Shown here: positions 1 through 64,000 of the stretch, piece after piece
Layout of the letters: each line of letters opens with the position of its first letter
Numbering within the stretch: position 1 is the first letter of the stretch
Source: a virus
Lineage: Duplodnaviria > Caudoviricetes
IMG/VR virus record: IMGVR_UViG_3300032301_000913
Location: 19,176 to 83,175 of that record
DNA length: 64,000 bases
Strand: one strand, 5' to 3'
Notes under the pieces: generated by a model
Seen by the model: only the letters and a program-made list of their open reading frames with translations
What the model was told of the DNA's origin: nothing
Databases searched by the model: none
Position numbers and translations under genes: made by a program

Positions 1-297
1 ATGCTTTGTAAAGTTTTAGGAATCGACATTTATCGTCCTGTTAAGGGATTGTATTGTATTGAGAAACTTTATGCTAAGTTCTTTGATGCTTTGTATCATT
101 TTTATTGTGAGAAAAAAACAGAACTGACGAAAACAAAAGAATATTTTCTTTGGGGTTGGGGAACAAAATACTATAATTATTATGGAGATTTGATGACTTG
201 TGGTAATCATTATGGAAATTCCTTTTATCAAGTTCTAATTGCTAAAAATGAAATCAGTAATCTTTATGATAATTTTCTGAGGTGTACCAGTTCATGA
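1..297 (+). CDS. hypothetical protein, possibly 5' partial
   Basis: ORF track; same strand as the downstream early ORF cluster. Confidence 0.5.
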   Translation: MLCKVLGIDIYRPVKGLYCIEKLYAKFFDALYHFYCEKKTELTKTKEYFLWGWGTKYYNYYGDLMTCGNHYGNSFYQVLIAKNEISNLYDNFLRCTSS

Positions 298-342
298 AGT
301 GGCACAAGGACTCTTCATCCCGTACCAGTTTGCCCTTATAAT
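284..342 (+). promoter_or_regulatory. early promoter: dyad GTACCAGT-N6-AGTGGCAC plus -10 TATAAT
   Basis: dyad 284-305, TATAAT 337-342 (31 nt gap), C/A-rich leader, then ATG 368. Confidence 0.75.
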
Positions 343-367
343 ACAAAGGTAATCAACGAAACCACCC

Positions 368-598
368 ATGACCAAGGAAGAACTCAACCACTTTATTGAT
401 TATGTGATGTCATTCTATGGTCCTGGTAAATTGTATCCTATCACTGGTATCAATCGCACGATTGCTCGCAAAGCAACCAGTGATGTGATGCGAATTTCCA
501 AGATCAAAGGCGAACCTTTTTTTGGTGACAGTTATGATCGTGAGCAAGTAAGAGACCTTATGTGTGACAAGTACAACCTTTCTCCCACTAAATCATGA
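368..598 (+). CDS. small early hypothetical protein
   Basis: first ORF after the early promoter; stop overlaps next ATG (ATGA). Confidence 0.75.
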   Translation: MTKEELNHFIDYVMSFYGPGKLYPITGINRTIARKATSDVMRISKIKGEPFFGDSYDREQVRDLMCDKYNLSPTKS

Positions 599-765
599 TT
601 ACCGACACCGTTCAAGACAAAAGAACTCGCCGCTTGGTTCAAAAATCGGTTGAAGACATGTCTCTTCGACTCTTGCAACGTATCGCCTATGAATGCCGAT
701 GTGAAGAACTTGGTATTCATCCTGACTCCTGGAAACTTTATCTTGAGGATTCATCAAATGACTGA
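595..765 (+). CDS. small hypothetical protein, 56 aa (MITDTVQDKR...)
   Basis: read manually; ATGA coupling to upstream ORF. Confidence 0.65.
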   Translation: MITDTVQDKRTRRLVQKSVEDMSLRLLQRIAYECRCEELGIHPDSWKLYLEDSSND

Positions 766-807
766 CAAAGAACTCCAATCACCAAACATCACTGAAATCA
801 CACTACT

Positions 808-1176
808 ATGAATCTGACACAAATTCACCCAGCAATTGCCCTTCAATTTGGTTATGATCTTGATGCTTTGAATGATTCTGAAAAAGTTACTGTTGTTCGT
901 CGCCGTGTTGTTTATGAAGAACTGGTGATGAGCAAAGATGAGTTTGATAAAATGAATTGTAGTATTAATAATCGTGATCAAGAGTCTTGTGAGTATGAGT
1001 TTTATCTGTCAGAGTTAAAAATGGATGATATTGGTCTTCCAGACTTTACGGAGTATGAAACTTTATATACGGCATTTCCTGGCGATGTGACTTCTTGTAC
1101 TGATGATGCGATTGCATTTATGTTTAAGAATAAGGAATGGACCGATTCTTATGAACCTGTAACTCTTGCATCATGA
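808..1176 (+). CDS. acidic hypothetical protein
   Basis: ORF track; coupled to next ORF. Confidence 0.75.
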   Translation: MNLTQIHPAIALQFGYDLDALNDSEKVTVVRRRVVYEELVMSKDEFDKMNCSINNRDQESCEYEFYLSELKMDDIGLPDFTEYETLYTAFPGDVTSCTDDAIAFMFKNKEWTDSYEPVTLAS

Positions 1177-1418
1177 AACAAATGAATCTCTACATTATGA
1201 ATGATGTTCTTTACAACTACACACCAGGCATGTGTGTAGTCGTTGCCGAATCACTTTCCCAGTGCAAAACTCTCTTTATGAAAGAGTTTGGATCCAAATG
1301 TGATTCTGAATGGATCAATCAGAATAGACAAAAAGAGTTTGATAATGCAAGCATCAAGGTGATTGAAGGTGTAAATCATCCTGCTGGTGTTGTGGATTAT
1401 GTGTATGGTGGAGGTTGA
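1173..1418 (+). CDS. hypothetical protein
   Basis: ORF track; ATGA overlap. Confidence 0.7.
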   Translation: MKQMNLYIMNDVLYNYTPGMCVVVAESLSQCKTLFMKEFGSKCDSEWINQNRQKEFDNASIKVIEGVNHPAGVVDYVYGGG

Positions 1419-1419
1419 A

Positions 1420-1587
1420 ATGAAACAACTGACACTTTATGATGAAGTAAACATGGACGGTAAAGATTGTGAGATGTGTGATGATGGAACATATCAAACC
1501 ACAGATTTGAATGATGAAATTCATGTTGAACTTCATTGTAACAAATGTGGACACTATACCAGATTATGGAGAGAGGTTTGGCCATGA
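1420..1587 (+). CDS. small zinc-ribbon-like protein (CEMC...CNKC)
   Basis: ATG 1420 follows GGAGG and the previous stop; two CxxC motifs. Confidence 0.65.
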   Translation: MKQLTLYDEVNMDGKDCEMCDDGTYQTTDLNDEIHVELHCNKCGHYTRLWREVWP

Positions 1588-1790
1588 TTATTCAAATTGT
1601 AAGGTGGGAGAAACCAGGACCCACACTTAAACTTAAAATCTATCGGTTCATTCAACCTTATGCTAAACTGCTAGATGCACTCATTTCGATTGTAACTCTT
1701 TCACAGGTGATTAGTAACTTTGAACTTGAGATTACCGAAAAGAGTGTGAACGCTTGGTTCAAATATCTAATTGCACAAAAGAACAAATGA
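1584..1790 (+). CDS. hypothetical protein
   Basis: ATGA-coupled start inside track ORF 1545..1790. Confidence 0.6.
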   Translation: MIIQIVRWEKPGPTLKLKIYRFIQPYAKLLDALISIVTLSQVISNFELEITEKSVNAWFKYLIAQKNK

Positions 1791-1987
1791 CTCAAGAACA
1801 ACTGATTCGCAGTATTGAACAACTGCTTGAGAATCTAATGACTATTGATGAGGATCTTGCTTATGAGTATGAGTGTGAGTTGTATTATGATTGTAATGAT
1901 GATGAAGAACCAGTTCCGATTGTAGAAAACTTTACTCCTGAACTTCTTGCCGAATTGGAGAAAGTTGTTTATGGTAATGAGGTTTAG
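1787..1987 (+). CDS. acidic hypothetical protein
   Basis: ATGA-coupled start inside track ORF 1754..1987. Confidence 0.65.
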   Translation: MTQEQLIRSIEQLLENLMTIDEDLAYEYECELYYDCNDDEEPVPIVENFTPELLAELEKVVYGNEV

Positions 1988-1989
1988 TG

Positions 1990-2148
1990 ATGATTCTACC
2001 ACTGTGCTTTTGGACTGAAGAAGAACTACAATCAATTCCATCAGAAGATCTGTGGTGTGAGATTGCCGACGCCATGTTCTGTTCATCACCAGAGGTTGAT
2101 GCTTATGTTCAATTACTCAACACTGAATTAAAAGGAAGAAACTCATGA
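1990..2148 (+). CDS. small hypothetical protein, 52 aa (MILPLCFWTE...)
   Basis: read manually; fills the gap and its stop overlaps the next ATG. Confidence 0.6.
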   Translation: MILPLCFWTEEELQSIPSEDLWCEIADAMFCSSPEVDAYVQLLNTELKGRNS

Positions 2149-2438
2149 AAACCTATCAATTTGATTTGTTTGATGGATCCCCTGATTTGAATGAACAGGA
2201 ACATACATTTATCAATCTTTGCCATAATCATCCAACTCTTCAATTTGCACGACAAAACTATGTGAATAAGAGATTTAATAATAAATTCTTCTCTCTTTAT
2301 GAAGGTTGTCATGTTGTAGGATTTACTCTGAATAGAACTAAAACAAAAGTCATTCGAATCTTTTTTAATAAAGGTAATACTCCAGAAGGAGATCGTGTTG
2401 TTGAGAGCGTAAAGTATCCAATTCAATTATCATCATAA
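2145..2438 (+). CDS. hypothetical protein
   Basis: ORF track. Confidence 0.7.
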   Translation: MKTYQFDLFDGSPDLNEQEHTFINLCHNHPTLQFARQNYVNKRFNNKFFSLYEGCHVVGFTLNRTKTKVIRIFFNKGNTPEGDRVVESVKYPIQLSS

Positions 2439-2462
2439 ATTACTTCAAAAGGTACAATTTCC

Positions 2463-2873
2463 ATGAAACTTAAACTAATCGCTTACAAAACTGAATATGG
2501 TATTTGGGCATTCGATCATGAACATCAGAATACAGTCGCAGAAGCACTGTGTAATGGTACTGAAACTGTGATTGATTGGTATTTTGAAATAGTAAATGGT
2601 ATTAAACCAGTATCTGGTGATAAGATTAATTTTTATCTTGATACTGATTCATTTGATGGTGCGATCACTGACATTAAATTGATTGAGACTGATCAGTCTG
2701 GTTCATATTATAAGGATAAACTGAGTTCAATGAAACTGTGGTTGTGTCCATGGTTACAAGGATACTTTGGTAGTGTTCCAGAAAAGATCTATGTTTATTG
2801 TGAAAAGCATGAAGAACCTGTAATTGATCCTGAGTTTGAGGCCTTACTTGACGAACTGATTGATAATAAATAA
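2463..2873 (+). CDS. conserved-type phage hypothetical protein (W.FD...E...G...ID...LWLCPWL..YF...P..IY)
   Basis: ORF track; motif pattern recognised from phage hypotheticals. Confidence 0.75.
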   Translation: MKLKLIAYKTEYGIWAFDHEHQNTVAEALCNGTETVIDWYFEIVNGIKPVSGDKINFYLDTDSFDGAITDIKLIETDQSGSYYKDKLSSMKLWLCPWLQGYFGSVPEKIYVYCEKHEEPVIDPEFEALLDELIDNK

Positions 2874-2898
2874 GATTATGTAAATAAAAAAGACGGGA

Positions 2899-3648
2899 AT
2901 GAAAACATATTCTCAATTCATATCTGATCTTCAGGAGCGATATTATAAACCAGATGAGAAGTTACCATCAGGAAAGACTCCAGTTGAAAAAGCAACGAGG
3001 AAGAGTCGTAGTAGATCAAAAACAATAGGATCTGAATCTCCAGAAAATCAAGAGCGTTGGGGAAAACAATATGATCTGACACAAACCAAAGTTAAACATG
3101 GTGCCGATAATCCAGAACCTAATGCTAGAGTTTCTTTTAAAGATAAGGATGATGTAAAAGTATCATCTTCTAGAGATGAATTAGATGTATATCATAAACC
3201 ATCAGGTGTTTATTATTCAGTTCGTAAGTCTGAAGAGTCTCCATATGATGGCGTTCGAACTATTGAATGGAATCATGATAAGCAAAGACAAAAAAATAAA
3301 CTTTCACCACTTGAAAGAGTAAGAATTGCGAGAGATGCACAGAAAGTTTGGGATCAACATGTTTCCCCAAGATTACCAAATAACTCAATCGTTCATAATA
3401 CTCCTGCTACTTCATATGATGATAGAGGTAATGCTAAACCAGTGAATCGTAGAGCAGAATTGTATAAGAGAGCAGGTTTTGGAGAAACAGATAATGAAGG
3501 AGATCAGTTTGCTCAAGTAGGAAGAGAACCATCACCAAAACAAAAGGCAACAGGAAAAACAAGACTTAAACCATTAGATCCAAGAAAGGCAAAGGATTAT
3601 ATTGAATGGGATAGAGATGAGGATGATAATTGGGAGATGAGAGATTAA
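2899..3648 (+). CDS. putative internal head protein with capsid-targeting-like N-terminus and GNAT-like C-terminal motif
   Basis: MKTYSQFISDLQE start; TAAATA late-type boxes at about 2870 and 2881; NRRAELYKRAGF motif. Confidence 0.55.
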   Translation: MKTYSQFISDLQERYYKPDEKLPSGKTPVEKATRKSRSRSKTIGSESPENQERWGKQYDLTQTKVKHGADNPEPNARVSFKDKDDVKVSSSRDELDVYHKPSGVYYSVRKSEESPYDGVRTIEWNHDKQRQKNKLSPLERVRIARDAQKVWDQHVSPRLPNNSIVHNTPATSYDDRGNAKPVNRRAELYKRAGFGETDNEGDQFAQVGREPSPKQKATGKTRLKPLDPRKAKDYIEWDRDEDDNWEMRD

Positions 3649-3656
3649 AACTGATT

Positions 3657-3785
3657 TCAATGAAGAATTAGGAATAGAACTATCACCAGTATCACAAGTA
3701 ATACGATACCACCTAGATCAATACCAGTACTTCGACTACCACAGTTATAACACATGTTTTGTGGTCTTTTAGTAATACGACTCAT
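3657..3785 (-). CDS. 42-aa single-pass membrane peptide (MSRITKRPQNMCYNCGSRSTGIDLGGIVLLVILVIVLFLILH)
   Basis: read manually; CxxC plus hydrophobic helix; downstream of the leftward promoter at 3963-3991. Confidence 0.5.
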   Translation of the reverse strand: MSRITKRPQNMCYNCGSRSTGIDLGGIVLLVILVIVLFLILH

Positions 3786-3861
3786 GATTATTGTTACTTT
3801 TGTTAAATTAATGTTAATTAAATAAATGTATTAAAAAACATATAGTGCTATTTTGTTTAGT

Positions 3862-3881
3862 TGTGGAAAAACTGTGGAAAA
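3862..3881 (-). promoter_or_regulatory. two tandem DnaA-box-like 9-mers (TTTTCCACA on - strand)
   Basis: TGTGGAAAA at 3862-3870 and 3873-3881, next to AT-rich 3798-3860. Confidence 0.55.
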
Positions 3882-3962
3882 CTATTGTATTTTGTATCTT
3901 ATAATACCTTATAATGCTCTTCAATGCCTTATAAGTGGTCAGTTCTTTATGCAAGTTAAGGC

Positions 3963-3991
3963 AGTTTAGCATAAGACGCGCAGTTTGTCAA
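3963..3991 (-). promoter_or_regulatory. leftward sigma70-type promoter TTGACA-N17-TAAACT with extended -10 (TGC)
   Basis: reverse complement of 3963-3991 is a near-consensus promoter. Confidence 0.75.
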
Positions 3992-4065
3992 GCCCCCACC
4001 CCCCGCAAACGCCCAAAAGACCCATAAGATCTCCTTATGCTTCATTATATTACGATTTCTTATGA

Positions 4066-4213
4066 GATCTCGTCGAGAATCATGCAAAAGCACATAAATC
4101 TCGACTAGATTGCATATATACCTATCATGATTCTCGACGAGATCAGGCATCATACTTGCATCTCGTCGAGAATCATGCTATAATCACACAGTAAGCACAA
4201 GGATCTCGACGAG
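4066..4213. repeat. palindromic operator-like cluster 1 (ATCTCGWCGAGAT x5)
   Basis: cores at 4069, 4100 (variant), 4133, 4162, 4205; perfect 19-bp inverted repeat 4066-4084/4126-4144. Confidence 0.85.
4156..4184 (+). promoter_or_regulatory. sigma70-type promoter TTGCAT-N17-TATAAT with CTCGTCGAG in the spacer
   Basis: -35 at 4156-4161, -10 at 4179-4184. Confidence 0.75.
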
Positions 4214-4215
4214 TT

Positions 4216-4353
4216 ATGTACGACGACTACGAATTCGACTACACGGACAATGATTATGGGCGAGATCTTGGTGATTATGCACAGGATCTCGATGAGGATT
4301 ATGCACGAGACGGGCATGATTATGAAGTGCTTGCATATAAGCATTATGCATGA
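4216..4353 (+). CDS. 45-aa Asp/Tyr-rich protein (MYDDYEFDYTDNDY...)
   Basis: read manually; first ORF behind promoter 4156-4184. Confidence 0.65.
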   Translation: MYDDYEFDYTDNDYGRDLGDYAQDLDEDYARDGHDYEVLAYKHYA

Positions 4354-4384
4354 TATGATCTAGTACACAATGCACGAGAATCAC

Positions 4385-4537
4385 ATGTTAGCACAGAAGC
4401 GTATGGTACGTGTCACATTAGATATCATGTGTTATGATGATCTGAATGTGGAGGATATGGACTGGAGAGACATGCTAGACCTGCAGGGGGATGAGGAAGT
4501 GCATGTTAGCACAAAGGATTATGTTGATCTGTTCTAG
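4385..4537 (+). CDS. 50-aa acidic hypothetical protein (MLAQKRMVRVTLDIMCYDD...)
   Basis: read manually. Confidence 0.6.
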   Translation: MLAQKRMVRVTLDIMCYDDLNVEDMDWRDMLDLQGDEEVHVSTKDYVDLF

Positions 4538-4556
4538 TGTGACACTCTAAGAACTG

Positions 4557-4634
4557 CCTGTGGAAAACTTTTTTTCCACAGGTTGTTTGCTATCTACTAG
4601 GTCTATTGCCTGTGGAAAAAAAGTTTTCCACAGG
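4557..4634. repeat. two 26-bp units in inverted orientation, each holding two DnaA-box-like 9-mers
   Basis: CCTGTGGAAAACTTTTTTTCCACAGG (4557-4582) and its exact reverse complement (4609-4634). Confidence 0.85.
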
Positions 4635-4638
4635 TTCT

Positions 4639-4697
4639 GTGCCAATTATGAGACTGTCCACTACCTATTGACCTATCTGGTTCTGATGCCTTATGTT
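4639..4697 (+). promoter_or_regulatory. early promoter: dyad GTGCCAAT-N6-ACTGTCCAC, -35 TTGACC, -10 TATGTT
   Basis: same architecture as at 284; leader to ATG 4740. Confidence 0.7.
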
Positions 4698-4739
4698 GTG
4701 TTCGTGGTTGAGAGACCACCTACCACTTACACAAACCAC

Positions 4740-4901
4740 ATGGAACTGATCAACCGATCTGACTACAGTGCTCTTGACACCATTGCTATGATTCTCAAAA
4801 CCTATGGGGACAACTTCCCTGGTCTGTCTGAGGAGGAGAATTCTCTGTGGGTAATTGGGATGATTCGCCATGAGGTTGAGCAAACTGGTAGGACACTCTG
4901 A
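4740..4901 (+). CDS. small early hypothetical protein (MELINRSDY...)
   Basis: likely start downstream of the promoter; 3' part of track ORF 4560..4901. Confidence 0.6.
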   Translation: MELINRSDYSALDTIAMILKTYGDNFPGLSEEENSLWVIGMIRHEVEQTGRTL

Positions 4902-4949
4902 CAACTGGCACAATGGGGGTTGCGCAACACCGTGACCCCGTGCCATACT
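4889..4949 (+). promoter_or_regulatory. early promoter: dyad TAGGACACT-N6-ACTGGCAC, -10 CATACT
   Basis: 32 nt gap; CATACTGAACTCGTTCA is shared with the promoter at 5136. Confidence 0.7.
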
Positions 4950-4982
4950 GAACTCGTTCAACACACACCACCTGAACACACC

Positions 4983-5150
4983 ATGAGCATCTACACTGAG
5001 AACGGTTACGCCAACCGCAAGGAGTACCTGAAGGAACTTGCCGATGAGTATGGCAAGGATCTGGTGCATACTCTGACCAGTGTTCTTCCTGCATCAGAAG
5101 ACTTCGATGGTCTTGTGACTGCACTGGAAGATGCGATGGACGGTTACTAA
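4983..5150 (+). CDS. small early hypothetical protein (MSIYTENGYANRKEYL...)
   Basis: ATG after the C/A-rich leader. Confidence 0.7.
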   Translation: MSIYTENGYANRKEYLKELADEYGKDLVHTLTSVLPASEDFDGLVTALEDAMDGY

Positions 5151-5195
5151 ACTGTCCACTGGGGGGTTGCAAAATCCCCCAATCCATGTCATACT
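5136..5195 (+). promoter_or_regulatory. early promoter: dyad ATGGACGGT-N6-ACTGTCCAC, G/C hairpin, -10 CATACT
   Basis: 30 nt gap. Confidence 0.7.
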
Positions 5196-5224
5196 GAACT
5201 CGTTCACCACACCCCCACCACATC

Positions 5225-5692
5225 ATGGGAACTCGCTCACGCATCGGTTATGAACTTACTAACCATTCTGTGGTTAGTGTCTACTGCCACTGGGATGGTT
5301 ATGTAGAGCACAACGGCAAAATCCTGGTAGAACACTATCAGAACCGGGATGATGTGCAAGAATTGATTGATGGCGGTTCGATGTCATGTCTTCGGACTCG
5401 CAACACATGGGAATCAAATACTTCTCTGCGTGATGAACGTGGAGAGTATATTACAGATTGTGAGGGTAATATCATGTCTGAGAATGATCGTGAACCTCAA
5501 CCACTGTATCACACAGAGCGTGGTGAGGATATTAACGTAGAGCACACCAGTTTCGATAAGTTTGTCTCTGGTGATCTTGGTGGGGAAGAGTATGCTTACC
5601 TGTTTGATCTCAATGATAACTGGAAAGCATACAAGATCAACTGGAAAGGTCCAGTGGATCGTGTCGAAATCCCCAACTATGTGACAGCATAG
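5225..5692 (+). CDS. conserved phage hypothetical protein (YCHWDGY family)
   Basis: MGTRSRIG...SVYCHWDGY...EEYAYLF motif pattern. Confidence 0.8.
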   Translation: MGTRSRIGYELTNHSVVSVYCHWDGYVEHNGKILVEHYQNRDDVQELIDGGSMSCLRTRNTWESNTSLRDERGEYITDCEGNIMSENDREPQPLYHTERGEDINVEHTSFDKFVSGDLGGEEYAYLFDLNDNWKAYKINWKGPVDRVEIPNYVTA

Positions 5693-5760
5693 GAACTGGC
5701 ACAAGAGGGCACTAGGATCGCCTCCAGTGCCCTTATACTAGACAAGTCAACCACACACAC
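5693..5760 (+). repeat. 68-bp exact direct repeat, copy 1 (early promoter cassette with AGGGCACT/AGTGCCCT hairpin and TATACT)
   Basis: identical to 6215-6282. Confidence 0.9.
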
Positions 5761-5782
5761 ATCAACCAACCCGACACCTCTC

Positions 5783-6205
5783 ATGTCCTTCACCCAATTT
5801 GTTTCCACTGCTACTCTGACTGTGGTGGATGATTTCAATTTGCTATCTTATCTGGATGCACTCTCTGAGCGTTGCGTGAAAGAAGAAAACTTCCTGTTTG
5901 AAGAGTATGGTGAAATTGATGGTAAGGTTGACATAGAGTTCGGTGAGTATGTTCGTCAAGTCGGCAGCAACATTCTGATTGAATGTGACACTGAAGAATC
6001 TAATGGTAACAGTGAAGTCTATGATTGGTTGATTGACCAATTCCTGCCTGTTATGACTTCGGAGTTTGCTGAAATTAAATCCGCATCGGTTGATAGTCGT
6101 TCTGGTGTGGATGTGAACGTAGAATTTTACACTAAGGATAGAAAGTGTATCAGCACTGATGACATCAGAAACATTCTGAAACAGTATATCAAGATGTTTG
6201 CTTGA
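5783..6205 (+). CDS. acidic hypothetical protein
   Basis: ORF track; lies between the two 68-bp repeats. Confidence 0.75.
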   Translation: MSFTQFVSTATLTVVDDFNLLSYLDALSERCVKEENFLFEEYGEIDGKVDIEFGEYVRQVGSNILIECDTEESNGNSEVYDWLIDQFLPVMTSEFAEIKSASVDSRSGVDVNVEFYTKDRKCISTDDIRNILKQYIKMFA

Positions 6206-6214
6206 CCACTTTCT

Positions 6215-6282
6215 GAACTGGCACAAGAGGGCACTAGGATCGCCTCCAGTGCCCTTATACTAGACAAGTCAACCACACACAC
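6215..6282 (+). repeat. 68-bp exact direct repeat, copy 2
   Basis: identical to 5693-5760. Confidence 0.9.
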
Positions 6283-6291
6283 CTAAACCAC

Positions 6292-6441
6292 ATGGAAGAC
6301 ACTCTCTGGTCCGAAATCGCTGATGCTCCTGGTGAAATCTTCGACATCCCTGAAGACTTTGATCGTAGCAAGTTTTATGATCCTGATGAGCAACTAGAGC
6401 AATCCTTTGAATCTAAACTCAACTCTAACTTCGACTTCTGA
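6292..6441 (+). CDS. 49-aa acidic protein (MEDTLWSEIADAPGEIFDIPE...)
   Basis: read manually; first ORF after the promoter. Confidence 0.65.
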   Translation: MEDTLWSEIADAPGEIFDIPEDFDRSKFYDPDEQLEQSFESKLNSNFDF

Positions 6442-6596
6442 TGGAAACTATCACCAGCATCAAAGACTTCTTCACTGAGCAACAGTGGGATCTTATCTAC
6501 AACTTCGTAGGTAATGCTCTGGATGATGATGAATTCAATCCAGATGATGTCTATGCAATCCGCAACAAAATCCACTCACTCTACGAAGATTCATGA
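6441..6596 (+). CDS. 51-aa hypothetical protein (METITSIKDFFTEQQWDLI...)
   Basis: read manually; TGATG coupling. Confidence 0.65.
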   Translation: METITSIKDFFTEQQWDLIYNFVGNALDDDEFNPDDVYAIRNKIHSLYEDS

Positions 6597-6838
6597 ACCG
6601 CACACTACAACAACTCAAAGAGACCGTAGAGCGTCTCATTGAACAACAAGGTCCAGACGCATCTTGTGCTGCGTTCATCTTCACTAAGGAGGATGTATTT
6701 GAGATGGATGATGATGGTAATGAGGTCCATTGTGATGCAAAAATTACTAACAAAGTCCTTAATGATTTGGACGAAACTGATTACATTTTAGAAAAAGCAT
6801 TCGATTGTATCGAGGATTTTATTAAAGAATATGCCTGA
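6593..6838 (+). CDS. hypothetical protein
   Basis: ORF track; ATGA coupling. Confidence 0.7.
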   Translation: MNRTLQQLKETVERLIEQQGPDASCAAFIFTKEDVFEMDDDGNEVHCDAKITNKVLNDLDETDYILEKAFDCIEDFIKEYA

Positions 6839-6956
6839 CACTTACACTTTCACTGGCGACGCTGTGACAGTTCTAGGACTGGTCGGTGTCATCTCCACCG
6901 GCATCATCCTGGTGCTATGCTTCACTCGTTACTTCAATTCTCCCCTAAGGAAATGA
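6831..6956 (+). CDS. 41-aa single-pass membrane peptide (MPDTYTFTGDAVTVLGLVGVISTGIILVLCFTRYFNSPLRK)
   Basis: read manually; hydrophobic helix with basic tail; coupled to both neighbours. Confidence 0.65.
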   Translation: MPDTYTFTGDAVTVLGLVGVISTGIILVLCFTRYFNSPLRK

Positions 6957-7123
6957 ATCCCAAACTTGAAATGTTGAGTGCTCGTGAACAACTTATGAGC
7001 GACATTGAATGTATCGTTGAATCGTTGTTTTGGGATACCTGGGGTGATGAATACGTTAATACACAGAATGAATTGATAAAAACTCTGTGTGATTCTGTTT
7101 GTGCTAACTTTCCCTCTAATTGA
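6953..7123 (+). CDS. hypothetical protein
   Basis: ATGA-coupled start within track ORF 6917..7123. Confidence 0.65.
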   Translation: MNPKLEMLSAREQLMSDIECIVESLFWDTWGDEYVNTQNELIKTLCDSVCANFPSN

Positions 7124-7362
7124 TGATGGCAACCCTCACTCTCCAAGTTACTGAAGTTCAGTTTGATTTTGATGACTTAGACTTCGGACCCGAAGAACAA
7201 CAAGCAGTTCTGGATGATGTGCTTGGTAATGTCTTTGAAGTGGAAGTTCTCAATCCAAATGATGATGATGAGATAGCAGATGTTATAGTTGAAGAGGTGA
7301 CAGATTATGCCGGTTGGTGTGTCTGTTCTCTGGATTTCGTTCACGTTCTCAACACTCACTAA
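7123..7362 (+). CDS. acidic hypothetical protein
   Basis: ORF track; TGATG coupling. Confidence 0.7.
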   Translation: MMATLTLQVTEVQFDFDDLDFGPEEQQAVLDDVLGNVFEVEVLNPNDDDEIADVIVEEVTDYAGWCVCSLDFVHVLNTH

Positions 7363-7538
7363 TGACTTACAGCGTAGCACCAAACTTCAACTCTGAACGT
7401 GAAGAGTTATTGTATGAATCCTGCCTCAAAGATCCCGACCTATTGGCAACAGTAATCACCGAGTACATTACTCGGTTGAGTGATACTGACCTGACTGAAC
7501 TTGACGACTTTCTTACCAACAACTTCGGAGACAACTAA
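7362..7538 (+). CDS. hypothetical protein
   Basis: TAATG coupling. Confidence 0.65.
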   Translation: MTYSVAPNFNSEREELLYESCLKDPDLLATVITEYITRLSDTDLTELDDFLTNNFGDN

Positions 7539-7717
7539 TGACATTCGACCGAGCACAAGTCACCGAAGATTACATCCAGCAACTCATTGAGGGCATGGAT
7601 TATAAAACAATGGAGTGTCTGGTTTATGACACTCTGAAGGACAATCTTGCATCCTACACTGATGAAGAATTGATTACAGAGGTTACAGACTATTATCCAG
7701 AACTGTTGGGAGAATAA
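7538..7717 (+). CDS. 59-aa acidic hypothetical protein (MTFDRAQVTEDYIQQ...)
   Basis: read manually; TAATG coupling. Confidence 0.65.
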   Translation: MTFDRAQVTEDYIQQLIEGMDYKTMECLVYDTLKDNLASYTDEELITEVTDYYPELLGE

Positions 7718-7806
7718 AATCTAGTCTAGACAATCTCGTCGAGATCATGTACCAGTTACACAACCGGCCCACAGATCTCGACGAGACACACAATCTAAAC
7801 TAGATT
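7718..7806. repeat. palindromic operator-like cluster 2
   Basis: CTAGTCTAG 7721, CTCGTCGAG 7735, CTCGACGAG 7777, CTAAACTAG 7795, mostly flanked by AT...AT. Confidence 0.8.
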
Positions 7807-7832
7807 GCACACATACAAAACGCATCGAGATC

Positions 7833-8021
7833 ATGAGTACCGCAACAGTCACACCTATCTCGCGTAAAGCAAAGAATCGCTTCGCCAATCTTATGCAGTG
7901 TGATGGCACATGTATCATCGAGCAACACATAGGTGATCGTGTGTTTCTTACATCTGCAAATGGACGTAATCACTTCTGGGCAACACTTGACACAGACGCA
8001 CATTGGATGGTAGAATTATAA
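7833..8021 (+). CDS. small hypothetical protein (MSTATVTPISRKAKNRFANLM...)
   Basis: ORF track. Confidence 0.7.
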   Translation: MSTATVTPISRKAKNRFANLMQCDGTCIIEQHIGDRVFLTSANGRNHFWATLDTDAHWMVEL

Positions 8022-8112
8022 GACAAAGACGGAAGGGGTTTGCCGTCGCTCAATGTTAAAGTCACCCTGCGCGAACGAGAACAGATAATCTTAGCATAGG
8101 TGAGTGGTTCTT

Positions 8113-8145
8113 GTGGATCGGGGTGGTGCCTGATCCACTTTTTTT
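8113..8145 (+). terminator. intrinsic terminator
   Basis: GTGGATCG/TGATCCAC stem followed by T7. Confidence 0.8.
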
Positions 8146-8218
8146 AATTATTACATTTCATTATAACAGTAGCGTTATATGATAGGTTTTTTTAGATATT
8201 TATAAGTAAGCAGGTTCC

Positions 8219-8274
8219 GTGGCGATGGATTGTTCAGTAGAGATACCCTTCTCCCGTTGGTGCTGGTTGTCCCC
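8219..8274 (-). ncRNA. candidate small structured RNA, copy 1
   Basis: paralog of 10117-10170; leftward -10 TATCCT at 8277-8282; no ATG. Confidence 0.5.
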
Positions 8275-8310
8275 TTAGGATACAGCAAACTAGGACAGAA
8301 TCGCCACCCT

Positions 8311-8371
8311 TAGGACAGTCTGCACAGTGGCACAATGGCGCTGGATCTGACCCGTTCGGACGTGGCATCAT
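8311..8371 (+). promoter_or_regulatory. early promoter dyad TAGGACAGT-N6-AGTGGCAC, probably bidirectional
   Basis: rightward -10-like CATCAT 32 nt away; leftward TATCCT 28 nt away. Confidence 0.6.
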
Positions 8372-8416
8372 TCATTCAACGGCGCACCACTGACGCCGAC
8401 CACCACCACCAGACAA

Positions 8417-8893
8417 ATGACGAACGCCACCATGCAAGTTGTTATCAACGGTAACACTGTCGAAGGTACAGCGTCACAAATTGCTCTAATTATTGGCAAT
8501 TTTTCTGATGTAATGGGGCAAAAAGTTGCTCCTGTCACTATTACTCAGGAGGAGAAGTCTATCAAGTTTGTTGAGTTTTTTGGTGCAACGCTTGAGTCAC
8601 ACATTAAGGGTGGCAAGTTGTTTGTATCGGAACTCAACAAGTTGCGCCACCAAGGTAATGACTACCGCGCCATGATTCGTCTATACCACGACCTTGTAGA
8701 TGCTCCTACTAAAGGATGGGCAAAGCGCCGCCAGTTGTTGTTAACTACTAGCGCAATCTGGCGTTATACTTTCAAGGTTAACAAAGGCGGTCTTAAGTAT
8801 AAAATTGCCGCTGTTACAGAGTGTGAAGATTGTGGCGAATTTGCCAAATCTATGGTAGAGCGTATGATTGCTGAGAAACTCTGGGTTGCATAA
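8417..8893 (+). CDS. hypothetical protein
   Basis: ORF track; follows an early promoter. Confidence 0.75.
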   Translation: MTNATMQVVINGNTVEGTASQIALIIGNFSDVMGQKVAPVTITQEEKSIKFVEFFGATLESHIKGGKLFVSELNKLRHQGNDYRAMIRLYHDLVDAPTKGWAKRRQLLLTTSAIWRYTFKVNKGGLKYKIAAVTECEDCGEFAKSMVERMIAEKLWVA

Positions 8894-8976
8894 GCAACAC
8901 TGATCAGTCGGGGGGTGGCAACGCCCCCCTTCCGTGCTATTCTTTAGGAGTCAACCACCACCACCGGCACCGACCC

Positions 8977-9648
8977 ATGCAAGTCGCTCTCACCATCGCA
9001 TCCGGAAACTCTAAAACCGGTGTTATCCCAACTTCCATAAGTGAGCAATCATCCTGCGCTCCATCTTGTCCCTTTATTAATAAGGGTTGCTATGCAAAGT
9101 ATGGTCACCAGGTTATACACTGGCGCAAAGTTTCTAATACTGAGCGCGGTGTAGTTTGGGAGGAGTTTGTTACACTGATTCGCAAACTTTCCAAGGGTCA
9201 ACTATGGCGCCACAATGTCGCGGGTGATCTTCCCCACAATAATGGTGAGATTGATTATCTCAAACTGCGCCAACTGATTGATGCTAACCGTGGGCGTAAG
9301 GGTTACACTTACACACACCACACGCTAAATGATCACAACCGCGTGTGCTTAGAGAATGCAAACTCTATGGGGTTCACGGTTAACGTTAGCACCGAATCTA
9401 TTGAAGATGCTGACCGTGTGATGACTGAGTATAACCTACCCGCCACGGCAGTTGTTCACTCTGAAAAAACTGACCGATTCTATACAACAGAATCCGGTCG
9501 GAAAGTTATCACCTGCCCCGCTGCACTTTTCCCAGGTAAGGTAACCTGTGCAACTTGCGGTTTGTGTCAAGTAGCGGACCGCAAGTTCATTGTAGCGTTC
9601 CCCGCACATGGCACCGCTAAAAAGACAGTCAACCAGATCGTAGGTTGA
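8977..9648 (+). CDS. Cys-rich, radical-SAM-like phage protein (resembles DUF7227/gp88-like families)
   Basis: NSKTG..P, C-x3-C-x6-C, WRHNVAGD, YTYTH, CPA...TCATCGLC, FPAHG. Confidence 0.6.
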   Translation: MQVALTIASGNSKTGVIPTSISEQSSCAPSCPFINKGCYAKYGHQVIHWRKVSNTERGVVWEEFVTLIRKLSKGQLWRHNVAGDLPHNNGEIDYLKLRQLIDANRGRKGYTYTHHTLNDHNRVCLENANSMGFTVNVSTESIEDADRVMTEYNLPATAVVHSEKTDRFYTTESGRKVITCPAALFPGKVTCATCGLCQVADRKFIVAFPAHGTAKKTVNQIVG

Positions 9649-9656
9649 TAACATTT

Positions 9657-9684
9657 AAGGGGGGGCAATCCTCCCCCTTTTTTT
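9657..9684. terminator. intrinsic terminator, G/C hairpin plus T7
   Basis: AAGGGGG.../...CCCCCTT then T-run. Confidence 0.75.
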
Positions 9685-9767
9685 ATATTTTATCCCCACC
9701 TAAAATAGGGTCTGCCTCTAATCTAGCACGGGACCCGGACCCCTTGTCAACCCATAAAACCCCAGCA

Positions 9768-9828
9768 GTGGACAGTCTGCACAGTGGCACAATGGCGCTG
9801 GACTTAACTGGTTTCCCGGTGGTATTGT
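9768..9828 (+). promoter_or_regulatory. early promoter: dyad GTGGACAGT-N6-AGTGGCAC, -10 TATTGT
   Basis: 32 nt gap; 9751-9846 is a near-copy of 10192-10285; the left part matches 8313-8345. Confidence 0.75.
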
Positions 9829-9854
9829 ATGGGAGTCAACCACCACCGGCACCA

Positions 9855-10043
9855 ATGGCAACCGTATTGACTGGCGAAGCGATCAATTCCTTCCGCGCTA
9901 AAGTGTTATTGGGGGCACTTAAGTTAGAGTGCCTGGGTATGAAAAAAAGTGGACCGTCAGCATACTCTATCGCTAAAAAGGAGTATAACCTAAAAGGAAG
10001 CAAGCAGAGTGTATACAATCAACTTAAATCTATCATCGGTTGA
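9855..10043 (+). CDS. small basic hypothetical protein (MATVLTGEAINSFRAK...)
   Basis: ATG after the promoter leader; 3' part of track ORF 9645..10043. Confidence 0.65.
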   Translation: MATVLTGEAINSFRAKVLLGALKLECLGMKKSGPSAYSIAKKEYNLKGSKQSVYNQLKSIIG

Positions 10044-10051
10044 GTATACTT

Positions 10052-10080
10052 AAGGGGGGCAACATCTGCCCCCTTTTTTT
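10052..10080. terminator. intrinsic terminator
   Basis: GGGGGC/GCCCCC stem plus T7. Confidence 0.8.
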
Positions 10081-10116
10081 ATACTTACTTGTAACAATTA
10101 TTTTATGGCAGGGGCG

Positions 10117-10170
10117 GTGGCGATAGTTGGTCAACCGGCGACCCTGCCGGTGTTGGTGCTGATTGTCCCC
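10117..10170 (-). ncRNA. candidate small structured RNA, copy 2
   Basis: paralog of 8219-8274; leftward -10 TAGAAT at 10173-10178; no ATG. Confidence 0.5.
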
Positions 10171-10208
10171 ATATTCTACAGGCCCGCGATGCCCATAAAA
10201 CCCCAGCA

Positions 10209-10269
10209 GTGGACACTCAAAAAATTGGCACAAGGTCGGCAGACTTAACTGGTTCCCCGGTGGTATTGT
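10209..10269 (+). promoter_or_regulatory. bidirectional early promoter dyad GTGGACACT-N6-ATTGGCAC
   Basis: rightward TATTGT 32 nt away; leftward TAGAAT 30 nt away. Confidence 0.7.
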
Positions 10270-10295
10270 ATGGGAGTCCACCACACCAGACACCA

Positions 10296-10493
10296 ATGGC
10301 ACTACTCTCTCAGGCATCCGATCTTAAGACCCGTCAGCGGGTCTGGGTCAGCACCAACACTAGCACGGGTGAACAGACACACTCACATAGTGAAGGTGAT
10401 TATTTTCACTATGATGGCATGAGCGCTGCCACCATCGCGGGCATGAGTGCTCATGCCCACTGTAAGGATGTTAAGGGTATTGTGTGGGGGTGA
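10296..10493 (+). CDS. small hypothetical protein (MALLSQASDLKTRQRVWV...)
   Basis: ATG after the promoter leader. Confidence 0.65.
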   Translation: MALLSQASDLKTRQRVWVSTNTSTGEQTHSHSEGDYFHYDGMSAATIAGMSAHAHCKDVKGIVWG

Positions 10494-10537
10494 CCTAATT
10501 CCATGCTATGATTCTCAAGTCCCCCACCATTGGCACC

Positions 10538-10726
10538 ATGAGCACCACCTTTCCTCAGATCCTTTGGAACTGCACCAACCCCGACAATGGCACCATACAG
10601 TGGTCCACTGCTTGTCAGGCGGCAAAGGAGCACGGTCTTTGGGATGATTTCCGGACCGATTACGGTACTACTGCATCCTTTGGGGGAGTGGATACCGGCG
10701 AATTTTTAGTCTGGTTAGGATATTAA
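10538..10726 (+). CDS. small hypothetical protein (MSTTFPQILWNC...)
   Basis: follows -10 TATGAT; within track ORF 10508..10726. Confidence 0.65.
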   Translation: MSTTFPQILWNCTNPDNGTIQWSTACQAAKEHGLWDDFRTDYGTTASFGGVDTGEFLVWLGY

Positions 10727-10796
10727 TTTCAACCGGGGGGCACCATTGCCCCCCATCCGTGCTACAATTTAGAAGTCCCCACCACTGACCCGACCG

Positions 10797-11048
10797 ATGA
10801 ATTTCTCCGATCTCACCTTCTACAATCACCCGATCAGAGGCGCCACTAGGGCAGAATATACTTTCCGTAACAATTGGACTATTTCAGTTGTATCTGGTCC
10901 GAAGGATTCGGGACTCTACGGTGATATTGAGCACGACACTTTTGAGGTTGCTGTGATGCGCTCCAATGGCAATATGCTTGATGATGTCTTCAATTGGCAG
11001 ACTCCAGTTCAGATCACTACACTAATGCACCTAATTGAGATGCTGTAA
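10797..11048 (+). CDS. conserved-type phage hypothetical protein (F.N..T.SV....GLYG....FEVAV)
   Basis: ORF track; follows -10 TACAAT. Confidence 0.75.
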   Translation: MNFSDLTFYNHPIRGATRAEYTFRNNWTISVVSGPKDSGLYGDIEHDTFEVAVMRSNGNMLDDVFNWQTPVQITTLMHLIEML

Positions 11049-11056
11049 AGTATTAA

Positions 11057-11096
11057 AATCTCGACTAGATTGCGCCCATACAATCTCGTCGAGATG
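11057..11096. repeat. palindromic operator-like cluster 3
   Basis: AATCTCGACTAGATT 11057-11071 (identical to 4097-4111); CTCGTCGAG 11085. Confidence 0.8.
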
Positions 11097-11138
11097 CGCA
11101 CACATTTCACACATTAACATCTCGAACACATTCACACA

Positions 11139-11297
11139 ATGAACATTCAAGCGCTTAATTCACGCGAACTAGACGCCATATATGATGCGCTACGTATGCA
11201 TATTCAGTGTATAGATGATGATGACATTATAGATGTATGTCACAATATTATTAGTAAGATGCACATACATTGTATAATGAATCCGGATGAAGTATGA
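11139..11297 (+). CDS. 52-aa hypothetical protein (MNIQALNSRELDAIY...)
   Basis: read manually. Confidence 0.55.
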   Translation: MNIQALNSRELDAIYDALRMHIQCIDDDDIIDVCHNIISKMHIHCIMNPDEV

Positions 11298-11302
11298 ATT
11301 AT

Positions 11303-11550
11303 AAAGTATAAAGAATTAAGAATGAATCAATAGTAGTTCTTAATTCTTTATACTTAATCCTGAGTATTAAGAATTACACAGGATTGAATGTAAGTTATTG
11401 TCAGTGGTGTGGTTTATTCTTTACATTCAGTCCTGTCTAATTCTTTATACTTAGTGCTGTTTAATTCTTTATACTTAGTGCTGTTTAATTAGATTTAATC
11501 AGTGCTGTTTAATTCTTTATACTTAGTGCTGTCTAATTCTTATTACTTAG
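11303..11550. repeat. AT-rich iteron-like array: five tandem 24-bp units plus inverted copies
   Basis: consensus TGCTGTTTAATTCTTTATACTTAG at 11431, 11455, 11479, 11503, 11527; inverted copies around 11303-11321 and 11360-11394. Confidence 0.9.
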
Positions 11551-11561
11551 TGGGATCCGGG

Positions 11562-11591
11562 AGGGTACAGTAGCGGGTGCCGATCTGTCAA
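11562..11591 (-). promoter_or_regulatory. leftward promoter TTGACA-N18-TACCCT pointing into the repeat array
   Basis: reverse complement of 11562-11591. Confidence 0.5.
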
Positions 11592-11660
11592 GATGTGATC
11601 GATCAGAATATCTTATCTAATAAGTTTCGATTTTTGTATCAAGGCGATACAGTTTACCGG

Positions 11661-11689
11661 TTGACCGATTCGGCATTGCCGCCTAATCT
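11661..11689 (+). promoter_or_regulatory. sigma70-type promoter TTGACC-N17-TAATCT
   Basis: -35 at 11661-11666, -10 at 11684-11689. Confidence 0.7.
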
Positions 11690-11696
11690 AGGTTCG

Positions 11697-11804
11697 AACC
11701 TAGAAAACCTAATAAATGATCGGAGCGGTGCCGGAGGCATCGCTAGCAGCGGGTCGGGCGGGTCTACCGTTGCGCCGGTCATTTATTTACATAAATTCTA
11801 GGTT
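11697..11804 (+). ncRNA. candidate structured RNA or leader (three-way junction on a long interrupted stem)
   Basis: AACCTAGAA/TTCTAGGTT, 13-bp, 9-bp and 7-bp helices; begins at the predicted TSS. Confidence 0.6.
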
Positions 11805-11843
11805 TAGTTTAGTTTACACTCTGTCCTTTCAGTTCTTTTCACA

Positions 11844-12131
11844 ATGGATCTGCAAAACGCTTCCAAGGTTGTCGAACTTGACGCCAAGATTAAGAAACTT
11901 TCTGAGCAATTTGCTGCTCTTAAAGTGGATTTAATGCAGCAAATGATCGCTGAGAATCTTAGTGAGATTGTCATTAAGAGAAAAAAAGTTGTACTCTGCC
12001 ATCGCCAAAATAAAGACTTTGGCGCTGAAATTGCAGCAGCAGAGTTACAAATTAAAGCAGAGAAAAAGAAATTAGAAACTCTTGGAGAGTTTACAATCTC
12101 CAGCGTCACGAACTTCATTCAAGTTCGCTGA
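11844..12131 (+). CDS. coiled-coil hypothetical protein
   Basis: ORF track; helical, charged N-terminal half. Confidence 0.75.
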   Translation: MDLQNASKVVELDAKIKKLSEQFAALKVDLMQQMIAENLSEIVIKRKKVVLCHRQNKDFGAEIAAAELQIKAEKKKLETLGEFTISSVTNFIQVR

Positions 12132-12137
12132 CAATCA

Positions 12138-12159
12138 AGGGGGCGATCTTTCGCCCCCT
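12138..12159 (+). other. intercistronic GC hairpin without U-tract
   Basis: AGGGGGCGA/TCGCCCCCT. Confidence 0.6.
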
Positions 12160-12189
12160 ATTTCACCCTAACCCATTGCACTTATTATC

Positions 12190-12423
12190 ATGTTTCTTTA
12201 CAATCAAGGTCGCAACTTTTCTTCCGTTATGGTTAATCCAAACGGCGGTTACATCGTTATGGCAACTAATATCGCCAAAGGTGTGACGATTGAAGTATCA
12301 AATGTCATCGAATCTATTGAAACTGCTACATTGAGGGCGATGCGATTTGCCGGTCACAGTGTAAATCAACCGCTCGATCCTGATGCAGTTGAGCAATACC
12401 TTTCAGAACGATTAGGTTTCTGA
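12190..12423 (+). CDS. hypothetical protein
   Basis: ORF track. Confidence 0.7.
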   Translation: MFLYNQGRNFSSVMVNPNGGYIVMATNIAKGVTIEVSNVIESIETATLRAMRFAGHSVNQPLDPDAVEQYLSERLGF

Positions 12424-12425
12424 TC

Positions 12426-12460
12426 TACACTTAGGGGGAGACAATCTCCCCCCTTCATTC
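12426..12460 (+). repeat. 35-bp exact repeat, intercistronic hairpin, copy 1
   Basis: TACACTTAGGGGGAGACAATCTCCCCCCTTCATTC, identical to 12771-12805. Confidence 0.85.
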
Positions 12461-12486
12461 ACTCAAACCACCCACACTTTCTTCCC

Positions 12487-12768
12487 ATGCTTTCTACTTT
12501 CGACCAAAACTTTCAGAGAATTCGTGACGTTGAACAGTTTGCACTTAACGTCCTAGATTCTAAACTTAAGCGGGACGTTGATCCTATCGGTGAGGCAGAA
12601 TATCACTGCCAGGGTTATGCTGGCGAGGGCAATCCGCCGCACGATGTCATAATCGGTTGCCGAGTTAGTGTAACGCAGAAAGGCAAGTTACGCTCTGATT
12701 TTAAGTTGAATGGCAAGCGGATTGCCTGCCACAAGATTACACTTAGACTCGGAGAATTAGGAGTCTGA
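12487..12768 (+). CDS. hypothetical protein
   Basis: ORF track. Confidence 0.7.
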   Translation: MLSTFDQNFQRIRDVEQFALNVLDSKLKRDVDPIGEAEYHCQGYAGEGNPPHDVIIGCRVSVTQKGKLRSDFKLNGKRIACHKITLRLGELGV

Positions 12769-12770
12769 GT

Positions 12771-12805
12771 TACACTTAGGGGGAGACAATCTCCCCCCTT
12801 CATTC
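12771..12805 (+). repeat. 35-bp exact repeat, intercistronic hairpin, copy 2
   Basis: identical to 12426-12460. Confidence 0.85.
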
Positions 12806-12830
12806 TTACAAACCCATTGCACCTAAACTA

Positions 12831-12959
12831 ATGTTCACTATCCGCTACTTTGCTCCCTACGGTGGAGGTTGGCGCCTGCAATCGTTCGCCACAAAATGTG
12901 AAGCAGAGCGCATGATTCGCTTCTATAAATCATGCGGATCCCCGGCAAGTTTTGTATAA
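12831..12959 (+). CDS. 42-aa hypothetical protein (MFTIRYFAPYGGGWRLQSF...)
   Basis: read manually; same leader style as its neighbours. Confidence 0.6.
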   Translation: MFTIRYFAPYGGGWRLQSFATKCEAERMIRFYKSCGSPASFV

Positions 12960-13061
12960 TTGTTGTTAGTTAGTGGGGGCGCAGTTCTTATTAGATTGCG
13001 CCCCTATTCGTGATTGATCAGTATATCTGATCGGTCCATTCGTTCGTATTTGCAGTCCTTA

Positions 13062-13137
13062 TGGGTCGGCGGGATGGCGCCCCGCCGTGCCATGGGCGGT
13101 TTAAGCCCAAGGAACCTTCCCAATCTATAAACGACCC
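13062..13137. ncRNA. cloverleaf-shaped (tRNA-like geometry) element
   Basis: 7-bp closing stem TGGGTCG/CGACCCA enclosing two 5-bp stems with 7-nt loops; lacks canonical T-loop and CCA. Confidence 0.4.
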
Positions 13138-13256
13138 AGATCGACCTCGATATATCACTCTCTATAAAAATTCCGCGCCCCATAAAAATTCTCCCAGACC
13201 CACACAAAAATCAAAAATAATATATAAATTGAAATAGCAAATTTAAATACAAAAAG

Positions 13257-13430
13257 ATGAAAAAAAATTCCGGGGAAATTTTTGAGTCCGTACAGGTCGA
13301 TCCAATCAGTGGCGACTATTACCTCATAATTCCGGAGAGTATCGCCAATGAACTCTCATGGTACGAAGATACTGAAATTAGTTTTAAAGTCGAAGGAAAT
13401 GATGTTATCCTCACCGAACGCGCAGATTGA
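13257..13430 (+). CDS. AbrB/MazE-like small DNA-binding protein, 57 aa
   Basis: read manually: YYLIIPESIANELSWYEDTEISFKVEGNDVIL fits the SpoVT/AbrB pattern. Confidence 0.7.
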   Translation: MKKNSGEIFESVQVDPISGDYYLIIPESIANELSWYEDTEISFKVEGNDVILTERAD

Positions 13431-13455
13431 CAATTCATATATAATGAGGTATGAT
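13427..13455 (+). promoter_or_regulatory. host-like (middle-type) promoter TTGACA-N17-TATGAT
   Basis: near-consensus sigma70. Confidence 0.8.
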
Positions 13456-13479
13456 ACTTTAGTAATCACTTGAAATTTA

Positions 13480-13956
13480 ATGGAGTTGATTGAACGAATT
13501 AATAAAAATCTTCAAGATATTCTCAATGAAAATCATTGTTGGATATGGAATGGAACAAAAGATAAAAATGGTTATGGAATAATTTCACATAATAAAAAAT
13601 TATTTAAAGTTCATCGTTTACTGTATGAAATTCATTATGCAGAACCATTAAAATCATTACATTGCCTTCACAAATGTGATAATCCTTCTTGTGTAAATCC
13701 ATTACACTTACTTGCAGGAACAAACTTAGATAATGTAAGAGATAAAGTCAATAAGGGAAGATGTTATACTGGATACCAAAAAGGTGAAAGTAATGGATCA
13801 TCTAAACTCAAAGATGCTGATGTAATTGTAATTAGGAAGTTGTATAAGAGCAAAAATTATACAACTATTAAACTTGGAAAGATGTATAAAGTTCATCGCT
13901 CCACAATTTCTCACATCGTAAACAACAAAACTTATACGCATTTATTAGAGAATTAA
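13480..13956 (+). CDS. free-standing HNH homing endonuclease with C-terminal HTH
   Basis: CWIWNG..DKNGYG...HR...LHKCDNPSCVNPLHL..GT..DN. Confidence 0.9.
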   Translation: MELIERINKNLQDILNENHCWIWNGTKDKNGYGIISHNKKLFKVHRLLYEIHYAEPLKSLHCLHKCDNPSCVNPLHLLAGTNLDNVRDKVNKGRCYTGYQKGESNGSSKLKDADVIVIRKLYKSKNYTTIKLGKMYKVHRSTISHIVNNKTYTHLLEN

Positions 13957-13961
13957 TTAAA

Positions 13962-14720
13962 ATGGCTCGTGGATTTACAGTAAAAGCAAAGGCACCAGTT
14001 GCCGGAAATAGCACAGAAGAGTGGGATTATAATCTCGCCAAGGAACTAGTAAGGGGAAAGTCAGTTGTATTTTGCCTTCCAGGTCGTGGAGTTTCTTATA
14101 CTTACCTGAAGAGTTTTGTACAACTCTGTTTTGATCTTGTACAAGCAGGTGCAAGTATTCAAATCTCTCAAGATTATTCATCAATGGTCAACTTTGCCCG
14201 ATGCAAGTGTCTTGGGGCAAATGTTCTCAGAGGCCCTGATCAAATTCCCTGGGACGGTAAACTAAATTATGATTGGCAACTTTGGATCGACTCGGATATT
14301 GTCTTCAATACTGAGAAGTTCTGGCAGTTGATTCTCATGAACAAAGATATCGCCGCCGGGTGGTATGCAACCGAAGATGGTGTAACTACATCCGTCGCGC
14401 ACTGGTTGGAAGAAGATGATTTCCGCAACAATGGGGGAGTCATGAATCATGAGACCGTAGAAAGTATCTCCAAGCGTCGTAAGCCCTTCACCGTAGATTA
14501 TACGGGTTTTGGATGGGTTCTGATTAAGAACGGCGTATTCGAGCACTCTGAGATGAAGTATCCTTGGTTCGCGCCCAAGATGCAAGTATTCGACTCAGGA
14601 GATGTGCAAGATATGTGTGGGGAAGATGTTTCATTCTGTCTCGATGCAAAGGAAGCAGGATTTGAGATCTGGTGTGATCCTCGCATTCGCGTTGGACACG
14701 AAAAGACTCGGGTGATCTGA
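13962..14720 (+). CDS. GT-A fold glycosyltransferase-like protein
   Basis: LWIDSDIVF DxD motif, GFGWVLI, GEDVSFC, VGHEK. Confidence 0.75.
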   Translation: MARGFTVKAKAPVAGNSTEEWDYNLAKELVRGKSVVFCLPGRGVSYTYLKSFVQLCFDLVQAGASIQISQDYSSMVNFARCKCLGANVLRGPDQIPWDGKLNYDWQLWIDSDIVFNTEKFWQLILMNKDIAAGWYATEDGVTTSVAHWLEEDDFRNNGGVMNHETVESISKRRKPFTVDYTGFGWVLIKNGVFEHSEMKYPWFAPKMQVFDSGDVQDMCGEDVSFCLDAKEAGFEIWCDPRIRVGHEKTRVI

Positions 14721-14899
14721 TGACCACGAAGTATCATATCCTCATTAATAAAAGTAAGATTTACACAAATCTTACAGAGGAACAATACTTCAATATTATG
14801 GAGGACCTGGCAGATGATTTCTATCAGACAGGTTCTCCAAATCCAAATGAAATTGAAACTGAAATTTTTGAAGAAACTGAGGTAACTGAAAATGGCTAA
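14720..14899 (+). CDS. 59-aa hypothetical protein
   Basis: read manually; TGATG coupling. Confidence 0.65.
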   Translation: MTTKYHILINKSKIYTNLTEEQYFNIMEDLADDFYQTGSPNPNEIETEIFEETEVTENG

Positions 14900-15020
14900 G
14901 TCTCATAGTGATATTCAATCAATCCCAAAGAAATCCCTTCAAGGAAACGGGGATCATACGAAATACTCCGCTACGTCTCGTAATAAAGCTAAGAAGAAAT
15001 CCAGAGGACAAGGAAAATAG
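14892..15020 (+). CDS. 42-aa basic protein (MAKSHSDIQSIPKKSLQG...RGQGK)
   Basis: read manually; followed by a terminator. Confidence 0.65.
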   Translation: MAKSHSDIQSIPKKSLQGNGDHTKYSATSRNKAKKKSRGQGK

Positions 15021-15032
15021 AATATAACCAAG

Positions 15033-15054
15033 GCGGGCAGAGGCCCGCTTTTTT
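15033..15054 (+). terminator. intrinsic terminator
   Basis: GCGGGC/GCCCGC plus T6. Confidence 0.8.
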
Positions 15055-15089
15055 ATGCAATAAATACTCAGTTATTTGTCACCACAGAA

Positions 15090-15431
15090 TTGGAAAAATT
15101 TTCAATGGGCAGACATCTTCTATTAGAGGTGTACGAAGTTAACTCCGATCTTATCAATGATGCAATTGCTCTTGAAAAAGTAATGGTTGATGGAATTCAA
15201 TTTGCTGGAATGACAATCTTAAATATTTTTAGGCATTGTTTTGTTCCCCAAGGATGTACCATTGTAATCGCTCTTTCCGAAAGTCATGTGTCGTGCCATA
15301 CTTGGCCGGAAGAGGGTTGTGTGGCAATAGATGTTTATACCTGTGGTGAAGGTAATCCAAAGTTTATTGCACTAGAACTATTAAAATACTTAAAGTCAAC
15401 TACCTATTCTTTGCGCGAAGTAAATCGTTAA
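15090..15431 (+). CDS. speD: S-adenosylmethionine decarboxylase proenzyme
   Basis: GRHLLLE, F.PQGCT...LSE|SHVSCHTWPE, IDVYTCG; start is TTG 15090 or ATG 15105. Confidence 0.9.
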   Translation: MEKFSMGRHLLLEVYEVNSDLINDAIALEKVMVDGIQFAGMTILNIFRHCFVPQGCTIVIALSESHVSCHTWPEEGCVAIDVYTCGEGNPKFIALELLKYLKSTTYSLREVNR

Positions 15432-15495
15432 ATATGATTAGGAGATAGCAACCTCCTTCATAAAAGTTCTGTTTTTACAAAAAACAGGAGCTAAA

Positions 15496-15735
15496 ATGTC
15501 AAATTTACCGGTAGATAGAGATTCAGATTACATGAGAAAGATGTGGGGAACCACTAGATTGGTTACTGATTATGAAAAACCAAAGACCATTCAAGAAATC
15601 ATGCACGATGAAATTCCATCAAGAAAGAAATATTTGAAAGAGCAACAGGAATTGCATGAAAAAATTCGCAATGATGAGGACTATGATGATTGGGAATATG
15701 GTACAGAACCATCCTATGGTTCTTCCTGGAAATGA
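15496..15735 (+). CDS. hypothetical protein
   Basis: ORF track; AGGAG RBS. Confidence 0.75.
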   Translation: MSNLPVDRDSDYMRKMWGTTRLVTDYEKPKTIQEIMHDEIPSRKKYLKEQQELHEKIRNDEDYDDWEYGTEPSYGSSWK

Positions 15736-15767
15736 GCATAAATAAAATATAGAAATTTTATTCCCGA

Positions 15768-16169
15768 ATGGTAGTACAAAGGATATCTAGATCATTTAAA
15801 GATATTAGTCTATCCTTTGTACCTCATCCGGTGACAAAGGATCTACCTATACTTAAAAATGAAAGAGCGATTATCAGATCAATTCGAAATCTGGTAGAAA
15901 CAATTCCAACAGAAAGATTTTTTAATTCTCTTATTGGATCTGATATTCGCTCTAGTTTATTTGAATTTGTGGATTATGGTACTGCATCTATTGTGCAGAA
16001 TCAAATTAAAACCACAATTACAAACTATGAACCAAGAGTCAATAATGTTAAGGTGTCCGTAAATCCTAAACCAGATGATAATGCATTTGAAGTTACCGTT
16101 ATATTTGATATTATTGGGCAAGAGATTCCAACACAGCAATTCACATTCTTATTAGAGGCAACCAGATAA
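15768..16169 (+). CDS. gp25: baseplate wedge subunit gp25
   Basis: FKDISLSF..HP, ERFFN..IG, YEPRV; late promoter CATAAATA 15737. Confidence 0.9.
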   Translation: MVVQRISRSFKDISLSFVPHPVTKDLPILKNERAIIRSIRNLVETIPTERFFNSLIGSDIRSSLFEFVDYGTASIVQNQIKTTITNYEPRVNNVKVSVNPKPDDNAFEVTVIFDIIGQEIPTQQFTFLLEATR

Positions 16170-16170
16170 A

Positions 16171-18069
16171 ATGCCTTTTACTAAATTTACCAATCTAGAT
16201 TTTGATCAGATAAAGACATCCATCAAAGATTATCTCCGTGCTAACTCTACATTCACGGATTTTGACTTTGAGGGATCTAATTTTTCAGTACTATTAGATA
16301 CGTTAGCATATAACACTTATATTACTGCATTTAATTCGAATATGGTTGTAAATGAATCCTTTCTGGATTCTGCAACTCTGAGAGAGAATGTAGTTTCACT
16401 TGCAAGAAATATTGGATATGTTCCACGTTCTAGAACTTCTTCGAAGGCTATTATATCATTCAGTGGTTTAGTTTCTTCAGAATTATCCACACCAACAATT
16501 ACTTTAAATGCAGGTTTAGTTTGTGTAGGAACTGCAGATAATACATCATATACGTTTTCAGTACCAGATAACATTACTCGTCCAGTAGTAGACGGTATTG
16601 TAAAATTTAATAATATTGAAATTTATCAAGGAACATTTCTAACAAAACAATTTGTAGTTGATGGATCTTTGGATCAAAGATTTCTTTTGGATAATACGAA
16701 TATTGATACATCCACAATTTCAGTTTATGTTAAAGGTATCAATGATAGTGGACTTGGTTTAGAATATTCTTTGGTCGAAAATATTCTGAATATTAATTCA
16801 ACGTCCGAAATCTATCTAATACAAGAAGTTCAAGATGAGAAGTATGAACTTCTCTTTGGTGATGGAAGATTTGGCAAAAAATTGGAGAATAATGCAGTTG
16901 TAACAGTTCATTATATTGTAACTAATGGTTCCGAAGGAAATGGGTGTTCAAACTTTTCTTTTCAAGGAAATTCAAGATCATCCTCAGGTCAACCAGTATC
17001 ATTGGGAACAGTAACTGTTACAACAAATCAGTCTTCTCAAAATGGTGCAGAAATTGAGGATATTACTTCAATCAAATATTTTGCACCAAGAATTTATTCT
17101 GCACAGTACAGAGCAGTAACTGCAAGAGATTATGAAGTAATTATCAAAAAAATATATCCAGATACCGAGTCTGTTGCAATTATTGGTGGAGAAGAATTAG
17201 ATCCACCAGAATTTGGTAATGTCATTATTAGCATTAAACCTAAAAATGGAACTTATGTGTCAGATTTTAATAAAGAATTGATTAAAAGTAAACTAAAGCA
17301 ATATAGCATTTCTGGAATCAATCAAAAAATAATTGATCTCAAGATACTATATGTTGAAGTCGATTCTTCAATTTATTACAATACATCGCAGATATCTTCA
17401 ATTGAGGATTTAAAGAGTAAAGTATCAAACTCTTTGACAAAATATTCAGAATCATTAGACTTCAATAAATTTGGAGGAAGATTTAAATATAGTAAAGTAC
17501 TTCAAATCATTGATAATACTGATAGTGCAATAACATCAAATATTACTAAAGTTAGAATAAGAAGAGATCTTAAGGCAATAACAAATCAATTTGCTCAATA
17601 TGAAATATGTTTTGGAAATAAATTTCATGTCAATCCTGAAGGATATAATATAAAGTCCACTGGATTTAAAATTTCTACCGAAGTGGATACTGTGTATCTA
17701 ACTGATATTCCTAATCCCGATAATTTGACTGGAATATTATCAATTGTTAAACCAACCACAATTGAAGGTAAAGTTCAGGTTGTTGTAAAATCTGCAGGTA
17801 CTATAGATTATACGAAAGGTGAAATTAAGTTAGGTACTGTTAAGATTGTTTCAACAAGTTTATCAAACGAGATTATTGAAATTCAAGCATTTCCCGAATC
17901 AAATGATGTGATTGGATTGAAAGATTTATATTTAGTTTTTAATACTTCAAAAAGTTCAATAAATATGGTTAGAGACGTAGTTGCTTCTGGCGATGAAATA
18001 TCTGGAACAGTATTTTCTAGAGATTTCTATACGTCAAGTTATCCAAATAGTAATCTGATACGAGCATAA
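16171..18069 (+). CDS. gp6: baseplate wedge subunit gp6
   Basis: LDFDQIK..IKDYL, FEGS, FLDSATLRENVVSLA, RAVTARDY. Confidence 0.95.
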   Translation: MPFTKFTNLDFDQIKTSIKDYLRANSTFTDFDFEGSNFSVLLDTLAYNTYITAFNSNMVVNESFLDSATLRENVVSLARNIGYVPRSRTSSKAIISFSGLVSSELSTPTITLNAGLVCVGTADNTSYTFSVPDNITRPVVDGIVKFNNIEIYQGTFLTKQFVVDGSLDQRFLLDNTNIDTSTISVYVKGINDSGLGLEYSLVENILNINSTSEIYLIQEVQDEKYELLFGDGRFGKKLENNAVVTVHYIVTNGSEGNGCSNFSFQGNSRSSSGQPVSLGTVTVTTNQSSQNGAEIEDITSIKYFAPRIYSAQYRAVTARDYEVIIKKIYPDTESVAIIGGEELDPPEFGNVIISIKPKNGTYVSDFNKELIKSKLKQYSISGINQKIIDLKILYVEVDSSIYYNTSQISSIEDLKSKVSNSLTKYSESLDFNKFGGRFKYSKVLQIIDNTDSAITSNITKVRIRRDLKAITNQFAQYEICFGNKFHVNPEGYNIKSTGFKISTEVDTVYLTDIPNPDNLTGILSIVKPTTIEGKVQVVVKSAGTIDYTKGEIKLGTVKIVSTSLSNEIIEIQAFPESNDVIGLKDLYLVFNTSKSSINMVRDVVASGDEISGTVFSRDFYTSSYPNSNLIRA

Positions 18070-18070
18070 T

Positions 18071-21000
18071 ATGGTAGGGACTGGGTTTGAATCTAGAGTT
18101 AAAGTACAACAAATAATTCAAAATCAACTTCCAGAATTTATACTGGATGAGAGCCCTAATACGGCAGAATTTTTAAAGCAATATTATATTTCTCAGGAAT
18201 ATCAGGGAGGACCTGTAGATATTGCTGAGAATCTAGATCAGTACTTAAAACTTGACAATCTTACTCCAGAAGTTATTATAGGTAAAGTTGGACTTACTAC
18301 TAATATTGATTCTAATGCAGGAATTATTACAGTAACAAGTACAAAGGGATTTCCTCAAAAATATGGTTTAATTAAAATTGATGACGAAATTATTACCTAT
18401 ACCGGAATAACAACAAATACATTTACCGGATGTATTCGTGGATTTAGTGGGGTTACTAATTATCATCAAGATTTAAATTATGAAGAATTAGTATTTTCTG
18501 AGTCTGAGAAGGTATCACATACCAAAAATACTTCAGTAGAAAATTTAAGTTCACTATTTTTAAAGGAATTTTATAAAAAGTTAAAATCATCATTAACTCC
18601 AGGATTGGAGAATAATGATTTTGTTTCTGATTTAAATGTTGGAAACTTTATAAAAAATGCAAGATCATTTTATCAATCTAAAGGTACTGATGAATCTTTT
18701 AGAATTTTATTCAATGTTCTCTATGGAGTAACACCAAAAGTAGTAAATTTAGAAGAATTTCTAATTAAACCATCCTCCGCAGATTTTATAAGAAGAGAGG
18801 TTGTGGTGGCAGAAAGAATTTCTGGAGATCCTACAAAATTAGTTGGACAGACTATTAAAAAATCTACAGATACCATTACTAGTGCATCAGTATCCGAAGT
18901 AGAAACATTTACTAGAAAAAATAAGCAATATTTTAAAATTTCACTTTTTGTTGGATATAATGAATTTTCTGCGGTAGAAGGTAATTTTACAATTACACCA
19001 AATACAAAATGTTTGGAAGATGTTCAAATTGGATCTTCCATAATCAGTGTAGATTCTACAATAGGATTTCCAAAATCTGGAACTCTTTTTTCTGGAAATA
19101 ATGTAATTTCATATACAAGTAAAAGTATTAATCAATTTTTTGGTTGCAGTGGAATTAAATATGCAATTTCATTGAGTGCTGATATAAGATCTGATGAGAT
19201 TTATTATGGGTATGAGGATGGTGATGTTACTAATGTTACTAAAAAGGTAGAATTTCGGTTGACGGGAGTATTATCCAAATTTAAACAAATTTCAGAATCT
19301 TTAACTGTTAGTGAGGGTGATGAAATTTATGTCAAAAATCTTGGCGAAATTATTAAAAATCCATCAGAAAATAAATCATATAAACAAATTTTTGCAAATT
19401 CCTGGATATACAATACAAGTTCTAGATATAAAGTAACTAGCATAAATGGATCTGCATTCGTATTAAGTAGTTCAATTGATAAGTCCAGTTTAAAAGTCGG
19501 AGATCAAGTAGAAATTGTTGAAAGAGGTACTAATAATATACTTTCAAATCCATTAAATTTGCCTTATGTTTCAGTAATTGTTTCTGATACACAAGTCAAT
19601 TTAAATAATCTTTCTGGATTTGTTGTAAATGATAAGGAAGAATATGATTTAAGAAGAAAGATTAATAAGGCAAGCAGTTCAGTAGTTCCTATTGAATTTG
19701 GAAATAATGCAATTATTTCTGATATACAAAATGTATATAATCAAAATGATGAGTATATGTATGTTGCATCAAATTCATTACCATCAAATAATAATGGATT
19801 AACAATTCCCTATACATATCAGATAACGAAAAACATTAATACTGTTAATGTTAGTGGATTGAGTGATCAGATTTCTAGTGGAAGATATTCTACATTATTA
19901 TTCAATGATACTGTACCATTCATAAATGGTGATAGAGTTTATTACTCTCCCCCAGAAAATTCTACTTTGGATCTGGAAACTGGGAGTTATTATGTTCAAG
20001 TATTGTCGCCAGGAAATAAGATAAGATTATATGGATCAAAAGCATTTGTTGGTGGAAATCAAAATGTAACTTTTGCTAATGTCAATTTCACATCCGAAAC
20101 ACATGAATTGGTATTGTATTCTCAAAAGTCATCAGAAATATCTGCTCAAAAACTTCTCAAAAAATATCCATTAAATCCAAATATTAAAAATGGTGGTAGT
20201 GAGGTGACGATTCCTGGGTCGATTGGAATGTTAATTAATGGTGTTGAGATTAAGAATTATAAATCCGATAATAAGATTTACTATGGTCCATTAGAATCGG
20301 TTAGTGTATTGAATGGTGGAAATAAATATGATGTTATCAATCCACCATTAGTTACTGTATCTTCTGGAGAGGGAATAACTGCATTAGTTCAACCAGTAAT
20401 CAGTGGAAGCATTGATAGAGTTTATATTGATAGCCAGGATTTTGACATTGGTAAAATAATTTCAATTGATGTAACTGGTGGAAATGGTGGAGGAACTAAT
20501 CTAGAACCAATAATTAAAAAGAGAGCACGAGAAGTTTATTTCGATGCCAGAATGACTAAAGGTATTAATATTTCAAATGATACAATTCAATTTTTAACCA
20601 ATCACAATTTTACAAGTGGTGATCCAATAATTTATAATTCAAATGGAAATTTGCCTTTGGGAATAGGAACATATTTGGGATCAAATCAAGATCAAAATAA
20701 AACTTTAACAAATAATGCTACTTATTATGCAAAAGTTGATAACAGTAGTACAATAAGATTATACTCAACTTTTTCAGATTATTCTTCAGGAATTAATACT
20801 GTTGGATTTACCACAACAAATACTTCAGGTATTCATAAGTTTATAACCATATCAAATAAAAACACTCTTTCAGAAGTTAAAGTAATTAGTGGTGGAAGTG
20901 GATATACAAATAGAAAATTAATTGTAAATCCAACGGGAATATCTACAATTAATCATACCATTAGTTTCAATAATCATGGATTTAATGATGGAGAACTAGT

Positions 21001-24000
21001 TGTATATAATTATCAAACATCGACAATATCCGGAATTTCAACCACAAATCAATATTATATTTTAAAATTTGATAATAATTCTTTCAGATTATGTGATGCT
21101 GGAATTGCGGGTACAAATAGAACTAATTACATTAGAAAAAATTATATAAAATTTTCTTCTATTGGATCTGGATATCAGTATTTCAATTATCCAAAAATTT
21201 CAGTTTCTATACAATATTCTCCAGTAGGAATTGAAGATTCTATACAATCTATTACTGCAACTCCAGTAGTTAGAGGGAGTATTATTGATGCATACCTATA
21301 TGAGAGTGGGACGGGATATGGATCGTCAATATTAAATCTTCATAAAAAACCTATTATAAAAATAAAGACCGGAAAAGAGTCTCAAATAAGTCCAGTTATT
21401 ATAAATGGATCAATTTCTGCAGTAAATGTAAAATACGGAGGATATGAGTATTATTCAATTCCAGATTTAATTGTGGAAGATTTTAGTGGATCTGGATCTG
21501 GAGCAGAACTTAGAGCAATTGTAATTGACAATAAAATTAGATCAGTAAGTATTATAAATCCTGGAATTGGTTACTCTAGTTCATCAACTACTGTTAAAGT
21601 TGTACCTGCAGGATTAAACGCAATTTTTGACTCAACAGTTAGAGCCTTAAGAGTAAATAATGTTGAAAGATTTGGAGATGAATTATTAATTGAATCTGAT
21701 AATAAATTGCAATATTCAATTTGTGGATATTACAATACTCTAAGATTGTCTCTGAATGATGATGGTACGCAACATTCCCCGATAATTGGATGGGCATATG
21801 ATGGTAATCCAGTATATGGTGCATATGGGTATACTGATAAAGAAGATCCCAATACGCAACAAAAATTATTAACTTCTGGATATGAATTGAATACTTCCAA
21901 TATATTCAATAGACCTATAGGATTTTCTGATGGATTTTTTGTAGAAGACTACCGATATACGAATTCTGGGGATTTGGATCAAAATAATGGAAGATTTGGA
22001 AAAACTCCAGAATTTCCAAATGGTGTTTATGCATACTTTGCACCAATTGCTGAGGGAACTTTTAAATCAATATTTCCTTATTTTATTGGAAATACTTATA
22101 GATCAAATATAATTAAAGAAAACTTGAATATTAGTCAAAATTATGACTTTAATAATTCAACCTTATTAAGAAATACTTTCCCATATAAAATTTCTGATCG
22201 ATATGCAGATTACGATTTCCTAGTAGAATCTGACGAAATTTTAAATCAAAAGACAATTATAGAATCTGTATCCGATGGATATGTTAATTCGATTGATATT
22301 CTAAATTCGGGATCAGATTATAAAGTAAATGATATATTACAATTTGATGATACTGGAACTGATGGTGGAGGATTAATTGCAAAAGTATCCTCATTAAAGG
22401 GGAAGGATATTGTAAAAGTAGATACTACAGTAGAAAGTTATGAAAATGCTATTTTCAATTGGGTTGATAGTAATCAAATAAAAGTTTCAATCTTACCAAA
22501 TCATAACTTGGTAGATAATGATTATGTCATAATTTCCGGATTTTCAACAGATTTATCAAATTTAAATGGATCATATAAAATAGGAATTACATCACAATAT
22601 TCAAATGTATTAAAGGACATTCCAGCATCTACTGTAGGATTATCTACTGAAATATATGTGACACAATTACCTTCTGAGGCAGTGTCAGTAGGAAGTAGCA
22701 TCAAAATTGGTTCAGAAACATTACAAATTTTGGAAGTATTTAAAAATCTGAATATATTGAAAGTGCAGAGAGGATTGACTGGAATATCACATACCGCAAC
22801 TACACCAATTTATTTTACTCCAGATTCATTTATAATTTCCAAGAATATTGATTATTTCGAATCAAATCTTAATAGTAAAATTTATTTTAATCCAACAAAA
22901 TCAATTGGGATTGGAACTGAAGTTGGAATTACATCATCAATAACATTTCAATTTGGAGATTCAAATATTACAAGAACTATTCCTACTCAAGGAATTTATA
23001 TTGATAATCATGGATTTAAAACAAATCAACAAATTATTTTCAGAAGATCAATATCGGAGTACATTTCAGTATCAACCTCCCCGACTGGAATTCCAGTAAA
23101 TATACCTACTAGTGGAAATTCTCAAACTTTTTATGCAGTAAATAAAAATAAAAATACTATTGGAATAAAAACTTCTATTAATTCTCCAGAATTATTCTTT
23201 ATTAGTCTTAATAGTGGGAATGATGATGAGAAATATTCATTTGAAAGTACATATTCGCAAGTAGTTGGAAAGGTTGAAAGAATAAAATCAACAGTTTCAG
23301 TTTCAACTTCTCATGAATTATCAAATGGCGATAATATACTTCTTAAAGTACAACCAAGTCTTTCAGTAGGAATTGGTACATCAATATCAGTATATGTCAA
23401 AAGAAATTCAACTACTGGAAATATTCTAATTAATCCCATTGGATTTAACTCTACTGGAATTAATACCTTAACGAGCACAATTACAATCAATTTACACAAT
23501 TTGAATACTGGGGATAAGGTACATTATTCATCAGATTTGGTTGCCTCAGGATTATCAACTAATTCATACTATGTTTATAAGATTAATGATAATAAGATTA
23601 AACTTTCCGAAACCTACATTGATTCCAAAACTATTCCCCCAATTACGATAAGTATTGGAAGCACTGGAGGAAAAAATCATATAATCTCTCCAATAAATCC
23701 ACAAATCATATCGATAAAAAATAATAATCTAATATTTAATCTAAGCGATTCGTCTTTGAGTGGATATAAATTTAAGATCTATTATGATCAAGAATTTAAT
23801 AATGAATTTGTTTCTACTGCAAAAACAACTGGTTTTACTCTTTCTGGTGTAGGAACTGTTGGGGTCTCTTCTACAGCATCACTAAAGATTAATTATGATT
23901 CATCATTGCCAACAAAATTATATTATAGTCTAGAAAAAAATGGATACATAAGCACTTCTGATACTTCGGTTGATAATTATTCTGAAATATTATTTACAAA

Positions 24001-27000
24001 TAGTGCATATGATTCCCATTTAAATCGCAATATTTTTGGAGTTGGATCAACTACTTTTAGTTTTTCTTTAAATAGAATTCCCGAAAAATTATCATATTTT
24101 CAAAATGAATGTGAAACTTTAGAGTATAGTACAAACTCCGTATCAGCAAAAGGTCCTATCAATAAAATTAATATTATTTCTGGAGGAACTGACTATAAAA
24201 AATTGCCAGTTTTCAAAGGATCTAATTCGGTTAGTGGTAAAGATGCATATCTCATTCCAAAATCAAATACAATAGGAAATATAAAAGAATTTAGAATTAC
24301 AAACGAAGGATTTGAATATTCTTCGGATAAAACATTACAACCATTTGCACACATATCACCACTAATTACAATAGAAAACTCAGATACTATTGGAGTTGTT
24401 ACAGTAACTAATGGTGGAACAAATTATATAAACTCACCAACAATAGTAATTGTAGATACTATAACTGGGAAAAAAATTGATAGTGGTGTATTAGAAGCAA
24501 AATTAGCAGACAATACCATTTCTTCAGTAAATATATTACAAAGTCCAAAGGGATTGCCTTCCACATCAGTTAGATTGTCTGCCACAAATAATACTAATGG
24601 AGTTAGCATACGAAGTGTAGAATCATCTTCTACTGGAATTTTTACTTGTTATATAACTACACCAATATTGGGATACTCAACTCCACCATTTAGTATTGGT
24701 GATAAAGTTTTCATTGAGGGAATAGTAAAATCCGGAACTACTGGTACGGGATTTAATTCGGAAGATTATGGATATGAATTCTTTACAGTATCAAATTACC
24801 AACAAACTAATCCGGATAAAGTAACAATTAATATTTCTAAATTAACATCAAATACTGGAGTAGCAAATGTAATTCAAGATTCATTTGCATCGATTATACA
24901 TTCTAATAATTATCCAAGTTTTGAGATAACTCAAGAACCATCATACTTTTTAGTTGGTGAAAAAATTATTTCAAATAATATTGAAAGAGATTTAATTATT
25001 ACTAATAGTAGTGAGACATCTATTAAAGTATTTGGTTCTTATGAATTATCTCCGGAAGAAGTTATTAAAGGTAAGGAATCTGGAAATATAGCAACTATAA
25101 AAAAAATTGAAAATAATCTAGGAATGTTTGATGTTGGATATTCTATAAGAAAGGATATTGGTTGGTCGAATGATATTGGAAAATTGGATTATGATAATCA
25201 ATCAATACCAGATAATGATTACTACCAAAATCTTTCCTATACGGTAAAAAGCCCCTTAGAGTATGAAAAGTTGAAAACTAGTATCAATAATTTACTTCAT
25301 ACTAGTGGACTCAAAAACTTTGCAGATACTGGAATTACATCTACTGCAAGTTCTCAAATAACCGGAAATACTGTAGATTCACTTATACTCGATGTTGTCA
25401 ATGAGACGAGAGTTGACACTGTATATAATTTTGACCTTGTGAAGGATATTGATGTATTAGATACATACTCCAAAATGATAAAATTGGAAAATACTATATT
25501 AACACCTTATATTAAATGTGGAAATAATGTAGTTTTGGCAATTGATAATATAAATCGAGAATTTTCTAATTTGGAAACGGAACCTAGCGAATTTTTAAAT
25601 ATTTTAAAATTGGAATCGAGCGATTCATACAATAATATATTATTCAGAATTTCAAATATTGATAATACAAAAATTCAATTAACAGAATTGGTAATATTGA
25701 ATAATACAATTGATACTTTCTTATTGACTAAGAATTCTATATCAAATACTGGAGAACAATTTGGAGAATTTTCAATATTTACTGATGAATTTGGAGACTC
25801 TTATTTGAGATTTAATCCAACTAATCCATATGACAATGATTATGATCTAAAGAACATTAAAACTAGATTCAATACAATTTTTGCAGGAATAGGAACACAA
25901 TCAATAGGATTTGTTGATCTGATCGGGTCGAATTCTGAGGCACAATCTGGAATAACGACATCAATCATATCAGTACAAAAAAATAAATTAGAATCTTTAT
26001 ATGCTGATATACAAGTGATTGATCCTATAACAAATAAGATGAATTTTGTAGAATTGTATCTTGCTCATGATGGAACTAATACTTATATTTCAGAATATTA
26101 TGTTGATTCAGAATCTCAAACAGGAAATTATTCTGGAAATTTTATAGGATCATTTAGTTCAACAATATCTTCAGGAATACTGTCTTTAAATTTCAATAAT
26201 ACTAGTACAAATAAAGTTAAAATTGGATCAAAAATTGTTGGATTTGGATCAACCGCAATTGGCATTGGTACTTATAGGTTTAAACAAAGTGGACAAATTG
26301 CAGGAAATGAGAGAACGGCAAAATATGAGTCAAAATATCAATCTAATGTCTCTACAGCATCAACAGATATAATTTCACTGAACAAAAATGATTTTAATGC
26401 TGTCAAATCATTAGTAAAGGTAAGTTACGGATCTACAATTTCTCTTCACCATGTTTCATTGCTTCATGATACTATTAATATCTTTATAGAGCAGTCGCCA
26501 TTTCTTTCTGTAGGAAGCATTACTGGAATAGGAACATTTGGTGGAGAATATTCTGGAAGTAATGTTATATTAAAATTTTACAAATCTCCAGAAGTTACCG
26601 ATACTGTTAATGTTTCATCATTTAATCAATGCTTGTATACAGTAATTGATGGTGTAAATATTCCACCAAATTTAATCTATGGTACTCTAACTGACTCAGT
26701 TGAAGTTAATTCATATAATGCAATTAATGGGGGTAGGATTAATAAAACTGCCTTCAGTATGACTTCCAATCAATATCCAATTTTTGCAAAAACGTTCAAT
26801 CCATCAAATACATCAATATTAAACACATCTACTGGAACATTTACAATAGATAATCATTTCTTTAGTAACGGTGAAAGATTAATATACACTCCAAAATCAA
26901 CTTATATTGGAGTTTTTGCTAGTGCCCTTATGGTTGGAGTCTCACCACTTCCATCCGAAGTTTATGTTATTAGAGAGGATTCGAGTAATTTTAGATTGGC

Positions 27001-29695
27001 GCTTACAAAAAATGATGCTTTAACTGGAAATGGTGTAGTATTTTCTTCCATTGGTTCTGGAAATGCACATCAACTTGAAATGTATAAGAAAAATGAAAAG
27101 GCAATTATTACTTTGGATAATGTTGTACAGTATCCTATAATTAGAACTCCAATTGTACATACATTATCCGGAAATGGTGGCACAATTTCAATAGCATCTT
27201 CAATATTTGCTTTGAGTGGAATATCTACAATAGTACCAAATGATATTCTCAAAATTGATAATGAATATATGAAAATTGAAAATGTTGGATTGGGAACTAC
27301 AAATAAAGGTCCAATAACAAATATTGGAACAATTCCTTTGGTAAAAGTTTCTAGAGGATTTGTGGGATCATCAGCAACAACTCATACCGATTCCTCATCT
27401 GCAAGAATATATAAGGGTTCATACAATATAGTTGACAACAAGATTCATTTTGTAGAATCTCCAAGAGGAAATCCACAAATAATTACTGATAATAGCAACT
27501 TACCATTCCAGACATCAGATTTTAATGGAAGAGTATTTTTGAGAAATGATTATGAAACAAATGTAGTTTATGATGATATTTCCAATCAATTTAATGGAAT
27601 AGGTAGAACATTTACATTAACTATTGATGGAAGTAATACTGTTGGATTAGGAAGTACTGGTGGAAATGGTATTTTGTTCATTAATAATGTTTTTCAAACG
27701 CCAACAACAGATAATAATACAAACAATAATTTTAAAATAATTGAGAACTCTATAGCAGGAATTACAAGTGTTGTATTTTCGGGAATTCAAGATCCACAAA
27801 CCAAAAATATAATAACATCAAAATATGATGTAAATCAAAATCAGACTCCAAGAGGCGGAATAATAATTTCTCTCGGATCATCTGCTGGTCTAGGTTATGA
27901 ACCTCTAGTTGGAGCATCAGTAACTGCTGTAGTTGGTGCTGGTGGATCAATCGTTTCAATTGGTATTGGAACTATGGGAAATTATGGGTCTGGATATAAT
28001 GGATTAGTTTCTATAGGCGTATCGGTCTATGAAAATGGACATACTGGTACATCAGCAACAATAACTGCATCCGTAGGGGCAGGTGGTATATTATCTTTCC
28101 GGGTAGTAGGTGGTGGAACTGGATACATAAATCCTAAAGTATTTGTTTCAGAACCTTCTTACGAAAACCTTGAAGTTGTTGGAATATCCAGATATGGAAT
28201 AGGAGCAACCACATCCACTGGAACAGGACTTTTGATGAATGTTGTAGTTGGAGCAAGTTCTACAACTGGAATTGGATCTACCTATTTTGAAGTAACTGGA
28301 TTCAATATTTCTAGACAAGGATATTCATTCAGGCGTGGAGATGTATTTACTCCAGTTGGATTAGTTACTGATAGAAGGTTAGCGTCCCCGCTGGCCAAAT
28401 TTAGTCTGACAGTAATTGATACTTTTACAGATTCTTTTGCGGCTTGGCAATTTGGAGAATTGGATTATATCGATTCAATTAAAAAATATCAAGATGGTGT
28501 TCGTCAGAGATTTCCATTATTTTACAATGGAGATTTGCTCAGTTTTAATAAAAATGAAGAATCCGATCCATTATTGGAATTGGATAAATGTTTATTAATA
28601 TTCATTAATGGAATTATTCAAGAACCCGGATTTGCATATGAATTTGAAGGTGGTACATCATTTAAATTTACTACAGCACCAAAAAAAGAAGATAATGTTG
28701 CAATATTCTTCTATAGGGGAACAAAAGGTGCTGATAGTGATTTGGTCACAAATGTTGACCAATCATTAAAGGAAGGTGATACTGTTCAAGTATTGAAGAA
28801 TAATAGCATTCCTGGAACAATTACGCAGGATCAGAGAACTATAACAAATTTAAGTTTTTCTGATAAGTTTGAAACAGATCTATATTCTGGGCAGGGGGTT
28901 GACGTTAATAATTATAAACCATTAAGTTGGTTAAAACAGAAAGTTGATAAGACTCTGAATGGACAAATAGTTTACAAGTCCAGAGATTCAATTGAATCTC
29001 AAGTATACCCAACTGCAAATATTATAAGAACATTTTCATCTACAGATACTGAAATTTTTGTCGATGATGTAAGATTCTTTGATTATGGGGATGCAACTAT
29101 AGAATCTTTTGATGCTTTAATTGTTAATGGAATTTCCACAACTCCACAATCTTCAGTTGAATTAATTTCTAATATTAATACAATTAATGGATTTTCAGGA
29201 ATTATTACCGGAATAACAACTACAACAGGAACCTTAGGAAATCCTTTAGCAATTAAGTTTTTCTTAAAATCCAATACTCCACAATTTACTGGATTAGATA
29301 CCGGATATCCAATTTATATCTTTGATACTTGTGTTGGAAATGGAGTTACTTCTATTAATAATTCAAATTCTTCTATAGTTGGTATCGGATCATCATTCCT
29401 AGATAATATATACAGCATACATCAACTGAATTCATCCGGATCTAATGGTAGTATTACTTGCAATATTCACTCATCATCTTCAATAGTTGGAATTGCAACT
29501 ACTGGAAGTACAACAAATCCTGTAGGAAAATTCTCTTGGGGCAAAATGTCCGGATTTTCCAGATCGAGTTCACCAATTTCTATTGGTGTTTCTGGAAATA
29601 TTGTTACTTCTGGACTATCCACATTTGCAACAATTCAAAGAAGAGGTACTGGATTGAGACAAACCGGAGCACTAAATAAAGGCAACGTTATCTAA
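18071..29695 (+). CDS. gp7: giant baseplate wedge initiator gp7-like protein, 3874 aa
   Basis: between gp6 and gp8; FY.SKGT..SF..LF..LYG, HSPIIGWAYDGNPVYG, HTSG.KNF. Confidence 0.8.
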   Translation: MVGTGFESRVKVQQIIQNQLPEFILDESPNTAEFLKQYYISQEYQGGPVDIAENLDQYLKLDNLTPEVIIGKVGLTTNIDSNAGIITVTSTKGFPQKYGLIKIDDEIITYTGITTNTFTGCIRGFSGVTNYHQDLNYEELVFSESEKVSHTKNTSVENLSSLFLKEFYKKLKSSLTPGLENNDFVSDLNVGNFIKNARSFYQSKGTDESFRILFNVLYGVTPKVVNLEEFLIKPSSADFIRREVVVAERISGDPTKLVGQTIKKSTDTITSASVSEVETFTRKNKQYFKISLFVGYNEFSAVEGNFTITPNTKCLEDVQIGSSIISVDSTIGFPKSGTLFSGNNVISYTSKSINQFFGCSGIKYAISLSADIRSDEIYYGYEDGDVTNVTKKVEFRLTGVLSKFKQISESLTVSEGDEIYVKNLGEIIKNPSENKSYKQIFANSWIYNTSSRYKVTSINGSAFVLSSSIDKSSLKVGDQVEIVERGTNNILSNPLNLPYVSVIVSDTQVNLNNLSGFVVNDKEEYDLRRKINKASSSVVPIEFGNNAIISDIQNVYNQNDEYMYVASNSLPSNNNGLTIPYTYQITKNINTVNVSGLSDQISSGRYSTLLFNDTVPFINGDRVYYSPPENSTLDLETGSYYVQVLSPGNKIRLYGSKAFVGGNQNVTFANVNFTSETHELVLYSQKSSEISAQKLLKKYPLNPNIKNGGSEVTIPGSIGMLINGVEIKNYKSDNKIYYGPLESVSVLNGGNKYDVINPPLVTVSSGEGITALVQPVISGSIDRVYIDSQDFDIGKIISIDVTGGNGGGTNLEPIIKKRAREVYFDARMTKGINISNDTIQFLTNHNFTSGDPIIYNSNGNLPLGIGTYLGSNQDQNKTLTNNATYYAKVDNSSTIRLYSTFSDYSSGINTVGFTTTNTSGIHKFITISNKNTLSEVKVISGGSGYTNRKLIVNPTGISTINHTISFNNHGFNDGELVVYNYQTSTISGISTTNQYYILKFDNNSFRLCDAGIAGTNRTNYIRKNYIKFSSIGSGYQYFNYPKISVSIQYSPVGIEDSIQSITATPVVRGSIIDAYLYESGTGYGSSILNLHKKPIIKIKTGKESQISPVIINGSISAVNVKYGGYEYYSIPDLIVEDFSGSGSGAELRAIVIDNKIRSVSIINPGIGYSSSSTTVKVVPAGLNAIFDSTVRALRVNNVERFGDELLIESDNKLQYSICGYYNTLRLSLNDDGTQHSPIIGWAYDGNPVYGAYGYTDKEDPNTQQKLLTSGYELNTSNIFNRPIGFSDGFFVEDYRYTNSGDLDQNNGRFGKTPEFPNGVYAYFAPIAEGTFKSIFPYFIGNTYRSNIIKENLNISQNYDFNNSTLLRNTFPYKISDRYADYDFLVESDEILNQKTIIESVSDGYVNSIDILNSGSDYKVNDILQFDDTGTDGGGLIAKVSSLKGKDIVKVDTTVESYENAIFNWVDSNQIKVSILPNHNLVDNDYVIISGFSTDLSNLNGSYKIGITSQYSNVLKDIPASTVGLSTEIYVTQLPSEAVSVGSSIKIGSETLQILEVFKNLNILKVQRGLTGISHTATTPIYFTPDSFIISKNIDYFESNLNSKIYFNPTKSIGIGTEVGITSSITFQFGDSNITRTIPTQGIYIDNHGFKTNQQIIFRRSISEYISVSTSPTGIPVNIPTSGNSQTFYAVNKNKNTIGIKTSINSPELFFISLNSGNDDEKYSFESTYSQVVGKVERIKSTVSVSTSHELSNGDNILLKVQPSLSVGIGTSISVYVKRNSTTGNILINPIGFNSTGINTLTSTITINLHNLNTGDKVHYSSDLVASGLSTNSYYVYKINDNKIKLSETYIDSKTIPPITISIGSTGGKNHIISPINPQIISIKNNNLIFNLSDSSLSGYKFKIYYDQEFNNEFVSTAKTTGFTLSGVGTVGVSSTASLKINYDSSLPTKLYYSLEKNGYISTSDTSVDNYSEILFTNSAYDSHLNRNIFGVGSTTFSFSLNRIPEKLSYFQNECETLEYSTNSVSAKGPINKINIISGGTDYKKLPVFKGSNSVSGKDAYLIPKSNTIGNIKEFRITNEGFEYSSDKTLQPFAHISPLITIENSDTIGVVTVTNGGTNYINSPTIVIVDTITGKKIDSGVLEAKLADNTISSVNILQSPKGLPSTSVRLSATNNTNGVSIRSVESSSTGIFTCYITTPILGYSTPPFSIGDKVFIEGIVKSGTTGTGFNSEDYGYEFFTVSNYQQTNPDKVTINISKLTSNTGVANVIQDSFASIIHSNNYPSFEITQEPSYFLVGEKIISNNIERDLIITNSSETSIKVFGSYELSPEEVIKGKESGNIATIKKIENNLGMFDVGYSIRKDIGWSNDIGKLDYDNQSIPDNDYYQNLSYTVKSPLEYEKLKTSINNLLHTSGLKNFADTGITSTASSQITGNTVDSLILDVVNETRVDTVYNFDLVKDIDVLDTYSKMIKLENTILTPYIKCGNNVVLAIDNINREFSNLETEPSEFLNILKLESSDSYNNILFRISNIDNTKIQLTELVILNNTIDTFLLTKNSISNTGEQFGEFSIFTDEFGDSYLRFNPTNPYDNDYDLKNIKTRFNTIFAGIGTQSIGFVDLIGSNSEAQSGITTSIISVQKNKLESLYADIQVIDPITNKMNFVELYLAHDGTNTYISEYYVDSESQTGNYSGNFIGSFSSTISSGILSLNFNNTSTNKVKIGSKIVGFGSTAIGIGTYRFKQSGQIAGNERTAKYESKYQSNVSTASTDIISLNKNDFNAVKSLVKVSYGSTISLHHVSLLHDTINIFIEQSPFLSVGSITGIGTFGGEYSGSNVILKFYKSPEVTDTVNVSSFNQCLYTVIDGVNIPPNLIYGTLTDSVEVNSYNAINGGRINKTAFSMTSNQYPIFAKTFNPSNTSILNTSTGTFTIDNHFFSNGERLIYTPKSTYIGVFASALMVGVSPLPSEVYVIREDSSNFRLALTKNDALTGNGVVFSSIGSGNAHQLEMYKKNEKAIITLDNVVQYPIIRTPIVHTLSGNGGTISIASSIFALSGISTIVPNDILKIDNEYMKIENVGLGTTNKGPITNIGTIPLVKVSRGFVGSSATTHTDSSSARIYKGSYNIVDNKIHFVESPRGNPQIITDNSNLPFQTSDFNGRVFLRNDYETNVVYDDISNQFNGIGRTFTLTIDGSNTVGLGSTGGNGILFINNVFQTPTTDNNTNNNFKIIENSIAGITSVVFSGIQDPQTKNIITSKYDVNQNQTPRGGIIISLGSSAGLGYEPLVGASVTAVVGAGGSIVSIGIGTMGNYGSGYNGLVSIGVSVYENGHTGTSATITASVGAGGILSFRVVGGGTGYINPKVFVSEPSYENLEVVGISRYGIGATTSTGTGLLMNVVVGASSTTGIGSTYFEVTGFNISRQGYSFRRGDVFTPVGLVTDRRLASPLAKFSLTVIDTFTDSFAAWQFGELDYIDSIKKYQDGVRQRFPLFYNGDLLSFNKNEESDPLLELDKCLLIFINGIIQEPGFAYEFEGGTSFKFTTAPKKEDNVAIFFYRGTKGADSDLVTNVDQSLKEGDTVQVLKNNSIPGTITQDQRTITNLSFSDKFETDLYSGQGVDVNNYKPLSWLKQKVDKTLNGQIVYKSRDSIESQVYPTANIIRTFSSTDTEIFVDDVRFFDYGDATIESFDALIVNGISTTPQSSVELISNINTINGFSGIITGITTTTGTLGNPLAIKFFLKSNTPQFTGLDTGYPIYIFDTCVGNGVTSINNSNSSIVGIGSSFLDNIYSIHQLNSSGSNGSITCNIHSSSSIVGIATTGSTTNPVGKFSWGKMSGFSRSSSPISIGVSGNIVTSGLSTFATIQRRGTGLRQTGALNKGNVI

Positions 29696-29709
29696 TCCCA
29701 ATAATACAG

Positions 29710-29717
29710 TATAAATA
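29710..29717 (+). promoter_or_regulatory. T4-type late promoter TATAAATA
   Basis: also at 39029, 44904, 50653, 52459, 57018, 58730, 62857; variants at 15059, 15737 and near 55290, 61435, 63427. Confidence 0.85.
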
Positions 29718-29734
29718 TAGAAAAAACAATTAAT

Positions 29735-31297
29735 ATGTCTGCAATTGTAACAGATCAATTTAGAATTTTAAATGCTAATAATTTCGTTGATTCCGTACTG
29801 AACACTGCGAATTCATATTATGTATTTGTAGGTCTTCCCAACCCATCATCGGATGGATTTGGTAGATCCGATAATTGGAATCCGGTTAATAGTGGGGATT
29901 TGGATATTCCAGATCCTATAGATAATATCCAATATTTAAATCATTATCGAGATACTGCAATATTTGGAAAAAGAGTAACTAGTTCAAATATTAGAAGAAT
30001 TATAAGAAGAATTGATTGGACTGCAAATGTAAAATATGAAATGTATAGGCATGATTATAGTATTCTAAATCAGTCGCCAATATCAAACTCAAGTAGACTT
30101 TATGATACTAGTTATTATGTGATGAATAGTGACTATAAGGTTTATATTTGCATTGATAATGGTTCTTCTGGAGCAAATCTTAAAGGAAATGGTTCTAAAG
30201 ATGAACCAACATTTACTGATTTAGAACCATCGGCGGCCGGAGTAAGCGGAGATGGGTATTTGTGGAAATATTTATTTACTGTTTCGCCAAGTGATATTAT
30301 AAAATTTGACTCTACTGAATATATTGCCGTTCCGAATGATTGGGGAACTACATCAGATTCTCAAATTGTTTCCGTTAGAGAAAATGGAAATTCTTCGGTA
30401 AACTATAATCAAATTAAGAAAGTTTATATTGCAAATGGTGGGAAAGGTTATTCTCCAGGAGAAGTCAATATTTTGGGTGATGGTTCTGGAGGAAAAGTTC
30501 TGATAGAAGTTGATAGTACTGGATCAATAATTTCCACAACAGTAACTTCTGGTGGAAGTGGATATACTTATGGGATAGTTGATTTGGGTAGTGTACAACC
30601 TGCGGGAAGTCTTCCAAATCCAGCAAAACTTATACCAATCATTCCACCATCAAAAGGGCATGGTTACGATCTCTACTCCGAATTGGGAACTGATAAAATA
30701 TTAATATATGCCAGATTTGATGATTCTACAAAAGATTTTCCAACTGATACAAAATTTTCCCAGATTGGTATTTTGAAAAATCCTACCTCATACAGTTCTA
30801 CTTCAGTTTTTACTCAGAATCAATATTCTTCACTATATTCAATTAAACTTACATCATCATTTAGTGGAAGTCCTGCTATTGGGGAAGAAATTTCTCAAAT
30901 AGTGACTGGAGGAAAAGCGAGAGGATATGTGGCATCTTATGATAGTACAACTAAAGTTTTGAAATACTTTAGAGATAGATCATTATATTTTGGCACAACA
31001 GGTTATATTGATGAAACCGATTACATATCCTCGGATACTAGAATACCTGAAGTATTAGAATTTCAATCATCAACAAATACTATTAGTCCATTTTCTGGAC
31101 CTATTGACACCACATTTAATAGTGATAAGGTTACTATTGGGACTAAAGTTATTAATTTGGGAGTATCCTTTTTGGGAGGTCTTGCAAATCCGGAGATAAA
31201 TAAAGAATCGGGAGATGTTATCTATATTGATAATAGACCTTTAGTTTCTAGAAGCTCCAGACAAAAAGAAGACATTAAAATTATCCTGGAATTTTAA
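29735..31297 (+). CDS. gp8: baseplate wedge subunit gp8
   Basis: IVTDQFRILNA..F, RRIDW, VYICIDN, DGYLWKYLF, YIDNR. Confidence 0.9.
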   Translation: MSAIVTDQFRILNANNFVDSVLNTANSYYVFVGLPNPSSDGFGRSDNWNPVNSGDLDIPDPIDNIQYLNHYRDTAIFGKRVTSSNIRRIIRRIDWTANVKYEMYRHDYSILNQSPISNSSRLYDTSYYVMNSDYKVYICIDNGSSGANLKGNGSKDEPTFTDLEPSAAGVSGDGYLWKYLFTVSPSDIIKFDSTEYIAVPNDWGTTSDSQIVSVRENGNSSVNYNQIKKVYIANGGKGYSPGEVNILGDGSGGKVLIEVDSTGSIISTTVTSGGSGYTYGIVDLGSVQPAGSLPNPAKLIPIIPPSKGHGYDLYSELGTDKILIYARFDDSTKDFPTDTKFSQIGILKNPTSYSSTSVFTQNQYSSLYSIKLTSSFSGSPAIGEEISQIVTGGKARGYVASYDSTTKVLKYFRDRSLYFGTTGYIDETDYISSDTRIPEVLEFQSSTNTISPFSGPIDTTFNSDKVTIGTKVINLGVSFLGGLANPEINKESGDVIYIDNRPLVSRSSRQKEDIKIILEF

Positions 31298-31302
31298 CAA
31301 AA

Positions 31303-34300
31303 ATGGCACAAAAAACAGATTTAAATATCAGTCCATATTATGATGACTTTGATTCTAAGAAAAATTTTTATAAAGTACTGTTTAATCCTGGGCGACCTAT
31401 TCAAGCAAGGGAATTAACAACTTTACAATCAATTCTACAAAATCAAATAGAAACTTTTGGTAGTCATATGTTTAAAGAGGGATCAATGGTGATTCCAGGA
31501 AACATTGCATATGATGGACAGTTTTACTCAGTAAAACTTAATCCAACTAATTTTGGTATTGATATTTCTGTTTATATTAATAGTTTTATTGGTAAAAAAA
31601 TAATTGGACAATCTTCAAGAACAACAGCAACTATTCAATATGTTGCTCTTCCAGATAATATTAATGTAGAAGATTTAACAATATATGTAAAATACTTAGA
31701 ATCTGATAAGAACTTCGTATTCAATCCATTTGAAGATGGTGAATCATTAATTGCTGAAGAAAATATAACTTATGGAAATACTACCATTAATGCAGGAACC
31801 CCTTTTGCATCTCTAATTTCATTGGATGCAACTTCAGTGGGATCTGCAGCATCTATTGGTGATGGAGTATACTTTATCAGAGGTTATTTTGCAAATGTAT
31901 CCAAACAAACTATATTGCTTGATAATTATACAAATACCCCATCATATAGAGTTGGATTGAAGATTGATGAATTAATAATTAATCCAAAAGATGATAATTC
32001 CCTATATGATAATGCAAAGGGTTTTACTAATTATGCAGCTCCGGGAGCAGATAGATTTAAAATTAATTTAACTTTAACTAAAAAATTAATAAGTGATACA
32101 AATGATACTGATTTTGTAGAATTATTGCGGGTTCAAGATGGAAAAATTAAAAAAATTGAAGAAAAAACTCAATACAACAAAATTAGAGATTATTTGGCAG
32201 AAAGAACCTATGATGAATCTGGAGATTATTCGGTAACACCATTCACCACAACTATACACAATTCACTAAATGACAGATTGGGCAGTAATGGATTATTTTT
32301 TGATAATGAAACCACAGATCAAAATAATTCACCATCAAAAGATTTGATGTGCATCAAAATATCCCCAGGTAAAGCATATGTTAGGGGATATGATGTAGAT
32401 AAAACTTCAACAACAATTATTGATGTTGAAAAACCCAGAGATACTGAAACTATATCTACAGTAAATATTCCCTTTGAAATGGGAAATATTTTAAGAGTTA
32501 ATAGAGTATCGGGAACACCAAAACAGAATGCCATTGTTAATTTGTATGGTCAATTAAATACTGATGGGGAAATAATTGGTGGGGCAAGAGTTTATAGTCT
32601 AAAATTGACCGATTCTGCATATAGTAGGGATGCCACTAATTGGGACTTATGTTTATACGATATTCAAACTTATACTAAATTAGAATTAAATAAATCTATA
32701 TCAGATAGTGAACTTCCTAAATCATCTTTTGTGAAGGGAAAAAGCAGTGGTGCTAGCGGTTATGCCGTTGATTCTGGTGGAGCGTCAACAATTATAAAAT
32801 TGAGTCAAACTTCAGGAACATTTTCCAAAGGTGAACAACTAATAATTAATGGCATAAATTCTTCAACATCTATTAAAACCATCACATCATATGGAACTCA
32901 GAATATAAAATCAGTAAAACAACCTACTGCTATCTCTGGTCTTCCTATAGAATTTAGTGCAAATGCTTTTCTTGAAAGATTTAACTTTCAAAATAATATA
33001 ACTACAGTAACTATCAATGGCAGTACTATAACCTCTGCGGGGAAACAATTTAGTGGTGTACGCGAAAATACAATTATTCGATACCAAAAACCAGGATCTA
33101 CTGTCGAAACATATAATAGAATATCTTCAGTTTCTGCTAATGGATTAACACTAACTGTTTCACCAATTACTACTTCAGTTTCCGGTGTTTTTGATGGGAC
33201 ATTATCTGGAGCAGGATCTACTACTACAAATATTCAAATTGGAGCTCCAATTGTAAGAAACGAGTCTAAGGGATACTTATATGCACAATTACCAGATTCA
33301 AATGTATCTTCAGTAAATCTTTCAGATTCTTTATTGACAATTTCTACACAAATTACAGGAGAAACGACAGATATTACTGGAAAATTAGTTCTCAATTCTT
33401 CAGATATTATTGGAATTTCGAGTGCATTTTTTACTGCATTTGATGAAGAAAGATATTCTGTTCACTATTCTGGAGGTGGAATTGGTACAATAACTCAAGA
33501 TTCATTTAGTATAAATCCAAGTTTGAATCAAGTAACAATTAGTGGATTAAATGCAAATGCTACTGGTGTTGTAGTGAATGCAACGGTCGTTAAAAATGGA
33601 ATTCAAAGTAAGAAAAAGACTTATAATAGAAGTAATACATTAGAAGTAGCATTTTCAAAATATCCGCAGTCTGGAACTGGGATAAGTTCTTCAATAGGTG
33701 ATGGATTAACATATAACCAATTCTATGGATTGAGAGTTCAGGATCAAGATATAAGTTTGAATTATCCGGATGTCTGTAAAGTTTTAGCAATTTATGAATC
33801 CTATGATACATCAAGTCCTTCATTAGATAAGGTACAATTTACATCCAGTGCCAATGTAACTACCAATGCTATTATTGGTGAAAATATAATTGGAAATATT
33901 AGTAAAGCAATTGCCAGAGTTGTTTCGAAACCATTAACAAATATTCTGGGGATTGTTTATCTAAATTCAGAAAGATTTTCTGAGGGAGAAACTGTAAAGT
34001 TTGAAGAATCCAATATGACTGTAGATATTGAATCAATTACTGTAGGAAGTTATAAAGACCTCACATATACTTATCAATTGGATAAGGGGCAGAAAGATCA
34101 ATATTATGATTATTCTAGAATTGTTAGAAATAAAAATGTTCCAGAACCTTCAAAAAAATTACTAATTGTATTTGATTATTATTCAGTACCATCTAATGAT
34201 AGTGGTGATGTATTTACAGTTTTAAGTTACGATCAAGAAAGATTTACAAATGATATTCCAAATATTGGGAGAATGAATGTAAGGTCTTCGGATACTTTGG

Positions 34301-37300
34301 ATTTTAGGCCAAGAGTTCAACCATTTTCTACCAATGATAAGTCTCCATTTGACTTTCTATCTAGAGATTTTGGTACTGGAAAGCAAATTAACCTATCATC
34401 AAATGAAAGTTCTCTGATCGGATATGATTATTATCTACCAAGAATTGATAAATTATATCTCGATAAATTAGGCACTTTTGTAGTAGAAAAGGGTATTCCG
34501 TCAAAAAAACCAAAAGTTCCCAGTAAAAACGGCGACTCAATGGTTATTGCCACTATTACATTACCACCATATCTGTATCACCCATCAGACGCTAGGGTAA
34601 CACCAGTAGATAATAGAAGATTCACTATGCGTGATATTGGGGGAATTCAAGATAGAGTTGCTAATTTAGAAAGAGTTACTTCATTATCATTATTAGAGGT
34701 AAATACACAAACTCTACAAATTCAAGATTCTGATGGAAGAAATAGATTCAAAACCGGATTCTTTGTTGATGATTTTAAGGATTATTCATCAATTAATACC
34801 AAATTATCAGCAATTGAAATAACTCCAGCATCTGGAGAATTGCATCCGATTACTAATAGGAATTCTCTAAAATCACAACTTGCTCCAGCAACAGCACTTA
34901 TTGATGAACAGTTAGACCTATCCACAAATTATGAATTACTTGATCCAAATGTACAAAAAACTGGGAATTGTGTAACTTTAAAATACGAATCTGTAGGTTG
35001 GATAGAACAACCTTTTGCGACAAGTGTTGAGAATGTAAATCCTTTTTCGGTTCTTGCATATGTTGGAGATATTAAATTAGATCCAGATAGGGATTATTGG
35101 GTCAGAACTATACAACTTCCAGATAAGCATGTATCAAATACTTTAACAAATCCATCAATAAATCTTACTAATAATGTTCAGGTAAATCAATTTACTACAA
35201 GTAATACCAATACAAATAATGTTGTTGAAAATGTAATTTTTGGTATGGGAAATTGGAGGGAATCCAGTACTACTGCTCCAGTAGCTTCTTTATCAAGTTC
35301 ATCTGCATCCTCAACTCAATCAAGTACTTCTAGTTATTCATTATCAGATTATGATACTACTATTCAAAATATAAAGGTAGCTTCAGCAGAAGAAAAATTT
35401 ATAAGATCAAGAAATATTGAGTTCTCAATATCAAATATTAAAGCTTCCACACAATTCTATCTATTCTTTGATTCAAGTAGTGCTGTTGATTTTATTCCAA
35501 AATTGGTAGAAATTTCTAACACTACAACTTTGACAAATTATGGATCTTCTGGATCATTTATTGTTGGTGAAGAAGTCATTGGTACTAGTAATGGACAAAA
35601 TCTAATTACATTCCGTGTTGCGACTGCAAATCATAAATATGGGGCATTCAATTCACCATCTAAAACCTATACAATAAATCCATATCTTAAGGATGAATCA
35701 TTACCATCAACATATAGTTCATCATCAAAAGTTTTAAATATTGACACATATTCTCTAGCACAAGAGGCACAAGGAAAATATTATGGATACTTGGTGAAGG
35801 GAATGAGACTAGTTGGACAAACTAGTGGAGCAGTTGCATATGTTAAGGATCTTAGATTAATTAGTGATAACTATGGAGATTTGATTGGGACAACTTTCTT
35901 AAGAGATCCCAATTCAACTCCAGTACCATCAGTTAGAATTGAAACTGGAACTAAAACATTTAAAGTATCTTCAAGTTCAACAAATTCTCTAGGTCTTCCT
36001 GGAAGTACTTCAATTTCATATGCAGAAACTAATTATACTGCAGATGGTATGGTTGAGCAATGGGAAAATCTAATAACAACTACAATAAGAACAACTGATA
36101 TAAACACAACTACAAATACAACTACAACAAATACTAATATAAATTTAAATAATCATACTACAACAACGGAAACCAGATATGTAGATCCTCTTGCACAAAC
36201 ATTTATTGTTGGTGGAAATGTTGAAGCACCTTCACCAACAAACACCAATGATGATGTAAATGGGGCATTCTTAACATCCGTTGATTTATATTTTGCATCA
36301 AAAGATGATGGAAATTCTCCAGTAAAGGTTGAAATAAGAACCGTAGAATTGGGAACTCCAACTAGAATTAGAATTGGAAATGCAGTCACATTAAAACCCG
36401 ATCAGATTAATATATCCGATGATGCAGAAACTCCAACTAAAGTTACTTTCGATTCACCAATTTACTTGGCTCCCGGAAAAGAATATGCAATAGTAGTTAT
36501 TGCAGAAACAAGTCTTAAATATGAACTATGGGCTGCAACCATGGGAGAAAAGACGGTAAACACAAAATCATTACCAGATGCAAATAGTGTAAGGTATACT
36601 ACACAATTCTCTATGGGAAGTTTGTTTAAATCCCAAAATGGATCTATATGGACAGCAAGTCAGTATCAAGATCTTAAGTTTAAACTTTACAAGGCAGAGT
36701 TTACATCTCCCACAGGAACTGCATATTTCTATAATCCAACATTAGATAAAAGTAATGGATATATTTCAAAATTATCCAATAATCCATTATCAACATCACC
36801 AAAAACTGGAACTCTTGGAATTACAACAACATCATTAACTAGCACATTATCAGTTGGTAGAAAAATTTCAGGATCAAATTCTTCCACATATGGATATATT
36901 GTTGGTTCAGGAAGTTCGGTTGCATCAGTATCACTTACTTCTGGAGGAAGCAATTATGTTACAGATACGGATGTAGAAACTTATAATATTATTGGAAAAG
37001 GTTCAGGTCTTAGATTGAATATTAGTGCAACAAATGGCGTAATTACTGGAACTCCAACTATTGTAAGTCTCGGTAATGGTTATTCTGCTGGTGATGTTGT
37101 TGGTATAGTAACATCATCAGTATCAAGTAATACTGGTACTGGTGCAAATATTACAATAACTGGAAATGGTAGCACTATTGACACATTATACCTATCAGGA
37201 ATTCAGGGTCAGGCATTTGCAGTTGGTGCTGGGGTAAGTTATTATGACAATTCTGGACAAATTGTATCACTTGCTTCAACAACTATTAGAAGTTTTGTAC

Positions 37301-38664
37301 CTCCAGGAGATCAAAATTCTGGAAATTCTATTAGGGTTGACCACTTTAATCACGGAATGTATTCAAATACAAATAAAGTAGTAATTAGTGGTGCAGAATC
37401 TAGTGTTCCTGCAACTACACTTTCAACGAAATTACTAAAAACGGATGGTTCCACCATCAGTATTGCAAATACTTCAAACTTTGGAACTTTTGAAGGAGTT
37501 GCAATTGGATTAAATAATCCTGGATATGTTGGATATGTAAAAATTGAAAATGAAATTATTTCATATACTTCAGTTGGTACTGGAACATTGAATGGAATAA
37601 CTAGGGGAATTGATTCAACTTTACCATTAGATTATGAAATTGGCAATTTAGTATATAAGTATGAATTAAATGGAGTTTCCTTAAGAAGAATTAATACTAC
37701 TCATGATATTAGTGATTCGGATATTGGAATAGATCACTATTCCATTCAAATTGATAAATCCACAAATGGTGTTAATAGGTCTTCAGATAATTTGAGAATT
37801 CCAGAATTATCTTTTGTAACTGGATCTTCTATGGGAGGATCTAATGTATACGCAACAACAAACATAAATTATAGTTCATTAATACCAGTTTATGATGTAA
37901 TTACTCCAGGATCTTCTACTTCAATTAGTGCAACAATTAGAACTGTTTCTGGAACTAGTGCTGGTGGTAATGAAACATCATTCCTAGATAATGGATTTGA
38001 ACCAGTTCAATTGAATACAATAAATGTTTTGCCAACAGTAAGAATGGTTTGTTCTAAGAAAAATGAAACCGAATATCTGAGCAATTTACCTAGAAATAGA
38101 TCATTTACTACTGGAATAACTTTAAATAGTTCAGATAAAAATTTGTCTCCAGTAATATATTTGAATAATTCCTCCACGGAATTTAGAAATAGTAGAATTG
38201 ATAATCCAATTTCAGATTATGTGACAGACTCTAAAGTTAATTCAATAATTAATGATCCTCATGCATCCTCTTATGTATCAAAACTAGTATCATTAAAGCA
38301 ACCTGCTACATCATTAAAGATCATTTTATCTGCTTATAGACACGAATCTGCAGATTTTAGAGTTCTCTATAGTTTAGTTAGAGCAGATTCTAGTGAAATT
38401 CCACAAGCATTTGAATTGTTCCCAGGATATAATAATTTACAGTATACTGATACAAGTCAGTATTCAGTTATAGACCCTTCAAAAAATAGTGGACTATCAG
38501 ATATATTTGTTTCACCAAGTTTGGAGAATGAATTCTTAGAATATGAATTTACTGCCGATGGTTTAGATTTGTTTACTGGATATGCAATTAAAATTGTTAT
38601 GTCCAGTACAAACCAGGCATATCCAGTAAGAATTAAAGAACTTAGAGCAATTGCAATAAGATGA
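31303..38664 (+). CDS. large virion structural protein (VrlC/DUF4815-like)
   Basis: PYYDDFD..KNFYKVLF.PG.PIQARELT.LQS, RTYDESG.Y, GFFVDDF, DPLAQTF. Confidence 0.85.
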   Translation: MAQKTDLNISPYYDDFDSKKNFYKVLFNPGRPIQARELTTLQSILQNQIETFGSHMFKEGSMVIPGNIAYDGQFYSVKLNPTNFGIDISVYINSFIGKKIIGQSSRTTATIQYVALPDNINVEDLTIYVKYLESDKNFVFNPFEDGESLIAEENITYGNTTINAGTPFASLISLDATSVGSAASIGDGVYFIRGYFANVSKQTILLDNYTNTPSYRVGLKIDELIINPKDDNSLYDNAKGFTNYAAPGADRFKINLTLTKKLISDTNDTDFVELLRVQDGKIKKIEEKTQYNKIRDYLAERTYDESGDYSVTPFTTTIHNSLNDRLGSNGLFFDNETTDQNNSPSKDLMCIKISPGKAYVRGYDVDKTSTTIIDVEKPRDTETISTVNIPFEMGNILRVNRVSGTPKQNAIVNLYGQLNTDGEIIGGARVYSLKLTDSAYSRDATNWDLCLYDIQTYTKLELNKSISDSELPKSSFVKGKSSGASGYAVDSGGASTIIKLSQTSGTFSKGEQLIINGINSSTSIKTITSYGTQNIKSVKQPTAISGLPIEFSANAFLERFNFQNNITTVTINGSTITSAGKQFSGVRENTIIRYQKPGSTVETYNRISSVSANGLTLTVSPITTSVSGVFDGTLSGAGSTTTNIQIGAPIVRNESKGYLYAQLPDSNVSSVNLSDSLLTISTQITGETTDITGKLVLNSSDIIGISSAFFTAFDEERYSVHYSGGGIGTITQDSFSINPSLNQVTISGLNANATGVVVNATVVKNGIQSKKKTYNRSNTLEVAFSKYPQSGTGISSSIGDGLTYNQFYGLRVQDQDISLNYPDVCKVLAIYESYDTSSPSLDKVQFTSSANVTTNAIIGENIIGNISKAIARVVSKPLTNILGIVYLNSERFSEGETVKFEESNMTVDIESITVGSYKDLTYTYQLDKGQKDQYYDYSRIVRNKNVPEPSKKLLIVFDYYSVPSNDSGDVFTVLSYDQERFTNDIPNIGRMNVRSSDTLDFRPRVQPFSTNDKSPFDFLSRDFGTGKQINLSSNESSLIGYDYYLPRIDKLYLDKLGTFVVEKGIPSKKPKVPSKNGDSMVIATITLPPYLYHPSDARVTPVDNRRFTMRDIGGIQDRVANLERVTSLSLLEVNTQTLQIQDSDGRNRFKTGFFVDDFKDYSSINTKLSAIEITPASGELHPITNRNSLKSQLAPATALIDEQLDLSTNYELLDPNVQKTGNCVTLKYESVGWIEQPFATSVENVNPFSVLAYVGDIKLDPDRDYWVRTIQLPDKHVSNTLTNPSINLTNNVQVNQFTTSNTNTNNVVENVIFGMGNWRESSTTAPVASLSSSSASSTQSSTSSYSLSDYDTTIQNIKVASAEEKFIRSRNIEFSISNIKASTQFYLFFDSSSAVDFIPKLVEISNTTTLTNYGSSGSFIVGEEVIGTSNGQNLITFRVATANHKYGAFNSPSKTYTINPYLKDESLPSTYSSSSKVLNIDTYSLAQEAQGKYYGYLVKGMRLVGQTSGAVAYVKDLRLISDNYGDLIGTTFLRDPNSTPVPSVRIETGTKTFKVSSSSTNSLGLPGSTSISYAETNYTADGMVEQWENLITTTIRTTDINTTTNTTTTNTNINLNNHTTTTETRYVDPLAQTFIVGGNVEAPSPTNTNDDVNGAFLTSVDLYFASKDDGNSPVKVEIRTVELGTPTRIRIGNAVTLKPDQINISDDAETPTKVTFDSPIYLAPGKEYAIVVIAETSLKYELWAATMGEKTVNTKSLPDANSVRYTTQFSMGSLFKSQNGSIWTASQYQDLKFKLYKAEFTSPTGTAYFYNPTLDKSNGYISKLSNNPLSTSPKTGTLGITTTSLTSTLSVGRKISGSNSSTYGYIVGSGSSVASVSLTSGGSNYVTDTDVETYNIIGKGSGLRLNISATNGVITGTPTIVSLGNGYSAGDVVGIVTSSVSSNTGTGANITITGNGSTIDTLYLSGIQGQAFAVGAGVSYYDNSGQIVSLASTTIRSFVPPGDQNSGNSIRVDHFNHGMYSNTNKVVISGAESSVPATTLSTKLLKTDGSTISIANTSNFGTFEGVAIGLNNPGYVGYVKIENEIISYTSVGTGTLNGITRGIDSTLPLDYEIGNLVYKYELNGVSLRRINTTHDISDSDIGIDHYSIQIDKSTNGVNRSSDNLRIPELSFVTGSSMGGSNVYATTNINYSSLIPVYDVITPGSSTSISATIRTVSGTSAGGNETSFLDNGFEPVQLNTINVLPTVRMVCSKKNETEYLSNLPRNRSFTTGITLNSSDKNLSPVIYLNNSSTEFRNSRIDNPISDYVTDSKVNSIINDPHASSYVSKLVSLKQPATSLKIILSAYRHESADFRVLYSLVRADSSEIPQAFELFPGYNNLQYTDTSQYSVIDPSKNSGLSDIFVSPSLENEFLEYEFTADGLDLFTGYAIKIVMSSTNQAYPVRIKELRAIAIR

Positions 38665-38867
38665 TAAGAGTAGAAGGACATCCAAATCTTTATAGAGATG
38701 AAGCATCAGGCGCAATTATAAATTGCGATTCTGTGGCATATAATCAATATGTTAATTCATTACACTCCAGAGATTTGCAAAAAAAAGAAATTGATAATAT
38801 GAAAAATGATATAAATGAGATAAAATCTTTACTTAAACAATTATTGGAGAAAAATGGATCCATCTAG
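38661..38867 (+). CDS. small coiled-coil hypothetical protein
   Basis: ORF track; coupled to the upstream gene. Confidence 0.75.
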   Translation: MIRVEGHPNLYRDEASGAIINCDSVAYNQYVNSLHSRDLQKKEIDNMKNDINEIKSLLKQLLEKNGSI

Positions 38868-39027
38868 CATTATATTAAATAGTACACATAAATTATTCCA
38901 ATATGAGAGGATTTCTAGAGAAATCGATACTTGTAATGATATTACAGAATTAAAAAATATTGCAAAATCTTATGTTAAACTTCATTTAGCACAACAAGAA
39001 GTTATTTCAACTCTTGGAATAGAGTAA
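38854..39027 (+). CDS. 57-aa hypothetical protein (MDPSSIILNS...)
   Basis: read manually; GGAG RBS. Confidence 0.65.
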   Translation: MDPSSIILNSTHKLFQYERISREIDTCNDITELKNIAKSYVKLHLAQQEVISTLGIE

Positions 39028-39059
39028 ATATAAATAGACTTAAGGAATATATTAAAAAA

Positions 39060-39410
39060 ATGGCAGTTTATGTTTCCAATATTGTCATTGAACAGGGATT
39101 TGACTATTCTAGTATCTTCAGTTTAGAAGATGCTAGGACAAATTCATATCTAAACATTGTTGGTTATGCCGTAACTGCACAAATGAGAAAGAGTCCTTCC
39201 AGTTCAACTGCCGTTGCTTTTGCTTCCACAATTATAAATGCTGAAGTTGGTGCAATACGCATTTCACTAACAAGTGCTCAAACTCTAAATTTAAAACCCG
39301 GAAGATATGTTTATGATGTGATGTTAGAAAATGGTGGTTTGGGATCGGGTGGACAAAAATATAAAGCTATTGAAGGAATGGTTCTAGTACGAGCAGGAGT
39401 CACACACTAA
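39060..39410 (+). CDS. small virion structural protein (baseplate-upper-protein-like N-terminal domain)
   Basis: IEQG.D...AQMRKS...ISLTS.QT..LKPGRYVYDV; late promoter upstream. Confidence 0.7.
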   Translation: MAVYVSNIVIEQGFDYSSIFSLEDARTNSYLNIVGYAVTAQMRKSPSSSTAVAFASTIINAEVGAIRISLTSAQTLNLKPGRYVYDVMLENGGLGSGGQKYKAIEGMVLVRAGVTH

Positions 39411-39742
39411 TGCCAAACATATCAGACAGAATTGGCAATCAAAACGTTATTAGAGTCCTTTCTAATATAGGAGCATCGGCAACACGATTAGTAGATTTAA
39501 GTGATGTTGATGTATCTTCATTAGCAGATGGATTTGTGCTTGAATATAAGGCACAAACTTCAAAATTTATTACAACTGATTCATTTAGATTCCTAAAGAA
39601 TGTAAATGTAACTGGAATATTAACTACTTACAATCTTGATGTTATCGGCGCAACAACATTTCGCGGTGATTTATATGTTGGTGCGGACTTATATGTGGCA
39701 GGTGATATAAACCTTAAGCAAATTGATGGGGGAGAATACTAA
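39410..39742 (+). CDS. short fiber-like structural protein
   Basis: L.DLSDVD motif and IDGGEY C-terminus. Confidence 0.6.
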   Translation: MPNISDRIGNQNVIRVLSNIGASATRLVDLSDVDVSSLADGFVLEYKAQTSKFITTDSFRFLKNVNVTGILTTYNLDVIGATTFRGDLYVGADLYVAGDINLKQIDGGEY

Positions 39743-40569
39743 TGGCAAAACCAGCAAGTAGACAAGAACTTGTAAATTACTGTCTAAGGCGTCTAGGTGC
39801 TCCTGTACTGGAGATTAATGTTGATGATGATCAAATAGATGATCTAGTCGATGATGCCCTTCAACTGTTCTATGAGAGGCACTTTGATGGTGTCGAAAGA
39901 ATGTATTTGAAGTATAAATTGACACAGGAAGATATTAATAGAGGAAAATCTACCGGTACAACCGGAGTCGGAATTGTAACAACTACTGGAACTTCACAAG
40001 GAAAAACTTTTAATTTTTATGAGACTTCAAATTTTATCCAAGTTCCAGATTCTGTAATTGGAATTGAAAAGGTATTTAAATTTGATACTAGTGACATTTC
40101 TGGTGGAATGTTTAGTATCAAATACCAATTATTTTTAAATGATCTTTATTATTTCAACTCAGTTGAATTGCTACAGTTTGCAATGGTGAAATCATACTTA
40201 GAAGATATCGATTTTCTATTAAAAACTGATAAGCAAATCAGATTTAATAAAAGACAAAACAGAATGTATCTTGATATAGATTGGGGCGCACAAAAAGAAA
40301 ATACATTTTTTGTGATTGATTGCTATAGAATATTAGATCCTAATGATTTTACTAAAGTTTATAATGATAGTTTTATCAAGAGGTATCTTACTGCACTGAT
40401 TAAGAGGCAGTGGGGTCAAAATCTAATTAAATTTAGAGGTGTTAAATTACCTGGTGGTGTTGAATTGAATGGTAGAGAAATATATGATGATGCCGAAAGA
40501 GAAATTCAGTCAATACTAGATCGAATGTCAATGGATTATGAACTTCCACCGTATGATTTCATTGGATAA
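39742..40569 (+). CDS. gp13: neck protein gp13
   Basis: KP.SRQEL..YCLRRLGAPVLEINVDDDQ, LIKRQWGQNL.KF. Confidence 0.95.
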   Translation: MAKPASRQELVNYCLRRLGAPVLEINVDDDQIDDLVDDALQLFYERHFDGVERMYLKYKLTQEDINRGKSTGTTGVGIVTTTGTSQGKTFNFYETSNFIQVPDSVIGIEKVFKFDTSDISGGMFSIKYQLFLNDLYYFNSVELLQFAMVKSYLEDIDFLLKTDKQIRFNKRQNRMYLDIDWGAQKENTFFVIDCYRILDPNDFTKVYNDSFIKRYLTALIKRQWGQNLIKFRGVKLPGGVELNGREIYDDAEREIQSILDRMSMDYELPPYDFIG

Positions 40570-40571
40570 TT

Positions 40572-42029
40572 ATGGCATTAAATCCATTTTTTCTTCAAGG
40601 TTCTCCAACAGAACAAGGTTTAGTTCAAGATTTGGTCAACGAACATTTAAGAATGTTTGGAATTGAAGTTTATTATATTCCTAGAAAATTATTAAAGACT
40701 GATAATATCATCAGAGAAGTACAATCTTCAAAATTTGATGATAATTTTATTATTGAGGCATATTTAAACAATCATGAGGGATATTCTCCCGGTAGCGATA
40801 TTATGTCTAAGTTTGGAATTACTTTGAAAAATGAGTTATCATTAATAATTTCTAGAGAGAGATTTGAGGAATTTATAAGTCCATTTTTGTCAGAAATAAT
40901 TGCAGGAGAACCTAGTTATTCTCCCGGAGAGAAACTAGTGTTTGCGACCAGACCAAAAGAAGGAGACTTAATATTTTTTCCATTGGGGGAAAGACTATTT
41001 GAATTAAAGCACGTAGAATTTGAAAATCCATTTTACCAATTGGGAAAAAATTATGTTTATGAGTTGAAATGTGAATTGTTCGAATATGAGGATGAAGAAA
41101 TTAGTACTGGTATTGCTGAAATAGAATCCACATTATCAGATACTGGTTATATAACAGATCTAAAACTTGTTGCATTTGGCGGATCTGCACAGTGTCAAGC
41201 AATTGTGAGTCCATATGCAGGAGTTAATGAAATCATAATTACTAATGATGGTTATGGATACACAAGAACACCTACAGTAACTATAGATCCACCACCAGAT
41301 TTTACATTAGATCGTAGTTTACTTTTGGGTGCTACTAGTTTGAATAAAGACATTTCTAAAGCAACTGCGGTAGCAATAACAACCTCTGTTGGTGGAGTTA
41401 AGTCTATAAGTAAAATTTTAATTACAAATAGTGGATATGGTTATATTGATCCACCAAAGGTGAGAATCTCTGGTGGTGGTGGAACAGGTGCTACTGCCAT
41501 CTGCGGAATTACTACCAATTTAATTACAAGAATTCATATTGTAGATAAAGGTGATAGGTATTATCAACCACCAACCATAGACATATCTCCACCAGTGGGA
41601 GGTGGGACGACTGCCACGGCCGTTGCAAAGATTTATTCAGGAAGACTTTCTGAAGTTTTACTTGTAAATGCAGGATCTGGATACACATCTTTACCAACAA
41701 TCACAGTATCTGCACCACCAATAGTTGGATTTGGAACTTATATTGTATCCGAAGAAGTTACTGGAACTTTATCTGGTACTTCTGCAATCGTGAAGTATTG
41801 GGAAAATCCAGGAAAAGATATTGACAAAATATTAAGAGTTTACCTAAATAATGGAACATTTAATGTAGGTGAAAATATTGTAGGTTCTGCATCCTCTGCA
41901 ATATATACATTAAAATCATACGATTTAGATACAACAACTAGCGACAACTATTCTCAGAATGATGAAATACAGCAAGAAGCAGAGTTGATAGTTGATTTTA
42001 GCGAATCGAATCCATTTGGTACTTACTAA
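40572..42029 (+). CDS. gp14: neck protein gp14
   Basis: LNPFF, RPKEGDLIFFP, FEYEDE, DFSE.NPFG. Confidence 0.95.
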   Translation: MALNPFFLQGSPTEQGLVQDLVNEHLRMFGIEVYYIPRKLLKTDNIIREVQSSKFDDNFIIEAYLNNHEGYSPGSDIMSKFGITLKNELSLIISRERFEEFISPFLSEIIAGEPSYSPGEKLVFATRPKEGDLIFFPLGERLFELKHVEFENPFYQLGKNYVYELKCELFEYEDEEISTGIAEIESTLSDTGYITDLKLVAFGGSAQCQAIVSPYAGVNEIIITNDGYGYTRTPTVTIDPPPDFTLDRSLLLGATSLNKDISKATAVAITTSVGGVKSISKILITNSGYGYIDPPKVRISGGGGTGATAICGITTNLITRIHIVDKGDRYYQPPTIDISPPVGGGTTATAVAKIYSGRLSEVLLVNAGSGYTSLPTITVSAPPIVGFGTYIVSEEVTGTLSGTSAIVKYWENPGKDIDKILRVYLNNGTFNVGENIVGSASSAIYTLKSYDLDTTTSDNYSQNDEIQQEAELIVDFSESNPFGTY

Positions 42030-42826
42030 TGTTAGGAACTTACTACTATCACCATATTATAAGAAAGACAATAGTTGCTTTCGGTACAATTTTTAATGAC
42101 ATTCATATTCAGCATCAAAATAGTGCTGATGAAGTAATTTCTGATATGAAAGTTCCATTGGCATATGGACCAATGCAGAAATTTCTTGCAAAAATTCAAC
42201 AACAGGAAAAATTAAATAAACCGGTTGCAATTACTTTACCAAGAATGTCATTTGAAATGACTTCAATTAGATATGATTCAACCAGGAAAGTGGGAGTAAC
42301 TCAATCTTTTAAAGCATCTGATGGTGATAAATTGAAGAAGGTTTATATGCCTGTTCCATATAATATTGGATTTGAATTAAATATTCTTACAAAATTGAAT
42401 GATGATTCATTACAAATTGTTGAGCAGATTTTACCATATTTCCAACCAGCATTCACATTAACAGTGGATCTTATAGATTCTATTGGAGAAAAAAGAGACA
42501 TCCCACTAAATTTGGATGATGTTTCTTTTAGGGATGATTATGAAGGAGATTTTTCTGAAAGAAGAGCACTAATTTATACATTAAAATTTACGGCAAAAAC
42601 TTACTTATTTGGTCCTATCGCAGACACTACTGATGGACTCATCCGTAAGGTTCAGGTTGATATGTATACAAGTACAGATATTGTAAATGCAAAGAGAGAG
42701 ATGAGGTACACTGTCGAACCAGATCCAATTGATGCACAACCAGGCGATGATTTTGGATTCAATGAAAATTGGGAATTCTTCAATGATTCCAAAACTTATA
42801 GTCCAACGCAACAAACGGATATTTGA
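42029..42826 (+). CDS. gp15: tail sheath stabilizer/terminator gp15
   Basis: IRKTIVAFGTIFNDI, VPLAYGP.QKF, LPRMSFE, EQILPYFQP. Confidence 0.95.
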   Translation: MLGTYYYHHIIRKTIVAFGTIFNDIHIQHQNSADEVISDMKVPLAYGPMQKFLAKIQQQEKLNKPVAITLPRMSFEMTSIRYDSTRKVGVTQSFKASDGDKLKKVYMPVPYNIGFELNILTKLNDDSLQIVEQILPYFQPAFTLTVDLIDSIGEKRDIPLNLDDVSFRDDYEGDFSERRALIYTLKFTAKTYLFGPIADTTDGLIRKVQVDMYTSTDIVNAKREMRYTVEPDPIDAQPGDDFGFNENWEFFNDSKTYSPTQQTDI

Positions 42827-42835
42827 TGAGTAGAT

Positions 42836-43261
42836 ATGGCAAATGATTTCGAATCTATAGACAAAGCACTGAATACTGAAAGTATTGTTGAGGTTAAGGC
42901 AAAAACATCGGAAATAGAATTAATAGAATCAACTCCAAATGATGTACAAAAAGACTATGAATATAGTAGAGCACAGTTATATTCACTTATAGAGAAAGGG
43001 CAGGAAACATTAAATGGTATTATGGAATTGGCAGCAGAAACTGATAGTCCAAGAGCATATGAAGTTGCCGGACAAATTTTAAAAAGTGTTGGAGATACTG
43101 CAGATAAATTAATTGATCTACAGAGAAAAATGAGACTCATTGAAGATGAGGCAGTAAAGACTACAAACAATGTGACAAATAATGCAGTATTTGTTGGATC
43201 AACTTCAGAACTACAGAAATTACTCAAACAAGGTTTTCTAAATAATAAAGATAAATCTTAA
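42836..43261 (+). CDS. gp16: terminase small subunit gp16
   Basis: DYEYSR..LY.L, SPRAYEV, NNAVFVGST.ELQK. Confidence 0.95.
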   Translation: MANDFESIDKALNTESIVEVKAKTSEIELIESTPNDVQKDYEYSRAQLYSLIEKGQETLNGIMELAAETDSPRAYEVAGQILKSVGDTADKLIDLQRKMRLIEDEAVKTTNNVTNNAVFVGSTSELQKLLKQGFLNNKDKS

Positions 43262-43269
43262 GTATATAA

Positions 43270-44889
43270 ATGCAACTGAAGTCTCATAGAACAGTTGAAC
43301 AAATTGCAAAGAAGCATCGTCTTGAAGTTTCTTTTATAAAGAATCAACTCAAAATGGGAATTTCTATTGAGCACGAACATACTCAGGATAAAGTTCTAGC
43401 GACTGATATTGCTCTTCAACATTTGGATGAGATTCCAGATTATTATACTCGTCTGAAAAAGATGGAAGCAGATGCAAAGAAAGAACATAAAAAGTTCAAG
43501 GATGTAAAAGAAGATGCAGTAACTGATCTTCAAAGAGGTATTACTGAATTACCTGATGCATCTTATGATTCGATTGATAATTTAATGAGACGTATTATGA
43601 AGAAAAGAAAAGTAACCGCTAAACAACTTCATAATGATTTTGTTGACAAGCACAATCAAACTCCAGATACTTGGGCAAAGAAGAATATGAAAGAAGAAAA
43701 TGGTCTTTGGGACAATATACATGCTCGCAGAGAAAAAGGACTTCCTAGAAAAAAACCAGGACAAAAGGGATATCCAAAAACTTTAAAAATTGAAGAAGAT
43801 TTAAAGCAAGCACGTAAAAATGTTGGTGCAAGTAAGTGCTGGACTAATAAGAAAATTGGAAATCCTCCAACAAAAATGAAAGATGGTGAAGAAGTTCCAA
43901 ATTGTGTTCCTGTAAAAAAAGCATCAACTTCAAGAACACAATCGGAAAGTACCGATTCACTTGGTGATGATTGGCACACCCCAATTCGTGAAAGAGCAGA
44001 TAGATATTGTCCAAAATGTGAAAAACTTGAAAGAAGAAGTGAATGTAAATATGGTGCAAAATATTGGGATATGTTCTCTTTACCAGCAGAAGTAATTAGT
44101 TCTAAAAAAGATTATAACATAACAATGCCACATCCTGGAAATATGCCAGAAGAAAAGGATCATGAGTATTCTATGGCTCGTTCAGAACTTTCAACTATTA
44201 TTTCTGCAGTAAAAAGATTACAGAAAAAAATTAATAAAGGTGAAGGTAATATTGAAGCATGGGTTCAGTCGAAGATTACAAAAGCGGCAGATTATATTGA
44301 TACTGCAGCAGATTATATTGATACTGCAGCAGATTATGTTGATAGTGGTGAAATGAAAGTGGAAGGTGTAAGTTTTGATATTGGTTCAAATCACAGACAA
44401 ATACAAAGAAGAGCAAAAATTCACAATAAAACTAGAGAAAACACTAATTCTAATGAAGTATCTGTGGCACAAAGTAAATTAAATGAACCAAAGTGGTCAA
44501 AACCAAAATTAGAAAAAGAATCAGTAACTATTCAAGATGCTAATGGTAATGATTACGTAGAATTTATTGATTTAATCAAACCAGAAAAACTGAAAACATT
44601 TAATCAATTTGTGGCTGAAGCAAAGAAATCTGAGATGAAGTGCAACTCCCCAAAGGCCGAACCCGTGGGTGATTCACTCACGGGAAAATCTCACGTAGTT
44701 AAAGCGTGTGAGGGTGGAAAAGAAAAACTCATTCGTTTTGGTCAAAGAGGTGTAAAAGGTTCTCCAAAGAAAAAAGGTGAATCAAAGGAGTATGCAAGTC
44801 GTCGTCATAGATTTCAAACTAGACACGCAAAAAATATTGCTAAAGGTAAAATGTCTGCGGCCTTTTGGTCGAATAAAGTAAAGTGGTAG
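43270..44889 (+). CDS. modular putative internal head protein
   Basis: several short modules separated by E-rich linkers; internal KTFNQFVAE; 21-bp triplication. Confidence 0.6.
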   Translation: MQLKSHRTVEQIAKKHRLEVSFIKNQLKMGISIEHEHTQDKVLATDIALQHLDEIPDYYTRLKKMEADAKKEHKKFKDVKEDAVTDLQRGITELPDASYDSIDNLMRRIMKKRKVTAKQLHNDFVDKHNQTPDTWAKKNMKEENGLWDNIHARREKGLPRKKPGQKGYPKTLKIEEDLKQARKNVGASKCWTNKKIGNPPTKMKDGEEVPNCVPVKKASTSRTQSESTDSLGDDWHTPIRERADRYCPKCEKLERRSECKYGAKYWDMFSLPAEVISSKKDYNITMPHPGNMPEEKDHEYSMARSELSTIISAVKRLQKKINKGEGNIEAWVQSKITKAADYIDTAADYIDTAADYVDSGEMKVEGVSFDIGSNHRQIQRRAKIHNKTRENTNSNEVSVAQSKLNEPKWSKPKLEKESVTIQDANGNDYVEFIDLIKPEKLKTFNQFVAEAKKSEMKCNSPKAEPVGDSLTGKSHVVKACEGGKEKLIRFGQRGVKGSPKKKGESKEYASRRHRFQTRHAKNIAKGKMSAAFWSNKVKW

Positions 44890-44933
44890 AAAAGGTAAAG
44901 TGGTATAAATAATAGTAGATTTAAATTTTTACT

Positions 44934-45443
44934 ATGTCCATTACAAAAGGCGAAGATGGAAGATACTATAAACCTTGCCCCAAATGTGGCGAAATGCGGA
45001 GTTATTTGAGAAAGAATTATGCTTTAGAAAGTTTAAATCTTAAAAAAGTATGCAAAAAATGTTCCAATAGAAAAAATGAAAATTGCTTTAGAGGTTGGCA
45101 TAGAAATATTCGTGTTTCTTGGTTCAATAAATTTAAAGTAGGTGCAGAAACTAGAGGAATATTTTGGGATTTATCTATTGATGATGTTGCTGATATTATG
45201 GAAAAACAAAATTATAAATGTAATCTTACCAATTTGGATATAGTGTTTCCTAGTGTAGGTCATCCACAAAAATCACCAGCATCTATTGATAGAATAGATA
45301 GTAAAATGGGTTATATTAAAGATAATATACAATTAGTAGTTAAAGATATAAATATGATGAAACAGGGTTATTCCCAAGAGCACTTCATAGAACTTTGTAG
45401 ATATGTTGCAGAGAATACTAAGATGGGAAATAATATAAAATGA
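44934..45443 (+). CDS. HNH-type (His-Me finger) homing endonuclease
   Basis: CPKC...CKKC, Q.YKC.LT, SIDRIDS..GY..DN...V...INMMK; own late promoter. Confidence 0.8.
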   Translation: MSITKGEDGRYYKPCPKCGEMRSYLRKNYALESLNLKKVCKKCSNRKNENCFRGWHRNIRVSWFNKFKVGAETRGIFWDLSIDDVADIMEKQNYKCNLTNLDIVFPSVGHPQKSPASIDRIDSKMGYIKDNIQLVVKDINMMKQGYSQEHFIELCRYVAENTKMGNNIK

Positions 45444-48400
45444 ACGAACTATCAGAACTTTTTAAATTAGTAGCACAAGAAAAGAAACAAAAAAGAGAAG
45501 AATATGAATCTTTAGTCGGTGACTTGGGATTAGATTCTGTTTTTGAAGAAGTTTCTATTCTGAAAACTAAAAGTAAAATAAAAAATAAAAAAGGACATAA
45601 GGCACTCAAAGTATTTGAGGATTTACTCTCATCTAGAGAGATGGAACCAAATATTGAAGAAGAAATTGAAGAAATTTTTGAAGTAGTGGAAGAACTTCAA
45701 GAAGAACTTGAAGAACCAAAATACCCAACATTGATGGAGAGATCATTAGGACTTCTTTCCGAACCATCAAATGTTAAGCAACAAAAAGATCCACTAACTC
45801 CACTGGACCAAAAGTTCGCAACACTTGAAGATTTAGAAAAGCATTATAAACTTTTCCTTTCTCGCATTCAACAACAACTCTCCACATTAGGTGGTGGTGG
45901 AGAAACTAAATTAAGATATTTGGATGATGTTGTAGGTGTTGCAACGAATTCTGCTGCTTATGATGGAGCATTTTTAAGATGGAATTCATCTACAAATACA
46001 GCAGGATTTTCAACATCTATTGGAGGACTTTTAATTAATGAAACTTTGGATACAGTCACGGATCGTGGAAATACAACCACGAATGGTATTGGAGTTTCAT
46101 ATGTAAATCTTCCAGTTGGTTCTGTAATTACTGGAGTATCTTCAATTGTTGCAAATATTACAAGAGCAAATTTAAGTTCAGTTCTTGAATATGGACCATA
46201 TGCTAATCTTGGGATTGGTAGTTATGGATTAACATATGGTATTACTGGTGTTAATTATGCAGTTTATGAACTCCAAGTAGTTCCATCACCTACACTTCAA
46301 CTAGGTGATATTATTGCTGGTGCAGGTATTTCAATTGGAAGTGCGATTATTGGTATTGGTACTGGTGCATACAATAAAGTTATTATTACCGATAAGACTT
46401 TCCCCGTAGGTGCAGGTGTATCTCCTATACCATACGATACAATCATCAATTTTGCACGTGCAGTTGTTAATCCTGGTTTATCAGTCGCAACACTTGATAA
46501 TACGGACATTACATTAAGTGCTGGTGCTGGTGGTAATATTGTCGCACACTCGGACATTCTTCCATATACAACGAATGTTTGGTCGTTAGGTTCTCCTGCA
46601 AGAAGATTTAAAGAAGTCTGGTTTGGAACTGGAACGATTTACGTTCAGGACGAAACATTAGGAAACGACCAAGCACTTGGAGCAAAGGCAGGCAATTTCT
46701 ATATCAAAGGTGGTGCCGGTTTAGAAGTTGGTGAATGGGTATTCCGAGATAATGATATAAAAATTAAAGATAGTACTCGTGATGTTTATTTTGGTTCTCT
46801 TGGTGCAACTGCGGATGTTGTATTCAATCGTTCAATAAAAATTCAAGACAGTAGTAATAGAACGGCATATTATACAGACCGTACAGGACGCACACAGTTT
46901 TATCCTCCAACTATTCCTGCGGGAGATATTGGTGGAATGAGTATTATTGGTTCAACTAATGGAGCATATCAACCAGTTATAAATGCTGGTGGAATGTTGC
47001 ATATTACTGGTAATGATGGTGTAGTAAGTCGTATTACGAATGATGGATTTGGTACTGGAGCATTCCCTGCTTATATCAGTCGTGCTGCTCGTGGAACTGC
47101 AGCATCTCCAAGTTCAATAGTTCTTGGTGATATTTTAAGTCGTTATAGTACGGTTGGATTTGGTACTACAACATTTCCTACAGGACCTGCAGCAAACAAT
47201 ATAGAAGTTTATGCGAGAGAAAACTTCACTAATTCTAGACAAGGTGCAGAATATAGATTTTATAGTGCGCCGATTGGTTCAATCACAAAAACATTAGATT
47301 TAACAATTAATACTGAAGGTTTATCATTTGTAAGTGCAGGTAGCACTACTGGTATCACTTTCTACGACAACTCAAGATTAACATATTTCCCATCACAAAC
47401 AGCAGCAACTGCAGATAAGTTCCTGAAGGTTACTAATGTTGGTGGTAATTATGTAATGTCTTGGGAGACACCTCCTACTATTGTTGGTGCTGTTATCTAC
47501 AAAGGAGCATATAATGTTGTTACTAATACTCCACCAATCACAGATGCATCAGGACAAGCAGGTTGGCAATATACAGTAGTTGGAGTTGGTACAACTAATT
47601 TTGGATTAAATGGAACTCTATCACTTCAAGATGGAGACTTATTAATTCATAATGGAACTCATTACGATCAAATTCCTGGACTAAGAACGCAACTAAATTC
47701 CGATTGGACTGCAACGACTGGTGTTACTGCAATTCTAAACAAACCAAATATTGTTAATCAACTTATTGGAGGAACTGGTGTATCACTATCTCCTTCTAAT
47801 GGAATTGGAACAGTCACAATTAATGCAACTGGAACACAGAACCTTAATTCTGTATTAACTAACGGAAATACTTCGGCACTTGGAATAAATGTTGGAGTTG
47901 TATCCGCAACTTCTTATACTGGAAATGGTGTAAATCTAACTGGTATTGTAACTTCTATTGTTGCTGGTACTGGTGGAATTACAGTGTCAGGTTCAACAGG
48001 ACGAGTTACGATTAATGGAACGGCTCAAGTCAATAGTGATTGGACTTCAACAGTTGGTGTTGCTTCTATTCTAAACAAACCAACGATTGTTAATCAAATT
48101 ATTGCTGGAAGTGGAGTTACAATTTCACCTTCTAATGGAATTGGTATTGTTACAATTACAGGAGCACAAAACCTAAATTCAGTATTAGGTTATGGAAATA
48201 CTTCATCACTTGGAATGAGTGTTGGAGTTGTAACTACTACTAAACTTGTAAGTAGTGATGGTGGAACATTCTCTGGTGTAGTTACTGCAACTTCTTATAG
48301 TGGTTCTGGAACAAATCTAACTGGTATTGTAACTTCTATTGTTGCTGGTGCTGGTGTTACTATTTCTGGTTCTACAGGGCAAGTTACTATTAGTTCAACA

Positions 48401-48739
48401 CCATCTAATTTTATTTCCACTTCCACTACACAGGCAAGCACACTTACCGTAGATTTTACTGGACCAGATGTAATATTCTGGCAACCAAGTGCTAATGGAA
48501 ATAGAACAGTTACACTAACTAATTTTACAGCAAATAGAGGTGTTAGGATTTTTATTACTCCACATCGTGCTCAAGATACATTTACATTTACTGGAGTAAC
48601 TGCAAGTCAATGTAGTAATGGTAGTAATGTTTATCAACTTGGAGGTGGTGGTGCTGCTCAGGCAAGTATGATGATAGAACTATTCTCAACTTCAACTGCT
48701 GTTGGTGGTGTTTGGATATTTGCACACGGTGGGGTTTAA
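45440..48739 (+). CDS. fiber-like virion protein
   Basis: acidic coiled N-terminus, LGGGGE.KLRYLDDV, repeated LNSVL..GNTS..G..VGVV and NLTGIVTSIVAG units. Confidence 0.65.
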   Translation: MNELSELFKLVAQEKKQKREEYESLVGDLGLDSVFEEVSILKTKSKIKNKKGHKALKVFEDLLSSREMEPNIEEEIEEIFEVVEELQEELEEPKYPTLMERSLGLLSEPSNVKQQKDPLTPLDQKFATLEDLEKHYKLFLSRIQQQLSTLGGGGETKLRYLDDVVGVATNSAAYDGAFLRWNSSTNTAGFSTSIGGLLINETLDTVTDRGNTTTNGIGVSYVNLPVGSVITGVSSIVANITRANLSSVLEYGPYANLGIGSYGLTYGITGVNYAVYELQVVPSPTLQLGDIIAGAGISIGSAIIGIGTGAYNKVIITDKTFPVGAGVSPIPYDTIINFARAVVNPGLSVATLDNTDITLSAGAGGNIVAHSDILPYTTNVWSLGSPARRFKEVWFGTGTIYVQDETLGNDQALGAKAGNFYIKGGAGLEVGEWVFRDNDIKIKDSTRDVYFGSLGATADVVFNRSIKIQDSSNRTAYYTDRTGRTQFYPPTIPAGDIGGMSIIGSTNGAYQPVINAGGMLHITGNDGVVSRITNDGFGTGAFPAYISRAARGTAASPSSIVLGDILSRYSTVGFGTTTFPTGPAANNIEVYARENFTNSRQGAEYRFYSAPIGSITKTLDLTINTEGLSFVSAGSTTGITFYDNSRLTYFPSQTAATADKFLKVTNVGGNYVMSWETPPTIVGAVIYKGAYNVVTNTPPITDASGQAGWQYTVVGVGTTNFGLNGTLSLQDGDLLIHNGTHYDQIPGLRTQLNSDWTATTGVTAILNKPNIVNQLIGGTGVSLSPSNGIGTVTINATGTQNLNSVLTNGNTSALGINVGVVSATSYTGNGVNLTGIVTSIVAGTGGITVSGSTGRVTINGTAQVNSDWTSTVGVASILNKPTIVNQIIAGSGVTISPSNGIGIVTITGAQNLNSVLGYGNTSSLGMSVGVVTTTKLVSSDGGTFSGVVTATSYSGSGTNLTGIVTSIVAGAGVTISGSTGQVTISSTPSNFISTSTTQASTLTVDFTGPDVIFWQPSANGNRTVTLTNFTANRGVRIFITPHRAQDTFTFTGVTASQCSNGSNVYQLGGGGAAQASMMIELFSTSTAVGGVWIFAHGGV

Positions 48740-48748
48740 TTAAAAATT

Positions 48749-50641
48749 ATGCCAATCGAAGATATTCAACTAAAGCAATCGGACGCTTATCTCTCTAATC
48801 CAAATCTAAAGAGAGCAAACACAAATATTCAATGGACTGAAGAGCAGATCATTGAATTCTTGAAATGTAAAGATGATCCAGTATATTTCGCAAAGAATTA
48901 TATTAAGATCGTTTCTCTGGATGATGGTCTAGTTCCTTTTAGAATGTATCCATTTCAAGAGAAACTTGTTCAAAGATTTCATGAGAACCGATTTAATATT
49001 TGTAAGATGCCACGCCAAACCGGCAAATCTTTAGCATTAGACACTCCAATTCCAACTCCAAATAGTTGGACAACAATGGGGGATTTAAAAGTTGGGGATG
49101 TTATTCTTTCCCCCTCTGGCGATAGTGTTTCGGTTACTATGAAAACTGAAATAATGTATAATCATAATTGCTATAAATTATATTTTGATAATGGTGAGGA
49201 AATAGTTGCAGATGCGGGTCATTTATGGGAGGTTGATAGTTCATATTGGAGAACTGGTAAAAAAGTATTAACATCTCAAGAAATATATGATAAGTACGAA
49301 ACAAAAACTAAAAATAAAAGAGGAAGTGGCGTTCAAGGGTCATTATATATTGAAAAATCCAAACCAATCAATTTTATTAAAAACTCATTAGATATTGATC
49401 CATATCTTCTTGGAATTTGGTTGGGAGATGGATATTCTTCAGATGGAAGAATTGTAGCACATAAAGATGATTATGAGTTCTATAAGACTATATTGGATAT
49501 AGAACATGAAAGGGAAGATGGTAATTGTATGAGATTTAAAGTTAGAGATTTTAAATTAAAATTAAAATCTCACAATTTATTAAAAAACAAACATATTCCA
49601 CAAAATTATTTAAGATCTTCCTATGAAGATAGGTTAGAATTACTTCGCGGATTAATGGATACTGATGGATCTGTTACAAAAAATACTAGATCTTTTGAAT
49701 TTTATCAAAAAAATTATGATTTTATATTACAAGTTGTGGAATTGCTCTCTACCCTTGGCATTAAATCTAATATTAGAAGAAAAAAAATAAAAGACATTTA
49801 CTATCACACAGTATCATTTACTACCAAAGAAAGAATATTCAATCTTTCAAGAAAATTGAATAATATTGATGTGCTAAGACCAACAAGAATTCAAGAAAAT
49901 CGACATTATATTCATAAGATAGAAAAAGTTGATAGTGTTCCAGTTGCTTGTATTCAAGTAGATAGTGAAGATCATCTATTCTTATGTGGTAAGACTTTTA
50001 TACCAACTCACAATTCAACAACTTGCGTATCTTATCTTCTACATTATGCAGTATTCAATGATAACGTAAATATTGCCATTCTTGCAAACAAAGCATCAAC
50101 AGCAAAAGATCTATTAGGTAGATTGCAACTCGCATATGAAAATCTTCCAAAGTGGATGCAACAAGGTATCTTATCTTGGAACAAGCAATCATTAGAACTA
50201 GAAAATGGTTCTAAAATTATTGCCGCCTCCACTTCTGCATCTGCTGTTCGTGGTGGATCTTACAATATTATATTCCTGGACGAATTTGCATTCATTCCAA
50301 ATAATATTGCAGATCAGTTCTTTGCATCCGTTTATCCAACAATTTCTTCTGGTAAATCCACAAAGGTAATTATTGTATCCACACCTCACGGTATGAATCA
50401 CTTCTACCGTATGTGGCATGACGCTGAGAAGGGCAAAAATGAATATGTGCCTACAGATGTTCATTGGTCAGAAGTGCCCGGTAGAGACGCCAAATGGAAG
50501 GCATCCACGATTGCTAACACTAGCGAACAGCAGTTCAAAGTTGAGTTTGAATGTTTATCTGGGGAAACTAAAATAGAAATACTCGATAATAATGGCAATT
50601 CTCAAAATATTACTATGGAAGAACTCTATCGAAGAATGTGA
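48749..50641 (+). CDS. gp17: terminase large subunit gp17, N-terminal fragment (with cis-intein and split-intein IntN)
   Basis: YLSNPNLK, Walker A RQTGK/STT, Walker B IIFLDEFAF. Confidence 0.95.
   Translation: MPIEDIQLKQSDAYLSNPNLKRANTNIQWTEEQIIEFLKCKDDPVYFAKNYIKIVSLDDGLVPFRMYPFQEKLVQRFHENRFNICKMPRQTGKSLALDTPIPTPNSWTTMGDLKVGDVILSPSGDSVSVTMKTEIMYNHNCYKLYFDNGEEIVADAGHLWEVDSSYWRTGKKVLTSQEIYDKYETKTKNKRGSGVQGSLYIEKSKPINFIKNSLDIDPYLLGIWLGDGYSSDGRIVAHKDDYEFYKTILDIEHEREDGNCMRFKVRDFKLKLKSHNLLKNKHIPQNYLRSSYEDRLELLRGLMDTDGSVTKNTRSFEFYQKNYDFILQVVELLSTLGIKSNIRRKKIKDIYYHTVSFTTKERIFNLSRKLNNIDVLRPTRIQENRHYIHKIEKVDSVPVACIQVDSEDHLFLCGKTFIPTHNSTTCVSYLLHYAVFNDNVNIAILANKASTAKDLLGRLQLAYENLPKWMQQGILSWNKQSLELENGSKIIAASTSASAVRGGSYNIIFLDEFAFIPNNIADQFFASVYPTISSGKSTKVIIVSTPHGMNHFYRMWHDAEKGKNEYVPTDVHWSEVPGRDAKWKASTIANTSEQQFKVEFECLSGETKIEILDNNGNSQNITMEELYRRM
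49028..50014 (+). mobile_element. cis-splicing intein with LAGLIDADG endonuclease, 329 aa
   Basis: starts SLALDTPIPTP, ends IPTHN, +1 Ser; LGIWLGDG and RGLMDTDGS motifs; removal restores GKSTT. Confidence 0.95.
50552..50641 (+). mobile_element. split intein N-fragment (IntN, 29 aa)
   Basis: after VEFE: CLSGETKIEILDNNGNSQNITMEELYRRM-stop. Confidence 0.9.
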
Positions 50642-50669
50642 GTTTTTTGGATTATAAATAATAATAAAA

Positions 50670-51239
50670 ATGTATTATATCTACTTACTTAAAGATTTGG
50701 ATGATAATATTAAATATGTTGGTCAGACTAAGGACCCGAGAACTAGAAAGAGAGACCACAAAAATAGCAAACCTAAACATATTTTTAAGATTGTAGAAGA
50801 AACAAATATTGCCGAAGATGCAAAAAATTTGGAAATTAATTATATAAAACAATTTGATACCTATAAAAATGGATGGAATAAATCTCCAGGAGGAGAAGGT
50901 TTTGATAATTACGATAGAACCGGAATAGGTGGTGTAGATAAAGGGAATATCCCTTGGAATAAAGGTATGAAAAATTGCTTCTCAGAAGAAACAATCTCAA
51001 AAATGAAGCAAGTTAGGAAGGGTAGAGTTTTTAGTAGAAAACTTACCGATGACCAAATAAAGGAAATACGCATTTTATTTGATATAAAACCAGATTTACC
51101 ATTGGTGGGATTGATTATGAAAAATGGAAAGAAAATGTCATATGTTCAAGCATTTTGTAAAGAATATGCTGATAAATACAATTTAACATCACAAGGACTT
51201 AAAAGAATAGTTTTGGGGGAGTGTTGGAAAAATGTTTAA
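50670..51239 (+). CDS. GIY-YIG homing endonuclease between the gp17 halves
   Basis: YIY...YVGQT...R...H...E...WN..PGGEG; late promoter at 50653. Confidence 0.85.
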   Translation: MYYIYLLKDLDDNIKYVGQTKDPRTRKRDHKNSKPKHIFKIVEETNIAEDAKNLEINYIKQFDTYKNGWNKSPGGEGFDNYDRTGIGGVDKGNIPWNKGMKNCFSEETISKMKQVRKGRVFSRKLTDDQIKEIRILFDIKPDLPLVGLIMKNGKKMSYVQAFCKEYADKYNLTSQGLKRIVLGECWKNV

Positions 51240-52446
51240 ACTTAATAAAGACATATTAGTAAAAACTCCTACAGGATTTAAATCTTTCTCAGGTATTCAG
51301 AAAGTTTATAAACCTTTCTATCATTGGATAATTTTTGAGGATGGTACTGAAATAAAATGTTCAGAAAATCACTCATTTGGATCAGAAAAAATTAAAGCAT
51401 CTACAATCAAAGTAGATAACATCATACAAGGAAAAAAAATTGTATATAATGAAATAGTAGAAGAAGGAATATATCTTTACGATTTATTAGATGTTGGTGA
51501 AGATAACTTATACTATTCAAATAATATAGTATCACATAACTGTGAATTCTTAGGATCTGTTGATACTCTGATCAATCCCACAAAATTAAGAACCTTAATT
51601 TATGAAGATCCATCAAAGAGAAGTAAAGGACTTGATGTTTATGAAGATCCAAAAGAAGAACATAATTATCTAATTACTGTTGATGTGGCAAGAGGAGTTG
51701 GAAGTGACTATTCGGCATTTATAGTCTTTGATATTACCAATTTTCCATATAAAACAGTAGCAAAATATAAAAATAATGAAATAAAACCAATGATGTTTCC
51801 TGCCATTATTCATGAAGTAGCAAAGGCATATGATGATGCATGGTTATTGGTAGAAGTAAATGATATTGGAGATCAGGTAGCAAATATTCTTCACTTCGAT
51901 CTTGAATATGATAATGTTTTGATGTGTGCAATGAGAGGACGTGCAGGACAGATTGTTGGATCAGGATTTAGTGGAAAAAAATCACAACTTGGTGTTCGCA
52001 TGACATCCGCAGTTAAAAAATTGGGATGTTCAAATTTAAGAACATTAATTGAGGATGATAAACTTACAATTAATGATTATGACATGATCTCCGAACTTAC
52101 AACTTTCATTCAAAAAGGTAGATCGTTTGAGGCAGAAGAGGGTTGTAATGATGATCTTGCAATGTGTCTCGTTATATTCTCATGGTTAGTAGCACAAGAC
52201 TATTTTAAAGAAATGACGAATAATGATGTTCGTAAAAGAATTTATGAGGAACACAAGAATCAAATTGAACAAGATATGGCACCTTTTGGATTTATTTTGG
52301 ATGGACTGGATGATATTGATGCTTTCATAGAACCAGAAACTGGGGATAGATGGATGTTTGCTACGGCACAAAATGAAAATCAACCACTAGAAGTCTGGAA
52401 TGTTGATGAGTATGGTGATCGTTCTCATATGTGGGACTATCGCTAA
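51232..52446 (+). CDS. gp17: terminase large subunit gp17, C-terminal fragment (IntC plus nuclease domain)
   Basis: 103-aa IntC ending VSHN (51232-51540), then CEFLGSVDTLI, VDVARG, NDDL.M. Confidence 0.95.
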   Translation: MFKLNKDILVKTPTGFKSFSGIQKVYKPFYHWIIFEDGTEIKCSENHSFGSEKIKASTIKVDNIIQGKKIVYNEIVEEGIYLYDLLDVGEDNLYYSNNIVSHNCEFLGSVDTLINPTKLRTLIYEDPSKRSKGLDVYEDPKEEHNYLITVDVARGVGSDYSAFIVFDITNFPYKTVAKYKNNEIKPMMFPAIIHEVAKAYDDAWLLVEVNDIGDQVANILHFDLEYDNVLMCAMRGRAGQIVGSGFSGKKSQLGVRMTSAVKKLGCSNLRTLIEDDKLTINDYDMISELTTFIQKGRSFEAEEGCNDDLAMCLVIFSWLVAQDYFKEMTNNDVRKRIYEEHKNQIEQDMAPFGFILDGLDDIDAFIEPETGDRWMFATAQNENQPLEVWNVDEYGDRSHMWDYR

Positions 52447-52502
52447 AGAGGCGAAAATTATAAATACTTTTAGAATAATTCTGGACCTGACGGGGAATAC
52501 AA

Positions 52503-54680
52503 ATGGCGCTAAATTTAGCATCTCCTGGAATTGTAGTAAGAGAAGTTGATTTAACAGTTGGTAGAGTCGCACCAACTTCTAATAAAATTGGTGCAATTGT
52601 TGCTCCCTTCGCAAAGGGGCCTGTAGATGCACCAACTTTAGTAGAAACGGAACAAGATCTACTAAGCAATTTTGGTGAGCCATATGCAATTGATAAGCAC
52701 TATGAGCATTGGTTAACTGCATCATCTTATCTTGCTTATGGTGGATCATTGAGAGTCATAAGATCTGATGATTCTGATTTGAAGAATGGATTTGTTGGTA
52801 CTGCATCTAGTGTTAAAGTTAAAAGTTTAGATCATTATATTGAATTGGGATTTAGTGAAAATCCAATTAGTGGTGTGACTGTTTTAGCAAGAAATCCAGG
52901 ATCTTGGTCAAATGGGATTCGTGTTGGACTAATTGATGCAAAGGCTGATCAAATTCTTGGAGTCAGTACAACAAATGTTATTGTTGGGCACGGAGTTACT
53001 CAATCAGTAGTAGGAAAAGTTAAGGCAGGTGCTGGGGGAACATCGGTTCTTGACGGTGTACTTAAGGGCATTGTTACTGAAATTGGTGCTGGAAACCTTT
53101 CAGTAAAGGTTTTGAGTCATGTTTCTGCTGCAGGAACTGAAACAGTCGTTGATTATCAACCTGCTGGAGTTTATTCATTTTCTGCCACAACACAATTAGG
53201 AATTACAACTGCTAATGGCACATCAGTAGTTACACCTACTCCAACTTCACAAATAGATTGGTTTGATCAACAAAATCTCACCATTACTACAGCACCTGTT
53301 GGATCTGCAACCACTGAGATAACAATTCCTTGGAATACCGTTGCTGATCGCCCATTTACTTCAGATTATGCAAATACAAGAGGAGCAAGATTTGATGAAT
53401 TCCATATTGTAGTTATTGATGCATCCGGATCAATAACTGGAAATGCTGGAACAATTCTTGAAAAGCACTTGAATATTTCCAAAGCATCCGATGCTCAATA
53501 TTCTGTTGGAAGTCCGGCATATTGGAGAAAGTATCTGGAAAATAATTCCACATTCATTTTCGGTGGTTCTGCTCCTGCAGGAATTACTTCAACTGGATTT
53601 AGTTCTGGATTTGTTCCCCAAACAGATTTTTCCTGGGATCAGGAAGCAGATAGTGCAATTTTTGGTGCAATTGGGCCTAAGAATTTTGTTCTTAGTGGGG
53701 GTAAAAATTACGATGGTTCTACTACAATAACCGCAAGTGGGGCATTGACTTCAAAGATATCAGATATTTCTTCTGGATATGATTTATTTGAAAATACTGA
53801 TAACTATAAAGTTGATTTCCTTTTAATGGGATCAGCAAATTATACAATGGAAAATGCTCAGGCACTTGCAGAGAAACTAATTTCTGTTGCGGAACTGAGA
53901 AAAGATACACTTGCATTCATTTCACCATATAGAGGATCTGCTCTTACGGATACTTCAGATCAAACTGCAGTAACAGTCAGATCTGCATCTGATATTACCG
54001 ATAAAGTACTTCAATTCTATTCACCAATTACATCTTCAACTTATGCAGTTTTTGATAGTGGATATAAGTACATGTACGATAGATTCTCTGATACTTTCAG
54101 ATATGTACCTTTAAATGGTGACATTGCTGGAACTTGTGCTCGTAATGATATTAATAATTTCCCATGGTATTCTCCAGCAGGAACTTCAAGAGGTGCTATC
54201 TTAAATGCAGTAAAACTTGCATATAATCCTTCCAAGTCTCAGAGAGATCGTCTTTATTCAAATAGAATTAATCCTATCATCTTCTCACCTGGTGCAGGAA
54301 TTGTTCTCTTTGGAGATAAGACTGGATATGGTAAGGCATCAGCATTTGATAGAATCAACGTTCGCAGACTCTTTGTTTACTTAGAAACTGCAATCGCCGC
54401 AGCTGCTAAGGATCAACTATTTGAATTCAACGATGAGATCACAAGAACAAATTTTGTAAATATTGTTGAACCTTTCTTACGTGATGTTCAGGCAAAGAGA
54501 GGAGTCTATGATTATGTAGTTGTTTGTGATGAAACAAACAACACAGCGGCCGTCATCGACTCAAATGAATTCGTCGCTGATATCTACATTAAACCAGCAA
54601 GATCAATTAACTTCATTGGTCTTACTTTTGTTGCCACCAGAACTGGTGTTTCGTTTGATGAAGTAATCGGTCAATTCTAA
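52503..54680 (+). CDS. gp18: tail sheath protein gp18
   Basis: SPGIVVREVDLT, PWYSPAG..RG, SAFDRINVRRLF, KPARSINFI. Confidence 0.97.
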   Translation: MALNLASPGIVVREVDLTVGRVAPTSNKIGAIVAPFAKGPVDAPTLVETEQDLLSNFGEPYAIDKHYEHWLTASSYLAYGGSLRVIRSDDSDLKNGFVGTASSVKVKSLDHYIELGFSENPISGVTVLARNPGSWSNGIRVGLIDAKADQILGVSTTNVIVGHGVTQSVVGKVKAGAGGTSVLDGVLKGIVTEIGAGNLSVKVLSHVSAAGTETVVDYQPAGVYSFSATTQLGITTANGTSVVTPTPTSQIDWFDQQNLTITTAPVGSATTEITIPWNTVADRPFTSDYANTRGARFDEFHIVVIDASGSITGNAGTILEKHLNISKASDAQYSVGSPAYWRKYLENNSTFIFGGSAPAGITSTGFSSGFVPQTDFSWDQEADSAIFGAIGPKNFVLSGGKNYDGSTTITASGALTSKISDISSGYDLFENTDNYKVDFLLMGSANYTMENAQALAEKLISVAELRKDTLAFISPYRGSALTDTSDQTAVTVRSASDITDKVLQFYSPITSSTYAVFDSGYKYMYDRFSDTFRYVPLNGDIAGTCARNDINNFPWYSPAGTSRGAILNAVKLAYNPSKSQRDRLYSNRINPIIFSPGAGIVLFGDKTGYGKASAFDRINVRRLFVYLETAIAAAAKDQLFEFNDEITRTNFVNIVEPFLRDVQAKRGVYDYVVVCDETNNTAAVIDSNEFVADIYIKPARSINFIGLTFVATRTGVSFDEVIGQF

Positions 54681-54700
54681 TTAACAAGAGGTAAACAATC

Positions 54701-55294
54701 ATGGCAACTAGATCTCAACTAAATCCACCTCCTTTAAGGAAGATTACCGACTTCAAGAGTAAACTCTCTGGTGGTGGCGCTCGTGCAAATCTTTTCGAAG
54801 TAGTATTATCTTTTCCAACTTCTGCACCAACCGATAGTAATGTTCTTGATAAGTCAAGATTCTTAATCAAAGCAGCTGCTCTTCCAGCATCAACAATTGG
54901 ACCAGTTAATGTTCCATTTAGAGGAAGAATTCTCAAGATTGCTGGAGACAGAACTTTCGAATCTTGGACTGTTACTGTTATCAACGATACAGATTTTTCA
55001 ATTCGCTCTGCTCTTGAAAATTGGATCAATTCAATTAATAAAGTTTCTGATGCCACTGGCGCCACTGATCCAGCACTATATCAAGCAGACGCTTTTGTCT
55101 ATCAACTTGATCGTGATGGTTCTACACTGAGAGCATATCACATGTACGATATTTTTCCAACAAATATTGCCCAGATTGCCCTTTCAACCGAAACCACTGA
55201 TGCAATTGAAGAGTTCACTTGCGAATTCCAAGTTCAATGGTGGGAAGCAGTTAAGGGTACTGGAACAAATGCTGGTGGTGGCAATATCAACTAA
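54701..55294 (+). CDS. gp19: tail tube protein gp19
   Basis: GGGARANLFEV, VPFRGR.LKIAGDRTF, IEEF. Confidence 0.97.
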   Translation: MATRSQLNPPPLRKITDFKSKLSGGGARANLFEVVLSFPTSAPTDSNVLDKSRFLIKAAALPASTIGPVNVPFRGRILKIAGDRTFESWTVTVINDTDFSIRSALENWINSINKVSDATGATDPALYQADAFVYQLDRDGSTLRAYHMYDIFPTNIAQIALSTETTDAIEEFTCEFQVQWWEAVKGTGTNAGGGNIN

Positions 55295-55321
55295 ATAGAA
55301 CATACGGTCTAAACTTATAAG

Positions 55322-57022
55322 ATGGCAAAACTTTTTGGATTTTCAATTGATGATTCTAATGATAAGTTAAAATCTAAATCTATTGTCTCCCCCGTTCCAC
55401 CTAACAATGATGACGGGGTAGACAATTTTATTGCAAGTGGATTTTATGGGCAGTATCTGGACATTGAAGGTGTCTATAGAACTGAATTCGATTTAATCAA
55501 AAGATATCGTGAAATGGCACTTCATCCTGAGTGTGATGGTGCTATTGAAGATGTTGTGAATGAAGCAATTGTAAGTGATCTTTATGATTCTCCAGTTGAA
55601 ATTGAACTTTCAAATTTAAATGCAAGTGATAAATTAAAGGAAAAAATTAGAGAAGAATTCAAATATATTAAAGAATTATTGGATTTTGATAAAAAATCCC
55701 ATGAGATTTTTAGAAATTGGTATGTTGATGGCAAATTATATTATCTAAAGGTTATTGATATTAAAAAACCTCAAGAGGGTATTCAGGATCTGAGATATAT
55801 TGATCCCATGAAAATGAAATTTGTTCGTCAAGAGAAGAAGACGAATAGGAATGGCGTGATGAATATGAATACCATTCGGGAAAATGACAAGATATTCTAT
55901 CCCGAGATAGAAGAATATTTTCTATATTCTCCCGTAGCATCATATCCTTCTCCAGGAATGATTTCTGGTGGTGGTGCAGTAAAGCAAATTAAGATTGCAA
56001 AGGATTCTATCACCTATGTTACTTCGGGATTGATAGATAGGAACAAAGGTACTATTCTTTCATATCTACACAAGGCAATTAAAGCACTCAATCAACTTCG
56101 AATGATTGAGGATTCTCTTGTTATTTACAGACTGTCACGTGCTCCAGAACGTAGAATTTTCTATATTGATGTTGGCAATCTCCCAAAGGTAAAGGCAGAA
56201 CAGTACCTCAAAGAGGTTATGTCTCGCTACAGAAATAAACTTGTTTATGATGCAGGAACTGGTGAAGTTCGTGATGATCGCAAGTTTATGTCCATGATGG
56301 AAGATTTCTGGTTACCACGTAGAGAAGGTGGTCGTGGAACAGAAATCACAACTCTTCCTGGTGGGCAGAATCTTGGAGAACTTAGTGATATTGAGTATTT
56401 TCAGAAGAAACTTTACAGATCATTGAATGTACCAGAATCCAGAATTGCTGGTGGTGGAGATGGATTTAATCTTGGACGTTCATCAGAAATTCTGAGAGAT
56501 GAATTAAAATTTGCAAAATTTGTAGGTCGTTTGAGAAAGCGTTTTGCAAATATGTTTAATGATATGCTCAAAACACAACTAGTTTTGAAGAATATTGTTA
56601 GTCCAAAAGATTGGGATTTGATGACGGATCATATTCAATATGATTTCTTGTATGATAATCAATTTGCAGAACTGAAAGAATCAGAATTACTGAATGAAAG
56701 ACTTGGTACTCTTGCAACTATAGAACCTTATATTGGAAATTATTTCTCTAAAGAATATGTTCGTAGAAAAGTTCTTCGTCAGACTGATAGTGAGATCATT
56801 GAAATTGATCAACAAATTAAGACTGAAATCAAAAAGGGAATTATTCCAGATCCAAATTCAATAGATCCAATTACTGGAGAACCTCTACCGCCAGCAGAAG
56901 GAGATCCTGGAATGGGAATTACTAATCCATTAGGTGAAATTCCACAAGAACCAAATCTTGACCAGCAGGGACAACAAACAAATGCTCAGATGCAAAAAGA
57001 TGCTAAAAAAGCAGAGATATAA
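55322..57022 (+). CDS. gp20: portal protein gp20
   Basis: YLHKAIKALNQLRMIEDSLVIYRLSRAPERRIFYIDVGNLP, EDFWLPRREGGRGTEI. Confidence 0.98.
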   Translation: MAKLFGFSIDDSNDKLKSKSIVSPVPPNNDDGVDNFIASGFYGQYLDIEGVYRTEFDLIKRYREMALHPECDGAIEDVVNEAIVSDLYDSPVEIELSNLNASDKLKEKIREEFKYIKELLDFDKKSHEIFRNWYVDGKLYYLKVIDIKKPQEGIQDLRYIDPMKMKFVRQEKKTNRNGVMNMNTIRENDKIFYPEIEEYFLYSPVASYPSPGMISGGGAVKQIKIAKDSITYVTSGLIDRNKGTILSYLHKAIKALNQLRMIEDSLVIYRLSRAPERRIFYIDVGNLPKVKAEQYLKEVMSRYRNKLVYDAGTGEVRDDRKFMSMMEDFWLPRREGGRGTEITTLPGGQNLGELSDIEYFQKKLYRSLNVPESRIAGGGDGFNLGRSSEILRDELKFAKFVGRLRKRFANMFNDMLKTQLVLKNIVSPKDWDLMTDHIQYDFLYDNQFAELKESELLNERLGTLATIEPYIGNYFSKEYVRRKVLRQTDSEIIEIDQQIKTEIKKGIIPDPNSIDPITGEPLPPAEGDPGMGITNPLGEIPQEPNLDQQGQQTNAQMQKDAKKAEI

Positions 57023-57053
57023 ATAATTATTATAATAATACATTAAAATTTTT

Positions 57054-57218
57054 ATGGAAGAACTTATCGATTTGATTGCCACAGATTCTTCTGCTTCAGA
57101 AGTTACCGATAAAATCAAAGATCTACTGTTTGCTAAGGCAGCGGAAAGAGTTGATGGTGCTAGACCACATGTTGCTTCTGCAATGTTTGGTGAGGAAGAT
57201 GTTGAGGATCAAGAATAA
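57054..57218 (+). CDS. small acidic prohead-core-like protein, 54 aa
   Basis: read manually; position between gp20 and gp21; late promoter at 57018. Confidence 0.65.
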   Translation: MEELIDLIATDSSASEVTDKIKDLLFAKAAERVDGARPHVASAMFGEEDVEDQE

Positions 57219-57484
57219 TGCAAATCACAAAGGTCATCACAACTGAAGTAAATACTGCAACTACTGCTGGTACTGCAACCAGTATTGGTGAGGCAACTTG
57301 TGTTCGTATATTCAACAACCAAACCGGAATTGTTACAGTTGGATTAAATACTTCGGTTGGTGCTGCGACCACAAATTTCTTTACAATGCCCGGTTCATCT
57401 GTGGAATTCCTACAGAAACTTAGTACCGATGTTATTTGGACATCAGTGGCAATTAAAGCAAATAAAGTAGCGTTCACAAACTAA
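57218..57484 (+). CDS. small hypothetical protein
   Basis: ORF track; TAATG coupling. Confidence 0.65.
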   Translation: MQITKVITTEVNTATTAGTATSIGEATCVRIFNNQTGIVTVGLNTSVGAATTNFFTMPGSSVEFLQKLSTDVIWTSVAIKANKVAFTN

Positions 57485-57485
57485 A

Positions 57486-58136
57486 ATGAAACTCATCACC
57501 GAAGAAGTACAACAAGTCAAATTCATCACCGAAGGCAAAGGTGCTCAAAAGAAAATGTTTATTGAAGGAGTTTTCCTTCAAGGTGATATCTGCAATCGTA
57601 ACGGCAGAATGTATCCAATGCAAACTCTTGCAAAAGAGGTAATGAGATACAATGAGTCCTTTATTAATAGGGGTCGTGCTCTTGGGGAACTTGGTCATCC
57701 AGACGGTCCTACCGTCAATCTTGATAGAGTTTCTCATAAAATTATTTCTCTTGAACAAAAGGGAAGCAATTTTATTGGTAAGGCTCAACTCTTAGAGACT
57801 CCAATGGGTAAGATTGCTAAGGCACTTATTGGTGAAGGCGTTTGTCTTGGAGTTTCTTCTCGTGGTGTAGGTTCACTTAGATTAACTAATGAGGGTCATA
57901 AAATTGTTGGTGAAGATTTTATGCTAGCAACCGCTGCCGATATTGTTGCAGATCCTTCTGCTCCTGATGCATTTGTTCAGGGAATTATGGAAGGAAAGGA
58001 ATGGGTTTATGATTCTAATAAAAAAGTATGGATTGCAGAGTCAATTAAAAATATTATAGAAAAAGATGCCAAAAGAAAAAAATTAACAGAAGAAAGGAAA
58101 CTTCAGCATTTTCAAAAATTTATAAGTATGATATGA
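57486..58136 (+). CDS. gp21: prohead protease gp21
   Basis: NRNGRMYP, ALGELGHP, GVSSRGVGS, DIVADPSAPDAFV. Confidence 0.97.
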   Translation: MKLITEEVQQVKFITEGKGAQKKMFIEGVFLQGDICNRNGRMYPMQTLAKEVMRYNESFINRGRALGELGHPDGPTVNLDRVSHKIISLEQKGSNFIGKAQLLETPMGKIAKALIGEGVCLGVSSRGVGSLRLTNEGHKIVGEDFMLATAADIVADPSAPDAFVQGIMEGKEWVYDSNKKVWIAESIKNIIEKDAKRKKLTEERKLQHFQKFISMI

Positions 58137-58738
58137 AGAAAGAACATTATGTATATGCTTTAGTAGATCCAATAAATAGGATTCCTTTTTACATTGGAAA
58201 GGGTAAAAAAGATAGATGTTTTAAACATCTAAAAGGTCATGCAAATTATAATCAAGAAAAATTAAAATATATTGATAATATTAGAAATTTGGGATTTGAA
58301 ACAATAATTTATAAAATTATTGAAAATTTATCAAATTTAGATTCTTTAAAATTAGAATCTTATTTTATTGAGTATTATAAAGAATTTCTTACAAATAAAG
58401 AAATAGTTCCTCCAGATAGAACTGGTGGTAAATTATCAGAATCCCAAAAAGAACATTTAAGACTAAAAAATATTGGAAAAGTTTTAACCCAAGAACATAA
58501 AAACAAAATAGGAATAGCAAATTCACATAAACCAAATTATGAAATAAATAAAAAATATATTGATAATTCACCAAAAAGAAACGAGGGATCAAAAAACCCA
58601 AATTCAAAATCAATTATTTGTAATGGTATAAAATTTGGGTGTATGAAGGATGCTTACAAGTATTTTAATGTTTCTAAGCAAACTTTTAAAAAAAGATATG
58701 AATTTAATTTTCTTGGCAAATCTTTAATTTATAAATAA
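58133..58738 (+). CDS. GIY-YIG (LEM-3-like) homing endonuclease with NUMOD3-like repeats
   Basis: YVYALVDP...FYIGKG..DR..KH; SESQKEHL / TQEHKNKI. Confidence 0.8.
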   Translation: MKKEHYVYALVDPINRIPFYIGKGKKDRCFKHLKGHANYNQEKLKYIDNIRNLGFETIIYKIIENLSNLDSLKLESYFIEYYKEFLTNKEIVPPDRTGGKLSESQKEHLRLKNIGKVLTQEHKNKIGIANSHKPNYEINKKYIDNSPKRNEGSKNPNSKSIICNGIKFGCMKDAYKYFNVSKQTFKKRYEFNFLGKSLIYK

Positions 58739-58763
58739 ATATAGATTATACACAAGATCTAAA

Positions 58764-59933
58764 ATGTCCGTTGGTAGCAATTTACAAGAAATGGAAAACG
58801 TAGTAACCAAAGGAGCCGCACCTGCTGAACCAATGCCAAAGTTGTCCACTGGAATTGCTCCTGGACAAACCGGTGCCTGGGAAGATTTGGGTGGACCTAC
58901 TCCAGAAAATTATCGCACAGACGATAATTCTGCAAGACTCAATACTCCTGGCGCAACTCTTCAACAAGTTAAGAATATTGTTAATGCCAAGGCTGCAGCT
59001 GCAGATCCTATGCAGGGATTTGCAAAAGAAGATGCCGAGTATGATGAAGACGAGGCACTTTTAGAAGATTCTACAGAAGAAGCACCAGAACCCAAGAATA
59101 AGAATAAGAATAAGAATAAGCGCGAAAATGGGCAATCGGAAGATGATTCTGAAGATGGAGATGATTCTAAAGATGATGAAGATGATGAAGATGAAATGAA
59201 GGAAGAGTTTGACATCGAAGAAGATGTCAATGCTCTACTTTCTGGTGAAGATCTTTCTGAGGAATTCCAAGAGAAAGCACGTACTATCTTTGAGACTGCA
59301 ATCAGATCTAAGGTTGCAGAAATCAAAGAAGAACTTCAAGAAACCTATGAGAATGCTCTCATAGAAGAAATTGAAGTTATTAAGCAAGGACTTGTAGAAA
59401 GAGTCGATGCATACCTTGAGTATGTTGCCGACGAGTGGGTTGCTGAAAATGCACTCGCTATTGAAGCAGGTCTTAAAACTGAAATGACCGAATCATTCCT
59501 TCTGGGAATGAGAGGTCTTTTTGAAGATCATTATGTATCAATCCCTGAAGAGAAATATGATGTAATCGAGAGTATGGTAGATAAACTTGATGAAATGGAA
59601 GAAAAACTCAACGAGCAAATTGAAAGAAATATTGCTCTTAATAACAGATTAGCAGAGTCGGTTGCTGATGTAATCTTTGCAGATGTCGCTGAGGGTCTTG
59701 CACTTTCTCAGAAGGACAAACTCGCTTCTCTTGCTGAAAATGTTGAGTTTGATAGTGAGTCAGACTATCGTGAGAAACTGGTAACTCTGAGGGAATCATA
59801 TTTCCCATCCAATGCTGGTACTCAAAGAGAATTTACTGAGAATTTATCTGAAAGCGTAGAATATCCACAAACTCCACAAGTAAGTGGAATTATGGAAAGT
59901 TATCTCTCAGTTCTCAGTAGAACTACTAAGTGA
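58764..59933 (+). CDS. gp22: prohead core scaffold gp22
   Basis: EDLGGPTPENY, LSEEFQEKARTIFE, YLEYVADEW. Confidence 0.95.
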   Translation: MSVGSNLQEMENVVTKGAAPAEPMPKLSTGIAPGQTGAWEDLGGPTPENYRTDDNSARLNTPGATLQQVKNIVNAKAAAADPMQGFAKEDAEYDEDEALLEDSTEEAPEPKNKNKNKNKRENGQSEDDSEDGDDSKDDEDDEDEMKEEFDIEEDVNALLSGEDLSEEFQEKARTIFETAIRSKVAEIKEELQETYENALIEEIEVIKQGLVERVDAYLEYVADEWVAENALAIEAGLKTEMTESFLLGMRGLFEDHYVSIPEEKYDVIESMVDKLDEMEEKLNEQIERNIALNNRLAESVADVIFADVAEGLALSQKDKLASLAENVEFDSESDYREKLVTLRESYFPSNAGTQREFTENLSESVEYPQTPQVSGIMESYLSVLSRTTK

Positions 59934-59985
59934 TTTTTGCATAATAACAAATCAAACTAACACATTTTAACTAGAGGTAAAACAA

Positions 59986-61386
59986 ATGCAAATGTTCAAT
60001 GCAGAATATTTGCAGGAGAAGTGGGCACCAATCCTTGACTATCAAGGACTAGATGGAATCAAAGATTCACATCGTAGAATGGTTACCGCTGTCCTGCTCG
60101 AAAACCAAGAAAAAACTCTCCGCGAAGAGCGTGAGTTTCTTTCCGAATCACCAACCACCAATACACAATCTGGTTCTTCCGCTGGTTTCAGTGGTGGTGC
60201 TTCTTCACCTGTTGCAGGTTTCGATCCAGTTCTGATCTCCTTGATCAGACGTGCAATGCCTAACTTGGTCGCTTATGACCTCGCAGGTGTTCAACCAATG
60301 AACGGTCCTACTGGACTCATCTTCGCAATGCGTTCGAAGTACAAGAACCAGAGTGGTTCAGAAACCTTCTACAACGAAGTAGATTCCGCATATTCTGGTC
60401 AAGGTTCAACATTTACCGAAACTGAAGGATGGACTAATGGTGCAGTTGGTCTTGGTACTACTGCTCAAACCGGTTCAAATCCAGGTCTTCTTGATGCTGC
60501 TGGAACTAATCCAGCACTTTATAATGTCGGTCAAGGTATGCGTACCGATAATGCAGAAAATCTTGGTACTACCGAAGGTGGTCAGTTCAACGAGATGTCT
60601 TTCTCGATTGAAAAAATCACAGTTACTGCAAAGTCCCGTGCTCTAAAGGCTGAGTACTCACTCGAACTCGCACAAGACCTCAAGGCAATTCACGGTCTGA
60701 ATGCAGAAGCTGAGTTGGCAAATCTTTTGTCAACTGAGATTCTTGCTGAAATCAACCGCGAAGTCATCCGTACCATCTATAACGTTGCTAAGCCTGGTGC
60801 TCAGACCAACGTTGCTACCAATGGTACTTTTGACCTTGACGTTGACTCCAATGGTCGTTGGTCTGTTGAGAAGTTCAAAGGTCTTATCTTCCAAATCGAG
60901 CGCGATGCAAACGCAATCGCACAACAAACTCGTAGAGGAAAGGGTAACATGATCCTCTGTTCTGCTGACGTTGCTTCGGCACTCACCATGGCAGGTGTTC
61001 TTGATTACACCCCAGCACTCAACGCCAATCTTAACGTTGATGACACCGGCAATACCTTCGCTGGTATTCTCCAAGGCAAGTATAAGGTCTATATCGATCC
61101 TTATGCTGGTGGTTTCACAAACTCTGGAACTGTCGGTGGTCAGTATTACGTTGTCGGTTATAAGGGTTCTTCCCCTTATGATGCTGGTCTCTTCTACTGC
61201 CCTTATGTTCCTCTCCAAATGGTTCGTGCCGTTGGTGAGAACACTTTCCAACCAAAAATTGGATTCAAGACTCGTTATGGTATCGTTGCTAATCCATTTG
61301 CGGAAGGTCTTGATGTTGGCAGTGGTCGCCTTCAAAGAAACTCCAACGTCTACTACAGAAGAGTTGCTGTTGCAAACCTTATGTGA
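59986..61386 (+). CDS. gp23: major capsid protein gp23
   Basis: GVQPM.GPTGLIFAMRS, KSRALKAEY, YCPYVPLQM, FQPKIGFKTRYG. Confidence 0.98.
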   Translation: MQMFNAEYLQEKWAPILDYQGLDGIKDSHRRMVTAVLLENQEKTLREEREFLSESPTTNTQSGSSAGFSGGASSPVAGFDPVLISLIRRAMPNLVAYDLAGVQPMNGPTGLIFAMRSKYKNQSGSETFYNEVDSAYSGQGSTFTETEGWTNGAVGLGTTAQTGSNPGLLDAAGTNPALYNVGQGMRTDNAENLGTTEGGQFNEMSFSIEKITVTAKSRALKAEYSLELAQDLKAIHGLNAEAELANLLSTEILAEINREVIRTIYNVAKPGAQTNVATNGTFDLDVDSNGRWSVEKFKGLIFQIERDANAIAQQTRRGKGNMILCSADVASALTMAGVLDYTPALNANLNVDDTGNTFAGILQGKYKVYIDPYAGGFTNSGTVGGQYYVVGYKGSSPYDAGLFYCPYVPLQMVRAVGENTFQPKIGFKTRYGIVANPFAEGLDVGSGRLQRNSNVYYRRVAVANLM

Positions 61387-61407
61387 GTCTTTCTCACAAA
61401 TCTCATG

Positions 61408-61432
61408 GGGATCCTTCGGGATCCCTTTTTTT
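61408..61432 (+). terminator. intrinsic terminator with cUUCGg loop
   Basis: GGGATCC-TTCG-GGATCCC plus T7. Confidence 0.9.
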
Positions 61433-61452
61433 GTCTAAATACAAATAAAACG

Positions 61453-61863
61453 ATGAAGACATTTAAGCAATTTATGGTGGAGGCAACACCATTTGCGCTA
61501 ATGGGTCCCACAAGTGCTTATGGTCCAGGATTGTATGGAAATAAAACCGCAAGTGGTCAAGTTTTAACTCCAAATACTATAGGAATTGCTCATAAAACAC
61601 TTCCATTGGGAAGTAATGTTAGACTAACAGATCCTGGAACTAAAAAAAGTATACAAGTACCAGTAATTGATAGAGGTCCTTATGTTGGTGATCGGCAAGC
61701 GGATGTGACAGATGCTACTGTCAAAAAAATGGGATATAGTGGATGGAAAGATTATGGAGTTCGTAATATAGATGTAACTCCAGTCACAGCAAAACCAAAA
61801 CCATCAAAAATAGCACCTCCAAAAGTAACTAAAAGTAAAGGTTTGATGTCGGGAAAATATTAA
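61453..61863 (+). CDS. RlpA-like double-psi beta-barrel protein with capsid-targeting-like N-terminus
   Basis: G.KTASG...AHKTLPLG..V.......V..IDRGPY...R..D; start MKTFKQFMVE. Confidence 0.8.
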   Translation: MKTFKQFMVEATPFALMGPTSAYGPGLYGNKTASGQVLTPNTIGIAHKTLPLGSNVRLTDPGTKKSIQVPVIDRGPYVGDRQADVTDATVKKMGYSGWKDYGVRNIDVTPVTAKPKPSKIAPPKVTKSKGLMSGKY

Positions 61864-61864
61864 T

Positions 61865-62413
61865 ATGGCAACTTCACCTCTTGCAAACCAAATTCAAAAT
61901 AGAAATTTTTTATCTCCAGTTGGATTTAAATTCACCTTAGCAAAAGAACCTAAGGTTGCGTTTATGTGCAATTCGGCAAGAATTCCAGAGATTACTTTAG
62001 GAATTGCAAAACAACCAACATACTTGAAAATGATTGATGTTCCTGGAGAAATTTTAACTTATGGAGATTTGACATTAAAATTTCTTGTTGATGAAAATAT
62101 GGAAAATTATATGGCAATTCACAATTGGTTAACTGGACTTGGATTTCCAGAAACTACAAAGCAATACAAGGATTTAACGACTAATGGTGATGGAATAAGA
62201 GATTCAAAGGAAGCATTTAGTGATGGAAGTCTTTACATCTTAAACAGTAATTACAACACAACTGCCGTAGTAAAATTCAAGGATTTATTTCCAGTATCGT
62301 TAAGTTCCCTTGAGTTTGATGCCACACAAACTGACATTCAGTACTTTACAGCAGACGTAGCTTTCAAGTATACTGTGTATAATATCCTAGATAAAAACAA
62401 TAATCCCCTATGA
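61865..62413 (+). CDS. gp3: tail tube terminator/completion protein gp3
   Basis: NRNFLSPVGFKF, FLVDENMENY, LFPVSLS.LEFDAT. Confidence 0.9.
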   Translation: MATSPLANQIQNRNFLSPVGFKFTLAKEPKVAFMCNSARIPEITLGIAKQPTYLKMIDVPGEILTYGDLTLKFLVDENMENYMAIHNWLTGLGFPETTKQYKDLTTNGDGIRDSKEAFSDGSLYILNSNYNTTAVVKFKDLFPVSLSSLEFDATQTDIQYFTADVAFKYTVYNILDKNNNPL

Positions 62414-62853
62414 ATTTGAGTCTTGATGAAATCCAGGAAATGTGGCAAAGAGATTCTGTCATAGACCCTGATAATTTACACGATGAATCACTAAAAATAC
62501 CACAATTACATTCTAAGTATTATACTCTATATAATACCATCACTCTTCTTCGTGAAAAGGCAAGGGAAACACATAACAGAGTTAGGTTGGAACGCTATAA
62601 CTACTACACAGGAAAGGCAACAGCAGAGGTATATGCCGAAGAACCATTTCCGTATAAGGTAAGAGAAAAGGACGCCATACAGAGGCATATGGACGCTGAT
62701 GAGAGACTGTCTAAGATTGATTTGAAGATTAGATATTATGATGTTATGCTTAAGTTTCTTGAGGAAGTTATTAAGATGATTTCAAATAGGACTTATCAAA
62801 TTAAGAACAGTATTGAGTTTATGAAGTTTCAAGCAGGATTCGGAGGTACCTAA
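62410..62853 (+). CDS. uvsY: recombination mediator UvsY
   Basis: W.RDS.ID...L..ES.KIP.LHSKY, YYTGKA, I.NR.YQIKN. Confidence 0.9.
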   Translation: MNLSLDEIQEMWQRDSVIDPDNLHDESLKIPQLHSKYYTLYNTITLLREKARETHNRVRLERYNYYTGKATAEVYAEEPFPYKVREKDAIQRHMDADERLSKIDLKIRYYDVMLKFLEEVIKMISNRTYQIKNSIEFMKFQAGFGGT

Positions 62854-62885
62854 TAATATAAATACTTAATAATACAATAGATGAT

Positions 62886-63422
62886 ATGTATTCTGTTTAT
62901 TGGATAAAATACCAGAATCACACCGATCCATTTAAAGAGGGTTATATTGGAATATCAAATGACCCAACAAAAAGGTTTGTTGAGCATAAGAAATATTCTA
63001 AAGACAATAATATGCTAAAGGGTGCTATACAGAAAGGTGCTTTTATTGAAATTCTTCATAATAATTTGAGTGAAAATAATGCATTAGAAATAGAAAAATC
63101 TTATAGACCAAAAGAGTTAATTGGTTGGAATTTATGTGAAGGAGGACAAATGCCCCCAAAAAGATTGGGAGTTAAATATAAAGAAGGAAAACAAATTCTT
63201 AAAGGTAATAGCAGAACTGAAAAACAAAAAGAATCATCAAATAATCATAGCGAAAGAATGAAAGGAAATACTCCCTGGAATAAAGGTAAAAATGGGTTTA
63301 AAGGTCCAGTAAAACCTTGCGTATATAAAGGTATCGAATTTAATTCAAGAAAAGAAGCAGCATTATATTTTCAAGTTTCCATTAGTGCTGTTACTTTGTG
63401 GATTAAAAAGCATTCCAATTAA
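62886..63422 (+). CDS. GIY-YIG homing endonuclease
   Basis: SVYWI...GYIGIS....RF.EH...E...GWN...GG; late promoter at 62857. Confidence 0.8.
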   Translation: MYSVYWIKYQNHTDPFKEGYIGISNDPTKRFVEHKKYSKDNNMLKGAIQKGAFIEILHNNLSENNALEIEKSYRPKELIGWNLCEGGQMPPKRLGVKYKEGKQILKGNSRTEKQKESSNNHSERMKGNTPWNKGKNGFKGPVKPCVYKGIEFNSRKEAALYFQVSISAVTLWIKKHSN

Positions 63423-63454
63423 TCAAATAAATACTCATAACTGATACGTTATGA

Positions 63455-64000
63455 ATGTCTCATTTGGTGATATCAAAAAAGAATGAGGTTTATCTGCAAA
63501 TAGAGGCAGAACCTCATATCTACTATGAGTTAAAAGATACTTTTCAATTTGAAGTTCCAAACGCAAAATTCTCACCTGCTTATAAGAATAAGTGGTGGGA
63601 TGGATTCATTTATCTGTTCAGTATTGACACGAAAGAAATTTATGTTGGTCTTTTAGATAGGGTAATTCAGTTCTGTAAGGACCACAATTATACCTATGAG
63701 TTCACGAATAATAAGTTTTATGGTCTTCCTTTTGAGATAAACGAGAATATCTCAAAGGAAGGTGTGAAGGATTATATGACGGCAATCAGTAGACACGCCC
63801 CACGCGATTATCAAATTGAGGGAGTATACGACGCTTTAAGACATAATCGTAAATTATTGATATCTCCAACTGCTTCGGGAAAGTCGTTGATGATATATTC
63901 TCTTGTGAGATACTACGTTGAGAAGCAGCAAAATATTCTCGTAGTTGTTCCGACGACTTCCCTTGTAGAACAAATGTATAAAGATTTTGCAGATTATGGA
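63455..64000 (+). CDS. uvsW: UvsW helicase, 5' part (runs off the window)
   Basis: read manually: MSHLVISKKNEV...WDG...PRDYQ...SPTASGKS...VPTTSLVEQMYKDF. Confidence 0.95.
   Translation, partial: MSHLVISKKNEVYLQIEAEPHIYYELKDTFQFEVPNAKFSPAYKNKWWDGFIYLFSIDTKEIYVGLLDRVIQFCKDHNYTYEFTNNKFYGLPFEINENISKEGVKDYMTAISRHAPRDYQIEGVYDALRHNRKLLISPTASGKSLMIYSLVRYYVEKQQNILVVVPTTSLVEQMYKDFADYG

Follow-up and report, generated by a model that had tools for sequence, protein, structure and literature searches.

Candidate genes for a conserved family of leftward small non-coding RNAs in freshwater T4-like cyanomyoviruses

Very few non-coding RNAs of cyanophages are known to us, and T4-like cyanophages, to our knowledge, lack the middle-mode regulators of T4. 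The lambda OOP RNA is a 77-nt phage antisense RNA that is convergent on cII, and RNA anti-CRISPRs are solitary CRISPR-repeat-like RNAs carried by phages. For cyanophages, a 2025 review lists the RNAs CfrI, wcaG, manA, glnA and abiF (PMC12197685). T4-type phages also possess PeSL cassettes, in which a terminator stem-loop is combined with an early promoter; these are co-oriented with genes and occur in many near-identical copies (PMC2839356, PMC4122927). The locus described here comprises two related intergenic elements of about 75 bases that, with a probability of roughly 60% judged from sequence, encode a conserved family of small non-coding RNAs found in freshwater T4-like cyanomyoviruses, with transcription running leftward. 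The original prediction of a phage small-RNA family was borne out in part. Comparison supports a paralogous and orthologous non-coding family whose structure belongs to the minus strand, which has a covarying hairpin, a conserved purine-rich loop and a conserved -10 hexamer, and which lacks an Rfam match; the roles suggested with it (protein decoy, anti-defence RNA, antisense regulator of host mRNAs) are conjecture, and a proposed pairing with a downstream CCCUGCC found no comparative support.

The DNA analysed, hereafter the window, is a stretch of 64,000 nucleotides, bases 19176-83175 of an 83-kb IMG/VR record. It is part of a freshwater T4-like cyanomyovirus. Among named phages its closest relatives are two Synechococcus phages from fresh water, both Kyanoviridae: S-SRM01, which is the nearest, and DSL-LC03. 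All ORFs of more than 150 aa lie on the plus strand except for one embedded antisense ORF, and T4-type structural proteins, baseplate wedge and tail sheath among them, are encoded by these large ORFs. The first 16 kb consist of small gene cassettes, each with its own terminator and repeated promoter region, and a scan of the window found no tRNA or tmRNA. Between 4800 and 10300, the translation-start regions of small plus-strand genes are strikingly C/A-rich and lack a Shine-Dalgarno sequence (caccacacccccaccacatcATG and gaccaccaccaccagacaaATG are examples). At 11386-11576 on the plus strand, six 24-bp units resembling TGTTTAATTCTTTATACTTAGTGC stand in tandem and adjoin inverted repeats (repeat family D1).

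The original prediction placed two copies of the element in this cassette region (8219-8274 and 10117-10170); its sequences and positions for them are exact, and so is the way it aligned them. The copies are about 76% alike and differ in their stems (repeat family D18). They share the plus-strand 19-mer GTTGGTGCTGRTTGTCCCC, at 8256-8274 and 10152-10170, which occurs twice in 64 kb where 0.01 occurrences would be expected. Along the plus strand, the upstream unit's terminator precedes each copy, and the repeated promoter region that serves the next gene follows it. The minus strand of both copies lacks an ATG and heads for the A-tract side of a plus-strand terminator (8113-8138 for copy 1, 10052-10076 for copy 2), again as originally described. 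On the minus strand the body of copy 1 runs from a GGGG discriminator through a CA-rich 5' stretch, the hairpins P1 and P2, CCAC and CCUGC to the start of an AU-rich tail. The features of the two copies are as follows.

8277-8282, minus strand: copy 1 -10 hexamer TATCCT, read directly; TAnnnT stands here in 81/83 family members
8274-8271, minus strand: copy 1 GGGG, read directly
8200-8276, minus strand: conserved body of the putative copy 1 RNA, found with covariance model R1 (87.3 bits, E ~3e-15)
8237-8255, minus strand: copy 1 hairpin P1, GGGAGA, loop AGGGUA, UCUCU(A)C, with one G.U pair and a bulged A
8223-8236, minus strand: copy 1 tentative short hairpin P2 (UGAA...AUCG), its fourth pair mismatched here
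8311-8334, no strand: copy 1 dyad TAGGACA-N10-TGGCACA, 28 nt to the minus-strand hexamer and ~31 nt to the plus-strand -10
8113-8199, minus strand: AU-rich stretch, then the upstream terminator seen from its back, where the copy 1 RNA may have its 3' part
10173-10178, minus strand: copy 2 -10 hexamer TAGAAT, read directly
10170-10167, minus strand: copy 2 GGGG, read directly
10098-10172, minus strand: conserved body of the putative copy 2 RNA, found with covariance model R1 (91 bits, E ~6e-16)
10134-10151, minus strand: copy 2 hairpin P1, ACCGGC, loop AGGGUC, GCCGGU
10121-10133, minus strand: copy 2 tentative P2 (UGAC...AUCG)
10209-10232, no strand: copy 2 dyad GTGGACA-N10-TGGCACA, 30 nt to the minus-strand hexamer and 31 nt to the plus-strand -10
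10264-10269, plus strand: -10 TATTGT of the gene after copy 2
10040-10097, minus strand: AU-rich tail and reverse face of the terminator 10052-10076, then UUAAGUAUAC; possible copy 2 3' end

The two copies belong to a wider family. An exact scan of IMG/VR with the 19-mer returned 11 true loci, and two further scans together with an nhmmer profile returned about 90 matches. The covariance model R1, built from alignment A2, then yielded 103 matches, 83 of them distinct, in IMG/VR loci and S-SRM01; with this model S-SRM01 has two matches, at 88585-88661 and 90137-90211, and DSL-LC03 one. Four larger IMG/VR records, S-SRM01 and the window's own record were searched whole, and exactly two copies each were found in three of the four IMG/VR records, in S-SRM01 and in the window's record, with none in the fourth. 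All five genomes that were searched whole and carry the element have thus kept two copies, and a genome's two copies are spaced 0.7-2.2 kb apart. The copies flank the same module in the genomes examined for this arrangement, namely the window, S-SRM01 and the distant relative G003. In the window the module (8417-9648, plus strand) encodes a 158-aa protein without a family and a Cys-rich DUF7227 protein (PF23872), the latter annotated as 'Gp37/Gp68-like' in S-SRM01; a PDB sequence search with both proteins found no relative. The single copy found in DSL-LC03 sits downstream of a DUF7227-sized gene. The element regions are unannotated in both isolate genomes, and the S-SRM01 genome paper makes no mention of the region.

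In cellular genomes a pattern scan gave 120 chance matches, and 0 of the 80 loci tested fitted the covariance model. An Rfam 15 scan of the whole window gave 0 matches at the gathering threshold (the original prediction, too, had not recognised a described family), and at E values up to 10 the region 7900-10600 gave two weak unrelated matches, neither overlapping the element. As far as available libraries show, the family is previously undescribed, the 2023 viral structured-RNA screen (PMC10690425, about 10,000 candidates) lying outside this comparison. The element would share with CfrI of cyanophage S-PM2, and with wcaG, manA and glnA, the property of being a non-coding RNA of a T4-like cyanophage. 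CfrI, however, is about 225 nt long and antisense to the psbA/F-CphI region, and wcaG, manA and glnA are Rfam cis-regulatory leaders; the Rfam scans of the window matched none of the four. The element is none of the five RNAs in the 2025 review, abiF included. The cyanophage RNAs available for comparison, CfrI and a small number of cis-regulatory motifs, are from phages of marine and estuarine waters, and none matches the element.

The hairpin P1 had been claimed from two sequences to be a covarying stem, and the 83 distinct relatives bear this out. On the model-fitted alignment A3, 97.5% of P1 cells are paired and 6/6 pairs have changed on both sides. Covariation is 0.534 compared with 0.163 in shuffled alignments, a value that 0/500 shuffles reach, and with slid partners it is at most 0.09. 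The family holds 43 distinct P1 stems, among them ACCGGC, GGCAGA, GGCAGU, GGGAGA, AGGUGG and AGGGGC. P1 thus displays the generic property of a structured small RNA, a helix kept by compensatory changes beyond controls. The loop, likewise predicted to be conserved, is a purine-rich RRGGUM in which GGU is invariant across the family, and CCAC and CCUGCC are conserved 3' of the hairpins. Single-sequence folding chooses P1 in neither copy, and because the z-scores (-2.35 to +0.85) are unremarkable, the support for P1 is comparative only. P2, a four-pair helix UGAY...RUCG, is 80.9% paired, with U-A, U.G and C-G as its inner pair series; it is held tentative because of its many mismatches.

Two other pairings were considered. 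The proposed pairing of the copy 2 loop region, GGCAGGG with CCCUGCC, does exist and is the single-sequence minimum-energy fold of that copy, but it has no covariation in the family. When the P1 arm and loop are paired with CCUGCC family-wide, 74.1% of cells pair, compared with 75.2% in shuffles, and covariation is 0.093 compared with 0.102; this alternative helix was rejected because neither its pairing nor its covariation is better than that of shuffles. A plus-strand closing helix, GGCGAU/AUUGUC, was rejected on inspection, its GTACCGAT variants occurring without compensation.

The strand of the structure can be read from its wobble pairs. P1 contains 52 G.U cells on the minus strand and 0 on the plus strand, where they become A.C mismatches; the 12 P1 mismatches on the minus strand include none that turns into G.U on the plus strand, which has 64 mismatches. 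For P2 the wobble cells number 73 on the minus strand and 15 on the plus strand. Many of the P1 wobble cells share descent, and still they fall at two P1 positions and in many different stem contexts. A second indication lies 2 nt upstream of GGGGACAAUC, where a TAnnnT hexamer (TAGACT, TATCTT, TAGGAT, TATCCT, TAGAAT, TATAAT and others) is present in all but two of the 83 members. Conservation among members is at least 90% at its positions 1, 2 and 6 and about 40% at its positions 3-5 (in tenths, 9-9-4-4-4-9), which is the usual signature of a sigma-70-type -10 element, as far as sequence conservation can identify one. The motif is really a TAnnnTA heptamer, from which a -10 can be read on both strands in about 80% of members; five lineages (L198, L156, L013, L064 and L090) have lost the plus-strand hexamer base, and all of them retain an intact minus-strand hexamer. 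The G.U asymmetry and the hexamer signature therefore place the element on the minus strand of the window.

The region around the predicted leftward start aligns with that of the window's plus-strand gene promoters, G-TAnnnT-AW-GGGRR(T)CAAYCA(C/G)CACC (family D9), as in G-TATTGT-AT-GGGAGTCAACCACCACC compared with G-TATCCT-AA-GGGGACAACCAGCACC. The putative leftward promoter has no -35 element and would depend on a dyad, TGTGCCA-N10-TGGCACA, so that the immediate-early timing originally proposed for the RNAs is conjectural. The dyad stands between the two -10 sequences, separated from the minus-strand hexamer by 28-30 nt and from the plus-strand -10 by 31 nt. A half-site was located in 73 members, and in 67 of these it begins 35-37 nt upstream of the hexamer. 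The original prediction had linked the leftward -10 boxes TATCCT and TAGAAT to such a dyad, and they read as it stated, with fixed spacing from hexamer to dyad and from hexamer to GGGG. The dyad (repeat family D3) is found at 8311-8334, 9768-9791, 10209-10232 and other places, with TGTCCAC and TGTCCTA as variant half-sites, and many small plus-strand genes have it some 31 nt ahead of their -10; the dyad is probably the mark of a regulon under a dimeric DNA-binding protein. Seven other dyad-type junctions in the window lack the element, and the junction read at 9650-9855 shows none. This third terminator-to-promoter junction carries, within 9690-9750 on the minus strand, TTGACA-19-TAGATT, a possible further leftward start.

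Where a leftward RNA would end is less sharply defined. CCUGCC is followed by an AU-rich stretch of 25-40 nt in copy-2-type loci and of about 70 nt in the window's copy 1, and next comes the reverse face of the upstream terminator, which in copy-2-type loci has a partial U-run behind it and in copy-1-type loci lacks one. No clean intrinsic terminator was found on the minus strand of copy-1-type loci; in the window's copy 1 the minus strand has no U-tract after the terminator-face hairpin (8113-8199). If it ends within 10040-10097, the copy 2 RNA might measure about 115-125 nt. Related sequence is present in two freshwater metatranscriptomes, solely as unstranded Logan contigs, one of which is 4.5 kb long and spans several genes. 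Because these contigs are unstranded and multi-gene, DNA carry-over and plus-strand read-through are possible sources of them, and they carry no information about strand, RNA ends or expression.

A separate candidate small RNA faces copy 1 from the plus strand, at 7987-8145, and converges on the putative leftward RNA of that copy. It has a near-consensus promoter, TTGACA-18-TAGAAT with TG, at the end of the ORF 7833-8021, followed by about 120 nt without an ORF and a strong terminator at 8113-8145, and it is kept in 26 distinct relatives. The stem of its 5' hairpin varies (GACGG/CCGUC, GAUGG/CCAUC, GGAGG/CCUCC, GGGAGG/CCUCCC, GAGAGG/CCUCUC), and its loop AAGGGGUUUG displays GGGGU, as P1 does. 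Consensus folding gives an energy of -27 for the plus strand and of -16 for the minus strand.

The position of the element invites an explanation at the level of DNA, in which it would belong to a cassette at the terminator/promoter junction that is the cyanophage counterpart of a PeSL, with a hairpin that forms in single-stranded minus-strand DNA and is conserved for recombination, protein binding or single-strand initiation. The element does occupy the exact point at which a terminator gives way to a repeated promoter, within the region of small gene cassettes, and PeSLs are composite terminator/promoter motifs at such junctions (PMC4122927). Like PeSLs, it is found where terminators meet promoters among the small genes of a plastic part of a T4-like genome, and the junction around it, made up of a terminator, an AT-rich stretch and the repeated dyad promoter, is PeSL-like. 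DNA hairpins tolerate G.T wobble too, so that a single-stranded DNA hairpin would likewise fit the wobble asymmetry, and the RNA product is a prediction. The element nevertheless departs from PeSLs in lying on the opposite strand, at only two junctions, and in having a covarying hairpin and two diverged copies per genome, about 76% alike and with different stems, where PeSLs have many near-identical copies. This explanation also leaves aside the textbook conservation of the -10, the start region that resembles neighbouring gene promoters, and the absence of the element from the seven other dyad-type junctions and from 9650-9855; all told, it is improbable. Somewhat more improbable is a leftward start that is a by-product of a symmetric dyad-dependent promoter, arising since the dyad and TAnnnTA work both ways, with an RNA that is functionless or just blocks read-through from upstream by transcriptional interference or antisense pairing. 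The dyad is nearly equidistant from the two -10 sequences (28-30 nt leftward, 31 nt rightward), the heptamer serves both strands in about 80% of members, and the RNA would converge on the upstream terminator, all of which speaks for such a by-product. A functionless RNA, however, would not keep 43 compensated stems, an invariant GGU, and CCAC and CCUGCC, and the other dyad promoters of the window have no such unit.

The plus strand offers a further alternative, a cis-regulatory leader or a small ORF, and this is very unlikely. In its favour, copy 2 contains an ORF at 10105-10248, ATGGCAGG..., which would specify a hydrophobic peptide of 47 aa ahead of the next gene. In addition, a copy-2-type element and the gene downstream of it share one metatranscriptome contig, and the plus strand has an AT-rich, -10-like sequence upstream. 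Against it, the types differ by 2 nt, so that the frame is not kept, and copy 1 stops after about 20 codons. The small ORF (MAGAVA...) was rejected, neither its frame nor its start codon being conserved: the element is not coding because indels of 1-2 nt separate the types, the frame of the 19-mer differs, and the ATG of the copy 2 ORF is missing from the window's copy 1 and from one relative (L010). A plus-strand leader or riboswitch fares no better, because P1 has its 64 mismatches and no wobble pair on that strand and because the element lies upstream, not downstream, of the dyad promoter.

The reading as genes for leftward small RNAs is therefore preferred, and it can be set out as a sequence of steps. 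Transcription would run leftward, against the otherwise uniformly rightward gene flow, from a -10-only promoter in which TAnnnT is followed by two bases and GGGG. The dyad operator TGTGCCA-N10-TGGCACA would be common to this promoter and to the rightward promoter of the next cassette; with the operator shared, the RNA is probably switched on together with the next gene cassette. The 5' part of the RNA would carry the CA-rich stretch ACAAYCAGCACCAAC, which resembles neighbouring mRNA leaders. P1 would follow, its stem free to change while paired and its purine-rich loop holding the invariant GGU, and then the short hairpin P2 and the conserved CCAC and CCUGCC. An AU-rich tail would lead into the back of the upstream terminator, giving an RNA of roughly 115-160 nt if it stops there.

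If the element is an RNA, its most likely mode of action, and still a tentative one, is regulation in trans or action as a decoy. A protein, or C-rich phage or host mRNA leaders that lack a Shine-Dalgarno sequence, may be recognised by a surface made up of the P1 loop and the leader-like 5' stretch; this reading is suggested by the invariant loop on a freely varying stem, by the leader-like 5' stretch and by the conserved CCAC and CCUGCC. A crude duplex scan of both RNAs against the translation starts of 75 plus-strand ORFs returned nothing above shuffled RNAs except self-overlap. The second choice, which is doubtful, is a cis-antisense or insulator role against convergent or read-through transcripts, in the manner of lambda OOP, and the convergent geometry would allow such an antisense or anti-read-through role. 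Like OOP, the element would specify a short phage RNA without an ORF, made from its own promoter (here a predicted one) against a neighbouring gene and towards its 3' end. OOP, however, overlaps the 3' end of the cII coding region and ends at a clear intrinsic terminator, whereas the element keeps its conserved structured part entirely within the spacer and would reach the upstream terminator or 3' UTR with its non-conserved tail alone; the two have no sequence or Rfam relation.

A more speculative reading, and a long shot, makes the RNA pair a phage counter-defence or take-over device. In one version the RNAs would be solitary CRISPR-repeat-like decoys, each with a hairpin and an ACUGAAC-type handle, aimed at two host CRISPR systems; in the other they would be mimics, copying the CA-rich leaders of phage early mRNAs and titrating a host or phage RNA-binding factor. 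In either version the P1 stem would be under selection that is diversifying but preserves pairing. The short hairpin and (A)CUGAAC of the element recall what we take to be the hairpin-ACUGAAAC end of cyanobacterial type I-D/III repeats, and the resemblance to RNA anti-CRISPRs extends to a promoter-driven, spacer-less unit with a short hairpin and to two diverged copies per phage. Among close relatives the stem is free and the loop fixed, a pattern not expected of a stem-specific mimic of Cas6 type. A metagenome scan for CRISPR-like arrays of the loop-plus-handle motif was saturated by chance matches, and the loci with several matches were satellites of 37 nt and 45 nt.

The family is strongly supported by comparison, its strand is resolved, and its putative promoter is linked to a dyad operator that it shares with neighbouring genes. 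Because it is present in two cultured phage-host systems, those of S-SRM01 and DSL-LC03, it is directly testable. If the RNAs are expressed, they would add a layer of leftward RNA to a region annotated so far as hypothetical ORFs only, and would provide a handle on early gene control in T4-like cyanophages.

Follow-up and report, generated by a model that had tools for sequence, protein, structure and literature searches.

The leader region studied here lies in a stretch of 64,000 nt (the window) that forms part of an 83-kb IMG/VR record from a T4-like cyanomyovirus, in which the gp25 and gp6 baseplate wedge genes and the genes for giant structural proteins are found from 15.8 kb onward. The sole named relative of the leader region is Synechococcus phage S-SRM01 (Kyanoviridae), from a freshwater reservoir, which shows 71% identity to positions 11579-12141 of the window, the similarity beginning at 11579. 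An early message of this cyanobacterial virus opens with a conserved, folded RNA of about 110 nt; it is strand-specific and backed by covariation, it starts at the predicted start site of a conserved promoter, and it heads a small operon of early genes. The features of the locus are as follows.

11579-11660, plus strand: conserved upstream control region with palindromes (71% identity to S-SRM01; alignment of 39 homologs)
11661-11666, plus strand: -35 hexamer TTGACC of the early promoter (sequence; TTGNNN kept in most homologs)
11684-11689, plus strand: -10 hexamer TAATCT (in 39 of 41 homologs TAnnnT precedes GAACC by 6-9 nt)
11696-11707, plus strand: boxA GAACCTAGAAAA, 11/12 identical to the cyanobacterial rrn spacer boxA GAACCTTGAAAA taken from literature sequences; 5' strand of P1
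11708-11714, plus strand: D4-like block CCTAATA, by comparison with host D4 CTGCATA; internal loop and first P2 pairs
11697-11705/11796-11804, plus G11696.U11805, plus strand: helix P1 (minimum free energy, MFE, fold)
11711-11723/11775-11787, plus strand: helix P2, 13-14 bp, enclosing P3 and P4 (9 of 13 pairs change on both sides; length conserved)
11724-11732/11736-11744, plus strand: hairpin P3, variable in loop and length (4 of 7 pairs covary, 98% paired; also found independently by RNAalifold)
11746-11752/11767-11773, plus strand: hairpin P4, with a 14-nt loop (3 of 6 pairs covary, 100% paired)
11753-11766, plus strand: P4 loop, near-invariant GUCGGGCGGGUCUA, with a possible 3-bp tip helix (RNAalifold predicts P4 and the tip helix)
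11788-11795, plus strand: P1/P2 internal loop, 3' side, carrying a conserved AUA (columns T..ATA invariant in the 41-sequence alignment)
11796-11805, plus strand: 3' strand of P1, UUCUAGGUUU (fold; P1 present in separate MFE folds of 39 of 41 homologs)
11806-11843, plus strand: unstructured pyrimidine-rich spacer up to the start codon (fold, alignment)
11812-11820, plus strand: conserved GUUUACACU within this spacer (alignment)
11844-12131, plus strand: first ORF (95 aa), in every member of the myovirus family the gene that comes first behind the RNA
12190-12423: second ORF of the leader operon
12487-12768: third ORF of the leader operon
12779-12797, plus strand: GC-rich, terminator-like hairpin directly after the third ORF
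13427-13455: near-consensus promoter TTGACA-17-TATGAT, just upstream of an HNH endonuclease gene (13480-13956)

The early promoter is of the sigma-70 type (TTGACC-17-TAATCT), ends 6 nt before GAACC and predicts a start site at about 11695-11697. It had escaped our automated promoter scan, whose rule needs 9 of 12 matches, and had been proposed at 11661-11689 by an earlier, sequence-only reading of the window. Comparison with the upstream regions of 39 homologs bore the proposal out, since both hexamers are conserved (TTGNNN, and TAnnnT, often TACAGT with TGn) while the spacer varies between 17 and 18 nt. The distance from the -10 hexamer to GAACC is 6, 8 or 9 nt in the homologs. Where it amounts to 8-9 nt, P1 gains GCG/CGC pairs upstream of AACC, and where the -10 lies 6 nt away P1 mostly goes without this extension. 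The length of P1 thus tracks the position of the -10 hexamer and keeps the predicted 5' end level with the end of the helix, in support of the start site as well as of a helix at the 5' terminus. The earlier reading had also pointed to a perfect 16-bp palindrome over the start site (CTAGGTTCGAACCTAG, 11688-11703) and to an alternative pairing through it. The palindrome is real but it is not conserved: among the 41 homologs only the window and one further sequence (L138) have it, and both an operator and an alternative pairing at this place were rejected for that reason.

Upstream of the promoter, the region of about 80 nt that nearly all homologs conserve contains the palindromes GTCAA..TTGAC and ATCAGC..GCTGAT, and a third inverted repeat at 11636-11650, of the form GGTATC-N4/5-GATACC, that reads GTATC-N5-GATAC in the window. 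At the equivalent position most homologs show GTA-N8-TAC, centred near -52, which we take to be the NtcA-box consensus; the spacing in the window is N9. Further upstream lies an AT-rich 24-nt tandem array of six copies (11410-11555), with inverted copies at 11300-11395. Homologs have tandem repeats of three unrelated kinds at the position of the array (CACTGTTTGAGTT..., GATACGGATCCTGAT and GCTGCTGGTTAGGTATT). S-SRM01 retains the leader RNA and carries an HNH endonuclease gene just upstream of the conserved region; the 560 nt that were read there showed no tandem array. The repeats at 11300-11555 could be an origin or an array of regulator-binding sites. Palindromes of the type ATCTCG(A/T)CGAGAT are repeated at 11054-11131, upstream of the iterons, and are present in S-SRM01 too.

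The 108-nt core of the leader (11697-11804) folds with an MFE of -49.4 kcal/mol (z -6.67), a value that none of 200 dinucleotide shuffles equalled. Energy folding had been suggested as a check by the sequence-only reading, and the three-way junction with four helices drawn there was reproduced exactly, at the coordinates listed above, by the sequence and by the MFE folds. That reading had further argued from several G-U pairs that the plus strand is the functional one. Consistent with this, the minus strand folds far worse (z -1.94), and matches of a covariance model (see below) to the reverse strand reach about 20 bits versus 109 bits for the window copy. P1 and P2 stack into about 25 bp. The near-invariant parts of the RNA are the 5' strand of P1, the AUA of the P1/P2 internal loop and the 13-15 nt loop of P4 (GUCGGGCGGG...), and the junction nucleotides vary among homologs. 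A resemblance to the glnA motif or to small ribozymes had been discounted, and a search of the window against all Rfam 15 families (including glnA, manA, wcaG, PhotoRC and the small ribozymes) agreed, giving nothing at the gathering score; when relaxed to E 10 it returned just one spurious lncRNA match (16 bits, E 2.7).

Homologs were collected with a DNA pattern derived from the first two of them and by searching with the downstream protein. The element was recovered in 32 viral and 63 metagenome contigs, which left 41 distinct homologs after removal of duplicates and chance matches, from S-SRM01-like freshwater and estuarine cyanomyoviruses. A covariance model built on the hand-drawn structure scored these 41 homologs at 80-147 bits and found no match in 816 kb of unrelated phage and bacterial control DNA. 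One exact pattern was also run over 185,579 prokaryote species genomes, with no model-confirmed match; the five pattern matches obtained, in GC-rich proteobacteria and actinobacteria, were all negative with the covariance model and were therefore dismissed as chance. Searching with the P4 hairpin alone revealed no new contexts. The leader RNA is present in a single copy per genome, the complete S-SRM01 genome included.

In the model alignment, which was fitted to the structure and on which the pair statistics rest, 87.6% of the pair cells held standard pairs, compared with 39-45% when the 3' partners were slid by 1-3 columns, and 18 pairs changed on both sides, a number reached by none of 500 shuffles. 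No pair cell of P4 was broken in this alignment. P1 was weaker (77% of cells paired, one covarying pair), its 5' strand being invariant. Because the alignment had been fitted to the structure, RNAalifold and separate MFE folds were used as independent checks. RNAalifold recovered both P3 and P4, the latter with a 3-bp helix at the tip of its loop; on a MAFFT alignment it recovered P4 alone, and P3 together with P4 after model alignment. It missed P1 and P2 because indels shift their 3' strands, and for that shortfall we relied on the hand structure, the covariance model, the controlled pair counts and the separate MFE folds. The latter contained P1, P2 and P3 in 39 of the 41 homologs, with P4 either canonical or alternatively paired; in the remaining two, an extra hairpin pushes the 3' strand of P1 past the sequence cut used for folding. 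P3 varies among homologs by lengths not divisible by three, which is evidence against a coding role. The covarying homologs that the sequence-only reading had asked for are these 41 sequences, with compensatory changes in P2, P3 and P4. The leader is an RNA family with covariation support, outside Rfam and with an invariant 14-nt loop. Fremin et al. 2023 (PMC10690425) list thousands of unnamed candidates from IMG/VR, and this family may be one of them.

The genes that follow the RNA are small and variable. The operon had been described as one of four genes, which is right only loosely: three ORFs precede the hairpin at 12779-12797, and more small ORFs precede the promoter at 13427-13455. Between GAACC and the ATG there is a constant interval of 137-159 nt in most homologs, the longest being 179 nt. 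The first ORF belongs to a family of about 96-109 aa with three or four subtypes (MDLQ.., MELQ.., MTILVGQVE.. and MIITDP..), just 14-23% identical to each other, which are exchanged among identical leaders, and the genes after it are shuffled between phages. Since one RNA type joins every ORF subtype, and the first ORF of a further phage lineage of about 80 kb (see below) is unrelated, the RNA goes with the promoter and not with the protein. One subtype gave sub-threshold matches to Mu Gam-like end protection (phrog_253, E 2e-4) and to Sipho_Gp157 (Pfam, PHROG), and a profile search of the first ORF against the PDB returned nothing. Its AlphaFold model consists of a helix, a beta-hairpin, a helix and a beta-hairpin (pLDDT 79, pTM 0.39), and had no Foldseek match in the PDB and BFVD. 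The N-terminus of the protein is acidic or neutral.

As judged by comparison with published sequences, the first 12-20 bases of the leader are a copy of the boxA of the host rRNA operons, a point that the sequence-only reading had missed. The boxA of the cyanobacterial 16S-23S spacer is GAACCTTGAAAA, followed by the D4 block CTGCATA (PMC8461337, after Iteman et al. 2000); the Arthrospira rrn spacer has been printed as GAACCTTGAAAACTGCATAG (PMC7699214), and a primer named 'antitermination box A' for the Synechococcus/Prochlorococcus clade is the reverse complement of GAACCTTGACAACTGCATAG (PMC9769826). Over boxA and D4, the region covered by the comparison, the phage leaders read GAACCTTGA(A/C)AAC(T/C)GAATAG. 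The exact host boxA is found in 27 of the 41 homologs, and the other 14, the window among them, differ from it by one mismatch. The host 20-mer is matched at 17-19 positions by 29 of the 41 (best 19/20), and both host variants of boxA, GAAAA and the picocyanobacterial GACAA, occur in phages. The D4-like block is CTGAATA or CCGAATA in most homologs; the window copy has its boxA mismatch and a weaker D4. Other boxA-like 12-mers are not enriched in the window. A boxA is expected soon after a promoter, and this one stands at the predicted start site, behind conserved -35 and -10 hexamers of which the latter is 6-9 nt upstream. Partition-function folding predicted an unpaired fraction for boxA of 95% in the nascent RNA until about nt 100, and of 22% in the full leader, the rest being paired in P1. 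The identity of the 5' strand of P1 with the host boxA (and D4) changes the most likely mechanism; given that the leader begins with this copy, the virus probably borrows the host antitermination machinery for its early genes.

The same signal recurs in other phages. In a scan of IMG/VR, the exact host boxA-D4 19-mer was found in 45 other viral contigs (30 distinct sequences), none of which had a 23S start or spacer tRNAs nearby, and which are therefore not fragments of host rrn operons. In 26 of these 45 contigs a common hairpin, CTCGACTCTCC..GGAGAGTC, is present 30-60 nt upstream of boxA; this arrangement recalls the order of the host, a boxB helix followed by boxA. One contig of this class matched the T7-like cyanopodoviruses S-CBP3, S-CBP4, S-RIP2, KBS-P-1A, S-SBP1 and S-TIP37, within about 550 nt of the left genome end in records that begin at that end. 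In S-CBP4, TTGACA-17-TATGGT is followed after 9 nt by GAACCTAGACAACCGAATA, and its boxA (GAACCTAGACAA) is one mismatch from the host form, with a D4-like block after it. The geometry from promoter to boxA is the same as in the window, and the RNA behind boxA differs. At least eight further contexts of the 19-mer were noted, a few of which may lie in coding sequence. A third setting is the lineage of about 80 kb, in which the boxA block and the P4 hairpin are kept on a different, longer scaffold ahead of an unrelated first ORF. In a complete phage of this kind (80,498 bp, with terminal repeats), boxA and P4 head an ORF-free, apparently structured leader of about 400-500 nt that sits inside or beside the terminal repeat. 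This phage and the window (8977-9648) share a phrog_2554 protein. Searches against phage isolates gave no match for the divergent subfamily, and nothing relevant in blastn with the host boxA 37-mer.

On the strength of this analysis we propose that the element may act as a leader of the nut and rrn kind, through which NusB/S10 of the host would be loaded onto RNA polymerase, a reading that we hold to be somewhat more probable than not. The early promoter, being of the sigma-70 type, would be transcribed by the host RNA polymerase, and the transcript would begin, within 0-3 nt, with the copy of the host boxA and the D4-like block, followed by the three-way junction of P2, P3 and P4, with boxA as the predicted 5' strand of the closing helix P1. 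During the first 100 nt or so, the single-stranded boxA would bind the host NusB-S10 (NusE) pair, together with NusA and NusG, and the polymerase would thereby become an rrn-type elongation complex, faster and resistant to pauses and terminators, for the early operon; the P4 hairpin with its invariant loop is a putative second protein contact. Once the 3' strand of P1 emerges, the P1-P2 stack of about 25 bp would close and bury the 5' end, which may protect the RNA, and the stack could form a processing stem of the RNase III type like the leader-trailer helices of pre-rRNA.

The proposal follows the analogy of the lambda nut sites, the T7 early promoters and the rrn operons. In E. coli, boxA is necessary and sufficient for assembly of the rrn antitermination complex (rrnTAC), a second boxA set lies ahead of 23S, N-modified complexes are terminator-resistant and elongate at about twice the speed, and in a current model the NusB-held boxA tethers the leader strand of the leader-trailer helix (its 5' strand) near the RNA exit channel for as long as the trailer has yet to appear (PMC10250234). 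Some points do not sit easily with the proposal. NusB-S10 binds single-stranded boxA and the phage boxA is paired in the finished fold, so that P1 could equally mask it. To our knowledge, cyanobacteria lack Rho; with a Rho-less host and a short operon, in which the first terminator-like hairpin comes after about 1 kb, it is not evident why antitermination should be needed. The copy in the window, moreover, departs from the host boxA at one base and has the weaker D4, and P1 covaries at a single pair. The cyanobacterial 'boxA' was named by homology, and we found no functional test of it in the literature. The most conserved part of the RNA, the P4 loop, falls outside what a boxA explains; its conservation in two phage lineages suggests a conserved host partner.

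Comparison with known systems helps to place the leader. In common with the cyanobacterial 16S-23S boxA-D4 it has the 12-nt boxA, identical in most copies, and a nearly identical D4 (at most 19/20), with both host variants of boxA mirrored in the phages and a long closing helix that, like the leader-trailer helix, encloses a folded RNA. The two differ in that the phage boxA is at the predicted +1 of an mRNA and not in pre-rRNA, itself forms a strand of the closing helix, and encloses an 80-nt junction instead of rRNA. With nutL and nutR of lambda (boxA and boxB, with N and NusA/B/E/G) it shares a promoter-proximal boxA, a hairpin with a conserved loop and then the first early gene. Unlike those sites, its boxA equals the host rrn form, the hairpin is some 45 nt from boxA inside a three-way junction, and the host is a cyanobacterium without Rho; an N-like arginine-rich protein, the hallmark of a lambda-type nut site, is not evident, the first ORF being without a fold match. 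The put RNAs of HK022 are likewise cis-acting structured RNAs behind early promoters, and the leader, compared with them in sequence and structure through Rfam alone, would similarly modify the polymerase; put, however, acts without Nus factors and has no boxA. For T7, PMC3709561, citing Savalia et al. 2010, places a boxA antitermination element behind the early promoters A1-A3. The likeness lies in a lytic phage having a boxA of host type behind early promoters that the host polymerase reads, and the T7-like cyanopodovirus S-CBP4 has the same layout, whereas the phage studied here is T4-like and its boxA is embedded in a covarying structured RNA. That phages use boxA behind their early promoters has been established with lambda and T7 in E. 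coli. A literature search of a limited collection gave no report of boxA use in cyanophages, and we know of none in any T4-like phage.

Several other explanations were weighed against a Nus-loading leader. The element might serve stability or processing only, the flush 5' helix shielding the early mRNA from RNases that depend on the 5' end and/or an RNase III site in P1-P2 releasing an RNA of about 100 nt, with boxA a relic of the capture of a host rrn spacer. The way in which the 5' end follows the base of P1, the length of the P1-P2 stack and the pairing of boxA in the finished leader of this family all fit this explanation, and T7 early leaders do carry RNase III sites. A relic, however, would not keep the host 12-mer intact in 27 of 41 copies that have otherwise diverged, with P2-P4 free to change, and would not be met again behind the promoters of other phages, where the RNAs that follow are unrelated; a simple hairpin would suffice for protection; we therefore regard this explanation as unlikely. 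An abundant early RNA could also act as a decoy that titrates NusB/S10 from the host rrn operons and so aids the shutdown of host ribosome synthesis, for which an exact host boxA on the first RNA from an early promoter, in a stable structure, would be well suited. Yet in the mature fold boxA is buried in P1, and would therefore make a poor sponge for NusB/S10; each genome has one copy; and placement in cis, right ahead of the genes, in three phage lineages better fits a role in cis. These considerations leave a decoy improbable. Even less probable is that promoter and transcript belong to a replication origin, in the way that the early transcripts of T4 oriE prime DNA synthesis, in spite of the iteron array with inverted copies immediately upstream (11300-11555), the tandem repeats of three unrelated kinds that homologs hold at the same place, and a position 4.3 kb upstream of the gp25/gp6 genes that recalls that of oriE, 1.7 kb upstream of gene 6. 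The region has no homology to repEA/repEB, S-SRM01 keeps the RNA although the 560 nt read there showed no array, an R-loop is disfavoured by so stable a self-folded RNA, and the identity of boxA would be left unexplained.

The suggestion of the sequence-only reading, a riboswitch or aptamer leader sensing a small molecule, drew on the compact three-way junction, to which can be added the constant length of P2, the conserved P4 loop and an AUA bulge that suggest a tertiary contact. It fared poorly: there is no Rfam match even at E 10, the junction nucleotides, where a ligand pocket would be sought, vary, and no expression platform is seen in the form of a terminator or sequestration of the RBS or start codon, the 3' spacer and the AUG being unstructured; the genes downstream encode small proteins without a coherent pathway, and are not metabolic. 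We now consider a riboswitch highly improbable. The same low standing is given to an operator for the first ORF, whose product of about 100 aa would bind the leader and autoregulate or would act on P4 as an N-like factor. Throughout the myovirus family the ORF lies next to the RNA, at a distance that does not change, and in lambda the first gene after nutL is N. Against this, identical RNA types are joined to ORF subtypes of only 14-23% identity, the 80-kb lineage keeps boxA and P4 with an unrelated ORF 400-500 nt away, and the protein has neither an arginine-rich motif nor a match to an RNA-binding fold.

A broader form of the Nus-loading proposal may be put forward tentatively, at rather less than an even chance. 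At least three unrelated cyanophage lineages (T4-like, T7-like and 80-kb) would begin early transcripts with the host boxA-D4, copies of which are exact in many members and have one mismatch in others; in the family studied here it would be part of a miniature 'pre-rRNA', made up of boxA, a helix like that of leader and trailer, and a folded cargo in which the invariant P4 loop recruits a further host factor, so taking over the rRNA machinery of a Rho-less host. If true, the virus would commandeer the transcription, chaperone and processing machinery of rRNA for its early programme. Cyanophages shape global picocyanobacterial populations, and their early transcription is poorly understood. The role of boxA and the Nus factors in Rho-less cyanobacteria would become tractable through a compact, single-copy element of 110 nt, and the culturable pair of S-SRM01 and Synechococcus sp. 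KCZYC6, which carries the leader, makes rrn-type elongation complexes and their viral exploitation approachable.

As to expression, one metatranscriptome contig (151 nt), from a relative, runs from within the 3' portion of the leader into the beginning of the ORF and shows no ends; it is a weak hint of expression, with carry-over of DNA possible. Conceivable further likenesses are of the complement of the P4 loop to 16S rRNA 1399-1407, of the leader to a CRISPR repeat, and of a GU-rich tract to the boxC of E. coli. We also observed that in most homologs (L135 type) the 5' strand and loop of P4 read GGG-N4-GGG-N2-GGG-N1-GGG, a canonical G-quadruplex pattern, of which the window has only three G-triplets.
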